Assembly (NCBI GenBank): GCA_024704765.1 | Contig: JAKMXF010000022.1 | Coordinates: 248,001-312,000 of the forward strand | Direction of reading: 5' to 3' | Source: Oopsacas minuta | Lineage: Eukaryota > Animalia > Porifera | DNA: 64,000 bases | Part shown: in pieces, positions 1 through 64,000 of the stretch | Layout of the letters: each line of letters begins with the position of its first letter | Position numbering within the stretch: position 1 is the first letter of the stretch | The notes under the pieces: model-generated | Told to the model about the DNA's origin: nothing | Seen by the model: only the letters and a program-made list of their open reading frames with translations | Database searches by the model: none | Made by a program: the position numbers and the translations under genes

Positions 1-185
1 TCATGATAATTACGCGAAATATGCAAATATAGCAAGTACCTTCAAGATAAAATTATAATCTCAAATAGTCATATTTTGATAATTTATTGTGATGCCTTTT
101 ATGGGCCAGTATTTTTGTAAAGCTTCACTTTGCGGTCCCGCTACGAACGTGTTAATAATATCTACTTTGTTAATATTTCTTCTAG

Positions 186-1625
186 ATTCCTGGTACACAG
201 AAATCCTTGTATAATATTTGAGCATTTCAGCTTCTTACTGTCTTCTCGAGAACTTATTGATCAATTCTTAGACGTAGTTCGTTCTCAGTCATTTGATCTT
301 AGAAAGCAATGGTTCTATGATAATCTGTACAAAATGGAAAACACAAAACCTAACACTTCCCTCTACTCAGATGAAAGTCCAATTGTTGTAGACAGACACG
401 ATTTCTTCAATTCATCATGTGGAGCTATTCTTTCATTTCCCGCAGAGGTTCTAAAGAGAGATATCAATATTAAATTCACTGGTGAACAGGTATGGACCAT
501 GGATATTATATATGTATTAGTATAGTTGGTAATATCTGTATCAACAGGGTATGGGTGACGGAGTGAAGAGAGAATGGTTTAACCTCCTGTCTACAGAGTT
601 CTTAAATCCTGACTATGCTCTATTCACACCCTCTCCTGATGGTACCGCTTTCCAGCCCAACCCCAACTCAGCTGTCAATCCAGATCATCTCTCTTACTTT
701 AGATTTGCTGGGAAAGCATTTGGACTTGCTCTCTACCACAAACATTTAATCCCCGCCTATTTTACCCGCTCATTCTACAAACACATATTATCACGTCCTC
801 TGGATATTGATGACGTAGCTTCTATTGATCCTGAGTATGCTAAGAATCTCAAATGGCTGTTAGACTCTGATATCGAGGAAGCTATGCTAGAACTCACGTT
901 CTCTATAGAGGAAGATGCATTCGGAGATCTTCAGTTGGTACGAGTTAATACAATAATACTATTGTATCAAGTTCCATAGTATAGTACGTAATTTCTTGTT
1001 TGTAGATTGAGCTTCGTCCCGGTGGAGCAAACATCCCGGTTACAAACTCCAATAAGCGTGAGTATGTACAGCTAGTAGCAGAGCATAGAATGGCTAGAGC
1101 TATTCAGGAACAGATAGGTCACTTCTTGGAAGGATTCCACGAGTTTATTCCTCATGGGCTTATCAGTTTATTCGATGAGTTAGAGTTAGAGCTACTAATG
1201 AGCGGAGTACCTGAGATAGACATTAGGGATTGGATTGATAATACAGAGTATTCCGGGTATGTTATACAACGAATATACATAGTAGATTGTATTAATTTAT
1301 ATATCATAGACTGGACGCTAGTAGTGAATTGGTACAATGGTTCTGGTCATATATAGAACAACTAGACAAGAATTCACTTGCTCTAATTCTCCAGTTCGTG
1401 AGTGGGAGTGCTAGAGTACCAGTTGGAGGCTTTGCTAAGCTACAGGGGTCGAGTGGTTCTTGCAAGTTCAAACTCACCAAACTATCTTACACACAACAGT
1501 GCCTCCCTCAGGCTGCTACTTGCTTTAATTTGCTGAAACTTCCTGACTATCCAACTCGGGAAGAGCTAAATAAAAGTTTTGAAATTATGCTGAAACATGG
1601 AACACATGGTTTTGAGTTTTCTTGA
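186..1625 (+). CDS. HACE1: HECT E3 ubiquitin ligase, HACE1-like (3' part; 5' exons lie upstream of the window)
   Basis: Exons 186-489, 548-937, 1006-1256, 1310-1625 join in frame through GT-AG introns. Translation gives [57 protein letters not shown] and [16 protein letters not shown] (catalytic Cys). The pre-HECT segment (FDLRKQWFY...[11 protein letters not shown]) resembles HACE1 as I recall it. Confidence 0.85.
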
Positions 1626-1688
1626 ATTATTGATCTTTGTAAGGATGTATGTTTGGTTTTCGATTTTATAGCACAGAATATTTTACAA

Positions 1689-1710
1689 ATATATATATAT
1701 ATATATATAT
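1689..1710. repeat. (AT)11 microsatellite
   Basis: Perfect dinucleotide run seen directly. Confidence 0.95.
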
Positions 1711-1799
1711 TTATCTAAACGAGTTATTCTTATTCTTTTCTATAATTTCTATTACACACAGTATTAACTAATTGCTAGATGTTATAGCGTTAATTAAAT

Positions 1800-2642
1800 A
1801 TGGATAATATGTTGGATGTATTAAGCCATGATCATAGGAGTACAGACACTATTCCTATTGGTGCACCGGATTGTCTATGTCTGGACAGGAAAGATCCTCT
1901 CTTCGGAGCAGTTCATATCGGCCATCATCCACACAAAATATACTCCCCCGGTCCAATTAGTGTGTGTTCACGAAATAATTTGATATTTATTGCTGATGAT
2001 CACTCAGGACGAATTAAAGTATACACAGAAGAGGCTTACTTTATAACTTATTTCAAACAAACAATACCAGAACAAATTACAAACTTGTTAGCTTATAAAG
2101 ATGAATTATTTGTGTTGAATAAGAACAGAATTTCTATATTCATTGGTTTGTCCTGTTTGGTGAATAATCTCTTATATACTTTTTTAGCAGTAGATATTTC
2201 TGATGATTTTGTGTATATTGGTACAAATAACAACATTATTCTCATGTTTGGCCCTAGAATAGATCTGATTGAACAGATAGGACTGAGCAGGTCACATCTC
2301 ACAGATAAGAATAATCTATGTGACTTCAAGGTTATAGATGATTCATTAATTTACGCACTTTTTACCCAAACTACATTTCCTTTCCAAATATTTAACACAG
2401 ATGGAGAATTCTTAATTTGTTACTCCTTCCTTATAATTACACCCCTGAGCTTATCTATTAGCAAATACGGATATATAGCTATCAGTGACGTCACTTCGAA
2501 TTCTGTCAAAATACTTAGTCCAGATTTTAAGCTTGTACATACTATAGATGATATTTTCGAACTGAGAAGAGCAATATTCTTAGAAAACTCTTTACTTGTA
2601 ACAAATTCTTCTCTTGATGATTTCAAGCTTCTTTTCTTTTAG
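1800..2642 (+). CDS. Divergent NHL-repeat-like beta-propeller protein, single exon, 280 aa
   Basis: Repeating beta-strand units such as PGPISVCSRNNLIFIADDHSGRIKVY, PFQIFNTDGEFL and PLSLSISKYGYIAISDVTSNSVKILSPDFKLVHTI match the NHL repeat pattern. Confidence 0.6.
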   Translation: MDNMLDVLSHDHRSTDTIPIGAPDCLCLDRKDPLFGAVHIGHHPHKIYSPGPISVCSRNNLIFIADDHSGRIKVYTEEAYFITYFKQTIPEQITNLLAYKDELFVLNKNRISIFIGLSCLVNNLLYTFLAVDISDDFVYIGTNNNIILMFGPRIDLIEQIGLSRSHLTDKNNLCDFKVIDDSLIYALFTQTTFPFQIFNTDGEFLICYSFLIITPLSLSISKYGYIAISDVTSNSVKILSPDFKLVHTIDDIFELRRAIFLENSLLVTNSSLDDFKLLFF

Positions 2643-2929
2643 AATTTCTTAGTGCCATCCTGTGTATTTCCTTAATATGTATTTGTATAATTTACTCTCA
2701 AGGTGTACTTTCGTTATTATTGCAAAAATGAGATATGTAACTATTGTTGCCCTAATCCACGAGATTATGCACGTGTCCGTGAATGCAACTATTTAAAATC
2801 ATTTCTTATTTTAAATTTTATGGACTGATGTGCATTTTGATTTTCTAGTACGTATTCTAAATATTATTCCTACAAACAAAGATCTATAAATACAGTTCAT
2901 ATACAAACGTATTATTTCTACTTACAGCA

Positions 2930-4264
2930 ATGAATTACTTGTTTATTCGGAATTGGATTGGATTTTTCATCCTCGGTTCTATCAACAATCTATCTTACGT
3001 AATCGTTAATTCATCGGCTTTAGTATTAGCAGCAAGTTTCGGAAAATCTAATCTCGTAGCTGTTATCCCATGGGCTAATGTGGGATTCAATCTCATCATT
3101 AAAGGTATCAATACATTCTTGTTAGTGAAGGTTCCTATGCATTTGAGGTTTGGTGTGAATGGTGTATTGATGATTATTGGTCTCTTAGGCATCTCATTCT
3201 CTCCTAACTTTTACATGATTATTGCATTTATACTAGTTATCGGTCTTGCTAGTGGATTAGGCGAGAGTATTGCTCTTGAATATTTGCAGAGGTTTGACAG
3301 TAGACTTGTCAATGCTTGGAGTAGTGGGACAGGATTCGCCGGTGTCCTTGGTGCATCTCTATACATTGTATTCACTTGTATAGTCTATGAAGCTACTCTG
3401 AATGATATATCTGTGAATACCACAGAGAGGCTGAGACGCATGAACCAAATAGCTTTCTGGGCCTCTACCCCGCTTCCTATAGCTTACCTCATAGCATACT
3501 TTATAATAATCAAACGTGAACCTGAACCTGAACCTGAGCTTGATTATGAACCTCAAGAAGTGGAGACTGAGTCGAAGGATACTTCATCCGAAAAAGAAGA
3601 TGAATCAATCGTACAGCTGCTTGATGATGACATCAGAGCATCTAATATACAACAACAGCCTCTAATTGGTAAGAAACCTTCAAGAGTAAAAAGTTATATC
3701 AACAGTTATTTGAGAGGATTTACTTCTACTCTCTGGCTTAGTCTGAATCTAACCGCGGTCTACTACTTTGAATATCTAGTGAGAACTTATTCTTCTAAAA
3801 CAAGACCTAAATATGATTTCCATCCAGCTTGTCCTGAGCTATACGCAGCTATACAGCTATCATACCAAGCTGGAGTATTCGTATCCAGGTATAGCTCTAA
3901 TCATTAATTAATTTGATATACTCGCATTTAATTATACTTTTTCAACAGGTCTTCTCTCCAGATAATCAAAATAAGATACGTATGGATTTTAACAATACTA
4001 CAAGGTATTAATATGGCAGTATGGCTGATAGATGACTTCTGGAAATTCCTACCCATATATGTCCTACCTGTCTTTATGGTGTATGTTGGTTTATTGGGAG
4101 GGGCATCCTATGTGAATATATTCTATCTCGTAAAGACAGAGGATAAGTTCAAATGTAACCGTGAAGTTTCAATTAACATTTGTTCTATGTGGATTGCAGT
4201 TGGAATATTCACTGCCTCTGCGACTGATACTCTTTTTGATCTAACCTTTTTGAAGAATTATTGA
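2930..4264 (+). CDS. CLN3: Battenin / CLN3 lysosomal membrane protein
   Basis: Exons 2930-3888 and 3949-4264 give 424 aa. Motifs include GSINNLSYVIVNSSA, GLASGLGE, AWSSGTGFAGVLGA, YYFEYL, YQAGVFVSRSS and GLLGGASYVN, plus an acidic cytosolic loop. Confidence 0.92.
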
Positions 4265-4520
4265 TGAATTTAAATGTTTTCAATTGATTATATATTTTCA
4301 AGTATCTGTATTATTATTTGATGTAAAATTGAGATTATAGTAAATGTTCGCATATTAACAATTCGCCTAATAGCAAGTGCTTTAGAGCCTTAGAGCCCTT
4401 TTTGTATTTGAAATAATTCCTCTAAAGAATTACAACTTGCTAATAGGCGAAATCCACTGTATATTCTATAGTATTTACTACATTTATTATATTATATGAC
4501 TAGAAACTTGTTTGTAATAC

Positions 4521-4946
4521 ATGGCCTCTACTGGAGCTAAGGGTACAAATGAGAAGGAACAAAAGAACGTAGTACACCAGAATGCTATCTGGCGTGAAAC
4601 AGTTCACAAAGAGCAACACAACCAGAAGTTATACATAGAGTTTAACTACAATCCTTATAAGAAGCCTATAACAGTAGCTGGTAAGCCAAACGAGAAACCG
4701 AGCAAGAAGGAGGAGAGAGGAGATGAAGTGTTCTTACAGGTGTACAAGAAATCTCAACAGACACCAAATGAAAAATTTGAGTATCCCTTGACAGAGGCTC
4801 AGGAGATCGGATGGTATCACTCTATGCAGATGGACAAAGATGCTAGAGCAGATGCCCGTCTACACCATCCCAGATCTTTTTCAGAGATCACTAAGTATAT
4901 GGAAGCAGCTTGGAGGCAGAAAGAGCAAGAGAATCTCCAGCAGTAA
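4521..4946 (+). CDS. CFAP144: FAM183/CFAP144-family ciliary protein
   Basis: Intronless, 141 aa. VHQNAIWRETVHKE, NPYKK, EYPLTEAQEIGWY and HHPRSFSEITKY match the FAM183 pattern. Confidence 0.8.
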   Translation: MASTGAKGTNEKEQKNVVHQNAIWRETVHKEQHNQKLYIEFNYNPYKKPITVAGKPNEKPSKKEERGDEVFLQVYKKSQQTPNEKFEYPLTEAQEIGWYHSMQMDKDARADARLHHPRSFSEITKYMEAAWRQKEQENLQQ

Positions 4947-5234
4947 CACCAGTAATAATTAACCTTCTTACATATACACACTGTTTAATACGATATCACT
5001 TATTGTTATTAATAAATACGATTTTATCGCCAAAATGTTTATTTAGTGTTATACTCGAATGTTTACAAAAATATAGCATAGTTGACTTTGCTATTGGGAC
5101 CATAGCCTATGATTCGAATTATCTTTATAGGTGGGGATGGATCTGGGCCTATAAAATGTTCCAATTAGCGGAGTCAACGTCAACTTGAGTCTGACAATAT
5201 ACCGTCATTTACTGAACTGACTGAATTCACTATA

Positions 5235-5376
5235 CAGTGGACGCCGGTTATAAGAACATGCTTGGGAGTAGCAATACTTCTTCTTATAACCTACATAAAT
5301 ATACAGGAATATACAAGAAGCGTTTTCCAGTGGATGGTGCTTATCTCCGGTGTGTTCTTATAACCGGCATCTACTG
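5235..5376. mobile_element. Tc1/mariner-pogo-type MITE
   Basis: TIRs CAGTGGACGCCGGTTATAAGAACA (5235-5258) and 5353-5376 match at 22/24. Left flank TA, right flank CA. Confidence 0.8.
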
Positions 5377-5446
5377 CATTATGTTAAAAATTAACAGTAC
5401 TCACTATTCTTCGATATATCTTCCTTACAAAGATTAGTTAATAAGA

Positions 5447-9600
<4,154 letters not shown>

Positions 9601-11664
9601 TTGTATTACTTTTGTTTTTTTTAATGAAAGATAAATATTATTGAAACAAATCTATTGTTGTTCACAAAGTTCTCGCCAAAGTCAAGAAATTTATGCCAGA
9701 TAAAACCTATGAACTTTGTTCATGATCTTGCAATCTAGTTGTAGATTATCTTCTCTAAATTCCAAAACATGACAGTTTCAATTAATTATACGAAATAAAA
9801 TTGATGAGCTTTATGCTGACTACGAAAGATCACTCCCCTTGAATTTTGGAAATGGGAAACTACAAAAGATGTTTGATTCATCAGCTATGGTCTCATTTTT
9901 GTAATGAGAACTGATCCAATCATAATGTACAATTGCTAGTAGTTTTAGAGGGAAAATACTTATCTCTTGAATAATATGTAAATTTGCACCCTAATGTTAA
10001 TTTTCTTGTATCCGCTCTTATTTAGATGCTGAATATTGAAATATATTCTCCAAAAGTAAGTTTCGCAATAGAACATTTCATTGACACAATTTATCACTCA
10101 GTTAGATTTCGCAGGGTCTGATTAAATTATTTCAACCGGCATAGGAAAACTACGTATCTCACTTGCTCTTAGAAAATATGTATTTTCTCCATACCTGTGG
10201 TGTACAGCCAAAACTATCATAGATAACGGGCTGAAACTACCAGGATATTTTCCCGAAATATTCTGCCAGAAAGTATAGAATAGCTAATTGGTATTCCGTG
10301 GCCTTTGTCCAGAACTTACAACAACAATACAGCGTCAAATAAATATGCTGGTAATATTTCTTTCACGTTGTGTTGTTGTGTTGTAAACAAGATTTCAGTT
10401 TTGCATTAAAATTATTTCGTAAAATATATACAAAATATTTTCAAATATGGAAAGCGAAAATCGAATTTAATTAACTAAATTCTCTTTAATAATCAGAAAA
10501 ACAACCAAAAATCAATCAAACAACAGTTATTACTAACATCGATATTATTTGTGATCTAGAAAGACACTTAAGTGTTTAATACGTTACAATATGGGAATTC
10601 CAAAATACGAGTGTTTAGATCACCTGTTAAGGGGGATATAAACATTTTATTTGGAAAAGTAGTTAGGAAACGTCTCAATAATTTTTATCATTTTTCCATA
10701 GCTATGCTTCTTCATATTTCGTTTTGTGCATCGTCCCTTTGAAAATTTCCTTATCAAATAAAAAGTTCCTTTCAACTATAATTACAAAATAATTATCTCT
10801 AAACTTCTACTTATGGATGACACAGTTCCAAATTGTCTGCCATCATATTAGCTTCAATAAACAATCGTGAATTTATCATAGCTTTCATTATTTGTTTGTG
10901 TTTATTTTAGTAGTGTTGAATAAACACCATTTTGTTACTTACTGATTTGTTTGTTCTTTTATCTTCATTATGCTCCACATTCAAGAAATGCAAGAATCAA
11001 AGGCCCTCTTTACTGTAAAATCCTCTATTTTGATGACTAATAAATATACCATCTATTTGGCAATTAGATAGATCTCTTTTATGTTCTTGAACAATCAACT
11101 CCTTGCCATACCAATGGCCTAAAGTCCGCACTACACAATATGGGATGTTTGGAAACTTCCTGAACATAGGCATAATTCATGTTCTAATGCTTTACTCCTG
11201 TCAAAGGAACTTGAATAAATACTCATTCACTTCCCTACTTTGATAAAACCATCAACTACTTCACCAATAAAACTAATTTCGTCAAAAGACATCAATCAAT
11301 TCTTTTAAAGAATGGACTCCAAATTATCTCCAGATTTCATAATGAACGATTCCCTAAGCATCGATTCTTTATCCAACAGTTCTTCTAGCAATTCTAGCAA
11401 ATGCTCCCTTCTCGAGAACGAGTTTGCAGGACTAGGTAAGATTTTTCCTTTATCTTTTGTAATTATGTTCAGTATTAATATTTCGCTCCGTTTGTTCAAC
11501 TGTTTAGCAACAATTCTTAATCAGTCTTATTATTAATCGTCATTTTAGTCAGAATATGTTTAACTATTTCATGAAATTCTTATCAAAATGCGTGACATTA
11601 GGAATAATTTTCCGGTTTAACTGATTGAAGTGTTCTTAATATATTATTCGTCTTTTTGTTATCA

Positions 11665-11695
11665 TAAATAAAATAAATAAATAAATAAATAAATA
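11665..11695. repeat. (AAAT)n microsatellite
   Basis: Near-perfect tetranucleotide run. Confidence 0.85.
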
Positions 11696-12376
11696 TTGAA
11701 ATTAAATGAAATTTTAATTTCAATTTTTTACGTATTTTCTAATTTTTCCAAGTTCTTTTCAAGAATAAACATCTAAACTCAATATTATCGCTTAATTGAT
11801 TATTTAGTAGGCTGTAAATTATCTGCTGATGTAGTACATCTCAGTGATGAGCCTCTAATATTATTCTGATCTTATAATCCTATCATTGTATTCAATTCTT
11901 ACTGTATTCTATTACCGCTTAAATTCCATTGAGGTTGTTCCAGCAATTTATTACCTAGCATAATATATCCTAATAATTAAACTTGATAGGAAACATCAAT
12001 ACACAATCCTTGAAAGGTGTCAATACCTCGATCTCGCTCTTAACAGTATTTATCATTTCCATTACCTGTTGTGACTTGTGTGCATACCCTGTACAAGCTA
12101 AAGGGACCTTTGCCATCTGATTACTATTATAATAAGATAATGTTTGAAAAACTATTTTAATATTTAAATTTGAAAAACTCGCTTTATTCGAAGTCTTAAA
12201 GCAATGCTCATAAGTCACACTGAAAATTCGGTATTGCATAATACAATTGGGTCGTTTTGATAATTTCTGATAATCCTCTTATTCCGATATCTATTTCAGA
12301 AAACGGATTGCAATCCAAATCGTTCTGATCTACAGTAGTATAGATACGAATAGTTGTCATTAATTTTATCTCTCAG

Positions 12377-14602
12377 ATATAAATGATGGAGATCACGAGC
12401 CTCAACTTTCTGATCCTGGTGTGCTCGGAGAATTCTTCTCTTTCCAAACAAATGGTCAAAAGAAATTTGTGATAAAATCTGAGCGCTGGGAGGGGAAAAA
12501 CCCTCGTAGAGGGACAGAAATATTTATCGGTAAAATTCCTCGTGACTGCATGGAAGATGAATTGATTCCTCTCTTCCGGAGTTGTGGTACAATTTACGAG
12601 TTTCGTTTAATGATGGACTATTCAGGAACCAACCGTGGATTTGCTTTCTGCATTTATACTTCTATTTCAGCTGCAAGAAATGCTGTAGCACAGATCAATG
12701 GCTATGAAATCAGACCTAATCACAAGATGGGTGTGTGTAGAAGTGTTGATAATTGTCGGTTATTTGTTGGAGGGATCCCAAAGAGACTCAAAAAACAAGA
12801 AATCTATGATGAAATCTCAATGGTAAGTAGTTTCCTTTGGCAACATACGCGTCCAGCGTCTTATAGACCTCTACAAACTGCTTATTTATGAAACCAAAAT
12901 TTATATGACAACATTTACAATGTTCTTATATCTTACACTCTAATTGTATATCTAACCTTTAGGTTAGTGATGACGTAATAGACATTATAGTCTACCCGAC
13001 ACTCTTAGATAAGAACAAAAATCGCGGTTTTGCGTTTATCGAGTATAAGAACCATAGAGCTGCTGCAATGGCAAGGAGAAAGCTACTCACAAATCAGATC
13101 GAACTATGGGGACAGAAGGTGGCAGTAGATTGGGCAGAACCAGAGCCTGAGATTGATGAAGAGGTCATGTCTAAGGTACGTGTACATATCTCTAGATTTT
13201 ATTACCAGTGCTTACTCATACTCGATTATATTTGTTGCATATAACTTGCTTCATTGCTGCATTGTATGGTTATTTTTATGATACTATTTACAGGTGAAAA
13301 TAATCTATGTTCGGAATTTGATGCTATCTACAACAGAGGAAGGATTAGCTGATGTATTTTCAGAGTTCGGTATAGTAGAGAGAGTAAAGAAGATCAGAGA
13401 CTATGCATTCGTTCATTTACAGACTCATGAACAGGCTCAGGCCTGTATTGAAGGGTTTATTGGCCGAGACATCGAGGGTGCACACGTAGAGATATCATTT
13501 GCAAAACCAGTAGATCGAGAATCCTATCAGAAACAGAAACACGCCCGTCAGCAAGCAGCTGCGATAGTTTCTCAGCAGCAACAGAATCCCCAGCCCCCCT
13601 CAAGTCCACAATACACCCCAGTGGTAGGCTATGTGTCAACTCCCATTCAAGATGGATTTACCTTTACACCCATTACGCCAGTTCCTCCTCAAGGCTATTG
13701 TGGAAGGTAAGTTTATAATCTTAACTTTTTAAGCAATCCATTTATTTCCATTTCTACAGAGACTCTCCATTCCAAAAGCCCAACAAACCTAAGTACACAC
13801 CCAGCACGGGTCTGTCTTCAATCTTCAAACACATAAGACCTAATCGTCGCAGCAGACTCAATCATTTCCTCTCTCCCTCCCCAAACAGCTACGCCCCTAC
13901 TCCTCAATTATCAATGTATGCACAGGGATCTCCTATTCCACAGGATTACTCATCTGAGCAGCCAATGCCTTCACCTGACATACAGGTAATTTCCATTATT
14001 ATCTTTTGTATTTACGTATAAATACACATAAATTGTTATTCTTATTGTTCATACAGGAGATGTACGAACATCAAGCCTCATTGGATCCAGCTGTGTACTA
14101 TAGAGCTCATTGCAATCAATCCCCTACTAAAGTATCGCAACCCATGGCTTCAAATAGTGCGTTTGTTATTTAACTAATTGTATTATGGATCAAAAATTAT
14201 TCGAAAGCGAAATTTCAGGACTCTGCGAAATTTCCCGCAACATAAGCGCGGGAAATATCTATAGTTCCGATAAATTTGACTATCATTGGGTAATTATTCA
14301 ATTATTTAGAAATTACAAGAAATTTTCCCATTGAAATTTGAACCAAAAAATATATTAATTTCAATTTGATTTATCAAATTAATCAATTTGAATTTTTAGT
14401 GCAAAAGTTTGCTGTACACCCTGCTTTTGGGTTACACCCCTCAAATCAACCCATGCTTATTCCAAGACACAATTTTCCACAAGCAATGACCCCCAATGCA
14501 GGAATGGGGCACATCCCTAGCCCAGCATATTATACTTATTCTTCTGCACAAGGAACGGCAATACACCCAGGCTACCTTCCACAAGAAATCTGTCATATGT
14601 AA
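12377..14602 (+). CDS. Triple-RRM RNA-binding protein, RBM46/RBM47/A1CF subfamily (first exon not located)
   Basis: Exons 12377-12822, 12963-13175, 13294-13706, 13760-13985, 14057-14156 and 14400-14602; the last junction is less certain. Motifs: TNGQKKF...[50 protein letters not shown] and [10 protein letters not shown], followed by a Pro/Gln/Ser-rich tail. Confidence 0.85.
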
Positions 14603-15218
14603 CAACAGATGGCTTAGAAGAATAGCTTTTGTCGTAAAATCTCTTACTCCTTAATACTCACTCGTTATTAGCACACTTTTGTGATAGAATTTGTATAACA
14701 TGGCGTTTTATATTATTCTCACTAAAGATTACTATATTAGGATATTCTCCTCCACTACTGTATTATAGATTATCTAAGTTTTATTGTAATTTATTATTTC
14801 TCATTCTTATTTTGTCTCTTCGAATAGACTCTTAGCAACTAGTACTTCTTTATTGTGCTTCTAGCTATTATAAATTATATTATGCAACTTGTTTCAATTA
14901 TTTTTACTAGTACAAAGGAGAATATAGGAAATACGGGGGGGGTGCCAGGTCATGAACATAGTTCATAGATTTGTAATTGACATGAATCCTGCATGAACTA
15001 CTTTATATAAAACACTGAAATTAAGGGGATTACATAGATTTTCCCACAGGACTTTTGTAGAACACTCATATTTCCCCATACCGTTCCCAATATATACCTG
15101 CATTAATTATAAATTACGAATTTAATTCATCAAATTAAGATAAGCGGATCATTTGACGCTCTTTACGGGAAACAATGGGCTTACATTTTATTTTATCGTT
15201 TCAATCTTAGCAAGTAGA

Positions 15219-15671
15219 ATGTCGTTAGAGAATATAAATCCAACTGTATGTCCTAAGCTACCTCCCCGTGAGGGTAAGGTTGATGATCCTTTTGATAGTC
15301 GTGGTATATTCGATTTAATACGTTGTATTAACGACCCAGAACATCCTCTGACGCTAGAAGAGCTCAGCGTTGTTAGTGAATCTCAGGTTCTTGTGTCCAA
15401 TGAAATGTCCAATTCCTCTGTTCATGTATACTTCACACCCACTATACCAGGCTGTAGTATGGCTACTTTAATCGGTCTTAGTATTAAAGTACAGCTATTA
15501 AGAAATCTACCTTCCCGCTTCAAATGTTGCATAGAGATTACACCTGGTACACATAACTCAGAACAAGCTATCAATAAACAGCTGGCAGATAAAGAGAGAA
15601 TTGCAGCTGCTTTAGAGAATCCACATCTCATGCTAGTTATTGACCAGTGCCTTGATGTAGAAATTGTTTAA
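15219..15671 (+). CDS. CIAO2B: Cytosolic iron-sulfur assembly component FAM96B/MIP18
   Basis: Intronless from the ATG at 15219. [36 protein letters not shown] and [18 protein letters not shown] are diagnostic. Confidence 0.95.
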
Positions 15672-16144
15672 TTATTTGAATTTTATTTAATGTTTCTAAT
15701 TCTAAAATACTTATTTTGCTTTATTTCACTAGTTGTAAATGGGTGCACCATTAACTTGGCAAATAAATTCAATTATTTTGGCAAACAAAGCAATTAATTT
15801 GGCGAATGGTTAAAATTATACGCCCTATATATTGGTGTCATTTCAACATTTCTCTTTGTGGAGTGTGGATTCATATACTCTGACACATCAGGTAGTTTAC
15901 TACACCCACATATCCGTCCTCAGGCGTTGCGCCTTCTCAGCTATAATTCAGCTATAATTGAATTTTCAGTTCGGTTGCCAAAATAATTGAATTTTTAGTT
16001 CAGTTGGCTAGATAATATTACATTCGTTGTCAATTGTATTAACTACTGAGTACTGTAACAACAATACTATAGTCGTCCAGTATTGATCTCTGTGTTTTTA
16101 GTGCAGCTATTGGAGATGCCATATTCCCATGGACGATATACAAT

Positions 16145-16164
16145 GTCCGTCCGTCCGTCCGTCC
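16145..16164. repeat. (GTCC)5 microsatellite
   Basis: Seen directly; possibly part of a Helentron-type element (see findings). Confidence 0.9.
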
Positions 16165-16278
16165 GTACAAATCTCGATTGTATAATAATTAACACGTAGG
16201 TACATTTTGTAGTGTAGATGTGCATCTTGAGTATGATTTGTAAGATTCTTAATTCAGTGCCATCTACATAGCTTAATT

Positions 16279-16683
16279 ATGACTAATAACTCGAGAAAGC
16301 CTTATCCGTTCAGTGATCATGACAATAAAAGGACTTTAGAAAATCATGGAGAACATTTCGACAGAAATCTAGGCCGTAAGATCAAGTCAAGTGAATCAAC
16401 AGAACACTACACTCCTCTCTCATTTCTCTCTTGGGACCATGCTACTACTATGAAGTCATTACAAACTGACAGTTATGTAAAATTAACTTGCAAGAAATCA
16501 GAATTAACTCGCTATCCCGATCACTATAGCTCTGCTGACCGTAAGAACAAAGGTCCCAGTATATCTGAATGTTCTCATAAACTTAGCTTTCCGATACAAG
16601 AGAGACATAAAACATCTCTAAGTGTAATTGCAGAGACTCAACATAGAGATAAGAATGCTCATCTCTGGAACTATTCTTACTAA
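16279..16683 (+). CDS. TEX36-like HDNR-domain protein (may have an upstream exon)
   Basis: PFSDHDNKRTLENHGEHFDRNLGRK parallels the TEX36 segment PFSVHDNRHSLENSGCYLDSGLGRK as I recall it. An in-frame splice acceptor exists at 16256-16257. Confidence 0.65.
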   Translation: MTNNSRKPYPFSDHDNKRTLENHGEHFDRNLGRKIKSSESTEHYTPLSFLSWDHATTMKSLQTDSYVKLTCKKSELTRYPDHYSSADRKNKGPSISECSHKLSFPIQERHKTSLSVIAETQHRDKNAHLWNYSY

Positions 16684-17056
16684 ATCGAACAATTCTTACT
16701 AAATATATATTTACAATACCTATCCAATATTATTTTTATATATTCGTTAGGCCCTGTTAATGAGAAATTTATTTAGCTCTAACTAATGTCCACCAAATAT
16801 ACGGGCGGGCGGAATTTTGTCATTATTTAGAACATGAAAAATTCTAGCGACTGGAAGTTTATTAATTAAGCATGTTAAGTAAGGTTTACTCTTCACTCGT
16901 TAGTTAGTAAATATGTGAAATAATAATAATCACTAATTCCAATAATGACAATCTTCATGCGGCTGATGGAGCTTAAACAACTAACAGTGGCCTATATCTA
17001 CATATACTATGAGTTACACTTTATCACTTTAAATACAGGATAGCTTACAGCTGATT

Positions 17057-19267
17057 ATGCGACGCCTGTTAGGTAGTCTCATGCTAGTCAGTGGCTGTGC
17101 TACTACAGGAATCTATATAAACTCATTACGTAAGAGATCTGAGATTCACTCGTTTAACCAAGCAGAGTTAAGAACACCAGAATTTTTCCAGAGAGTATTA
17201 GCTCAGCAGAAGACTATCCCACAACTGGAGGAATGGCCTGAGCTAACTATTCCATCTCGTAGCGACCAGATTGTTAAACTGCAGTCAGATATAGAGTTTG
17301 ATATCCTCGTCATTGGAGGGGGAGCAACTGGATGTGGGGTAGCACTAGACGCTGCTACTCGCGGTCTTAACACTGCAATGGTAGATAAGTTTGATTTTTC
17401 TTCTGGTACTAGTAGTAAGAGCACTAAGCTGATACACGGGGGAGTTAGATATCTGCAGAAAGCTATACTGGGGCTGGATTACGAGCAGTACAAATTGGTA
17501 AGAGAGGCGTTACAGGAACGTGCTAACCTCTTGAGAATAGCTCCTCATCTAGCATACCCTCTCCCCATTATGTTACCCATCTACACATTCTGGCAGATCC
17601 CATACTTCTGGGCAGGGATTAAATGCTATGACATGGTAGCTGGGAAAGAAGTACTCCAAAAGAGTTACTTCGTGTCACGTTCCAAAGCCCTAGAGATGTT
17701 TCCAATGCTAAATAAACAAAAGCTCAGAGGAGCTATCATATACTATGATGGACAGCATAACGACGCTCGGATGAATATCGCACTAGCAATAACAGCTGCT
17801 CAGAATGGTGCTACAATAGCTAATCATGTTAATGTTAAGTCTCTATTGAAGAACGGGAAAGGTAAAGTTTGTGGAGCTCATGTGTGTGACAGGTTTTCAA
17901 AGAAGGAATGGGATATCCATGCTAAAGTTGTTATCAATGCTACTGGTCCTTTTACAGATAGTATTCGTGTTATGAGTGAGTCAAATGCAACACCTATTTG
18001 TCAGCCTAGTGCGGGGATACACGTAGTTCTACCTTCATATTATAGCCCCAAACATATGGGTCTTCTCGACCCCAATTCCAGTGACGGACGTGTAATTTTC
18101 TTCTTGCCTTGGGAGGGTAAGACAATAGCTGGTACGACTGATAGTCCCATAGCTCTTACACACACCCCTCAACCCAGTGAATCTTCTATTCAGTTTATCC
18201 TCAGTGAGATTAGAAACTACCTAGACCCAGGACTTACTATCCGCAGGGGAGACGTACAGGCAGCTTGGTCAGGGATCCGACCTCTCGTTTCAGACCCCTC
18301 CTCCAAAAACACCCAATCAATATCACGTAATCATGTCATAGAGGTAGATAAACATGGACTCATTACGATAGCAGGGGGCAAGTGGACCACTTATAGGTCC
18401 ATGGCAGAAGAGGCAGTGAGTAGAGCTGTTAGTGAAGGAGGTCTACAGACTACCTCCTCTTCTAACACCCTAGGGATGTTCCTGAATGGAGGTGAGCAAT
18501 ATCATCCCTTGCTATTCGTTAGACTCATTCAAGACTTCGGTCTAGAACACGAGACAGCTTGGCATCTAGCTCGTTGCTATGGGGACAAAGCTGCTGAGGT
18601 AGCAAGACTTGCATCATTCACAGGCAAGAAACATCCTCTTGTAGGTCGTAAGCTAGCAGAAGACTTCCCTTATATAGAAGCAGAAGTATTGTATGCATTG
18701 AAGGAATATGCTTGTACTGTTACTGATGTAGTAGCAAGGAGACTGAGCTTAGCCTTCCTTAACGTGCAAGCAGCTGAGGTGGCAGTACCAAGAATAGCAG
18801 AAATAATGGGGGAGAGATTGGGGTGGAGTTGGAGTGAGAGAGAAGCACAAGTTAGTGAAGCAATTGAGTATTTGGATAGTATGGGGAATAAGGTTAGACA
18901 TGAAATACGGAGTTCTTTTCCAGAAAAGTTTAATGATGAAGAATTGGTAAACTTAAAAAAGAAATTCCTAGAATTTGACAAAGACCATGACGGACAAATC
19001 AGTGTTTTAGATATGCGAAAGGTTCTAGAGAATCTCCAGCAGAGAGTAACAGAACAAGAACTCCGTGAATTAATCGCGGAAGTTGACACTAATCGTAACC
19101 AGACTATTGAGTTCGAAGAGTTCGTTCAGTTAATTGCCTCCCTGAAGGCTGGTACTGTTACTGATAGCCGATTCGGTGCTCTGATACAGCAACAAGATTT
19201 GCGAAGGAAAGACTACTCTAACCTCTCTCATACGATACCAGTTGAGAAGAGTGGAGGAGGAGTGTAA
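17057..19267 (+). CDS. GPD2: Mitochondrial FAD-dependent glycerol-3-phosphate dehydrogenase with C-terminal EF-hands
   Basis: Intronless, 736 aa. DILVIGGGATGCGVALDA, GTSSKSTKLIHGGVRYL and AGGKWTTYRSMAEE are present, with EF-hand loops DKDHDGQISVLD and DTNRNQTIEFEE. Confidence 0.97.
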   Translation: MRRLLGSLMLVSGCATTGIYINSLRKRSEIHSFNQAELRTPEFFQRVLAQQKTIPQLEEWPELTIPSRSDQIVKLQSDIEFDILVIGGGATGCGVALDAATRGLNTAMVDKFDFSSGTSSKSTKLIHGGVRYLQKAILGLDYEQYKLVREALQERANLLRIAPHLAYPLPIMLPIYTFWQIPYFWAGIKCYDMVAGKEVLQKSYFVSRSKALEMFPMLNKQKLRGAIIYYDGQHNDARMNIALAITAAQNGATIANHVNVKSLLKNGKGKVCGAHVCDRFSKKEWDIHAKVVINATGPFTDSIRVMSESNATPICQPSAGIHVVLPSYYSPKHMGLLDPNSSDGRVIFFLPWEGKTIAGTTDSPIALTHTPQPSESSIQFILSEIRNYLDPGLTIRRGDVQAAWSGIRPLVSDPSSKNTQSISRNHVIEVDKHGLITIAGGKWTTYRSMAEEAVSRAVSEGGLQTTSSSNTLGMFLNGGEQYHPLLFVRLIQDFGLEHETAWHLARCYGDKAAEVARLASFTGKKHPLVGRKLAEDFPYIEAEVLYALKEYACTVTDVVARRLSLAFLNVQAAEVAVPRIAEIMGERLGWSWSEREAQVSEAIEYLDSMGNKVRHEIRSSFPEKFNDEELVNLKKKFLEFDKDHDGQISVLDMRKVLENLQQRVTEQELRELIAEVDTNRNQTIEFEEFVQLIASLKAGTVTDSRFGALIQQQDLRRKDYSNLSHTIPVEKSGGGV

Positions 19268-19438
19268 TATATCGATAATTACAGTTACGGTATTGTGTTT
19301 GTATAGATTCTTGATTTGATTTGGTGCTATTATTCGTATTATTTAGTTACTTACATTTGTGTGAAAGGTATTAACAGATGTAGACTTATAGACTGTCGAA
19401 TAAATGTATACCCAATTATTACTTAGATAATATTCGCA

Positions 19439-25645
<6,207 letters not shown>

Positions 25646-26569
25646 CCAGAGATTTGTTAATTTAACTAAATTTGCAATAATTGAAGAATTTCCGGATCGT
25701 TATGCTTAAAATGAATAATTTTTTGGAGGTGTTAGTTATTAGTAATTTAGTATTGTGGCTTTGCATTACTGGTGATAATACATTCTGTGTATATTTCTAT
25801 TTTACTTTAAATCCTTTAGCCTCAGGCCATTAAAATAGGATGATTAGGTACATCAGAAATGACCAATATGAACTAACCTGACCTGATAGTACGCGAGTTT
25901 TTGAAAATTGAATTGTCCTAATTTGCCTTCTTTACAAGTTTTAAGTTTTACTTACGTAATCAGAGAAATTTGTACTACTTCAAAGACTTTATTAATAATA
26001 ATAATAATCTTACTGATGTAACGAGTACTTAGTTTTTAGCAGCACCTGACTAATCAGCTTATAAAAGGTTGCTCTTTTCCACTTCATTGCATGAATTATA
26101 CCTCGAATTAGTCCTTTATTAATTCAATCATTATAATATACAATACTTGTAACCTTTGTTATTCTTGTTAGTATTCATAGTGGCATACGTATGTATATAT
26201 ATATATTTATAAGTGTATATTCGCTATTTAAAAAATTGCCATCCATTTATCCAATACTCAATCAGTATAATTAATATTACGTATGCATATGATTCCTAAC
26301 TTCCTATTTATAGAAACGTTATTACTTTAGCTATATATACACATACAAACCCGTAGCAAGCAGATTTCAATTGGCCAGGTTGACCTATGCAAAATATATT
26401 CTGCCACTAAATGACTATCATACTATTTCTATTAGTAGTCCGAGTGTTGGCCCTGTTCACACCTGACCAACCGGACTGCTTCTACGTCCATGACATATAA
26501 GTGCTAGTATATTTGTGTTAATATTATCTGAATTATAACATTAGTTCTTTGTAAATTCAGATAAGTATA

Positions 26570-28133
26570 ATGAGCGTGTTTGCCTGGGGTTGCGGTCGTT
26601 ACGGTCAGCTTGGAAATGGTTTGCTTGACAACCAACCTCTTCCCATAAAGATGGATTTATCATTCCTTCCCTCAAAGGATGAGGAAATTCCCATCAGCGT
26701 TACTTGTGGTTCTCACTGTACATTTGTGGTTACTAGTAAAAAGAATGTATATGTATGTGGGATGGGTCGCTATGGAAGAATGGGAGAGGGATCACAGAAT
26801 GACCGGAACTTTCCTGTCGCAGTCAAACTCCCCGCATACATCGCTAACCTCTCAAGCAGATTCACTCACTCATGTGCTGTTGATAAATCAGGACAGGTAA
26901 ATAAATTTATAAATAATATACAAATTTATGATCTCTCTGCAACCCTTAGGTATATTGCTGGGGCTCTACACAAGCTCTATGCAACCCAATAATTAGCAGT
27001 GTTACAGAAGACACTGCTACTTCTTCTAGGAAGGAGATGGGAGCTGGTAAAGCCAGTGCCTCAATGGCAGATATCCTGATACCGGCTAGTATTGATGTCC
27101 CACTGCTTGACGGTATGGATAGAGCTCTCACAGTTGCATGTGGGCACAATTTCACATTTGTTGTGACAGAATCAGGTATGGTATTCTCTTGGGGTAACGG
27201 TAAGCATGGAGTGTTAGGACATGGAAACGAAAACAATGTAGCCAGACCTTCTCTTGTGGAAAGTCTTTGCGGCATCAGGTAGTAAATAAAACAAATATAT
27301 TTAAAACATAAACGTTACTTTATTGCTATTATAGAATTGTTGGAGCTGAGTGTGGATCAAACATGGCAGCTCTGTTAAGTGAAGACGGACAGTTATTCAC
27401 TGCTGGATGTTCAAAGGAGTTCGCATTAGGACACGGCCCTATGTCTGCTCCTGTCAAAACGTTCAAACCTATTGAGAAGTTATTTGGCCAGAAACTAACG
27501 TAAGTAATTAAAGAATAATAATCTAAATGAAGTCAGGGCCGCATATTGTGAACCCTTATGGGACCAAAATCTTGTTCATAATATTGAGACTTCATATTAA
27601 CAGAACTTAATTAGTTAATTTATACAAATCTCATCGGAATGATTTATTGGGACCACTGGCTTGGCTCATAATGAGGGAATTTCAATTTCATAATAAACGA
27701 TCCTGACTGTAGTCTGTATCTCTACAGAGCCTGCAGCTGTTCGAAAGGGGAGCATCATCGTCACATGCTAGCCTGTACAGAGACAGGTACTGTATACTCA
27801 TGGGGAGATGGTAGCAAGGGGAAACTCGGTCACGGAGATATAAACCCTGTAGAATGGCCTAGAATGATAGATCAACAATTTTTTCTGGGACAAAGAGTAG
27901 TTAAAGTAGCTGTTGGAGGCCTGCATAGTCTGGCACTGACTGAGAAAGGTCTGGTATTCAGTTGGGGATGTGGGAGTGATGGTAGACTGGGTCACAAAGA
28001 CTCTATCGGACACAGATATTTATATAAAGAGGCGTCACCTCGGCTGGTCGAGTCTCTGTCCATGTTAGGACAAGTAACAGATATTGATTGCTCATATTAT
28101 CACTGTGCTGCAGTGGTAACCACAAAACTATAG
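26570..28133 (+). CDS. RCC1/BLIP-II repeat protein, about 408 aa
   Basis: Exons 26570-26896, 26950-27278, 27335-27499 and 27728-28133 join in frame. Repeats: VFAWGCGRYGQLG, VFSWGNGKHGVLGHG, VYSWGDGSKGKLGHG, VFSWGCGSDGRLGH. Confidence 0.88.
27530..27709. mobile_element. CAGT-TIR MITE in intron 3 of the RCC1-repeat gene
   Basis: AGTCAGGGCCGCATATTGTGAA versus the reverse complement of the right end, AGTCAGGATCGTTTATTATGAA (17/22). Right flank TA. Confidence 0.65.
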
Positions 28134-28838
28134 CTACCAATTTATCAAGAACTATTCTCATCTATTTGGCAGCTTTTCTTATTTGTACAGATCGACTTAC
28201 CACTCTATCTCTCATTCATGCCTGCAGTCAGTCTGCATTTGTAAGTCCTGTTTCGTGTATGTATGTATACTGTTCATTGCATACTCATTATTTTCATTAA
28301 TAATTGGGACACGATCGAATGATTTAATCTTTTTAATCTTATTTGGAAATCCCGAAATTGGGGGAATCTTAAATCAATCACTAATTGACTCCGAAAATGT
28401 TGACGTTATGACTCTTTAAGACTTTTGGTTTACTTGTATAGCCATAATCGGTTGTTTATACAAGAAAATCCCTACCAATATCACCAATCCTATCGGTGTG
28501 ATGAAGAGAATGGGAATTGATTACTATAACATTACATCTGCAATTCTTCTGCTGATTTCAGCCTAAATGAATTAATACTATTGTCACAGTTAATGCGTTA
28601 AAGTGATAATTGCGTTGGGAAGGTGCGATACCTTGTGATAATTCCAAATTATAATTACTAGATGTATGTCAGCATAACATAGTTAATGGGGCGCTGCATT
28701 TATTATACGCACGTATGCATTTATCAGGTACTATTTGCTTGTAATGTTCCCGGCTCTTTTAATGACCTGAATTGTGGAGCAAGATTTATAGACTATCAAT
28801 CAATTACCTATTCATTCAATTAATTATGTACTTAGCTT

Positions 28839-29795
28839 ATGGACCGATTTGGCGTGTTTGATAATCCTCTAGCTGGTCATTTAGCGGCGATGAGTGGAGG
28901 CGTGTACAAAGGAGATTTCCATTGCTACTCTATGGCTATGTATCAGATAGAGAATAACCAATATGAGTCAGGTGGGAAGATCGTTTTACCTGCATCAGTC
29001 CTAGAGAGACTGACACGAATGAATATTGAGTATCCAATGTTATTTAAACTAACACATTGCGAATCACAACGTTACACTCATTGCGGTGTAATTGAGTTCT
29101 CAGCTCAAGAAGGGAGAGCTTATGTACCTCACTGGATGATGAACATGTTACAAATGAATGAAGGGAATAGTATCAGTCTAGAATATGTATCCCTGGTTCC
29201 TTGTACATATGCAAAGTTTCAACCAATTACCAACGAATTTCTAGACCTCACTAATCCCAAATCTCTCCTTGAGAGAACTCTCCGCTCATTCGCTTGTCTC
29301 ACACTAGGTGACGTCATAACAATCCACTACATCGGTAATGAATTTCAGCTTAGAGTGCTAGAATTGAAACCGAAGGATGAAGTTACGATTATTGAGTGCG
29401 ACATGGAGGTAGACTTTGCAGCACCAGAAGGATACGTTTCTCCCAAGCGAGAGATCCCAGTCAAAGAGGAGATGGAAACTGATGGAGTGGATCCTGAAAT
29501 ATTAGCTACTGCTAACAGCCAACAGAATTTCTTTGCATTCAAAGGCTCAGGACAGCGATTAGACGGAAAGACAAAGGGAACAGATTCTCCTGGACTAGCT
29601 AACCAAGGACTAGTGAAGAGAGGAATACCTAACTATTCCTATAAAGCAAATAAAATTACATTCCCGTCAGCTAAGAAATTAGCCAAAATTTACACACAAA
29701 ACAATGACACTAACAACACAAATGATTCTGAAGATTCGTTCTCAGCTTTCAAAGGTGAGGGAAATGTTTTGAAGCAGCAACAGCGTAAGAAATAG
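28839..29795 (+). CDS. UFD1: Ubiquitin fusion degradation protein 1
   Basis: Intronless, 318 aa. ESGGKIVLPASVLERL, THCGVIEFSAQEGRAYVPHWMM, IIECDMEVDFAAPEGY and the SHP boxes FFAFKGSGQRLDGK and FSAFKGEGNVLK are present. Confidence 0.97.
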   Translation: MDRFGVFDNPLAGHLAAMSGGVYKGDFHCYSMAMYQIENNQYESGGKIVLPASVLERLTRMNIEYPMLFKLTHCESQRYTHCGVIEFSAQEGRAYVPHWMMNMLQMNEGNSISLEYVSLVPCTYAKFQPITNEFLDLTNPKSLLERTLRSFACLTLGDVITIHYIGNEFQLRVLELKPKDEVTIIECDMEVDFAAPEGYVSPKREIPVKEEMETDGVDPEILATANSQQNFFAFKGSGQRLDGKTKGTDSPGLANQGLVKRGIPNYSYKANKITFPSAKKLAKIYTQNNDTNNTNDSEDSFSAFKGEGNVLKQQQRKK

Positions 29796-29939
29796 TTTGT
29801 ATTTTATCCTGATGATGTTCTATGAGATTATTATGATTGTTTGTGTGTCTGTTATGACCAATCAGTTTGCTTAGAATGGATGTTGCCACCAATAAAATAT
29901 TATAATAATTGTTATTAGCTAATTAGGTCTATAATAGCG

Positions 29940-31451
29940 ATGATTTATGTCTCAATGAAATACTTTATTTTCCTTCTTCTAATCACGGTAATACCAGACC
30001 CCTGTTGTTCAGATCAGAGTGATACATATGATAAAGCTAAGTCTTCTTATGAAACTCTAAGATCTATAACAGAAGACGGCTCTAAGAGAGCTAGCTGTAT
30101 GAAGGTAGCTTTCTCTCAATTAAATGCTACTTGTTCTAATCTTGATGAAACCATGGTGAACTATCTAGCTCTGAGATTTACAGTATGTCACTATCAAGAT
30201 ACTCAGAGGGATTTCCCTGAACAATGTGTTAATGCTTCCCCTACAGTAGAATCAACTACTGAATGCACCAAAAACCTTACTGATAATTCTTTCATAATCT
30301 ATACTCAGTTTTACACACACACACGAGCTTCTTGTTACTTCCTAGAAGCTAAGCTATGGCAGGAGAAAACTGAACAAACAATTCATAAACTTGGTGATGT
30401 AGCAGATGCTTCTGTGCTTAAGATCCATCAGTCGTTAGATAAGAGTGATACTTTGATCAAGGGTCAAGCCGAACTACACATTAAAGCATCTGAATTAAGT
30501 GATAAGCACGATATTCTACACGACAAAATGGACAATAATCATCAAAAGATAGATGAACTTACCAAAGCTATAAGTGAGTATTATATCATGGTTTCTGATA
30601 TGTTATCAATTCTCTCTCAGAGCTCTGTGAGACTGGAGCAGATGGTGAATTTAGTGTTAGGAGAAACTCATCAGCTGTCTTCATTCCTGTTCTACTTTAC
30701 CCTCACTATAATGACGTTTCTACTCACTATACCATCCCGAACTAGTGCAGCTAGATTGAAAATGATCTCTTTTATAGTTCTCCACTTCATGCTGGAGAGA
30801 CTGGTGTACTCAGCTACATCCTCTCTTAGTCCTGACTACCATTCATTATTCGTGACTGTTTCTTACTACACTAGATTCTTCATAGCAGTACTGAGCTTAT
30901 TCTTACTTATGCATGCTGGTTACAACTATAAGGACTACGATATGTTGTTACATGTGATTAATCATAAACTAGATCAAGAGAGAAAAGAAAATGAGAAGTT
31001 TAGAGAGAATATTCAGAATGAAATTAAAGTTACCAGCACATCTCTTCACGATAAATTCGATCTTATAGCCAAGCCTTGTATATCACCACATGTCCAAGAG
31101 GAGGAGCTGCTAGTTCCCAGCGCCAGGAAATCAATTCATCGAGTTAGGAGACGTCTTGAGGATAGTTTTGATACACAGGAGTGTGTTAGTGACTACAATA
31201 CTCCTTGGAGGACGTCTATACAGCCTGATAACGATTCCTCTCTATTCTGTCAGCCAGTAACACTAGATTACGATAGTGGGGTGGAAGACTGCTTCAGGAA
31301 GGAGCTACAGTTAAGTATACATAAATTGAATGTCAGTACAACTGGCTCATCTCCATCCAATTCTCGTACTAGTACTCCTAGTGGATCTTCCCGCTCTCAG
31401 TCTATTTATAGCTCTGCTAAACGATATAATCTTAGATCACAACATAAATAG
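29940..31451 (+). CDS. Brambleberry/GEX1/KAR5-family nuclear-envelope fusion protein
   Basis: Signal peptide, then the Cys-rich domain C-MKVAFSQLNAT-C...LALRFTVCH...C...CT..L...F..YTQFYTH...CYFL...WQEKTE, a coiled coil, two to three TM segments and a Ser-rich tail. Confidence 0.8.
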   Translation: MIYVSMKYFIFLLLITVIPDPCCSDQSDTYDKAKSSYETLRSITEDGSKRASCMKVAFSQLNATCSNLDETMVNYLALRFTVCHYQDTQRDFPEQCVNASPTVESTTECTKNLTDNSFIIYTQFYTHTRASCYFLEAKLWQEKTEQTIHKLGDVADASVLKIHQSLDKSDTLIKGQAELHIKASELSDKHDILHDKMDNNHQKIDELTKAISEYYIMVSDMLSILSQSSVRLEQMVNLVLGETHQLSSFLFYFTLTIMTFLLTIPSRTSAARLKMISFIVLHFMLERLVYSATSSLSPDYHSLFVTVSYYTRFFIAVLSLFLLMHAGYNYKDYDMLLHVINHKLDQERKENEKFRENIQNEIKVTSTSLHDKFDLIAKPCISPHVQEEELLVPSARKSIHRVRRRLEDSFDTQECVSDYNTPWRTSIQPDNDSSLFCQPVTLDYDSGVEDCFRKELQLSIHKLNVSTTGSSPSNSRTSTPSGSSRSQSIYSSAKRYNLRSQHK

Positions 31452-31905
31452 GAGACACGGTAAACAACCCAGTCACTTCGCTCAGAGTTTGTTAGTGTTT
31501 TATTTGATTAATTCCTTAGTTATCGGTTGTTAATGTCCGTATTCATTCCATTAATTGAGGGAAAAATCGATAGGACAACAACCTATATGTATCTACATTT
31601 GTTCCGAACTCTTGTTCTACGTAATTATTTTGTATGCTCAATCATGAACTATCGTACTGTGTTCAGAGGCAAAGTAAGAGTTTCCAATAATACAAACTTA
31701 ACTTTCAAAATACTTTTCATCCTTTGTTGTTAACTTTCTGTGCGAATACATATATACTACTTACTATCTACATTAATACTATGTAAGAGTATTCTGTATT
31801 ATTCACTTTTTTAGTATTAATACTTTAAATATATAATTGCTTGTTTGTGTCAAGTAACTGAGTGTGTATTATTATATTGTTAGTATTAATATATTGATCA
31901 ATGCA

Positions 31906-34900
31906 ATGGAGGGCTGCAATCGTTACCTGCTGGAGAGAGATCCAAATATTGGTTTCGGATTCAATCTGAGTTTGAGAGGAGAGCGTTATTTCATACAGAA
32001 CTTGTCTCCTGAGGGGCCAGCTAAGAAAGCGGGATTGTTTGAGTATGCTTGGATTCAAGAGTTCAATTCAATAAGTATTACAGGCCTTCTTCCTCAGGAT
32101 GTGAGTAAATTGGGTTTATACCTTATTTGTGTCAATTTGAACAGAATACTGATTTCTTCTAGGTAGAATCTATAATTAATAGCGACGTGTTCTTACTAGT
32201 GACAGCTAGAGAATTGTGTACAGCACTTTTTGAGCGTGACTTGAACCGTGCGAATAAACCAAATCAAAACATTTCCCCTACTCGAAAAATACTTCGGAAA
32301 ACTTCTACAACTTCTCTCAACTTCAACCCTGATCCATCAATAGATTTTGATTTGAAGAGTAGAAAATCTCTTACTTTAAGTTTGGAAACTTTGCAAAAAT
32401 TGAAAAAGATGGCTACGAAAAAGTATCTTGACTTAATTTCACAGGTAATTAATACTATAAAGTCAACTCCCCGTTATATCGAACACGGATATATCTAAAT
32501 ACCCGCTTTTATCCAAATCTAAAATTGTACAAATCTGGATTCAAGTGGTTCCTTGAGCTTTCATATGCCTGGAGTTGACTGTAGTTCCTTATTTGTGCTC
32601 GTCTCGATTAGTCTGTGTATTTTCATGTCTACAAATATGGTATTTCCAATTTACCCGTAGGTGTCCGTGACATTACAATCTTGAAATATCTGCATTAAGG
32701 ACAATACTATATTTGAAATTTATAACTTAATTACTTGTGCATTCCGTTTTCTAATCACATTAAAATGGGCAATAGCAACGTAATATATTCGCAGTTTCTA
32801 TGAATCTGGACACCTGGTGGATTCCATATGATTGATATTATCAAAGTCATAATTTCTTGTCCATATTTATATACTGTTATATCTATCCTATTACTTTTGA
32901 TGATTATCAGTTCATTTAACTTTAAACTGATTATTATTTCAATTAATTTTTTGCAATCAATTAATAGTTTCATAGAAAGTCTTATATTTGGGTAGAATTG
33001 TGAGCTTTACTCTGCCAAAGTTTAAATTAGCTGACTTATTCGTATACAATTATAATCTTTTGATTAATTGATGCCTATTCTTGTTTACTTTCAGCTCCAC
33101 ACGGTAGAAGGAGAACAAACATATTTTAAATCTAAACAAATCGAGAAAGACATCGCTGAAACAATTCAAAATATAAAGATGTTGGAAAGACAAATTGTCT
33201 CAAAAGCAGATGTACAGTTGTCTACAGTTAACATATACAACTTAGGTCAAGTTAACAAGGAAAGAAAGAAAAAATTCACTCTTGAGAGAAGTTTTTCTGA
33301 CAAGCTACTCATCTCGAAGAGTCCTTCAACAAATTTATTTAGGTTTGTCAATCCATCTTCTGATTGTTAACAACCATGCTTAGAATTTAACCTTTCTAAC
33401 AATTTAATGTACAACACGAATGTGTCCATTTCTCACAAAGCAAACACAATTATTTATGCACAACTCGTACTTTACAATATTTTATTATATTAAAAGCATT
33501 GAAAATCATTGAGAGATGTATTTAAGAATATTACATTTATGTAGCTTTATTACTAAACAATCGTTGGCATACGTTACACATTTGAATCTACAAAAATATT
33601 TGTTCAATTGAGGACTTTCTATTTCTTACTTTTACATTAATTAGTGACATAATTATTATATCCAGTTTTAGTATAGATGGATGACTTGTACTATATTATG
33701 GATACAACACACCCAATAGCTATAAATACTTGTAAAATAATTTTATTTTAATATTTAAATATAGTGTTAAAATTTATTGACACTTCTTATAAATGTCTCA
33801 TTTGTTAAACCAGTTCAAAGACACTCTCAACTTCCTATATTACATGAGTTTTATGAATTATCATGGATATTTCAAGCAGTAAGTCCATCTCTTAATCAAT
33901 ACTTGATATGTTTATAACTTTGCAAATACGCATTATGTAACAAATGAAGCCAAAATTGGGCCATTAGCTTGTTAAATAACTAGAAATATTGTAGAACTAT
34001 CGAGCTGTCATCAGCTCCAATTTGGTTAATTATTTTCATTTCTCCGTGCGTGTTTTCATCTGCTAATACGATTAAAATATCTTACATCAATATAAATCCC
34101 GTTACCTTATAAGTATTGGATTGCAGAAGGAATTATCTATTCTGAATGATTAAATATTTAAATCATATATTGACTTGTCTTGTAACTCTATACATCTTAT
34201 CATACATACATCATTCGTTACTTATTTTTGCAGTTGTTATTAGAATTTGTAACTAGGCTTCTGGATTATAATTATGAGTTATCCATATGAATAGGACAAT
34301 TCTCCTAAGGACACGAGTATGTATACGTTTAAATAATTAAAATTACAGCTGTTTTATTCAATTCAATAGTTGAATAAAACAGCTGTTACGAAATGCGTTG
34401 CGAAATGCGAATCCTCCCACCTGTTTTGCTCTCATGTGCATTATCAAATGGCTCTACACAGTAAATGTGAATGCATAATCTTAATTAAGTGGTAGAACAC
34501 ATTTCTCATTCATTCATGCCATGTATAATTGTATCTTAATTCAAGTTATTAATAGGCTATTATTCCCGATCAGTCTGAACATTATTGTTTATTGAATTAA
34601 TATTTTCAGGGTTCGACGAGACCGAGTAATGAATTCACCAAGTCTCAACGTGATATCTCCCAATTCTAATTCTTTCGAAATGACATCAAGTCTCCGTCAA
34701 CTCCGACCTACCCCTATGAGTGGAGACTCAGATGGAGATGACCTAGATGAGTTACCGATTATTTCCAGACATAAACCCCCTCCTTTTGATAACGCCCCCT
34801 TTAAGAGTCTGGATGTGTTAGTAACTAAGCCGGCCTATACTTCAGTGTTGTTAGAATTCCTGATTAACAGCACCAGGGATCCTGGCCCTCTTCTCTTCTA

Positions 34901-37900
34901 TTTAACCGTTAAAACCTATGAAGATATTGTTTGTAACAGTAAATTGATAGCTGATGCTCAGCTCAAAGCATTTGATGTATTCGTTACTTTCATTCATAAT
35001 CGCTCTCCTCTTAGTCTTGGTATAAGCGAGGAAATGAAAGGAACAATCTGGCTAATTATCCAGAATACACAAGTTTCCTATGATGTTGTTGTAGAGATTT
35101 TCTCAGAGGTACGTTCTTTTGATAATTACAATAAATATTTGCAACAGAAACAATCATTCTATTCCTAAGATTAGCCATGTCGCAAACATCATTCATAATA
35201 TTATAAATACAATGATCTGTAGAAATTATATATGTATTGTATAACACTATAATTGAATATATTTAGGTTACCCGTGCAATAAAGCCGATTATCAAAGAAG
35301 ATATGAAAGCATTTCAATCGAAGCTTGATATTGGTCTCGGAAATATCTACGGTATAGAGCGACTGGTACCTAATATGAGTAAAGATAAAGAATTTGAAGT
35401 AGTGCGGGATATATTAGTACAACAAATATCACACCTTTTTAACGAAACATCTGAATCAGGTCATATTCTCAAGAACTACGTACGAGCATCGACATTAGCA
35501 ACTTATTTTCATGACCTATGTACTAGGTAAGTATTGTCATTAACGTAAATGTGCTTAAGTAAATTAATGAACAATATTGCATAGGTGTATGCTTTACCTG
35601 TTTTATATTTAAATTACTTCCAATTTGTCTGAATTGTATAAATGATCGCACACTTACATCATAAATTCAATACACTATGACGTGTACCTCTGGTATCTAT
35701 CTAACAAGATGAGCAGAGATTTGTAATATACGATCTATTTTTCTAACAATCTTATTCAATATTGAAACTAGATCTTGTATTGTGAGCTGCTGCCAAGCTA
35801 ATCCATCGTTAATCACTCAATATACTTTGTACCCACACTATATATACAATATGTATTATCTTTTATATATCCACGTGTGTGTAGGTATTTCAAAAGATCT
35901 CCTAGCTCTTCTACCGAGGGAATCCCTGTTCTCTTTTCACTAAAATCGGCCAAACTTCCAAAAGGTAAGAAATACCTTTCCAAGTGTAAGCATCAGATGC
36001 ACTTTCATCAAACATTGCGATTCAACATACAAAATTGTTCTCATTGCAAAGACATTATTTGGAACGTTAGTAATCAATACGAAGCCTATCAGTGCTCTCT
36101 CTGCACTATAACAGTACATAAATTTCCCTGTTTTGATAATCTCCTTACTGATTGCACAATGGCTAACTCTAAACCAAAAAAACATTCCTTTCGCGCTAAT
36201 CATCAAATCTCTCACAGCCCAGAGATCTCCAAAACGGAAACTCCCCCTGACCTACCTCCTATACAAATCATTTCTCTGAATTCACCTCCTCCACTTATAA
36301 ACGAGTTTCTATACAAGGAAGATAATTCTGTTTTGAAACGATTGCAACACACAGAACCTATTAATCCACACCAATTGAATCCCTCTTCCAAAACTAACTC
36401 AAAATTCCTTTCACTAAAGTCTTCAAAATCGAGTGTTCTCAGATCATTCTCTGATCGCTCTAGTGACAGAAATACTTACGTATCTGCATTACGTCACAGA
36501 AATTCTCTCAAGTTTGAGACTAAGGAATCTTATGTACATTCTCCTTCCAACAAGAGTACAACAAGTAGCAATTCTATCTCAAACTTGTCTGAGTCAGACG
36601 GTTCTCTTGTTTCTAGCTCCACCAATCGTAGTCAAGACAGTCCTGCCTCTGTTCCTGCACCCTCAGATGACGGGAGTACCGATGCAGTACCAGCCTTTAA
36701 CGGCAGACACACAGAATGGTGGAGAAATGATGAACACATCACCTTCAATCAACCCCTCATCCCATGGTCTCAAACAGCTAATGATTCTCTTAAATTGGAC
36801 ATGAAGCCATATGAAATGAGAAGACAGGATATTATCTGGGAGCTAATCTACACAGAACGGACTCACGTACAAAAACTCAAAGTTATGTTATTCGTATTCA
36901 AACAACCGTTACTAATGCAGCCTCACATTGTATCCAAACTGAAGGTTGAGAATCAGTTATTCCCCAAATTGGAGGAGATCCTTGAGCTACACATAAGTCT
37001 ACTAACATCTCTGCTATCCAGACAACAGGCTTGCGCAGGACCTGATATATGTGTTGGTGATATTCTTATTGAATGGTTTAGTAACGAGAATGCTAATTCT
37101 ATCAAATATAACCACACAGAGTTCTCTGTTCATTCAGACGAAGCAACCGCGATTTTTAACACCTGGCGTAAAGGAAAGGATCTACTCAAACAAGATTTGA
37201 TTCTCAAAGCTGAACAAGATGAGTGTTGTAAGCGTTTAGGTATCAGTCAGCTGTTAGCCCTGGTTTGGCAGCGTATGACTAGATATCATATATTCATTGA
37301 GAATATTATCAGTACATATAAGGAAGAATGTGAAGAATTGAATAACCTCAGACAAGCTCTTATTCATTGTAATTTAACTGTTGGAGGTATTGATGATGCT
37401 ATTAACGAGAAATTGAATCGTGAAGTGTTGAATCGATACCAGGAGAAGTTAAATGATAATTCTCAATTAGATTCCTCAAAGATACCCAATGGCTTTTCCT
37501 TACAATATCTATCAGATTGTGAAACTAAATTATTGCACCATGGAGTTCTTACCTGGAAAGTCAGTAAGAACAAATCTATTGAAGTACACGCCCTCCTATT
37601 CCCTGATATATTTGTGCTACTAGAATATGATGAGAACAAAGACAAGTATTTCCTGAAACGTTATCAATCCCATACTGGTAAGAACCAGGAAGAAATATCT
37701 CCAGTAATACCTCTGTCTGATCTGATCTTCAGAAATCAAGCTCTCAACAAAGCTTCTTTCTTCGTATGCAATCTAGAATCAGGACAAAATCCCAAATTGT
37801 ACGATTTCTCAACCTCGTGTAAGTCTGACAGAGACAAGTGGGAAAGCGCTATCAACAAGGCTGTAGGCAAGTTTGCAAAGCGCAACCAAAAGCTTGAACG

Positions 37901-38981
37901 GAACGAGAAGGAGCGTGAGGAGCACTTCAAGCATTACAAAGAACGTACAAAGAAGGAATTAGCAAATCGTAGTTCATCCACACCACAACCGCCTTCTGTA
38001 ATTCCTAATGTCCGTCCTCATGTTATCTCCAGTATCAGTCAACCTCTACAAGAAATATCTAGTCAAGAAGAAGTAGAGATAATCTGTGAGATTTCTTCTC
38101 CAACATCTGAGAATTTCTTAGACAACATTCCTGAGAGTATAATACCTGCGTTAGACGAAGAAACTAAAAACTATTTGGCAGAAAAGCAGAGATTAGCAAG
38201 TGTATTTAGAGAAAGAATACCAGCTTACTGCGATCCATCCCCTGCCATTATCAACAACAATCATAACACACCTTCTCCTGTGTTAGAATCTAAACACGCT
38301 CATGATGATAAGAAAGTAGGTTGGTTACGAGGATTCGAGAGGATGAGATCTTTGTCTTCACAGGGTCATCGAGAAAGAGATGAAATGAGTAGACCGAGGA
38401 GTGTTTCAGATCGTGACTATTTAGTCAATTCTCTCCGTGATGATTCTAAAGGCACAACTGATATGTCCGTATCATTGCAAGTTGCGAAGAAATCTCCTCG
38501 TTCCTCTGCTCCTCTAATGACCAAACACCCTTTGTTCAAAACTGAGATGTGTCCTATCCCAACTTATGATGATTGTATGCTTCAAAATAAATTGAATATG
38601 TCCTCACATCTGAATAAATCTGAATCCTCTCTAATTGATAAGCCACGTGAGGAGAGGAGATCAATAACTAACATATTTAAGGGGCTTAAACCCAGAAAAA
38701 ACTCAAAACAATTCAAAGAATCAGATTTTGCATCTCTACCTCCAGCTCCTCGCTTTACTCGCATCTCTCTCACTCCCAATCTAGAGCGTAAACCTCTTCC
38801 ATTGGATTCAGAAGACATATCGATCTCTTCTGACTGCCCCTTACCCCAGAATGACTTCTCACCAAACCACTACCCTCTGAACCGGACCTCAGATGATATA
38901 TACAGGCGGATATCACCGGATAAATCAGTCAGCTTAGACAGTCTCGACAATCTACCTTCAACCTTTAAAGAACAGAATTGA
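31906..38981 (+). CDS. PDZ-RH(RGS-like)-C1-DH-PH RhoGEF (ARHGEF11/12 / RhoGEF2 family)
   Basis: Exons 31906-32100, 32163-32444, 33095-33342, 34610-35108, 35267-35526 and 35885-38981 give 1526 aa. Domains: PDZ (GFGFNL...GPAKKAGL), RH (PGPLLFYL...FDVFVTFI...PLSL), C1 (HF...CSHC...CSLC...HKFPC...C), DH (RRQDIIWELIYTERTH; WQRMTRYHIFIENI) and PH (LLHHGVLTWK...LLFPDIFVLL). Confidence 0.88.
32460..32581. mobile_element. CAGT-family MITE in RhoGEF intron 2
   Basis: AGTCAACTCC ... GGAGTTGACTG-TA termini. The left 60 nt match the inverted right end of the 19747 copy. Confidence 0.75.
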
Positions 38982-39905
38982 TTTTTCCATTTTAAGCAAA
39001 AGATTTTCGCCTGCCGTTTATTTTATTAATTTATTCGCGAAGTTGTTTTGGTGTTCTGAAGCAGCTTATCCCTGTAAGCATGGCTTACTTTCTAACCCAC
39101 TGTCTAATGATGTATATTAATCAATCACACAGTATTTTATTTATAATACAAAATAGTTATTAATAATAATTAATACACTAAAATCTGGAGAGAGCAATTT
39201 TAATTCAACTTGGATTTTTCATTTGAGCAGAATTATGTTTTATATATGAATCGGAAATTTTTACTTTTGAGCCGTCGTTTCACCGTATTATTAAATTCTA
39301 ATATACTAGAATATCTGATTGAACGACATCTAGATAAAATGAAATATTTTATTGATCGAATAGCTCACATAAATAAATTTGATTAATTTGAGCTAGTTAT
39401 GGACGGACAGGACCGTTATGTAATTTCCTAGTTTATTTTTCGAGCATCTTCATATTTGTCAAGTTTATTTGGACAGATACCTTGTCAATCAAATTGTATT
39501 TGAGAGCCTTATTGAATTAAAATCCACAATATTATTGAAATATCATTACAATTATGGTAAATAGCGTAGATATATATTAAACCCACGCTTGTGTTTGATC
39601 ACAATTATGTCATTAAAGTATTACCATCTCCTTATGATCCGTACAAACCACATATAAATCTACAGTCAATAACTCCTTTGTTGTGAGTGGGTGCATATAC
39701 CTTGATTACTAAGGATTACTTGTGTATTATTGGTATTGGTAAATTTTGCTCTAGCCTGTATTCAATACTATGCTGGGATACTTAATCATAATTATATCAT
39801 CTATCGACCGTACGTTAAAGTTCAGATACCATACGTTCTAAGATTTAGATAAACTAATGGTGGTACATTTTTGGGCAATTCGGTTTATAATTAATTTGTA
39901 TTAGA

Positions 39906-40559
39906 ATGGCCACGAGCTCAATTCGTATCAGTCCATACAGAAAGCCTTGTGTACCTGCGCTTACTGACACTCACAATGATTACGTTCCTCCATTGGATTA
40001 CTCATTCAAAGGTGTGAGCACTTTCCCCGAAGTTATGGAAGAAGAGCCAAGACCGAGAAATACGAGTATCCCCAAAAGTCCCTCTAAAACAATTGAAAGT
40101 AAAGATAAGTCAGCCATGAAATCTGACACAAGATCAATCCGTCTGAACAATAACTCTCTAGAGAACTGGAGCGGTATAACTGACACGGTTATCAGTCTCC
40201 TTACTAATCCTAATACATTAGGATGGTTAGATGTTTCATTCAATCACCTGACTACAATTGATAAAGCTATTCTAGATTATCCATCACTGACAGTGTTATA
40301 TCTACATGGTAATGATATAGCAGATATGAAACAAACTGACAATTTGTCAACTTTACAGAAATTGAGAACTCTCACTCTACATGGCAACCCGATAGAAAAC
40401 CAATTTGGTTATCGTCCTTATACACTAGGGAGATGTCCTAATCTCAAGAACTTTGATTTTAGCGGAGTAACCAAATCCGATTGGGCAACTTCCAAAACTT
40501 GGAACATTTTATACAAGGCAAAGGAAAAGAAGAAGAAACCGATTGAACTAGTTCCTTGA
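39906..40559 (+). CDS. LRRC51: Leucine-rich repeat protein 51
   Basis: Intronless, 217 aa. PPLDYSF, SIRLNNNSL, LGWLDVSFNHLT, LTVLYLHGNDI, LRTLTLHGNPIE and FDFSGVTKSD are present. Confidence 0.9.
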   Translation: MATSSIRISPYRKPCVPALTDTHNDYVPPLDYSFKGVSTFPEVMEEEPRPRNTSIPKSPSKTIESKDKSAMKSDTRSIRLNNNSLENWSGITDTVISLLTNPNTLGWLDVSFNHLTTIDKAILDYPSLTVLYLHGNDIADMKQTDNLSTLQKLRTLTLHGNPIENQFGYRPYTLGRCPNLKNFDFSGVTKSDWATSKTWNILYKAKEKKKKPIELVP

Positions 40560-40799
40560 TTCATTTCTTCATATTGTTACCATATCTGCTATATACAAAC
40601 ATGTACTCTATTATTCATATTGTTTACGTGGGTGACTTGAACTATTGCAAAGATTAGATAATCGACATTCTATTATATTGAAGTAATACAAAATAGTATA
40701 GGTTTCAATTGTGGTACCATTTCACAATCATAGTATTTAAGCAAATTAGCACATATCACAGCTATTATATATATTCATTCAACACATTTCTAAACTGAG

Positions 40800-43700
40800 A
40801 TGTCTCACAATACGACAGGCATCAGGATAAAATCCAGAACGAAACGTCGCTCTTTGAAAGCTAAAGATCCGGTAGAAGTATTCTGCCGTTTAAGACCTAG
40901 TGAAGATCCTATACCAGATATAGAGGATGAGGATTATACTCGCTGTATAGAAATAATTTCTGATACAGTTATTCAGCTAAACCCACCTAAATCCTCTTTA
41001 GCCTTCAAATCAGGTAACAAGACGACAACACAACACACATTCAAAAGTGTATTCCAAGACTCAGCTACTCAGAAGAAAGTATTTGATCATGTAGCTCGTC
41101 CTCTCGTCTACGATCTGCTAAATGTAAGTAACAAATTATATGAGGTAATTACAATAATAATATGATATTGATTCATAGGGCAAGAATGGATTGCTGTTCA
41201 CCTATGGGATTACTAACTCTGGTAAGACATACACTATGACAGGGTCTCATGAGAATAGCGGAATACTGCCACGATGTCTAGATGTAATATTCAATAGTGT
41301 GACTGAGCTGCTAGCTAAGCCGTTTGTGTTCAAGTCTGATAGGTTGAATGGGTTCAAAGTTCAATCAGACGAAGATGCGGGGAGGGAATACCGGTAGGTT
41401 GACCTGTTTAATAATACTTATGAAAGAGCTTAATCAACTTTTACGTAGTCTGTGTTTGTATTTCAGTATGAATAGAATGCCTACATGCCCACAGTTGTTT
41501 GGTATATGTGTATTTCGTATTTAATTTTTGATTTCTGACATAGTCGAATACAACGCAAAAGACACAAGCCTCATAGCTGCCTTATATTTGTTCTCTATCT
41601 GTACTAGTAAGTCCCACTATCCATTATCCTTATTCATAAATGATTTACTTTAGTGGTTTCAGACGGAAAAAGCTGAAAGGTAAATTGGATGAAGATTCCG
41701 ATGATGCTGGTCTGCAGCAGGATAGAGTAGCTGACGAGTCTCTTGTCTCAGGACTAGATGAGGACAATGCGTTCGCGGTTTTTGTCTCTTATTTTGAGAT
41801 CTATAATAACTACGTATATGACCTATTTGAGGATATTCAGGTGGAGGGCGGGAAGGTTAGAGCTCCTCAATCCAAGCAGCTGAGAGAAGATGCCAAACAT
41901 AATATGTATGTATCAGGAGGAGTAGAAGTAGAGGTGAGAAGCACCAAGGATACGTTCGCTCTTATCGAGAAGGGTCAGAAAAACCGCAGAATGGCTGAAA
42001 CACAGTTGAACCATAACAGCAGTCGTTCTCATGCTATATTTAACCTTAGAATCGTACAAGCTCCATTAGACCCAAGTGGAGAAGAAGTGAGTAATATTTG
42101 ATATTTAAATCTAAAATCAATTAATAATTTTTATTACATAATTCTACAGGTATTCCTAGATAACGATAAAGTAAATGTAAGTACGTTATCCCTGGTTGAT
42201 CTGGCTGGATCAGAGCGTACTAGTCGAACACACGCAGATGGTATTCAGTTAAGGGAAGCAGGGAATATCAACGCCTCTCTGATGGTTCTCAGGACCTGTA
42301 TGGAGACACTACGTGATAATCAAAGTAACGGGGCTACTAAAATTGTACCCTTTAGAGACTCTAAATTGACACATCTGTTTAAGAATTTCTTTGATGGAGA
42401 AGGAAAGGTATTTACTTAAATATACTGAATTACAGTGTAACACTGGATGCCATGGATGTCGGAAAATGCTTCTCCGTTTTGCATTATGCCAAATTTCCTT
42501 TTGGGGAGGATTATTTGTAAGGGACTATTAATTCGCCTTTATTTATTCGACTCCGTTTCCATAGGCTCCCGTTTGTGGAGGTTTCACTGTACTTATTCTA
42601 CTAATCTTATTGTAATAGGTACGTATGGTTGTGTGTGTTAATCCTCGAACTGAGGATTATGACGAGACTATTCACGTACTGAGATTTTCTGAGCTGACAC
42701 AGAATGTAGTAGTAGATCGTTGTGAGGGAGTAAAGGTAGATGGTCTTGGACTAGCTCCAGGTAGGAGACGAGCTAACATGCTCTATAAGGTTCAGCTGAA
42801 AGAATTGGAGGAGGTATTGAAGGGGTCTAATAAAGGAGCTCCTCAACCAGTACCTCGTCGTATCCCCGATACATTCGCAAGCGACACAGCAACTGACACA
42901 TGCGACCCGACCACTTCAGAGGCTTCTTCAGATGATGCGCCTTTCCGTGCCCCACCCCCCCGTATCCCACCTAGACCAATGCGATTTCTCGCTAATAGGG
43001 TATTACCCCCTCTAGACATTGAAAAGCTTCTAATGAAGGATATATCTATCTCGGTAAGTTTAATTATTTACAAGCAATAACATATAACTATTTATTATGT
43101 GATGGGATTTATCATTAGTGTAATTTTAATACAATCATCTTTACTGTATTTATCTTCTCTCAATGTTTCTATTTTTATGAACTTTGGAAATCCTATGGGC
43201 GTGTTCCTCATTTCTTTTGGTTTAGTGAAATTCTCGTTTGCTTGTGTGCTCGTTATCACAAACTCTTTTCTGAGATATTCATCTTCTTTTTCTTGATTTC
43301 TTAAAACATAAATGATTTCTCCTCGAAATGGCCATTCTAACTCGTCATCATGAATTCCTTTGACCAAAGCAACATAGAAAGCTAGATAGCCGTTCCTAAC
43401 ATTAGTGGCGATATTAACCTGGAACTTGTAATCTCTCAGATAGAAACATGGCCCCCAAAGGTCTTTCTGTTCATCCAACAGACTCTGTATCTCTTCAACA
43501 GTCCACTCTACTCCATTCACCAGATTGACTATACTAGGCTCTCCTGGGTGTATTTTTCTACGTCTGATATCAGTCTCTATCTCTGATAGAGTTCTTATAT
43601 TCATTTCTTCTAATCTTTTCTGTCCCTGCTCGACAGTACTCACTCTCTCAGCTACACGATGTCCCTGTCTACGTAATAACTCTCTCATTTGCCTATTTTC

Positions 43701-45417
43701 CCTTTGAACAGATCTGTAATCACTTTCTAGCTTCTGATACCTTAACATTGTTTGCTTGTTGTCTTCTTCCAATCTATTTATTTGTTGATCATGTTGTTTA
43801 ATAATGTTGTCAATATTCGTTAGCAGCTCAATTAATTTATTTATATTATCAGGATTAATAACCTTTTCAGCAGTTCCACTCCGGGAATAGCTCCTCTCTA
43901 AAAGAGGGCACCTTGCTGGAAGTTCAGAGGATCTCTCTTGACCTGAAAAGTTTTCAATTGAATTCTCTCTAGCTAGTTTCTCCTCTTTAATTGCTTCAAT
44001 TCCAGAAAATTCCTTGTTTAATTCTTTTTTCCTATCTTCTCTAATATGACTGGTATTATCCACTAATTCCATTTTTATTTTTGGGTTTTTTCTCTTTTTC
44101 CTTAATTTCCCTCCTTTTATACATTTGCCCGAGCCATGACCTTTGTAACAGTAGATGATGTAAGTATATTTCATAACAAAATTAGTACACATGTTTGTAC
44201 TTAGTACGTAGAATATATAGTAATTACTATACTTTACGTCAAATAATGAGATGTTTGACAATATACCTCGTATAGGAATATTCTAAAATGCTACAGGATC
44301 AAGTTCGTATTAAAAAGCGCATAAAACACGAATTAAAGCAAAAGCAAATGATCCTCAGGAAACGTTTGATGGATATGGGGGAAGAACTAGAGACGCTCAA
44401 CTCTCTTCTGTCCAAAGCAAAAGCACAAGTTTCAACGAAAGAACGAGAAGTAATTATTACAAGTGAAAAGATGAAAAGGATGGCTAAATCCAACGAACAG
44501 CTACAGAGAACTAATGAAATGCTACGTCTCAATTGTAAGGAATTGCAAGAAGAGACAAACGAGAAAGATTCAAAGTTTAATCAAGTAAATACAATTTTGT
44601 ATTTAATTTTCGCAATTTATACAGTCGAGTCTCTGAATAACGAAAACGTCAGGGACATCGCTTTTGTCAGTTTTAGGCAGTTGTCCGCTTCTCAGAGTGT
44701 CCGTTTTGGGAGACTCCACTGTACATATATTGTTTATAGGAGAGAGACAAGAGAGAGAAATTACGTACTTTTCTGATGAATAGAGTAACTGCAGAGAAAA
44801 TAGATTGGGAGAACAAACTCAGACTTAAAGTACAGAAAACAGAAGAAGAGTATATGGCTACAATTCGTGAACAAGCTAACATGATTCAAGATCAACAGGG
44901 TATGTTAGAACAACTGAAAGATATCGTATTAGATAAGGAGGAGAGAGGATTAGAACGTCGTTACAGGACGCCTACAGCTCATCGCAAGCGTCCCAGCACT
45001 GATAACAACAAATGGTTACAACACAATCCCTCTGACAGTATCAAAGTAGATACTCTCATGCAGCCAAGCTTTAAGAAGAAGAAGACAGTACAGAATCCCT
45101 CGTGCAGAACTCTATCCGGCAAAGACATAGACCGGTACGTATTGACTCACCAAGAAGAAGCTGCTGACGGTGATGTGATGACACACCTATATAAAGGTGA
45201 CGTCACCAGGACAAGGGGTGGAGGCGCAGCTGTAAAATTCACTGACGTTGAGTTGTTAGAAAATATTGATTCTCATGGGAAGAAATCGGAATTTAAGGTT
45301 CCAAAAACTCCTCAAACTCCTCATTCCAAATCTCGTGCAGGGGGGAAACGGTATTCAGTTGCAATAGAGGGTCATCCTAGTGGGGCACCTCCAGCCATTG
45401 TGAATAGAGTTGTATAA
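40800..45417 (+). CDS. KIF23: Kinesin-6 MKLP1
   Basis: Exons 40800-41123, 41179-41393, 41663-42086, 42150-42407, 42619-43053, 44276-44584 and 44740-45417 give 880 aa in frame. P-loop GITNSGKT, switch motifs NHNSSRSH and DLAGSER, and the C-terminal YVLTHQE...[19 protein letters not shown] tail domain. Confidence 0.92.
42433..42589. mobile_element. CAGT-TIR MITE in KIF23 intron 4
   Basis: TA-CAGTGTAAC ... GTTTCACTG-TA; short imperfect TIRs only. Confidence 0.55.
43095..44072 (-). CDS. Coiled-coil plus TRAF-type MATH domain protein, nested antisense in KIF23 intron 5 (ORF open to 44261; likely start Met at 44072)
   Basis: The C-terminal ~140 aa carry TRAF-C motifs: [52 protein letters not shown] and [10 protein letters not shown] long heptad region precedes them; no RING or zinc finger is seen. 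Confidence 0.82.
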   Translation of the reverse strand: MELVDNTSHIREDRKKELNKEFSGIEAIKEEKLARENSIENFSGQERSSELPARCPLLERSYSRSGTAEKVINPDNINKLIELLTNIDNIIKQHDQQINRLEEDNKQTMLRYQKLESDYRSVQRENRQMRELLRRQGHRVAERVSTVEQGQKRLEEMNIRTLSEIETDIRRRKIHPGEPSIVNLVNGVEWTVEEIQSLLDEQKDLWGPCFYLRDYKFQVNIATNVRNGYLAFYVALVKGIHDDELEWPFRGEIIYVLRNQEKEDEYLRKEFVITSTQANENFTKPKEMRNTPIGFPKFIKIETLREDKYSKDDCIKITLMINPIT

Positions 45418-46460
45418 TTATCCAATGTTACCTATTTTTGATATGTCAGTTAATGGGAGATTTAAAGAAGCAGATCTAATTGTAAGAGCTCTTTGATCTT
45501 CTCTCTGAAATGAAAATATCTACCTGACGAACTGATCAACATTGTAACACACAGCATTAGTACTACTTCTACTTATAATTCTACTTCAATCAATTCATAC
45601 ATTATATAGCGGAGATAATTCAACTCGACTTAGAGATTAATTATTAAATTCACATTACCATAATTGGGGAGTGTGGGGAAGCAAAATGAAATCGATAATA
45701 TTAAGCAAACAATCCCAGTGGATAATTCAATAATACGTGATGCTGTTCACGTGTTGTTTGTGGAGTGGAGTTTGCAGAACAGCAAATTCAATATTGCATA
45801 GATTTGCCTTGCAATTGCTAATTGGCGACCACGCTAAATGTCTTAGCTATACTAAACTCATGCCTCTGTTAACAGTAAATAGTGTGCTGTTAATTAATAG
45901 GAAACAGCAAAAGTGGTTGTTCACAACAGTATTTTACCATCCCTGTATACTACCTTATCAATCTTCACCTGAAATGACCTATGGCTAGGTTATGAGGGAC
46001 CTTTGAGTTTTGAATTGGCGAAGTTAAGATATTGAATTATTCTCTTACTTTCCTAATACGTTTGTTACATAATTAATTCAGACAGTCCATTGCACTGAAT
46101 ATAGTATTCTAATTTAGGAATCAACTTTAGTCACAACTTCTAAATTTCTTTTTAATTAAGTGTATTCTATTAATAGAATATAATTAATGCTATGAATTTG
46201 TATCTAAAATGGTTATTTCCAGAATTTTATTATCTCGTGTTGAAAAGTTCACGATCTAATGATGCATGCATTGATTCTAATCGGAGTCCTACTTCATAGA
46301 TACGTAGTTCATATTGAGATAATTTTATTGTTACGAATACTATGGGAATTCTTTTATTGGGATCACTGTACCGAATTGGTTTGTTATAAGCGACCCTAAT
46401 GGCCTGTCTGTATATTGGATTTGCAAATTTAGCAGACTAGTTTAACTCTTAAATTAGCAA

Positions 46461-46955
46461 ATGACTAAATACGCTAGAGAACCAGATAATCTATCAAAAT
46501 CCTGCAAGGCACGCGGATCCAGTCTAAGAGTTCATTACAAGAACACACGAGAAACTGCTATGGCTATCAAGAGGATGTCACTCAAAAAAGCGCAGAGTTA
46601 TTTGAATGACGTAATCGAAAGGAAACAGATTGTTCCTTTCCGTCGTTATAACGGAGGTGTAGGTCGTAAAGCTCAATGCAAAAATCACAAATGGGCACAG
46701 GGTCGATGGCCTAAGAAGAGCGCATTGATTCTCTTACAACTGTTGAAGAATGTTGAGAGCAATGCTGACTTGAAAGGGCTTGACACAGACAAGTGTATTG
46801 TCCAACATATCCAAGTGAATAGAGCTGCTCAGATGCGAAGACGTACGTATCGGGCTCACGGTCGTATCAACTCCTATTTGTGTAGTCCCTGTCATGTGGA
46901 GTTGTTCGTGACGGAAAAGGAAGAAGACGTCCCTAAGGTCAAGAAAGATAAATAA
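46461..46955 (+). CDS. RPL17: 60S ribosomal protein L17 (uL22)
   Basis: [29 protein letters not shown] and [12 protein letters not shown] are present; no coding intron. Confidence 0.97.
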
Positions 46956-47122
46956 CTAATTTATAATATTAGGTGTATTCTAGTGTAGTGTCGTAGATTG
47001 ATGAGATTCTAGTGAATTATAGGCCAATACCATAATAGCTTTATTATACGTATTTACCTAAGAGATTATTATTCATAATTTACGTATTTATTCATAGCAA
47101 ATCATATCGAATCCATCGATTA

Positions 47123-47620
47123 ATGATGTCTTTATCTCACATATTCAAATCTCGAGTTATTCAACTTGCATTACTTCGTAACAAATCACTTTCTCGTTCA
47201 TTTGGTGGATCCATGGTTAAATTCCGATACACACTATTACCTCCAGTAATACAGAACTCTTCCTTATTTCATACTTTTAATACGCAATTTATTCGCTCAA
47301 TTCCTTTACTATCGAATAGACAGGTCCGTTTGTTTTCAGAGGATGGACTTCCTCCAACTTGGGAGGAAGTTAATAAGAAAATAATAGATGTGCTATCTGC
47401 TTTTGACAAGATAGCTCCAGAAAACGTATCTTTAGGTGCTCATTTCGTTAATGATCTTGGATTAGATAGTCTTGATATTGTTGAAATTGTAATGTCATTT
47501 GAAGATTTTTTCGACGTAGAAATTACAGATGACGAATTAGAAACTATTTTCTCTGGAAAAGATGCAGCAGATCTGATCGGTAGGAAACTAGAGATTCCAT
47601 TCCCTGAGGCAGCTTTATAG
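47123..47620 (+). CDS. NDUFAB1: Mitochondrial acyl carrier protein
   Basis: Basic, Ser-rich targeting peptide followed by VLSAFDKI...HFVNDLGLDSLDIVEIVMSFEDFFDVEI (phosphopantetheine Ser). Confidence 0.93.
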   Translation: MMSLSHIFKSRVIQLALLRNKSLSRSFGGSMVKFRYTLLPPVIQNSSLFHTFNTQFIRSIPLLSNRQVRLFSEDGLPPTWEEVNKKIIDVLSAFDKIAPENVSLGAHFVNDLGLDSLDIVEIVMSFEDFFDVEITDDELETIFSGKDAADLIGRKLEIPFPEAAL

Positions 47621-47753
47621 GTATCCACTTAATAGTTTACATTAGGTATTCTCTACGTTATTATATTATAATTCATTACTGCGTTATTTTGATCTATACT
47701 AATAATCTGATTTTACATTAAATTGTACGCAAGTAATAATTGGCTATTTTCCA

Positions 47754-47933
47754 CAGTCAATTCCCTAAACTTGAATAATACTCAAGGGACCGCGATAATT
47801 ACTTCGGTATAAGCAGAGTACGAAATAGCCGATGAATTTATGTTCCTTTGAAGGTTTGGGACCACATTTGTACTATTTCACACTTCAGTTTAAGTGGGTA
47901 TTCGATATATCCGTGTTTGACGGAAATTGGCTG
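47754..47933. mobile_element. CAGT-family MITE
   Basis: CAGTCAATTCC ... GGAAATTGGCTG-TA, with internal blocks shared with the 9188, 19747 and 24586 copies. Confidence 0.7.
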
Positions 47934-48251
47934 TATTCTCAGTCTCCTAATATATTTAAAGTGGCAATCTCTCTCTATTGTCTAGAGATACCTGAAATAT
48001 ATTAGTTTGTAGCTTCATCATTATATGCTTTTCAACTCTTAGTCTCCTCTTAACAGATGAATATCTCTATCCATCTGTAGGGAAGCCACTCACCTATAGA
48101 CACAATACATTAACTGTATGCAGTAGGCTGTTCTTATTGTCCATACTTCATATTTCTGTTTCTATAATTGTAGAGAATTAGTATCTCAAAATATTACTAA
48201 ATAGTTACTACTCACAAATTTGGTTATATTTGGTATAATTAAGCATTTTGC

Positions 48252-48860
48252 ATGGCCACTGAAGAAAATTTTATTTTAACTACCACAACTGAGAATAGTT
48301 CAGAGGTTCGGACACCTCCTTACCCTCCTCTCTGCTACGAACTCAAACTAGTACCTCCTGTTATCTATCAGTCACGTGCATTAAGGATAGAATTCAGGAA
48401 CTATTATGTAAATGAAATATCTATTAGAGCAATTTTCGAACGAGATGATGCTACACATTATTTCGTACTTGTTGACAGCTATTCTTTAATGCCAAACTGC
48501 CACACAGAACAAGGTTCTCATGACAGATTTGACATAGCTCTTGAGCTTCCAGAATCTTCAATTAATTTGTGTAAGATACAAATATTTTGTTATCAACTTT
48601 CTCAAAACTGGTGTTCATGGAGACTTAATAACATCAAACTATTCTCTATCACAGAATCTATACTTCAAGTTAAAAGTAAAGTAGACATAGAGCATGAAGA
48701 TACGAATGATACTGTGAAACTAATTAAGTCTCTAACATCTGTTCTTCAGGATAATATTACGTCATCTAATAGAACTGATAATATAGATACAAACACTAAA
48801 TTGACACCTCCTATCACAGGACCATGTTACAATATACAACTGCTATTGTGTGATCAATAG
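48252..48860 (+). CDS. NICN1: Nicolin-1 (tubulin polyglutamylase complex subunit)
   Basis: IEFRNYY...ISIR, YSLMPNCHTEQGS, QLSQNW and the terminal CYNIQLL follow the NICN1 pattern. Confidence 0.75.
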   Translation: MATEENFILTTTTENSSEVRTPPYPPLCYELKLVPPVIYQSRALRIEFRNYYVNEISIRAIFERDDATHYFVLVDSYSLMPNCHTEQGSHDRFDIALELPESSINLCKIQIFCYQLSQNWCSWRLNNIKLFSITESILQVKSKVDIEHEDTNDTVKLIKSLTSVLQDNITSSNRTDNIDTNTKLTPPITGPCYNIQLLLCDQ

Positions 48861-49007
48861 CACTTATTCTATAAGTTAAACATATTTAGAGGGAATTTAT
48901 TTAATTTTCCTTCCTATCTACATTAATTGTGGCTTTGAATTGATACAATATCTGTTTTATATTACATATTCATTGCTCAACCAATTATTAGCTATCCAGC
49001 TCTCGAT

Positions 49008-52000
49008 ATGAAGTATAATGCAATAACATTAATTTCCCTCATTTTATGTCTCTACCTCCCACACCCATCCCTGACTACACCTGTCTTCATCTGGTCCAAC
49101 AGGTAGGATAATATCTCATCTTTTGCACTCCTATTGAATTGCTATTTTTATGTACTTTAGAGATCGCCAGCTATCTAGAGGGACTACTCACTACCTTGGA
49201 AATGATTTAAGTTTCTTCTCATTTGATTACCAGATTCTAGACAACATCAAGAGAGCCGCTCCTGACGTTATCTTCGCTTTCGTTACATCTCCTGTAAGTT
49301 TAGTTTATGTTCTTATCCATGTTGAATTATTCTAATTTTACATGGTGTATCAACACAGAGAAAGTATTATTGTTCATAATTTCCACCATTAATCAGTGGT
49401 ATAGGCACGGATGATGATTGGTAGGGTTGGTTAGGTAGGGATCAGGATTAGTAGGACCCTCTTGTATTATAATTTGTAGAAATATGAACTCCGACCTATC
49501 ATTGGTAGGGCATGCCAACGCTACCATAGCCTACGTTTATAGTTAATTGCTATAATTGATCATTTCTCTACTTCTTCTACTTAAGCTGTTCTGTTTTAGT
49601 TTTCAGTTCCGTGTTACTAATACCATAAATACTCCAATCTATTATTAACTATTTTTCAAATTAACAATATAAATTCATATAATAAAAAATATCTACCAAT
49701 TTATTATTAATAATTTTCTCTATATTCAATTAAACTATTATACCTAAGAAGTAATAACGTAAGCTAACCAGCCCAGATATCTAAGAAATTCACAAATTCC
49801 AATAGGCAATAATTATGTGATTGGTAGTATGTTGTAAGTTATTACCTCTGTTTCTGCTCTGATTCCTCTTGATCATATTTATATGATTAATTAAGCATAA
49901 AGTGATATAGCATACACGAATTTTACTATTAGTAATTGCCTGATATTTTTACACTATATTATTACTAATTAACTAACCAATTTATTGCGAAACTACCTGT
50001 TTTTTATCATTTCGTTATTTCAATCTATATTTGTATTAATATACTGTAATTTTTCCTAATAAAGATTTGTATATTACAATATCCTTACTAATCAATATTC
50101 ATTATTATTGTCTAATATTGTATTCACAGCTTGCTCTTGACGATCTAACAACTGTATACACAAGTGATAATGATGCATGTGTCCATAACACCAAGGTAAT
50201 GTTAATGCTTATCCTATTTATAATGGCTCAAAATTCCAAACTCATACTTATTTTTCTTGCAATCGGGCCCCATTTCCACTACTCATTTCCTTCATCGCAT
50301 CGGTTATACTTGACTGTTGCTATATTATGAATGATAGCGATCATTTTCATTGAGATACACGAATCAGTTTGGGCATTCTCTGACTTTCAAATTATATATC
50401 TGTTTACTCTAATAGAATATTTGTTCATTATATCCTTCTACTGGTAGTGAAGATGCTTTAAATTTATATTAAACCATCTAATCATTTACTAGATGTTTTG
50501 ATTAGCTTGTTTCGTAGATTATTTTATATTTCTTTCTTTAGAATGCAATTCAAAACTCTATTTCTAGTCTTTTTATTGACGAACTATTCCCTGGATCAAA
50601 TTCGATCTTAACTGATCTTAAAAGGAGTTTTTCTAAGTTTGAGGATTACAAAATGGTAGAAATCTCATCAGACGGTAAGTTTATGGGATAACCAGTCTTT
50701 TATGGTATTTCACATTTCCTATTTTGCATATTATCTTTACTGCAAAAAGGTTGGGAATCGTGATCTATAGTCTTAGCTATATTGTATTCTGTATATGTAA
50801 TCTACGTTATAGTGTTTAGCGTTTGCAATACCCATCATCATGCATCACTTATCCAAATAATGTTTCTATTAATTGTGTAACCTAATAGTGCTTAGCTACA
50901 GAAAAACTCCTCAAATCATGTTATACAGACTCATCAATGACTGTATTAACCTTTAGTCGCATAGCCCGATAACTGACACCTAGCTATCCAACGGGGGTGT
51001 TGTCATTCGCGAATGACTGATATGTCTGAAATCCTCTATTATATAATTCAATGGAATGGTCAGTATATATTTTCCTATTCTACCATATTAGTAGACCATG
51101 TGTACAAGGAAATGGCTTGGAAATTTTTAGTCTAGGTCTAATGAGCGACGGGGTCCCGAGGGTTCTCCAGAACTCTCGAGACCGCCTTCGCTCATTGAAG
51201 AAATAGAATCGCTAGCCATCTCTAAGGCTCTTGGACTGTGAGGGTGTATATAACTAGTCTGTTGACTTGGTCACCATGAATATAGATAATCCTTATGTGA
51301 ACGGAACAATAACAAATGACAAAATTCTTCTGATAACTTACATTGGATCATGCAAAATCGGCGGAAAATGATAAATCATCATGGAAAATGCTGTGTAATC
51401 ATCAATGTGTTTGCTAAGTCAAAGTTTAGATGCACAACAAGTTGAAAATAATTGTGAATAACGAGTATGAAATACTATAGATGGATTTGAAGTCACTACT
51501 AGGAAATAAAAATATGGCAGAAAATGGCATATAAGTATAGTCATGGATGAAGTTATATATATATATGACAGTTAAAGGGTTAAGTAAAAGGTGAACTAAT
51601 TACAGTGTGGGGTGATTTATGATGTAAAATTATGAGAGACTTTGGAATGCCGAATAATTGTATTTCCACCAGTGACCATAGATATGTGTACTTATTATCT
51701 GTAGCACGTATCAATACTATGTTTGTATTAATGTCTACTATGTAAACGTATTACAGTTTCCAAACTTGAACTATAGCCAAAATACTTGAGAAACACAATG
51801 AATTTCATTGGATTGTGTAGGACTGTAAGATCTATATTCCTTATTGTACAAAAGTGGCCTATTAAATCAAACTCGTATACCAGAACTAATCCTCAATGCA
51901 ATATGTTTATACTTATAAAACGTGGAATCATTAAAATTATTCATTAATAAACCTATGTCTACAACTAAAGGTTATGGACCAAGATTTGGTTATCACTTAT

Positions 52001-52865
52001 AATTACTTCTTTAACACGTATTCATTAATTTAATGACTATTCATTGATTGCTCAAACAAAATTTGTTATTTCATCTTAATACTTCGCTTCTTCTAGCTTC
52101 TTGTAATATTATTATATTTGCAACAAGACGAAAACTCTGATTATCCTAAATTAACCTTCACAATAAATTCTAAGCATAATTAGCTGCCATAGACGAAGAT
52201 TCAATTTCTTGATAAACACGCATATGATTTTGTCTTTAATACAATAATACTTTAAACTTGATACATTTTGGTATCTATTTTATGGATATCATTTCTAGAA
52301 AAGTCTTTTAATATCTTATTATAGAATTAATTAACAAATAACCGGATATTGCATCTTATGGTTTTTGAGATTAACTATGATTTGTTATATCAGTTAATAT
52401 TATACAGTGATAACTTATGTCAGAGATGGAAATGTACCAAATCATTTCTCTTAAACATTTTCGGTAATTTTAATCTTGTTATTCTAGTTTCTTAACTACA
52501 GATAAAGGTAGGTAGATAAGCTATAAGTATTATCAATAATACACTTGGTTACCCCTCCCTCTTTTCTAATCTATCCATAAATACCTGAAAATTATAACAC
52601 ATCATATGACATACCTTGAACTCTGATTAATTGTACATGTGGATAATTTCAGAATTTATTAATGATACAGTACTAGCATCAAATTACGAATTATTTGACT
52701 TCCCTAACTCCCATTCTCAACTTAAAAGAGATATTTTCTGGAGTTAATTCTGATAAGAATAATTCCGAATATATCTATGATTTCAATGTGTTATTCTTTA
52801 GATGAATTTACTGATAAACTCAAGTTGCACGATAGATTGATAGTGATCATTACATCTGCTCTACC
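49008..52865 (+). CDS. Probable V-ATPase accessory subunit Ac45 (ATP6AP1-like), N-terminal exons; 3' end not resolved
   Basis: Exons 49008-49102, 49161-49293, 50130-50195, 50542-50674, 52653-52742 and 52802-52865 are phase-compatible. They give a signal peptide, then TPVFIWSNR...FAFVTSPLALDDLT...NAIQNSISSLFI, paralleling Ac45 VPLVLWS...FLQDKLSIEDFT...NALDLAPSSLVL. This gene is not in the ORF track. Confidence 0.6.
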
Positions 52866-53634
52866 GTAAGTTGATTTCTGGTAATATTTCTTTCATCTTT
52901 TTAATAGCATTAATATACTCCGAATAAGGACTTGAATCATTGTGTTAGGGGAATATGTATTATTTTTTATCTTTCAATTGTGTTTTGGTTTTAACTATAT
53001 CCGTCTTGCGAAATTTGTTCTTATCTTAGTTGTGCAACTCGAACGTTTGCATCAAATTTCTCGTAATTGTTTAATGTGCACTTAATTTAATTTAGTTATT
53101 ATCATGTTTACGTCTGTTTCTCCTACACTATGCTAAAGTCACCTTATCGGTTCGAATCACATTTACATTTTACTTCCAAATTAAGAAATTCTCATTGGTC
53201 CTAGAGTTTTACCACTCTCTCGAATTCACCCAAGAGATGGCTTAATTGCTTAGCTCTTCACACAAATACTATGTTACTACACTATTCTAATCTACACATT
53301 GCATGTAACAGTCATGACTTGTTATATTTGAAGATATTCTTATAATATTCTGAATAATTTATTAGCTCTTAGAAATAGTTTAAACACATAATCAAGCTTG
53401 TTATTTAATTTAAATTTACTAAAATTTATCTCATTTAATTAGTTGTAACGCACTGCACCTGTTGGAGCACCCTTTGCCAAATTGAGCCAATACAATCCTG
53501 TATGCAAATTAGTGCCTATCTTAAATTAACGTGAACTCACTGCTTTTCCAAGCAACTTTTCATCTACTTTAATGATTTTTTCTTACCTTTAACTCTCATT
53601 AGTACGCGACTCTTGAGAATACTTCCACTTTATA

Positions 53635-53787
53635 CAGTGGAACCTCGTTAATACGAACACGGTTGATACGAATTTTAAGAATAGATATTTACATAAAATC
53701 AGATTCCTGCAATGCTTATTCAATTGGTATTACTCCGGATCAAGCGGACAAATTTCCGCTGGTGTTCGTATTAACTAGGTTCCACCG
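53635..53787. mobile_element. Tc1/mariner-pogo-type MITE
   Basis: 26-nt TIRs CAGTGGAACCTCGTTAATACGAACAC (53635-53660) and 53762-53787 match at 24/26. TA on both flanks. Confidence 0.88.
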
Positions 53788-54820
53788 TAGTTCCCATCCA
53801 ATTGATGAATTTTCCTTCAATCAAAAGCTCCTACATAGAATACGATATTTGACTGCCCATGCAAGCAAATCAACGTTGTTTATGATTAGAATGTAAATAG
53901 AAAATAAATAATGAAATACTACCAGTATAGCATGCATCATATTCGGCCGTCAACAAGAATCTTTATGACGAATATTATTGAATACATGTGATCATTAGTG
54001 ATTCGAAATATTATTGAACTCTCGCAAGTACATTTCAAGATTTGTACAATCTTCCATTTATCTAGTAAAACACAACAGTTCTACGAACCACTATAGATAT
54101 GATTGTAATTACCAAATTCGTTTTCTTATTTCTTTTGAATTCATTTTGATTTCCAATCTTATATTCCTTCAATAACTTTAAGGTTTATACCACAAAACAT
54201 ACGCTCATCGGGGTAGTTATATAATTTCCTTAATACTCAGAAATTTACATTTCGTATTGACTTTCCATAACCAGAGTTTGACGCATGTGATAAACCGACT
54301 TTACAAGACACTTTTTCTTATCAAGACTCTCTTACTTAACCGTGTGTCGATACACTTTTCCATGAAAGATTTAGACCCAGTCCATATGAATATAATTGAA
54401 AATATTGATTATATTGAATATTTTGGATTAATCTGGTTTCCGCTTCATTGGAACAAACATTCCAGGACGAATGTGCCCCAAATTGACAAATCTATGCAAT
54501 CTGGGCTGAGCAGCATATACTCCTATACATTTAGAAATTTTGTTTATGAAAGATTCCTGAGACTATTCTTTCGATTTCCTAACAATTCTTAAGAGTGATT
54601 GTTAGATTCTCCAGTATATAAATTTATATTCCCTATCTTTACCTATTCTTCAGCTTGACAGCTATCAAATCGACTCATTCATTAAATAATTATTTTTATT
54701 ATGTTATGTATTATTACAAAAATATGTATAAATTATTGCTGCCACGAAGACTTGTCGCAAAAATTACTGCGATTTAATAGATATAGAATTGAATAAACTT
54801 TTGTAACCGAGAGGTCGCAT

Positions 54821-55279
54821 TCAGTTATATTTGCGTAAATTATAAGCGTATTCTTGTTCAATAGCACTTTTGTAACTCATAATTATGTGTGTTAGACTCG
54901 CCTTCTCTTGTATTAGAAATTGTTTCTCCTGTCTGAGAACTTCTATTTCGTTCTGGATTACTTCATCTTTTACTCGGTATCTTTCCCTCATGCTCTTTGC
55001 TGCCAAATTATTCCTTCCTTGGTATCGAAGTTTCTTTATCAATCTTTCCTCTTCTGCTGTGAAGAATCCAGATTCTAATATTTCATTTAATTTCCTCACG
55101 CTTATGTCAAATGACACTTTTTGCTTGTCCACAAGACTTAGGAAGTCTCTGCATTTGGGGAGGAGGATAGCCCAGTCTGCCTTCAATATTAGTACAGCTG
55201 TTTCACATTTATGTTTGAGAAACTCCAAATCTACTTGACTGATATTAGTTGGGAGTCCTAAGAAGATATTCTCACTCAT
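54821..55279 (-). CDS. Maf/CNC-like bZIP transcription factor, paralog 1
   Basis: Intronless, 152 aa. EHR-like ISVRKLNEIL...FTAEEERLIKKLR, basic region RYQGRNNLAAKSMR (N-x7-R) and zipper heptads I/L/L/L/Y. A TATATAAA lies at 55333-55340. Confidence 0.8.
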   Translation of the reverse strand: MSENIFLGLPTNISQVDLEFLKHKCETAVLILKADWAILLPKCRDFLSLVDKQKVSFDISVRKLNEILESGFFTAEEERLIKKLRYQGRNNLAAKSMRERYRVKDEVIQNEIEVLRQEKQFLIQEKASLTHIIMSYKSAIEQEYAYNLRKYN

Positions 55280-56430
55280 GTTTTTTTACTGTTATATTTG
55301 TTGATTATTGATATTTACTTTTAATTAACCAGTTTATATAGCTCACTAATTGCGTAGTCAGCTTTCAATCTTACCAAGTGGTATTCTATTTAAAGAATTA
55401 TTCGATACATCTCGCTTATAACGGAAATACACTATTTATTATGATTGACAGCTAACTTATTCCAAAAAATTTTACGATGTCAATTTCATTAATTAGTAAT
55501 CTTACAGTTTGAACTTACGTTTATTACTCTATATTTTCTTGTTACTTTTGATTTTTTTTTTTATTTAGAATTAACACCCGTAAATTATCTGTTTTTAATG
55601 CTATTTTTGGAACAATTAATCTATTTGCTTGTTTCGAAAAATAGCATTTTCTTAAAATTCGCGCCATTGAAAGTTGTGCCATATGATATGTCACACTGGT
55701 ATTTAATTTCGGACAATATTTATATTCTATTATTTGGCAACAAAGATTATGTTTCACAAAGACAAGTGGACCGATCGATTAAAAACACCGAGGCCTGTTT
55801 TCCATTCAGCGCATTATGACTATTACTTACTGATTCGTTGTGTTACCTTGGCTATTCTAATCAAAAATTTAGAATCTGTCGCTAAAATTTCTAATTTTCA
55901 ATGTCAAATAATACCTTTCAGTTGATCAAGTTAAGTAAAATAAAGCCTATGAATAAAATAATTGCCCTAATAATGAATGATGCATCCAAATCCTGTATTA
56001 ACAATAATTGCAAAGCTTCTAAGATAATCATTCTTTAATTGTGATAACTATATCTCCTCCTCAAATTTGATTACATAATTAACACACGTGGTTTGATTGT
56101 GCTTAACATAAGGCCTATCCTTTGTCGGTTCTGAGTATTTAAACTCTTTTCAGCTAGTTTGATACCAAAACTTTTTCTCGAACATTTGTATATATATTTA
56201 TTTATGAATAATATTTGAAGTCTAACTACCCCTTCATCTTCCTATTTGAGTATGTTAATTATGAATTAAATATCTTTATTCAACTAGCATTTTAATTGTT
56301 ATATTTACACACATTATACAGCACAAACATAATAAGAATTAACCGCAGAAGGAGAGCTGCTTGAAAAATTTGCCGCGATTGCTAAAGACTGTTCTAACTG
56401 GAATTACATGCATTTTATCTAGAACTAAAT

Positions 56431-56886
56431 TCAATTAGCCATTTCTTTTTGGTAGAATGAAATTTCTGAGCTTAGATTTTCCATCTCACTGATGAGTGCA
56501 CCTTTTTCTTTCATCAGTATTTCAATTTCAAATTCTATGTTTTCCCCTATTTTGCGGTAATTGTCTCTCATTTTCCTCGCTGCAAAATTATTTTTCACCT
56601 GATATCTGAATTTTTTGATTGCCTTCACTTCCTCTGTCGTAAAAAATCCCGAGATTAGTATGCTGTTCAGTTCTTTAACTCCGATATCAAATGCTACCTT
56701 CTCCCTATCTATGAGAGTCAGGAAATCTCTGCACTTGGGAAGAAGCACGTCCCAATTCTCTTTTAAGATAGGGATAGCTGATTTGCATTTGTGACTGAGA
56801 AATTGAAGTTCGCTCTGACCGATGTTCTCTGGGATAATCATGCAGAATCCGTTTTGATTTGACTGTGTTGAATCATTCGATGCCAT
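56431..56886 (-). CDS. Maf/CNC-like bZIP transcription factor, paralog 2
   Basis: First ATG at 56886. LLPKCRDFL...IGVKELNSILISGFFTTEEVKAIKKFRYQVKNNFAARKMR followed by a zipper; clearly homologous to paralog 1. Confidence 0.8.
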   Translation of the reverse strand: MASNDSTQSNQNGFCMIIPENIGQSELQFLSHKCKSAIPILKENWDVLLPKCRDFLTLIDREKVAFDIGVKELNSILISGFFTTEEVKAIKKFRYQVKNNFAARKMRDNYRKIGENIEFEIEILMKEKGALISEMENLSSEISFYQKEMAN

Positions 56887-58207
56887 CAGTACTGTTTGTA
56901 ACACCTAATATTCTGTTAATTTGATTTATTATTTTCTCACAAAGTATTTATACCTGTTCTTCTCGTTTTATTCGAATTATACTATCTACGTCTGTATTGG
57001 ATTTATAGTACCTGCTATACGTGATTGAACCACATGATCCAATTATTTTGCATTGAAATCTACAAAAATTTTAATTGAAAGTTTTTCCAATTCCACATAA
57101 TCCATATTGTGATAAACGCATTTTCTTGTAACGAATTAATTACTATCCTGTTATTGTAGTTCACAGTATAGTGCTTATACACAACCTACAGCACGTGCGA
57201 GTACCACTAGGGTTAAAGTACATTACAGGTATTATTGCTCAGCTAAGCATCCTTGATCTAAATATTTCAATTTGCTATTTGACAAAGTTACAATCAACAA
57301 ACTTTAAATTCTGGAGAAGGTGAGTCAAATACGCAATGAGCAAGCATAGTAAGTGAACTATATCGTTGGCATGAGGGTTACACACCATAAGTAATAATTG
57401 ACATTTGTCATGTTTCATGAAATTTGGCAGTAGCTGGCATATTCTACTCCAACAAGATACAGTGTAATAGTAATACACAACAATATTAACTACTTAACAG
57501 CATGAGTGAGTAAGCTAAGGGGCGTCCCTTCCTGACCCCGCCATCCCTACGCCTATAGTTACAATCTTGTACCAAGCTGGATGACGATTTAATATAAGTA
57601 AGTGATCTTACTGGCGGAGGGAGAACTTGTGAGATTTTGTGTATATGGACTTATTTTTCAGATTTGTTCTTAACTTTAACCCACATGTTGTAAACGGTGT
57701 GATTTGCATAATTTGCTAGCACCAGCATCCTATTCACCTAGGCATTTTACTACATGCTACACTCAGAATGACCCATTATCTTATTCTTTAGTATCTGATA
57801 TTCATTTTAATACTTAATTGAAATTCCCATATATCTTTGTTGTTTTATTACGGAAATACACTTAATTGATTCGATTTTATATTTACAGCGCCAATTACAA
57901 TGGATCATTGTGAAATTCGTATTAATATAACCATGGATAAACGTACATTTTAGGTTCAATTCCAATGTTATTGTTCCTCTGTCCATATACATTGATGTTC
58001 TTAATATAGTGAACTTAGCATTTGACATTATTTACGAAACATAAATCTATTCCACTAATTGAAATTTTTTCGAATAAATATTGCTTTTGCTCGATTAATT
58101 ACATAATTAGTTGACAAATTCACTCGAAACCCTCTCGTTAAAAGACATTTGCAGTTGAAAATTGAAGATGTCAGAAGATTTGCTAAAATATTCAAAAGCG
58201 TTCATTA

Positions 58208-58360
58208 GGGGCCGTTTAAAAGTTTCGTAACGCTACAAGGGGAGGGTATGGTATGTGAAGTGTGACAGCCCGATTCATTTTGTATTACAAAACAATGAAA
58301 AGGGAAGGGAGAGGTCAAAAAATTGGGGAATTTTGCGTTACTTAACGTTTGAACGACCCC
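58208..58360. mobile_element. PIF/Harbinger (Tourist-like) MITE
   Basis: TIRs GGGGCCGTTTAAAAGTTTCGTAACGC and 58335-58360 match at 21/26. Left flank TTA; the right flank is ATT, so the TSD is not perfect. Confidence 0.65.
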
Positions 58361-59774
58361 ATTTAGCAGAGCATGTCTACGTATGATATAGTGCTTTCTA
58401 CTCATATGTTTGTGAATAATTATTCAATAAAATTCGTAGACAAATACACTGTATATTGGAGCGGAGGAGCCCTGGCCCTTGGATCCGCCCCTGCCAAGTT
58501 TTTAAGTTTGATTGGGAACGGTTTAGTCCAGTACTCGTGGAACAACAATAGCCCTGTTATAATTACTATTTGTCTAGGAGCTGACTGGAGTATTGCTATA
58601 TCATATTCGGATACGTCTTACGTCTCTGAATTTTTAATTCATTTACAATCGAAACAGAAAATTACCTTACATAAGCGTCTTTATACGCACGAATTCAGTC
58701 TGTAGGATGAACTAGATATATTAACCACAATTGCAGAAGGTGGTGATATATGTTGAGGTTGTGGTTGCTAGTTTTACTGGAAATTACGCTGGGGGTTATG
58801 CTGATTAACTTATACTAATTTAAAATTTCATTAATTTGTATTCCGTAATTTGATTTACACATTATTAACGTTATACGTACAAGATAGATAATATTCCATT
58901 GTGTTTAATTATCCTGTTATAATATATGCAGCTGGATATAATATTCTCTATGATTAATAACATACATTCTTGGGGAATTACTTCTAGCAATATGGACGAA
59001 TTGTTTGATAGTATCATGTACATAAATAAGAATAATGAAATCAGTTAATTAACGTCGATATGACAGTTTATTGTTTCACAATTAACTACATACGTGTATT
59101 AGTTTGCATCTTACTGGAACATTCTAATATATACACTATAATATTGTGTTTTAAGAAAATATTACATGAGAAATCACGCCTTGAATGGGCATCATATATC
59201 ATACTAATTTGGACCTTAATTCATAAAATGACCTGAAATACCGTAACTTGATGTAGAATATTCTAACCCCAGAGATATTTTCTCAGGTTATAATATTGAA
59301 GACCAAGTTAGATCTCATTACAGCTACATGTCTTTTTTCATGCAACAGCTTTAGTATTGATATATATATTACTGGCAGCAGGAATTATGGATTAGCCTTA
59401 GCAAGTTGTATAGTAATTCAAATCCGGCAGAACCGGTCAGGCATGTCAGGCAATTGCATTACCACTTTTATTTTCTTCCGCTCGGCCTGAATTATAGTAA
59501 TTGATTTGAGGTCTTAATTAGTTGTATAAATATTAAAGTTTAACATTTTGCATGAGCTTTAATTGCCTACATTTACAAATAAGGAACAACTGTAAGTGAC
59601 TAACAATATGTAACTAGTTGAAAATTGGTAGAATATTTAGCTGAATATGTATTTGATGTAATTGTTTCTATTTGCTGTTGCTTGGGCTGCGATGTGTATC
59701 TGTTGTTTATAAATATTATTTTTACGGTTCTAATATTTTGGCTTTTTGCTTTTGCGCGTCCGTTGTCTGTATGT

Positions 59775-60350
59775 TTACTGGTGAGGTGTTGTGTGTTTAT
59801 TTTGATTCTCCCTCTCTTCTGCAAAGAATTTTTCGTACTGTTTAATCTCTGCTATCAGCTTCTCTTTTTCTGCTAACAGTTCCGACTTTTCTTTTTTGAG
59901 ACTTTGCAAGTTGCAAGAGAAACTTGAATCTTTAAGCTTGTACTTTTCCCTCATTACTTTTGCTGCTTGATTATTCCTACCCTGATATCTCATCTTCTTT
60001 ATTGCTTTCTGCTCATCCATGGTGAAGTAACCGGATAGCAAAATCCTATTCAGCTCTTTCACTGATACATTGAATGCAACGTTGTTTTTGTCTACTAAAC
60101 TTAGGAAATTTGGTGCTGTTGGTAGTGCTTTCCTCCACTCCTCTCTGAGCAATGGACTAGCCAATTGATATTTATTTACTATGTAATGTTTATACATGTT
60201 TGGTAATGTCTCAGCAGGGAGAGCGTAGCCATTAACATCTGTGAACTTAAATTCTAATTCTCTGTCTTCTCCTTGATTTGGAATACAAGAATCTATCAAA
60301 TTTGATGAGTTGCTTGATCTCATAAAATAATTATTTTTATTACTCAACAT
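59775..60350 (-). CDS. Maf/CNC-like bZIP transcription factor, paralog 3
   Basis: Intronless, 191 aa. FLSLVDK...VSVKELNRILLSGYFTMDEQKAIKKMRYQGRNNQAAKVMR followed by a zipper. A TATAAAAG lies at 60386-60393. Confidence 0.8.
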   Translation of the reverse strand: MLSNKNNYFMRSSNSSNLIDSCIPNQGEDRELEFKFTDVNGYALPAETLPNMYKHYIVNKYQLASPLLREEWRKALPTAPNFLSLVDKNNVAFNVSVKELNRILLSGYFTMDEQKAIKKMRYQGRNNQAAKVMREKYKLKDSSFSCNLQSLKKEKSELLAEKEKLIAEIKQYEKFFAEERENQNKHTTPHQ

Positions 60351-60914
60351 TTTAATATCTTGTATTCTACCTTTGAAAAGTGCACCTTTTATATTTATAC
60401 GATAGCTTCGATACTTTCAATTTCCTTTCCTGGACCTGATGAACATTTTATCAAATTGTTGATCTTTGTTCAATAAGTGTAGTTTCATTTATCAACCAAG
60501 TTTTTAACTTCTACCACTATATTTGGTAACGACAACATGTTATGTCTGGATTTAATCGATGAGTATTATGGCCTATCAAGTTTCATATTATAACCATGTT
60601 ATCTTGGGAAGCATGGTCAGTAGTTAGTGACATATAGAAACTATAGGCTGGATCTATGAAAGCTACGACTATCCATTGATTTGGAAGTTATCCTAATTTT
60701 GACTGGACCTTAATTATAATTTCTAAACTTTCCAAATACGTAATTGCTGTACTTAATAATAGTGTTTTCCCAAGAATTATTTTCTGTCAAGTTTGGGATA
60801 TAATTTGTACAATTATCCAATTAGTTCCCCTATATTTGTCTAGTGTTGCAAGAAATATCCAGTTTCATTAAATGACCTGCGTAATTTCTAAGATATGAAA
60901 TTGAACAAAGATGT

Positions 60915-60982
60915 CAGACCGTAGGAGTTGGTACGGCAGGTGCGGCGCTCGCCGCACCAATATTTTTGATTCCTACGTCCCT
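60915..60982. mobile_element. Short GC-rich MITE-like element with an internal palindrome
   Basis: Ends ACCGTAGGAGT / ATTCCTACGTCC are imperfect inverted repeats around a perfect 9-bp stem GGTGCGGCG-CT-CGCCGCACC (60939-60958). Confidence 0.5.
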
Positions 60983-63900
60983 AAGCTTACTTAGCTAAGT
61001 ACGTATATGTAGGAGAGATCCAGAATTGTTCAAATTGAGGGGCTGAGTTTTATAGTTGCGAGCACTTAAGGGGTCTGGCATAATTACTACTATATCTATT
61101 TACACGCAATCATTATTACATTGGTGGGCTTTGCTCCCATTAGAGCTCACCTCTATATTAATGTGTATATTTGATGAATTTTCGTGTAAAGAATGTGTAA
61201 AATATCGCGTTTCTACTTTCTAGCTTATTAATAAACGAATATTTTTAACGAATTTTTCGTGCAAAAATGTATTATAATTAAAAGTATCCGGTTTCTAGTT
61301 TCTACTGTACGCAGGTGACAGAATGGGCTCCGGCAAACGAGTTTATTCAAATAACAGTTTTCTAAATACTAACACGTTTTTGATTAAATGGTAGCATATT
61401 AGCCGATAATATTAATGTGTAAATATGGGATAATACTTTGGTGAATTAGTGTTTATGCTATTAAGTACGTTATAATGCTGAGTCTAGCTGAATTAATCCA
61501 GATATAGTGTCGGTTGCGGTCTTCAGTCGCTCACTGCTAAGAGCTCTTCAACACACCTTGGGAAACACAGTTTGACGCAGATTACTACAGCTCATGAGGT
61601 ATCCATTAGATTTCAATGGCAGGATGTTTCAAATTCGATATACGTATTTATTGGAACCCTGCTAATTGAACTTTCAAGGTTTCTAATCACCATACTGTTT
61701 TGAGATGCCCATTGTCCATGAAAACTATTCACTATTTCACACCCACTCATTCATACAGTATTATCCATAGTTTGTATACCATGATCTCAATTCCTATCGT
61801 TCCAATTCGTATCCTACAGAGAAACGCCGATTTGACAAAATGGTCCCTCGGGCCCTCCTATATATAGATATTTAATCTTGAACGTTTCTTTATGTTATAT
61901 AGAAATCCTCCTCCAACCAAGCGAGGTGACTCATTGCCTCAAAATTACCTAGAATAACAGCAAAATCTATTAAGCATATAGATCATTTTTGTCATAATTA
62001 TATAACACGCTACAAATTCATGAAAATGTAATGTTGTCACGAATGTTTTATGAACAAAATTATATGACCAAAAACAGTTTAAATTTGAAATCACTTCAAG
62101 TTACGTACCGATCCGGGACTTAATGTGCCGGACCTGTAGCGATCACATAGACTGCGGAGCTATCGGACTTAATAATTAGGTACTAAGTCCTCTAACAGTA
62201 GTGTTTCAGCTGTAAAAAGTTTTGGGACAGCAAGGTTAGGACAAGAAAAGTGTAGCCTAGAAATACTTGGATGAACTTATACAGGTAATATGTTATTATA
62301 TATCTTTTGTCAGCGATATTAATTCTATTATTCTGGGTCTTGATTACCATTACAACAGTGAATTTAGGATTGCCTTTCTTCTTTGTTCCTCCTCTTCTTA
62401 TTATGAGTGTTCAATTAGTTGAATTGTTTCTCATTAATACCAATTTTCATAAGCCAATACATTCTTTACTCTCTAGTTAGAATTACCCCCCCTAGCAGTT
62501 GTACCCCCTCCCCCAATCTGACGCTCCTTACCCCTAAATACCTCTACAAAATTATTGTTTACTATTGTGTCATTATTATGTTATCATTCATCCTACGAAT
62601 TTTCCTAAAACAATTATGAATTCTAGTATTTTTCCTACCCACAAGGATTCATTCAGTACAATTGTTCAACATTTCTTTGAATTAGTAATTTGAAACGTTG
62701 TTTTTAGTTTTTACCCCTAAGAGTTATCTCATACCATCAGTATCTTATATCAGAATTGTTTGGAAAGTAATATCTATTGTGAGATTGTTTGTTTGATTTG
62801 CTTAAATCAAGTTCACATATCTGCCCTTTGGTACACGCCTGGCAACATAGGTATTCTTACGTTTGGTAAACATCACACAATACCACATTGTTACCCTTAT
62901 AGTCCATTGAAGACATACTTCGTGGTTTGTGTACAATTCCGGCAATGAACTCTCGATAGAATATCACATTACTCATCGACTTATTTGGAGTTGTTTATAG
63001 TTGACACATCAACATTTACCCCGGTTCAAATTCACTACATTTATCTATTAGAACCAATGTAGATGACATACTCATAGGCATTGAACTACTCAGCTCAATC
63101 ATGTTAATGTGCTTAGCATATATTATGTAATTTTAATAGAAATTAGCCTTTGAAGGTAGTAGATAGCGAATAATTTTACTTTTTCTAATTCGCTAATGGA
63201 ATTACATTTAACGGTTTATAGTTATAATCTACTCTGAAATACGAGGTTGTTATTAGAAGTTACGTCTTATTGAGGTTAGTTAGGTCAACTCATGAGGACT
63301 CTGCCAATATTGGAAGGAGGGGCTACATATTTTCGCTATAGACTCCACGCCTTCACAATCTCTAAAATAATATCTATTCTGTAATTCATAATTTTATCTA
63401 AAATTCTATAATGCATGGGATAGACAAGTATATTGTTACATACAATACTCATTAGAATAGTGTTAATCTGTTATACCATGGGGACGAGCAGCCTTTGTTT
63501 TCAGAATCAATCTTGAATTCCCTCCAGTTAATACACTAATTATTTCATTGATCAGTGTTAAATGGAAAATAACAAATCTCTGTAATTTTATTCACGTCAA
63601 TACAATTTGGCTATCTCTACGATTGAAGATTCAAATTTGTTATCGATAGATTATTTCTTTTATTAATCAAATTTAATCTAAAATGTATCCAAATTCCTTC
63701 CTAAAATGACGAATTGTTAATGACTCTAACATATTCAATTTACGGAATAGATACATTAACCTTTCATTTTGATAAAATTTGTTATTTAATGTGATAATAT
63801 CAACACCTTGTTATGCTATATGTACCAGTACTAACTTTTGAAAATATTTAATATAAGAGACAGCAGTTAGCTATATTCTTATAATCTTTGAGGTCAGTTT

Positions 63901-64000
63901 TAAGTGGGACAAACAATTTTAGTGCCTATCCTAATGTTGATCTAATCAATACATAAACAGAATTACTAGTATGAGTATATGTAGCAGTTATTGAGTGAGC

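Follow-up and report, generated by a model that had tools for sequence, protein, structure and literature searches.

The closest described systems for comparison are the CNC-type bZIP factors (Nrf2/NFE2L2, NF-E2 p45, BACH1 and SKN-1), which carry accessory helices immediately before the basic region, the basic-region signature R-R-R-G-K-N-K-V-A-A-Q-N-C-R-K-R-K and a long N-terminal region (Neh2/4/5-type, with Keap1 motifs). In Nrf2, the TGA is read by N507, A510 and A511, the replacements R502M and R504M each cost more than 30-fold in affinity, R503M is neutral, and R504 is held in place by D457 and D500 (PMC9756947). The Maf signature R-x-x-K-N-R-G-Y-A-x-x-C-R has tyrosine in place of the first alanine, and small Mafs are placed as a bilaterian subfamily by Jindrich & Degnan (PMC4736632). 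As regards glass sponges, the Oopsacas minuta genome paper describes the loss of many core animal transcription factors and leaves bZIPs unmentioned (PMC10280926), and the Aphrocallistes vastus genome paper (PMC10282587) has a single bZIP, 'of unknown function', whose expression goes up as the osculum grows. A radiation of minimal CNC-type bZIPs would therefore be an unreported gain.

The window analysed here is a stretch of 64,000 nucleotides of the O. minuta scaffold JAKMXF010000022.1 (assembly GCA_024704765.1). It contains three co-oriented minus-strand ORFs, A, B and C, at the positions and with exactly the motifs given in a preliminary description of this DNA, and the description of them as intronless agrees with the GenBank annotation of the scaffold, where all three are single-exon CDSs (152, 151 and 182 aa). 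The supposed trio is, however, a quartet, the fourth gene, D, lying about 280 nt beyond the window end and divergent from C. The basic-region motifs are RYQGRNNLAAKSMRERY in A, RYQVKNNFAARKMRDNY in B, RYQGRNNQAAKVMREKY in C and RYQGRNNMAAKLMR in D; the intact ORFs of A, B and C have RYQ-x-[RK]-NN-x-AA-xx-MR in common, and in pairwise comparison with A, B is 51% and C 40% identical. Gene B had been thought to start at a GTG at 56904; its start is the ATG at 56886 instead. The annotated CDS of C begins at the second Met, but the first ATG is most likely the true start, since the ML-start is kept in orthologs and a TATA box lies at a short distance upstream (Table 1).

Table 1. Features of the locus in window coordinates, with residue ranges of the encoded proteins.
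Feature	Position	Strand	Details
Gene A, mini CNC-type bZIP	54821..55279	-	single-exon ORF; annotated CDS, 152 aa
A, extra N-terminal helix	aa 15-35		
A, CNC-like helices	aa 36-80		
A, basic region	54971-55039		aa 81-103
A, zipper	aa 104-140		
A, TATATAAA box	55333..55340	-	starts 61 nt upstream of ATG
A, promoter element GATTGAAAG	55362-55370		sequence
Gene B, mini CNC-type bZIP	56431..56886	-	single-exon ORF; annotated, 151 aa
B, basic region	56551-56619		aa 90-112; own conserved signature RYQ[VM]KNN[FL]AAR[KR]MR
B, TATAAATA box	56945..56952	-	starts 66 nt upstream of ATG
C, ATTAAA, candidate poly(A) signal	59558..59563	-	starts 212 nt past stop codon
Gene C, mini CNC-type bZIP	59775..60350	-	ORF; 191 aa from first ATG
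C, extra helix	aa 51-71		
C, CNC-like helices	aa 72-116		
C, basic region	59934-60002		aa 117-139
C, zipper	aa 140-176		
C, TATAAATATAAAA box	60387..60399	-	37-49 nt upstream of ATG
C, IRF/ISRE-like element GAAATTGAAAG (GAAANNGAAA)	60414..60424	-	15 nt upstream of C TATA box
Gene D, LOD99_13663	~64280-64897 (L008:10001-10618)	+	annotation; single-exon CDS, 205 aa

We consider it fairly probable that the four genes form an ancient tandem family and encode miniature bZIP factors of the CNC (Nrf2/NF-E2-like) type, which dimerise and recognise a TGA half-site. Each protein amounts to little beyond a DNA-binding and dimerisation module, made up of one family-specific N-terminal helix, the CNC-like helices, the basic region and a five-heptad zipper. 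The proteins are small, as described before (151-205 aa), and have no large effector domain. As compared with Nrf2 they lack the long N-terminal region for regulatory or activation domains, the DNA-binding module measuring about 135 aa, and they carry one extra conserved N-terminal helix (KC..A.PIL..W) that sets them apart from CNC proteins. Ahead of this module, C and D have short conserved N-terminal motifs only; the variable N-terminus of C includes a conserved F-x-F-T-D-[VI]-N-G-[YF]-A-L-P.

On comparison of the basic regions, it was found that Tyr and Gln occupy the positions of R503 and R504 (Nrf2 numbering) and Met that of the redox-sensitive Cys, as noticed earlier. Amongst the residues of the CNC signature, R502, G505, N507, A510, A511 and R515 are retained (with G505V/M in B), whereas every ortholog carries R503Y, R504Q, C514M, K516E/D and K518Y as fixed replacements, and Asp500 is replaced by Lys in the quartet. 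The N-x2-AA-x3-R core is invariant; the full CNC signature is not reproduced, and neither is that of Maf, all members having NN-x-A-A. The altered DNA specificity proposed in the preliminary description is not demonstrated: the base-contacting Asn, the two Ala and the Arg are all kept and the changes concern mostly phosphate contacts and the Cys position. The dimers would be expected to bind DNA at a TGA half-site of the AP-1/CNC type; their contacts with the backbone would differ, and with Met for Cys514 there would be no Cys redox sensitivity, while paralog-specific residues at 509 and 513 may confer a distinct fine specificity on each gene.

With Arg504 lost, and with Lys516Glu and Lys518Tyr besides, the proteins could bind DNA less tightly. 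Carried to its end, this would leave proteins with no useful DNA binding, acting as dominant-negative or titrating partners, that is, as zipper-only modulators of other bZIPs, a reading we regard as rather unlikely. Both Asp clamps of Arg504 are replaced by other residues along with the arginine itself, the effect of R504M in Nrf2 cited above points the same way, and proteins without an effector domain would suit such a role. However, R502, N507, A510, A511 and R515 are invariant in 23 of the 23 quartet genes compared, despite saturated synonymous sites amongst these species, and the invariance of the base-reading residues is a constraint that would make no sense without a helix still able to read DNA. 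By our own count over 25 aligned residues, the basic region of C keeps 9 Lys/Arg as against 10 in Nrf2, and the picture of relaxed constraint is presented by sibling proteins with degenerate basic regions.

As expected of the bZIP superfamily, the N-x7-R core is followed in register by heptad leucine repeats, with a single helix predicted for C (see below); relative to the invariant Arg, the d positions hold I/F/V at +10, Leu at +17, +24 and +31 and Tyr at +38. In CNC zippers, basic residues at a positions disfavour homodimers. The quartet has Lys at a2 in all four proteins and at a3 in A, C and D (Met in O. minuta B), the pattern of Nrf2 (LKDEKEKLLKEK) and of the Oscarella NF-E2-like protein; most of the related mini-bZIPs also have K/R at a2 and a3 and Tyr at d5, the latter shared with the Oscarella lobularis NF-E2-like protein XP_065839428.1. 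The earlier suggestion of heterodimer partners is made plausible by Lys at two a positions, as in Nrf2, and, judging from the zipper sequence, the quartet proteins are probably obligate heterodimer partners. It may be Lys at a2 and a3 that makes them so, with a partner from outside the quartet, perhaps another mini-bZIP of the radiation or a Maf-type protein. Counted against this explanation, basic a2 and a3 residues also occur in every family member examined.

As regards family affinity, Pfam matches were weak but real for A (bZIP_2 28.5 and bZIP_Maf 26.3 bits, above cut-offs) and above cut-off for C (bZIP_Maf 24.0 bits), whereas both matches of B fell below (bZIP_Maf 21.2 bits against a cut-off of 22 bits; bZIP_1 23 bits); no further Pfam domain was found in the quartet proteins. 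In profile comparisons Nrf2, BACH1 and SKN-1 ranked above the Mafs. The quartet profile matched Nrf2 best (30.9 bits), ungapped over accessory helices, basic region and zipper, as also seen in the HMM alignment with the Nrf2 chain 7x5e_B, and a 50-sequence family profile gave 60.2 bits for Nrf2, 47 for BACH1, 42.7 for SKN-1, 41.1 for MafB and 34.7 for MafG. An exhaustive search of 1.84 billion representatives detected canonical CNC proteins, including an Oscarella NF-E2-like cluster, and at E<=1e-3 no row with the Maf NxxYA core.

The AF2 model of C (pLDDT 83; >88 over aa 51-180) consists of short helices at 72-78, 82-85, 88-94 and 97-104 followed by a single helix at aa 111-186 with pLDDT >95, and it has the fold of the Maf extended homology region (EHR). 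It superposes on the EHR-bZIP chains of MafG, MafA and MafB (rmsd 2.0-2.7 over 89-101 residues, Z 6.0-6.7); Mafs were also the best chains in Foldseek, with weak E-values (0.25 and above). Since the same region aligns ungapped to Nrf2 and other CNC chains, the EHR fold does not tell Maf from CNC.

These superpositions nevertheless count in favour of the view that the quartet represents divergent small-Maf orthologs or Maf-derived proteins, which would then correspond to MafF/G/K in sponges and act as generic partners of CNC-type factors. Small Mafs resemble the quartet in size, in lacking an activation domain, in the EHR-like cap joined to a long bZIP helix and in matching bZIP_Maf (PF03131); SV(K/R)ELN is like the Maf EHR motif quoted in the preliminary description, and small-Maf-like clusters, MafG-like listed first, were the language-model neighbours in an atlas feature search. 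We hold this view to be unlikely all the same, as the core is NxxAA and not NxxYA, Gly505 and the ungapped spacing fit CNC, Maf chains score below Nrf2 by 6-15 bits with the quartet profile and by 19-28 bits with the family profile, and the search at E<=1e-3 returned CNC proteins without any NxxYA row. Furthermore, K/K at a2/a3 follows CNC, with the Nrf2 match running through this part of the zipper, PF03131 also matches canonical CNC-type proteins, and the bilaterian placement of small Maf (PMC4736632) speaks against a sponge ortholog. The Maf/CNC hybrid suggested at the outset is not supported: a comparable stretch, PVHELNRLL, is present in the NF-E2-like protein of the sponge Oscarella (P0086), CNC proteins outrank Mafs in the profiles, and the zipper is CNC-type. 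Accessory helices, Gly505 and the N-AA-R core are likewise shared with sponge NF-E2-like proteins, and B has GVKELN where SV(R/K)xLN had been described.

A derivation from the PAR/C-EBP lineage (HLF, NFIL3, C/EBP-beta; NNxAAKxSR-type), with a convergently acquired N-terminal helical cap, appears improbable to us. The NN-x-AA-[KR] core is indeed PAR-like (KNNEAAKRSRE), as is the acidic residue that follows the invariant Arg; bZIP_2 is the best Pfam match of A, and C/EBP-beta reached 29.9 bits and PAR-like proteins up to about 45 bits. However, these matches are limited to the basic region and zipper, while the CNC ones run 30-40 residues further, ungapped, through accessory helices for which PAR/C-EBP proteins show no homology; PAR-type rows have Asn at a2, where the minis have Lys/Arg, and Ser at the Cys position, where the quartet has Met; and the family profile gives C/EBP 24 bits as against 60 for Nrf2.

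In the tree, 15 canonical CNC rows form a clade (98/89) without any minis and the quartet falls on the far side of a 93/88 branch. As this tree is unrooted, spans 84 columns and contains no Maf rows, it does not prove a CNC-derived origin over that of a third MAF-NFE2 stem branch.

The proposal of an unnamed lineage-specific subfamily holds in an enlarged form. About 50 clusters of small proteins (100-200 aa) can be aligned to the quartet along the entire module; their named members come from the glass sponges O. minuta and Vazella pourtalesii only, and their hallmarks, a KC..A..IL..W helix ahead of the CNC-like helices and EI..Y at the zipper end, are present in all four proteins. The signature is therefore no isolated novelty, being one among many in a large mini-bZIP radiation, and no paper describing this expansion was found. 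The other O. minuta mini-bZIPs are mostly small, often intronless and clustered; along with a 313-aa O. minuta bZIP (L010:12574-13949, which keeps RRK...NKKAAEECRRRKK) they share the quartet's architecture, in which the KC..IL..W helix precedes CNC-like helices and the zipper has a basic residue (K/R) at a2 and a3 and an aromatic one (Tyr/Phe) at d5. The quartet is distinguished by its complete N-x2-AA-x3-R core with the RYQ...M signature.

The order A, B and C on one strand with divergent D recurs in L001, L002, L003 and L007, while L004, which matches V. pourtalesii, has B, C and D before the contig ends. Orthologs of A are found in four other assemblies (clade support 99/89) and those of B in five; the C orthologs (n=7, 63-76% identity, clade support 98/92) all keep RYQGRNNQAAKVMR, and the basic-region signature is invariant within each orthogroup. 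Wherever dS is unsaturated, dN/dS (NG86) is 0.06-0.29 overall (A 0.11-0.20, B 0.11-0.21, C 0.06-0.18). In other glass-sponge-like assemblies, too, the genes are intact and keep their synteny, and they are under purifying selection; the recurrence of the same genes in the same order, with such ratios, is far beyond chance. Transcription in Vazella is shown for the orthologs of C and D by the Trinity transcripts P0117 (C; 206/207 identical to the L004 ortholog) and P0128 (D). That the quartet consists of unexpressed or decaying duplicates, in keeping with the finding of no run recorded as RNA for O. minuta, is scarcely credible and already contradicted by the data, namely ORFs intact in six assemblies and not evolving neutrally, conserved TATA boxes and the Vazella transcripts.

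A broader reading, which is tentative and rather doubtful, takes the quartet to be the core, the oldest part and still able to read DNA, of a radiation of dozens of miniature CNC-type bZIPs confined to glass sponges. Its members, some of them readers, some recoded readers and some natural dominant negatives, would form a combinatorial dimer network sufficient in itself, which may partly replace the many transcription-factor families lost by hexactinellids, and C and A would be wired to an IRF-type (stress or immune) input; as an alternative, the minis would be a third, unrecognised branch of the ancestral MAF-NFE2 gene and not derived CNCs. A large, conserved and clustered set of minimal CNC-type bZIPs would be a gain in a lineage known more for losses, and the quartet is its best-behaved member set: its base-reading core is complete, its synteny is deep, purifying selection on it is strong and its TATA promoters are simple. 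It offers a natural experiment on the contribution of Arg503/Arg504 and the redox-sensitive Cys to CNC-type DNA binding, on how far a bZIP can be pared down and on the look of the MAF-NFE2 module before small Mafs.

A separate, conserved TATA promoter belongs to each gene: five of five A orthologs have TATATAA between -53 and -65, four of six B loci (those of the window, L003, L004 and L007) keep GTATAAATAC between -59 and -66, and all six C orthologs have TATAAAA(GGTAC) between -44 and -83. Upstream of the A TATA box, GAAAATGAAA is present in three of five orthologs, with a near match in the window. In gene C, a further GGAAAG precedes the IRF/ISRE-like element, which recurs in the same orientation 21-38 nt upstream of the TATA start in five of six C promoters (the L002 promoter has two AAAATGAAAGTG copies), against a background of 0.155 per kb with both strands counted. 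The element upstream of C may be bound by an IRF; C and A both carry an IRF-like element, which may drive them. At the 3' end, the ATTAAA is likely the poly(A) signal of gene C. In run X4 (library type unstated), more than 1500 contigs pile exactly on the C ORF and its 3' end, with the upper edge at about 60350-60370 and the lower one within the depth bin 59550-59743; the remaining three runs give a flat profile.

The four small bZIP genes of this locus (A, B and C in the window, D beyond its end) constitute an undescribed, lineage-restricted CNC-type subfamily and not a new category of factor. That they are undescribed follows from the literature, since bZIPs are nowhere mentioned in the O. 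minuta genome paper (PMC10280926), the A. vastus paper has one bZIP, Avas.s001.g868, 'of unknown function' and upregulated in the growing osculum (PMC10282587), and a literature search on bZIPs and hexactinellids returned nothing besides the latter. The unnamed lineage-specific bZIP subfamily of the preliminary description is borne out, and the named members of the wider family (the 'minis', ~50 clusters of small bZIPs) come from the glass sponges O. minuta (LOD99_3..., LOD99_2850, LOD99_9488, LOD99_13663) and Vazella pourtalesii. The O. minuta members are annotated as 'hypothetical' or 'BZIP domain-containing'.

Positions and products of the four bZIP genes (window coordinates unless prefixed L008, the O. 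minuta quartet locus on JAKMXF010000022.1 of GCA_024704765.1, in which A, B and C are identical to those of the window)
Gene	Position	Strand	Product	Basic-region motif
A	54821-55279	-	ORF, 152 aa	RYQGRNNLAAKSMRERY
B	ORF 56431-56904, ATG 56886	-	151 aa	RYQVKNNFAARKMRDNY
C	59775-60350	-	ORF, 191 aa	RYQGRNNQAAKVMREKY
D (LOD99_13663)	L008:10001-10618 (~window 64280-64897)	+	205 aa	RYQGRNNMAAKLMR

The three minus-strand bZIP ORFs first reported, with their motifs, are correct, but the supposed trio is a quartet including D, which lies ~280 nt past the window end, divergent from C. B and C share 51% and 40% identity with A, respectively. Pfam matches are weak: A exceeds the cut-off for bZIP_2 (28.5 bits) and bZIP_Maf (26.3 bits) and C for bZIP_Maf (24.0 bits), and B (21.2 bits) falls slightly under it. 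Each of the four is a single-exon CDS in GenBank. The start of B, originally placed at 56904, had to be moved to the tabulated ATG, which matches the GenBank annotation. For C, the GenBank product of 182 aa begins with the second Met (window 60323-60350); the first ATG is most likely the start, as it has A at -3, a TATA box 37-49 nt above and an ML start kept in orthologs. A second D-like copy, LOD99_9488 (P0010), occurs on a different O. minuta scaffold, and the B ortholog at L001:13150-13338, from another assembly, has an in-frame upstream ATG that lengthens its ORF to 191 aa, an extension absent from the other orthologs. A-C all lie in an ORF-poor stretch of ~15 kb, from 48860 to beyond 64000, the remainder of the window being dense in long ORFs, and the spacers of 1.2-3.9 kb within the quartet cluster suggest large regulatory regions.

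The arrangement of A, B and C on the same strand with D divergent upstream of C was found, with all four genes, in four loci from other assemblies (L001, L002, L003 and L007); in a fifth, L004, B, C and D are present before the contig ends. Orthologs of C are 63-76% identical and all keep RYQGRNNQAAKVMR. The C product of L004 differs at 1 of 207 residues from P0117, a Vazella pourtalesii Trinity transcript in EukProt, and we take L004 to be Vazella pourtalesii or near-identical to it. Since P0117 and a second Vazella pourtalesii transcript, P0128, a D ortholog, are available, the C and D orthologs are transcribed. The notion of neutral decay or pseudogenes can be excluded: Nei-Gojobori dN/dS is 0.06-0.29 for all pairs with unsaturated dS, and the proteins and their signatures are retained even though synonymous sites are saturated in most O. 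minuta comparisons. The D-C spacer of one relative holds a FLYWCH/MULE transposase-like gene (L007:4341-5756, 471 aa).

A profile of 22 quartet proteins searched against all PDB sequences gave Nrf2 as the top match (30.9 bits), in an ungapped alignment spanning accessory helices, basic region and zipper, with BACH1 (25.3), MafB (24.4), SKN-1 (22.4) and MafG (16.1 bits) scoring lower. When 1.84 billion representatives were searched exhaustively with HMMER, only 74 proteins were detected at E<=1e-3, and the Maf NxxYA core occurs in no row among them. About 50 are small proteins (100-200 aa) having the whole module in common; next come canonical CNC proteins (RRRGKNKVAA), in a cluster that includes the Oscarella lobularis 'NF-E2 45 kDa subunit-like' protein, and a few PAR-type proteins. 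Two canonical CNC matches, P0059 and P0072, come from source samples not tied to sponge assemblies, and a contig location sought for protein P0023 was not found. With a profile of the 50 small proteins the scores were Nrf2 60.2, BACH1 47, SKN-1 42.7, MafB 41.1, MafG 34.7 and C/EBP-beta 24 bits, and a word search with the 50-sequence alignment retrieved just 20 proteins and zero new named taxa.

Counted from the invariant Arg, the zipper carries I/F/V, L, L, L and Y in its d positions; its a positions hold a hydrophobic residue, Lys, Lys (replaced by Met in O. minuta B), Ile and another hydrophobic residue. Lys/Arg at a2 and a3 together with Tyr at d5 is shared by most minis and the Oscarella NF-E2-like protein, a pattern that we regard as diagnostic for the family. 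A PAR/C-EBP identity for the quartet is rejected, because the match to C/EBP-beta (29.9 bits with the quartet profile) covers the basic region and zipper only, lacking the accessory helices, and PAR-type rows have Asn at a2, in contrast to Lys/Arg in the minis. A Maf/CNC hybrid, as initially proposed, is not required either, for the Oscarella NF-E2-like protein itself has the 'Maf-like' V-x-E-L-N helix (PVHELNRLL).

A maximum-likelihood tree was built from 88 rows and 84 columns, leaving out most PAR rows because their accessory region is missing. It recovered the A (99/89) and C (98/92) clades, and B and D as near-clades, each broken only by one very long-branched row, with the quartet on one side of a 93/88 branch. 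The tree lacks both an outgroup root and Maf rows; in it, all minis fall outside a clade (98/89) made up of the 15 canonical CNC proteins. These data place the quartet as CNC-like and outside canonical CNC. On such an unrooted, Maf-less tree, its origin may equally be as derived CNC or as a distinct branch from the MAF-NFE2 stem inferred by Jindrich & Degnan (PMC4736632).

When placed by ungapped alignment on Nrf2 residues 498-518, the quartet keeps Arg502, Asn507, Ala510, Ala511 and Arg515, and also Gly505 except in B (Val/Met); Arg499 and Asp500 both become Lys, Arg503 Tyr, Arg504 Gln, Cys514 Met, Lys516 Glu/Asp and Lys518 Tyr. In the Nrf2-MafG-DNA structure, the TGA half-site is read by Asn507, Ala510 and Ala511, phosphates are contacted by Arg499, Arg502 and Arg504, and Asp457 and Asp500 act as a clamp on Arg504; amongst Nrf2 mutants, R502M and R504M each lose affinity >30-fold and R503M is neutral (PMC9756947). 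Every base-reading residue and Arg502 are retained in the sponge proteins, and Arg504 and Asp500 are replaced; Asp457 corresponds to Leu76 of C at the same ungapped offset, a register less certain that far upstream. We read the basic-region changes as a remodelled backbone grip rather than a new base code. If specificity were altered, the candidate positions would be Met514 and the paralog-specific 509 and 513. Position 509 is Leu in A, Phe in B (Leu in L002), Gln in C and Met in D, constant per orthogroup bar that one exception; position 513 is confined to narrow sets (S/N/T in A, K/R in B, V in C, L/A in D). In the mini family at large, residue 514 can be C, S, L, M, F, H or Y, as though a contact residue had diversified, and shortened, acidified or recoded basic regions occur among the representatives.

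The AlphaFold2 model of C (22-sequence alignment) has a mean pLDDT of 83, exceeding 88 over residues 51 to ~180; five helices (51-63, 72-78, 82-85, 88-94, 97-104) precede a single long one that spans 111-186. The model superposes on the EHR-bZIP chains of MafG, MafA and MafB, with 89-101 residues matched at rmsd 2.0-2.7 A (Z 6.0-6.7); a Foldseek search of the model against the PDB gave no match at E<=0.001, and the Maf/CNC fold match rests on re-alignment and TM/rmsd values, not on Foldseek E-values. As helix 51-63 is covered by no PDB Maf/CNC match and its KC..A.PIL..W pattern is kept throughout the mini family, this predicted helix is best described as a family-specific addition. A 313-aa, two-exon O. 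minuta bZIP (L010:12574-13949, JAKMXF010000111.1), 5.6 kb from the mini-bZIP P0015, carries the KC..A.PIL helix in its C-terminal exon, yet its basic region, RRKAMNKKAAEECRRRKK, looks canonical; this protein may be a mini-radiation member that has diverged less.

Genes A-D are intact and syntenic, evolve under selection and have promoters; their products comprise a CNC-type DNA-binding and dimerisation module with little else. Nrf2 requires a small Maf partner. The quartet proteins would likewise bind DNA as dimers, and homodimers and intra-quartet dimers would suffer a clash between the Lys residues of two a positions, as in Nrf2, so that by analogy the partner is probably another bZIP; a simple count of g-e' charges did not clearly favour any pair within A-D. 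Having no effector domain, they would leave the outcome to the dimer partner, and the short conserved N-terminal motifs of C (FxFTDVNGYALP) and D (RPRPNKLYLESLGI) could recruit cofactors.

A search for sequencing runs returned none recorded as RNA. Four runs from one sample contain window DNA and were compared with it as contigs. Three are flat (depth ~100-170) save for a spike at 58.25 kb, where several DNA-run contigs break or join at a short multi-copy repeat in the B-C spacer (58227-58359); in run X1 the depth of this bin is 391 vs ~103-107 in the flanks. The fourth, X4, of unrecorded library type, shows very uneven coverage, with >1500 contigs and a summed depth of order 10^5 only on 59550 to ~60350-60370. 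This pile comprises the C ORF and 3' sequence to ATTAAA at 59563-59558, its upper edge lying just below the TATA box, and fits an abundant, unspliced ~0.8 kb C transcript, a suggestive observation and not proof.

Of the 23 genes compared, 21 have a TATA box at 44-83 nt before the ATG, its flavour being orthogroup-specific (CTATATAAG in A, GTATAAATAC in B, TATAAAAGGTAC in C, TATAAATA in D). At 21-38 nt upstream of the TATA start, GAAANNGAAA occurs in constant orientation in five of the six C promoters and three of the five from A, against a background of 0.155 per kb with both strands counted; the copy in the window's C promoter reads GAAATTGAAAG. GAAANNGAAA is the classical IRF/ISRE core, and we hypothesize that a sponge IRF binds it. 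A second IRF-like match, to GAAATCGAAAG, is located at window 54568-54578, ~250 nt downstream of the A stop codon.
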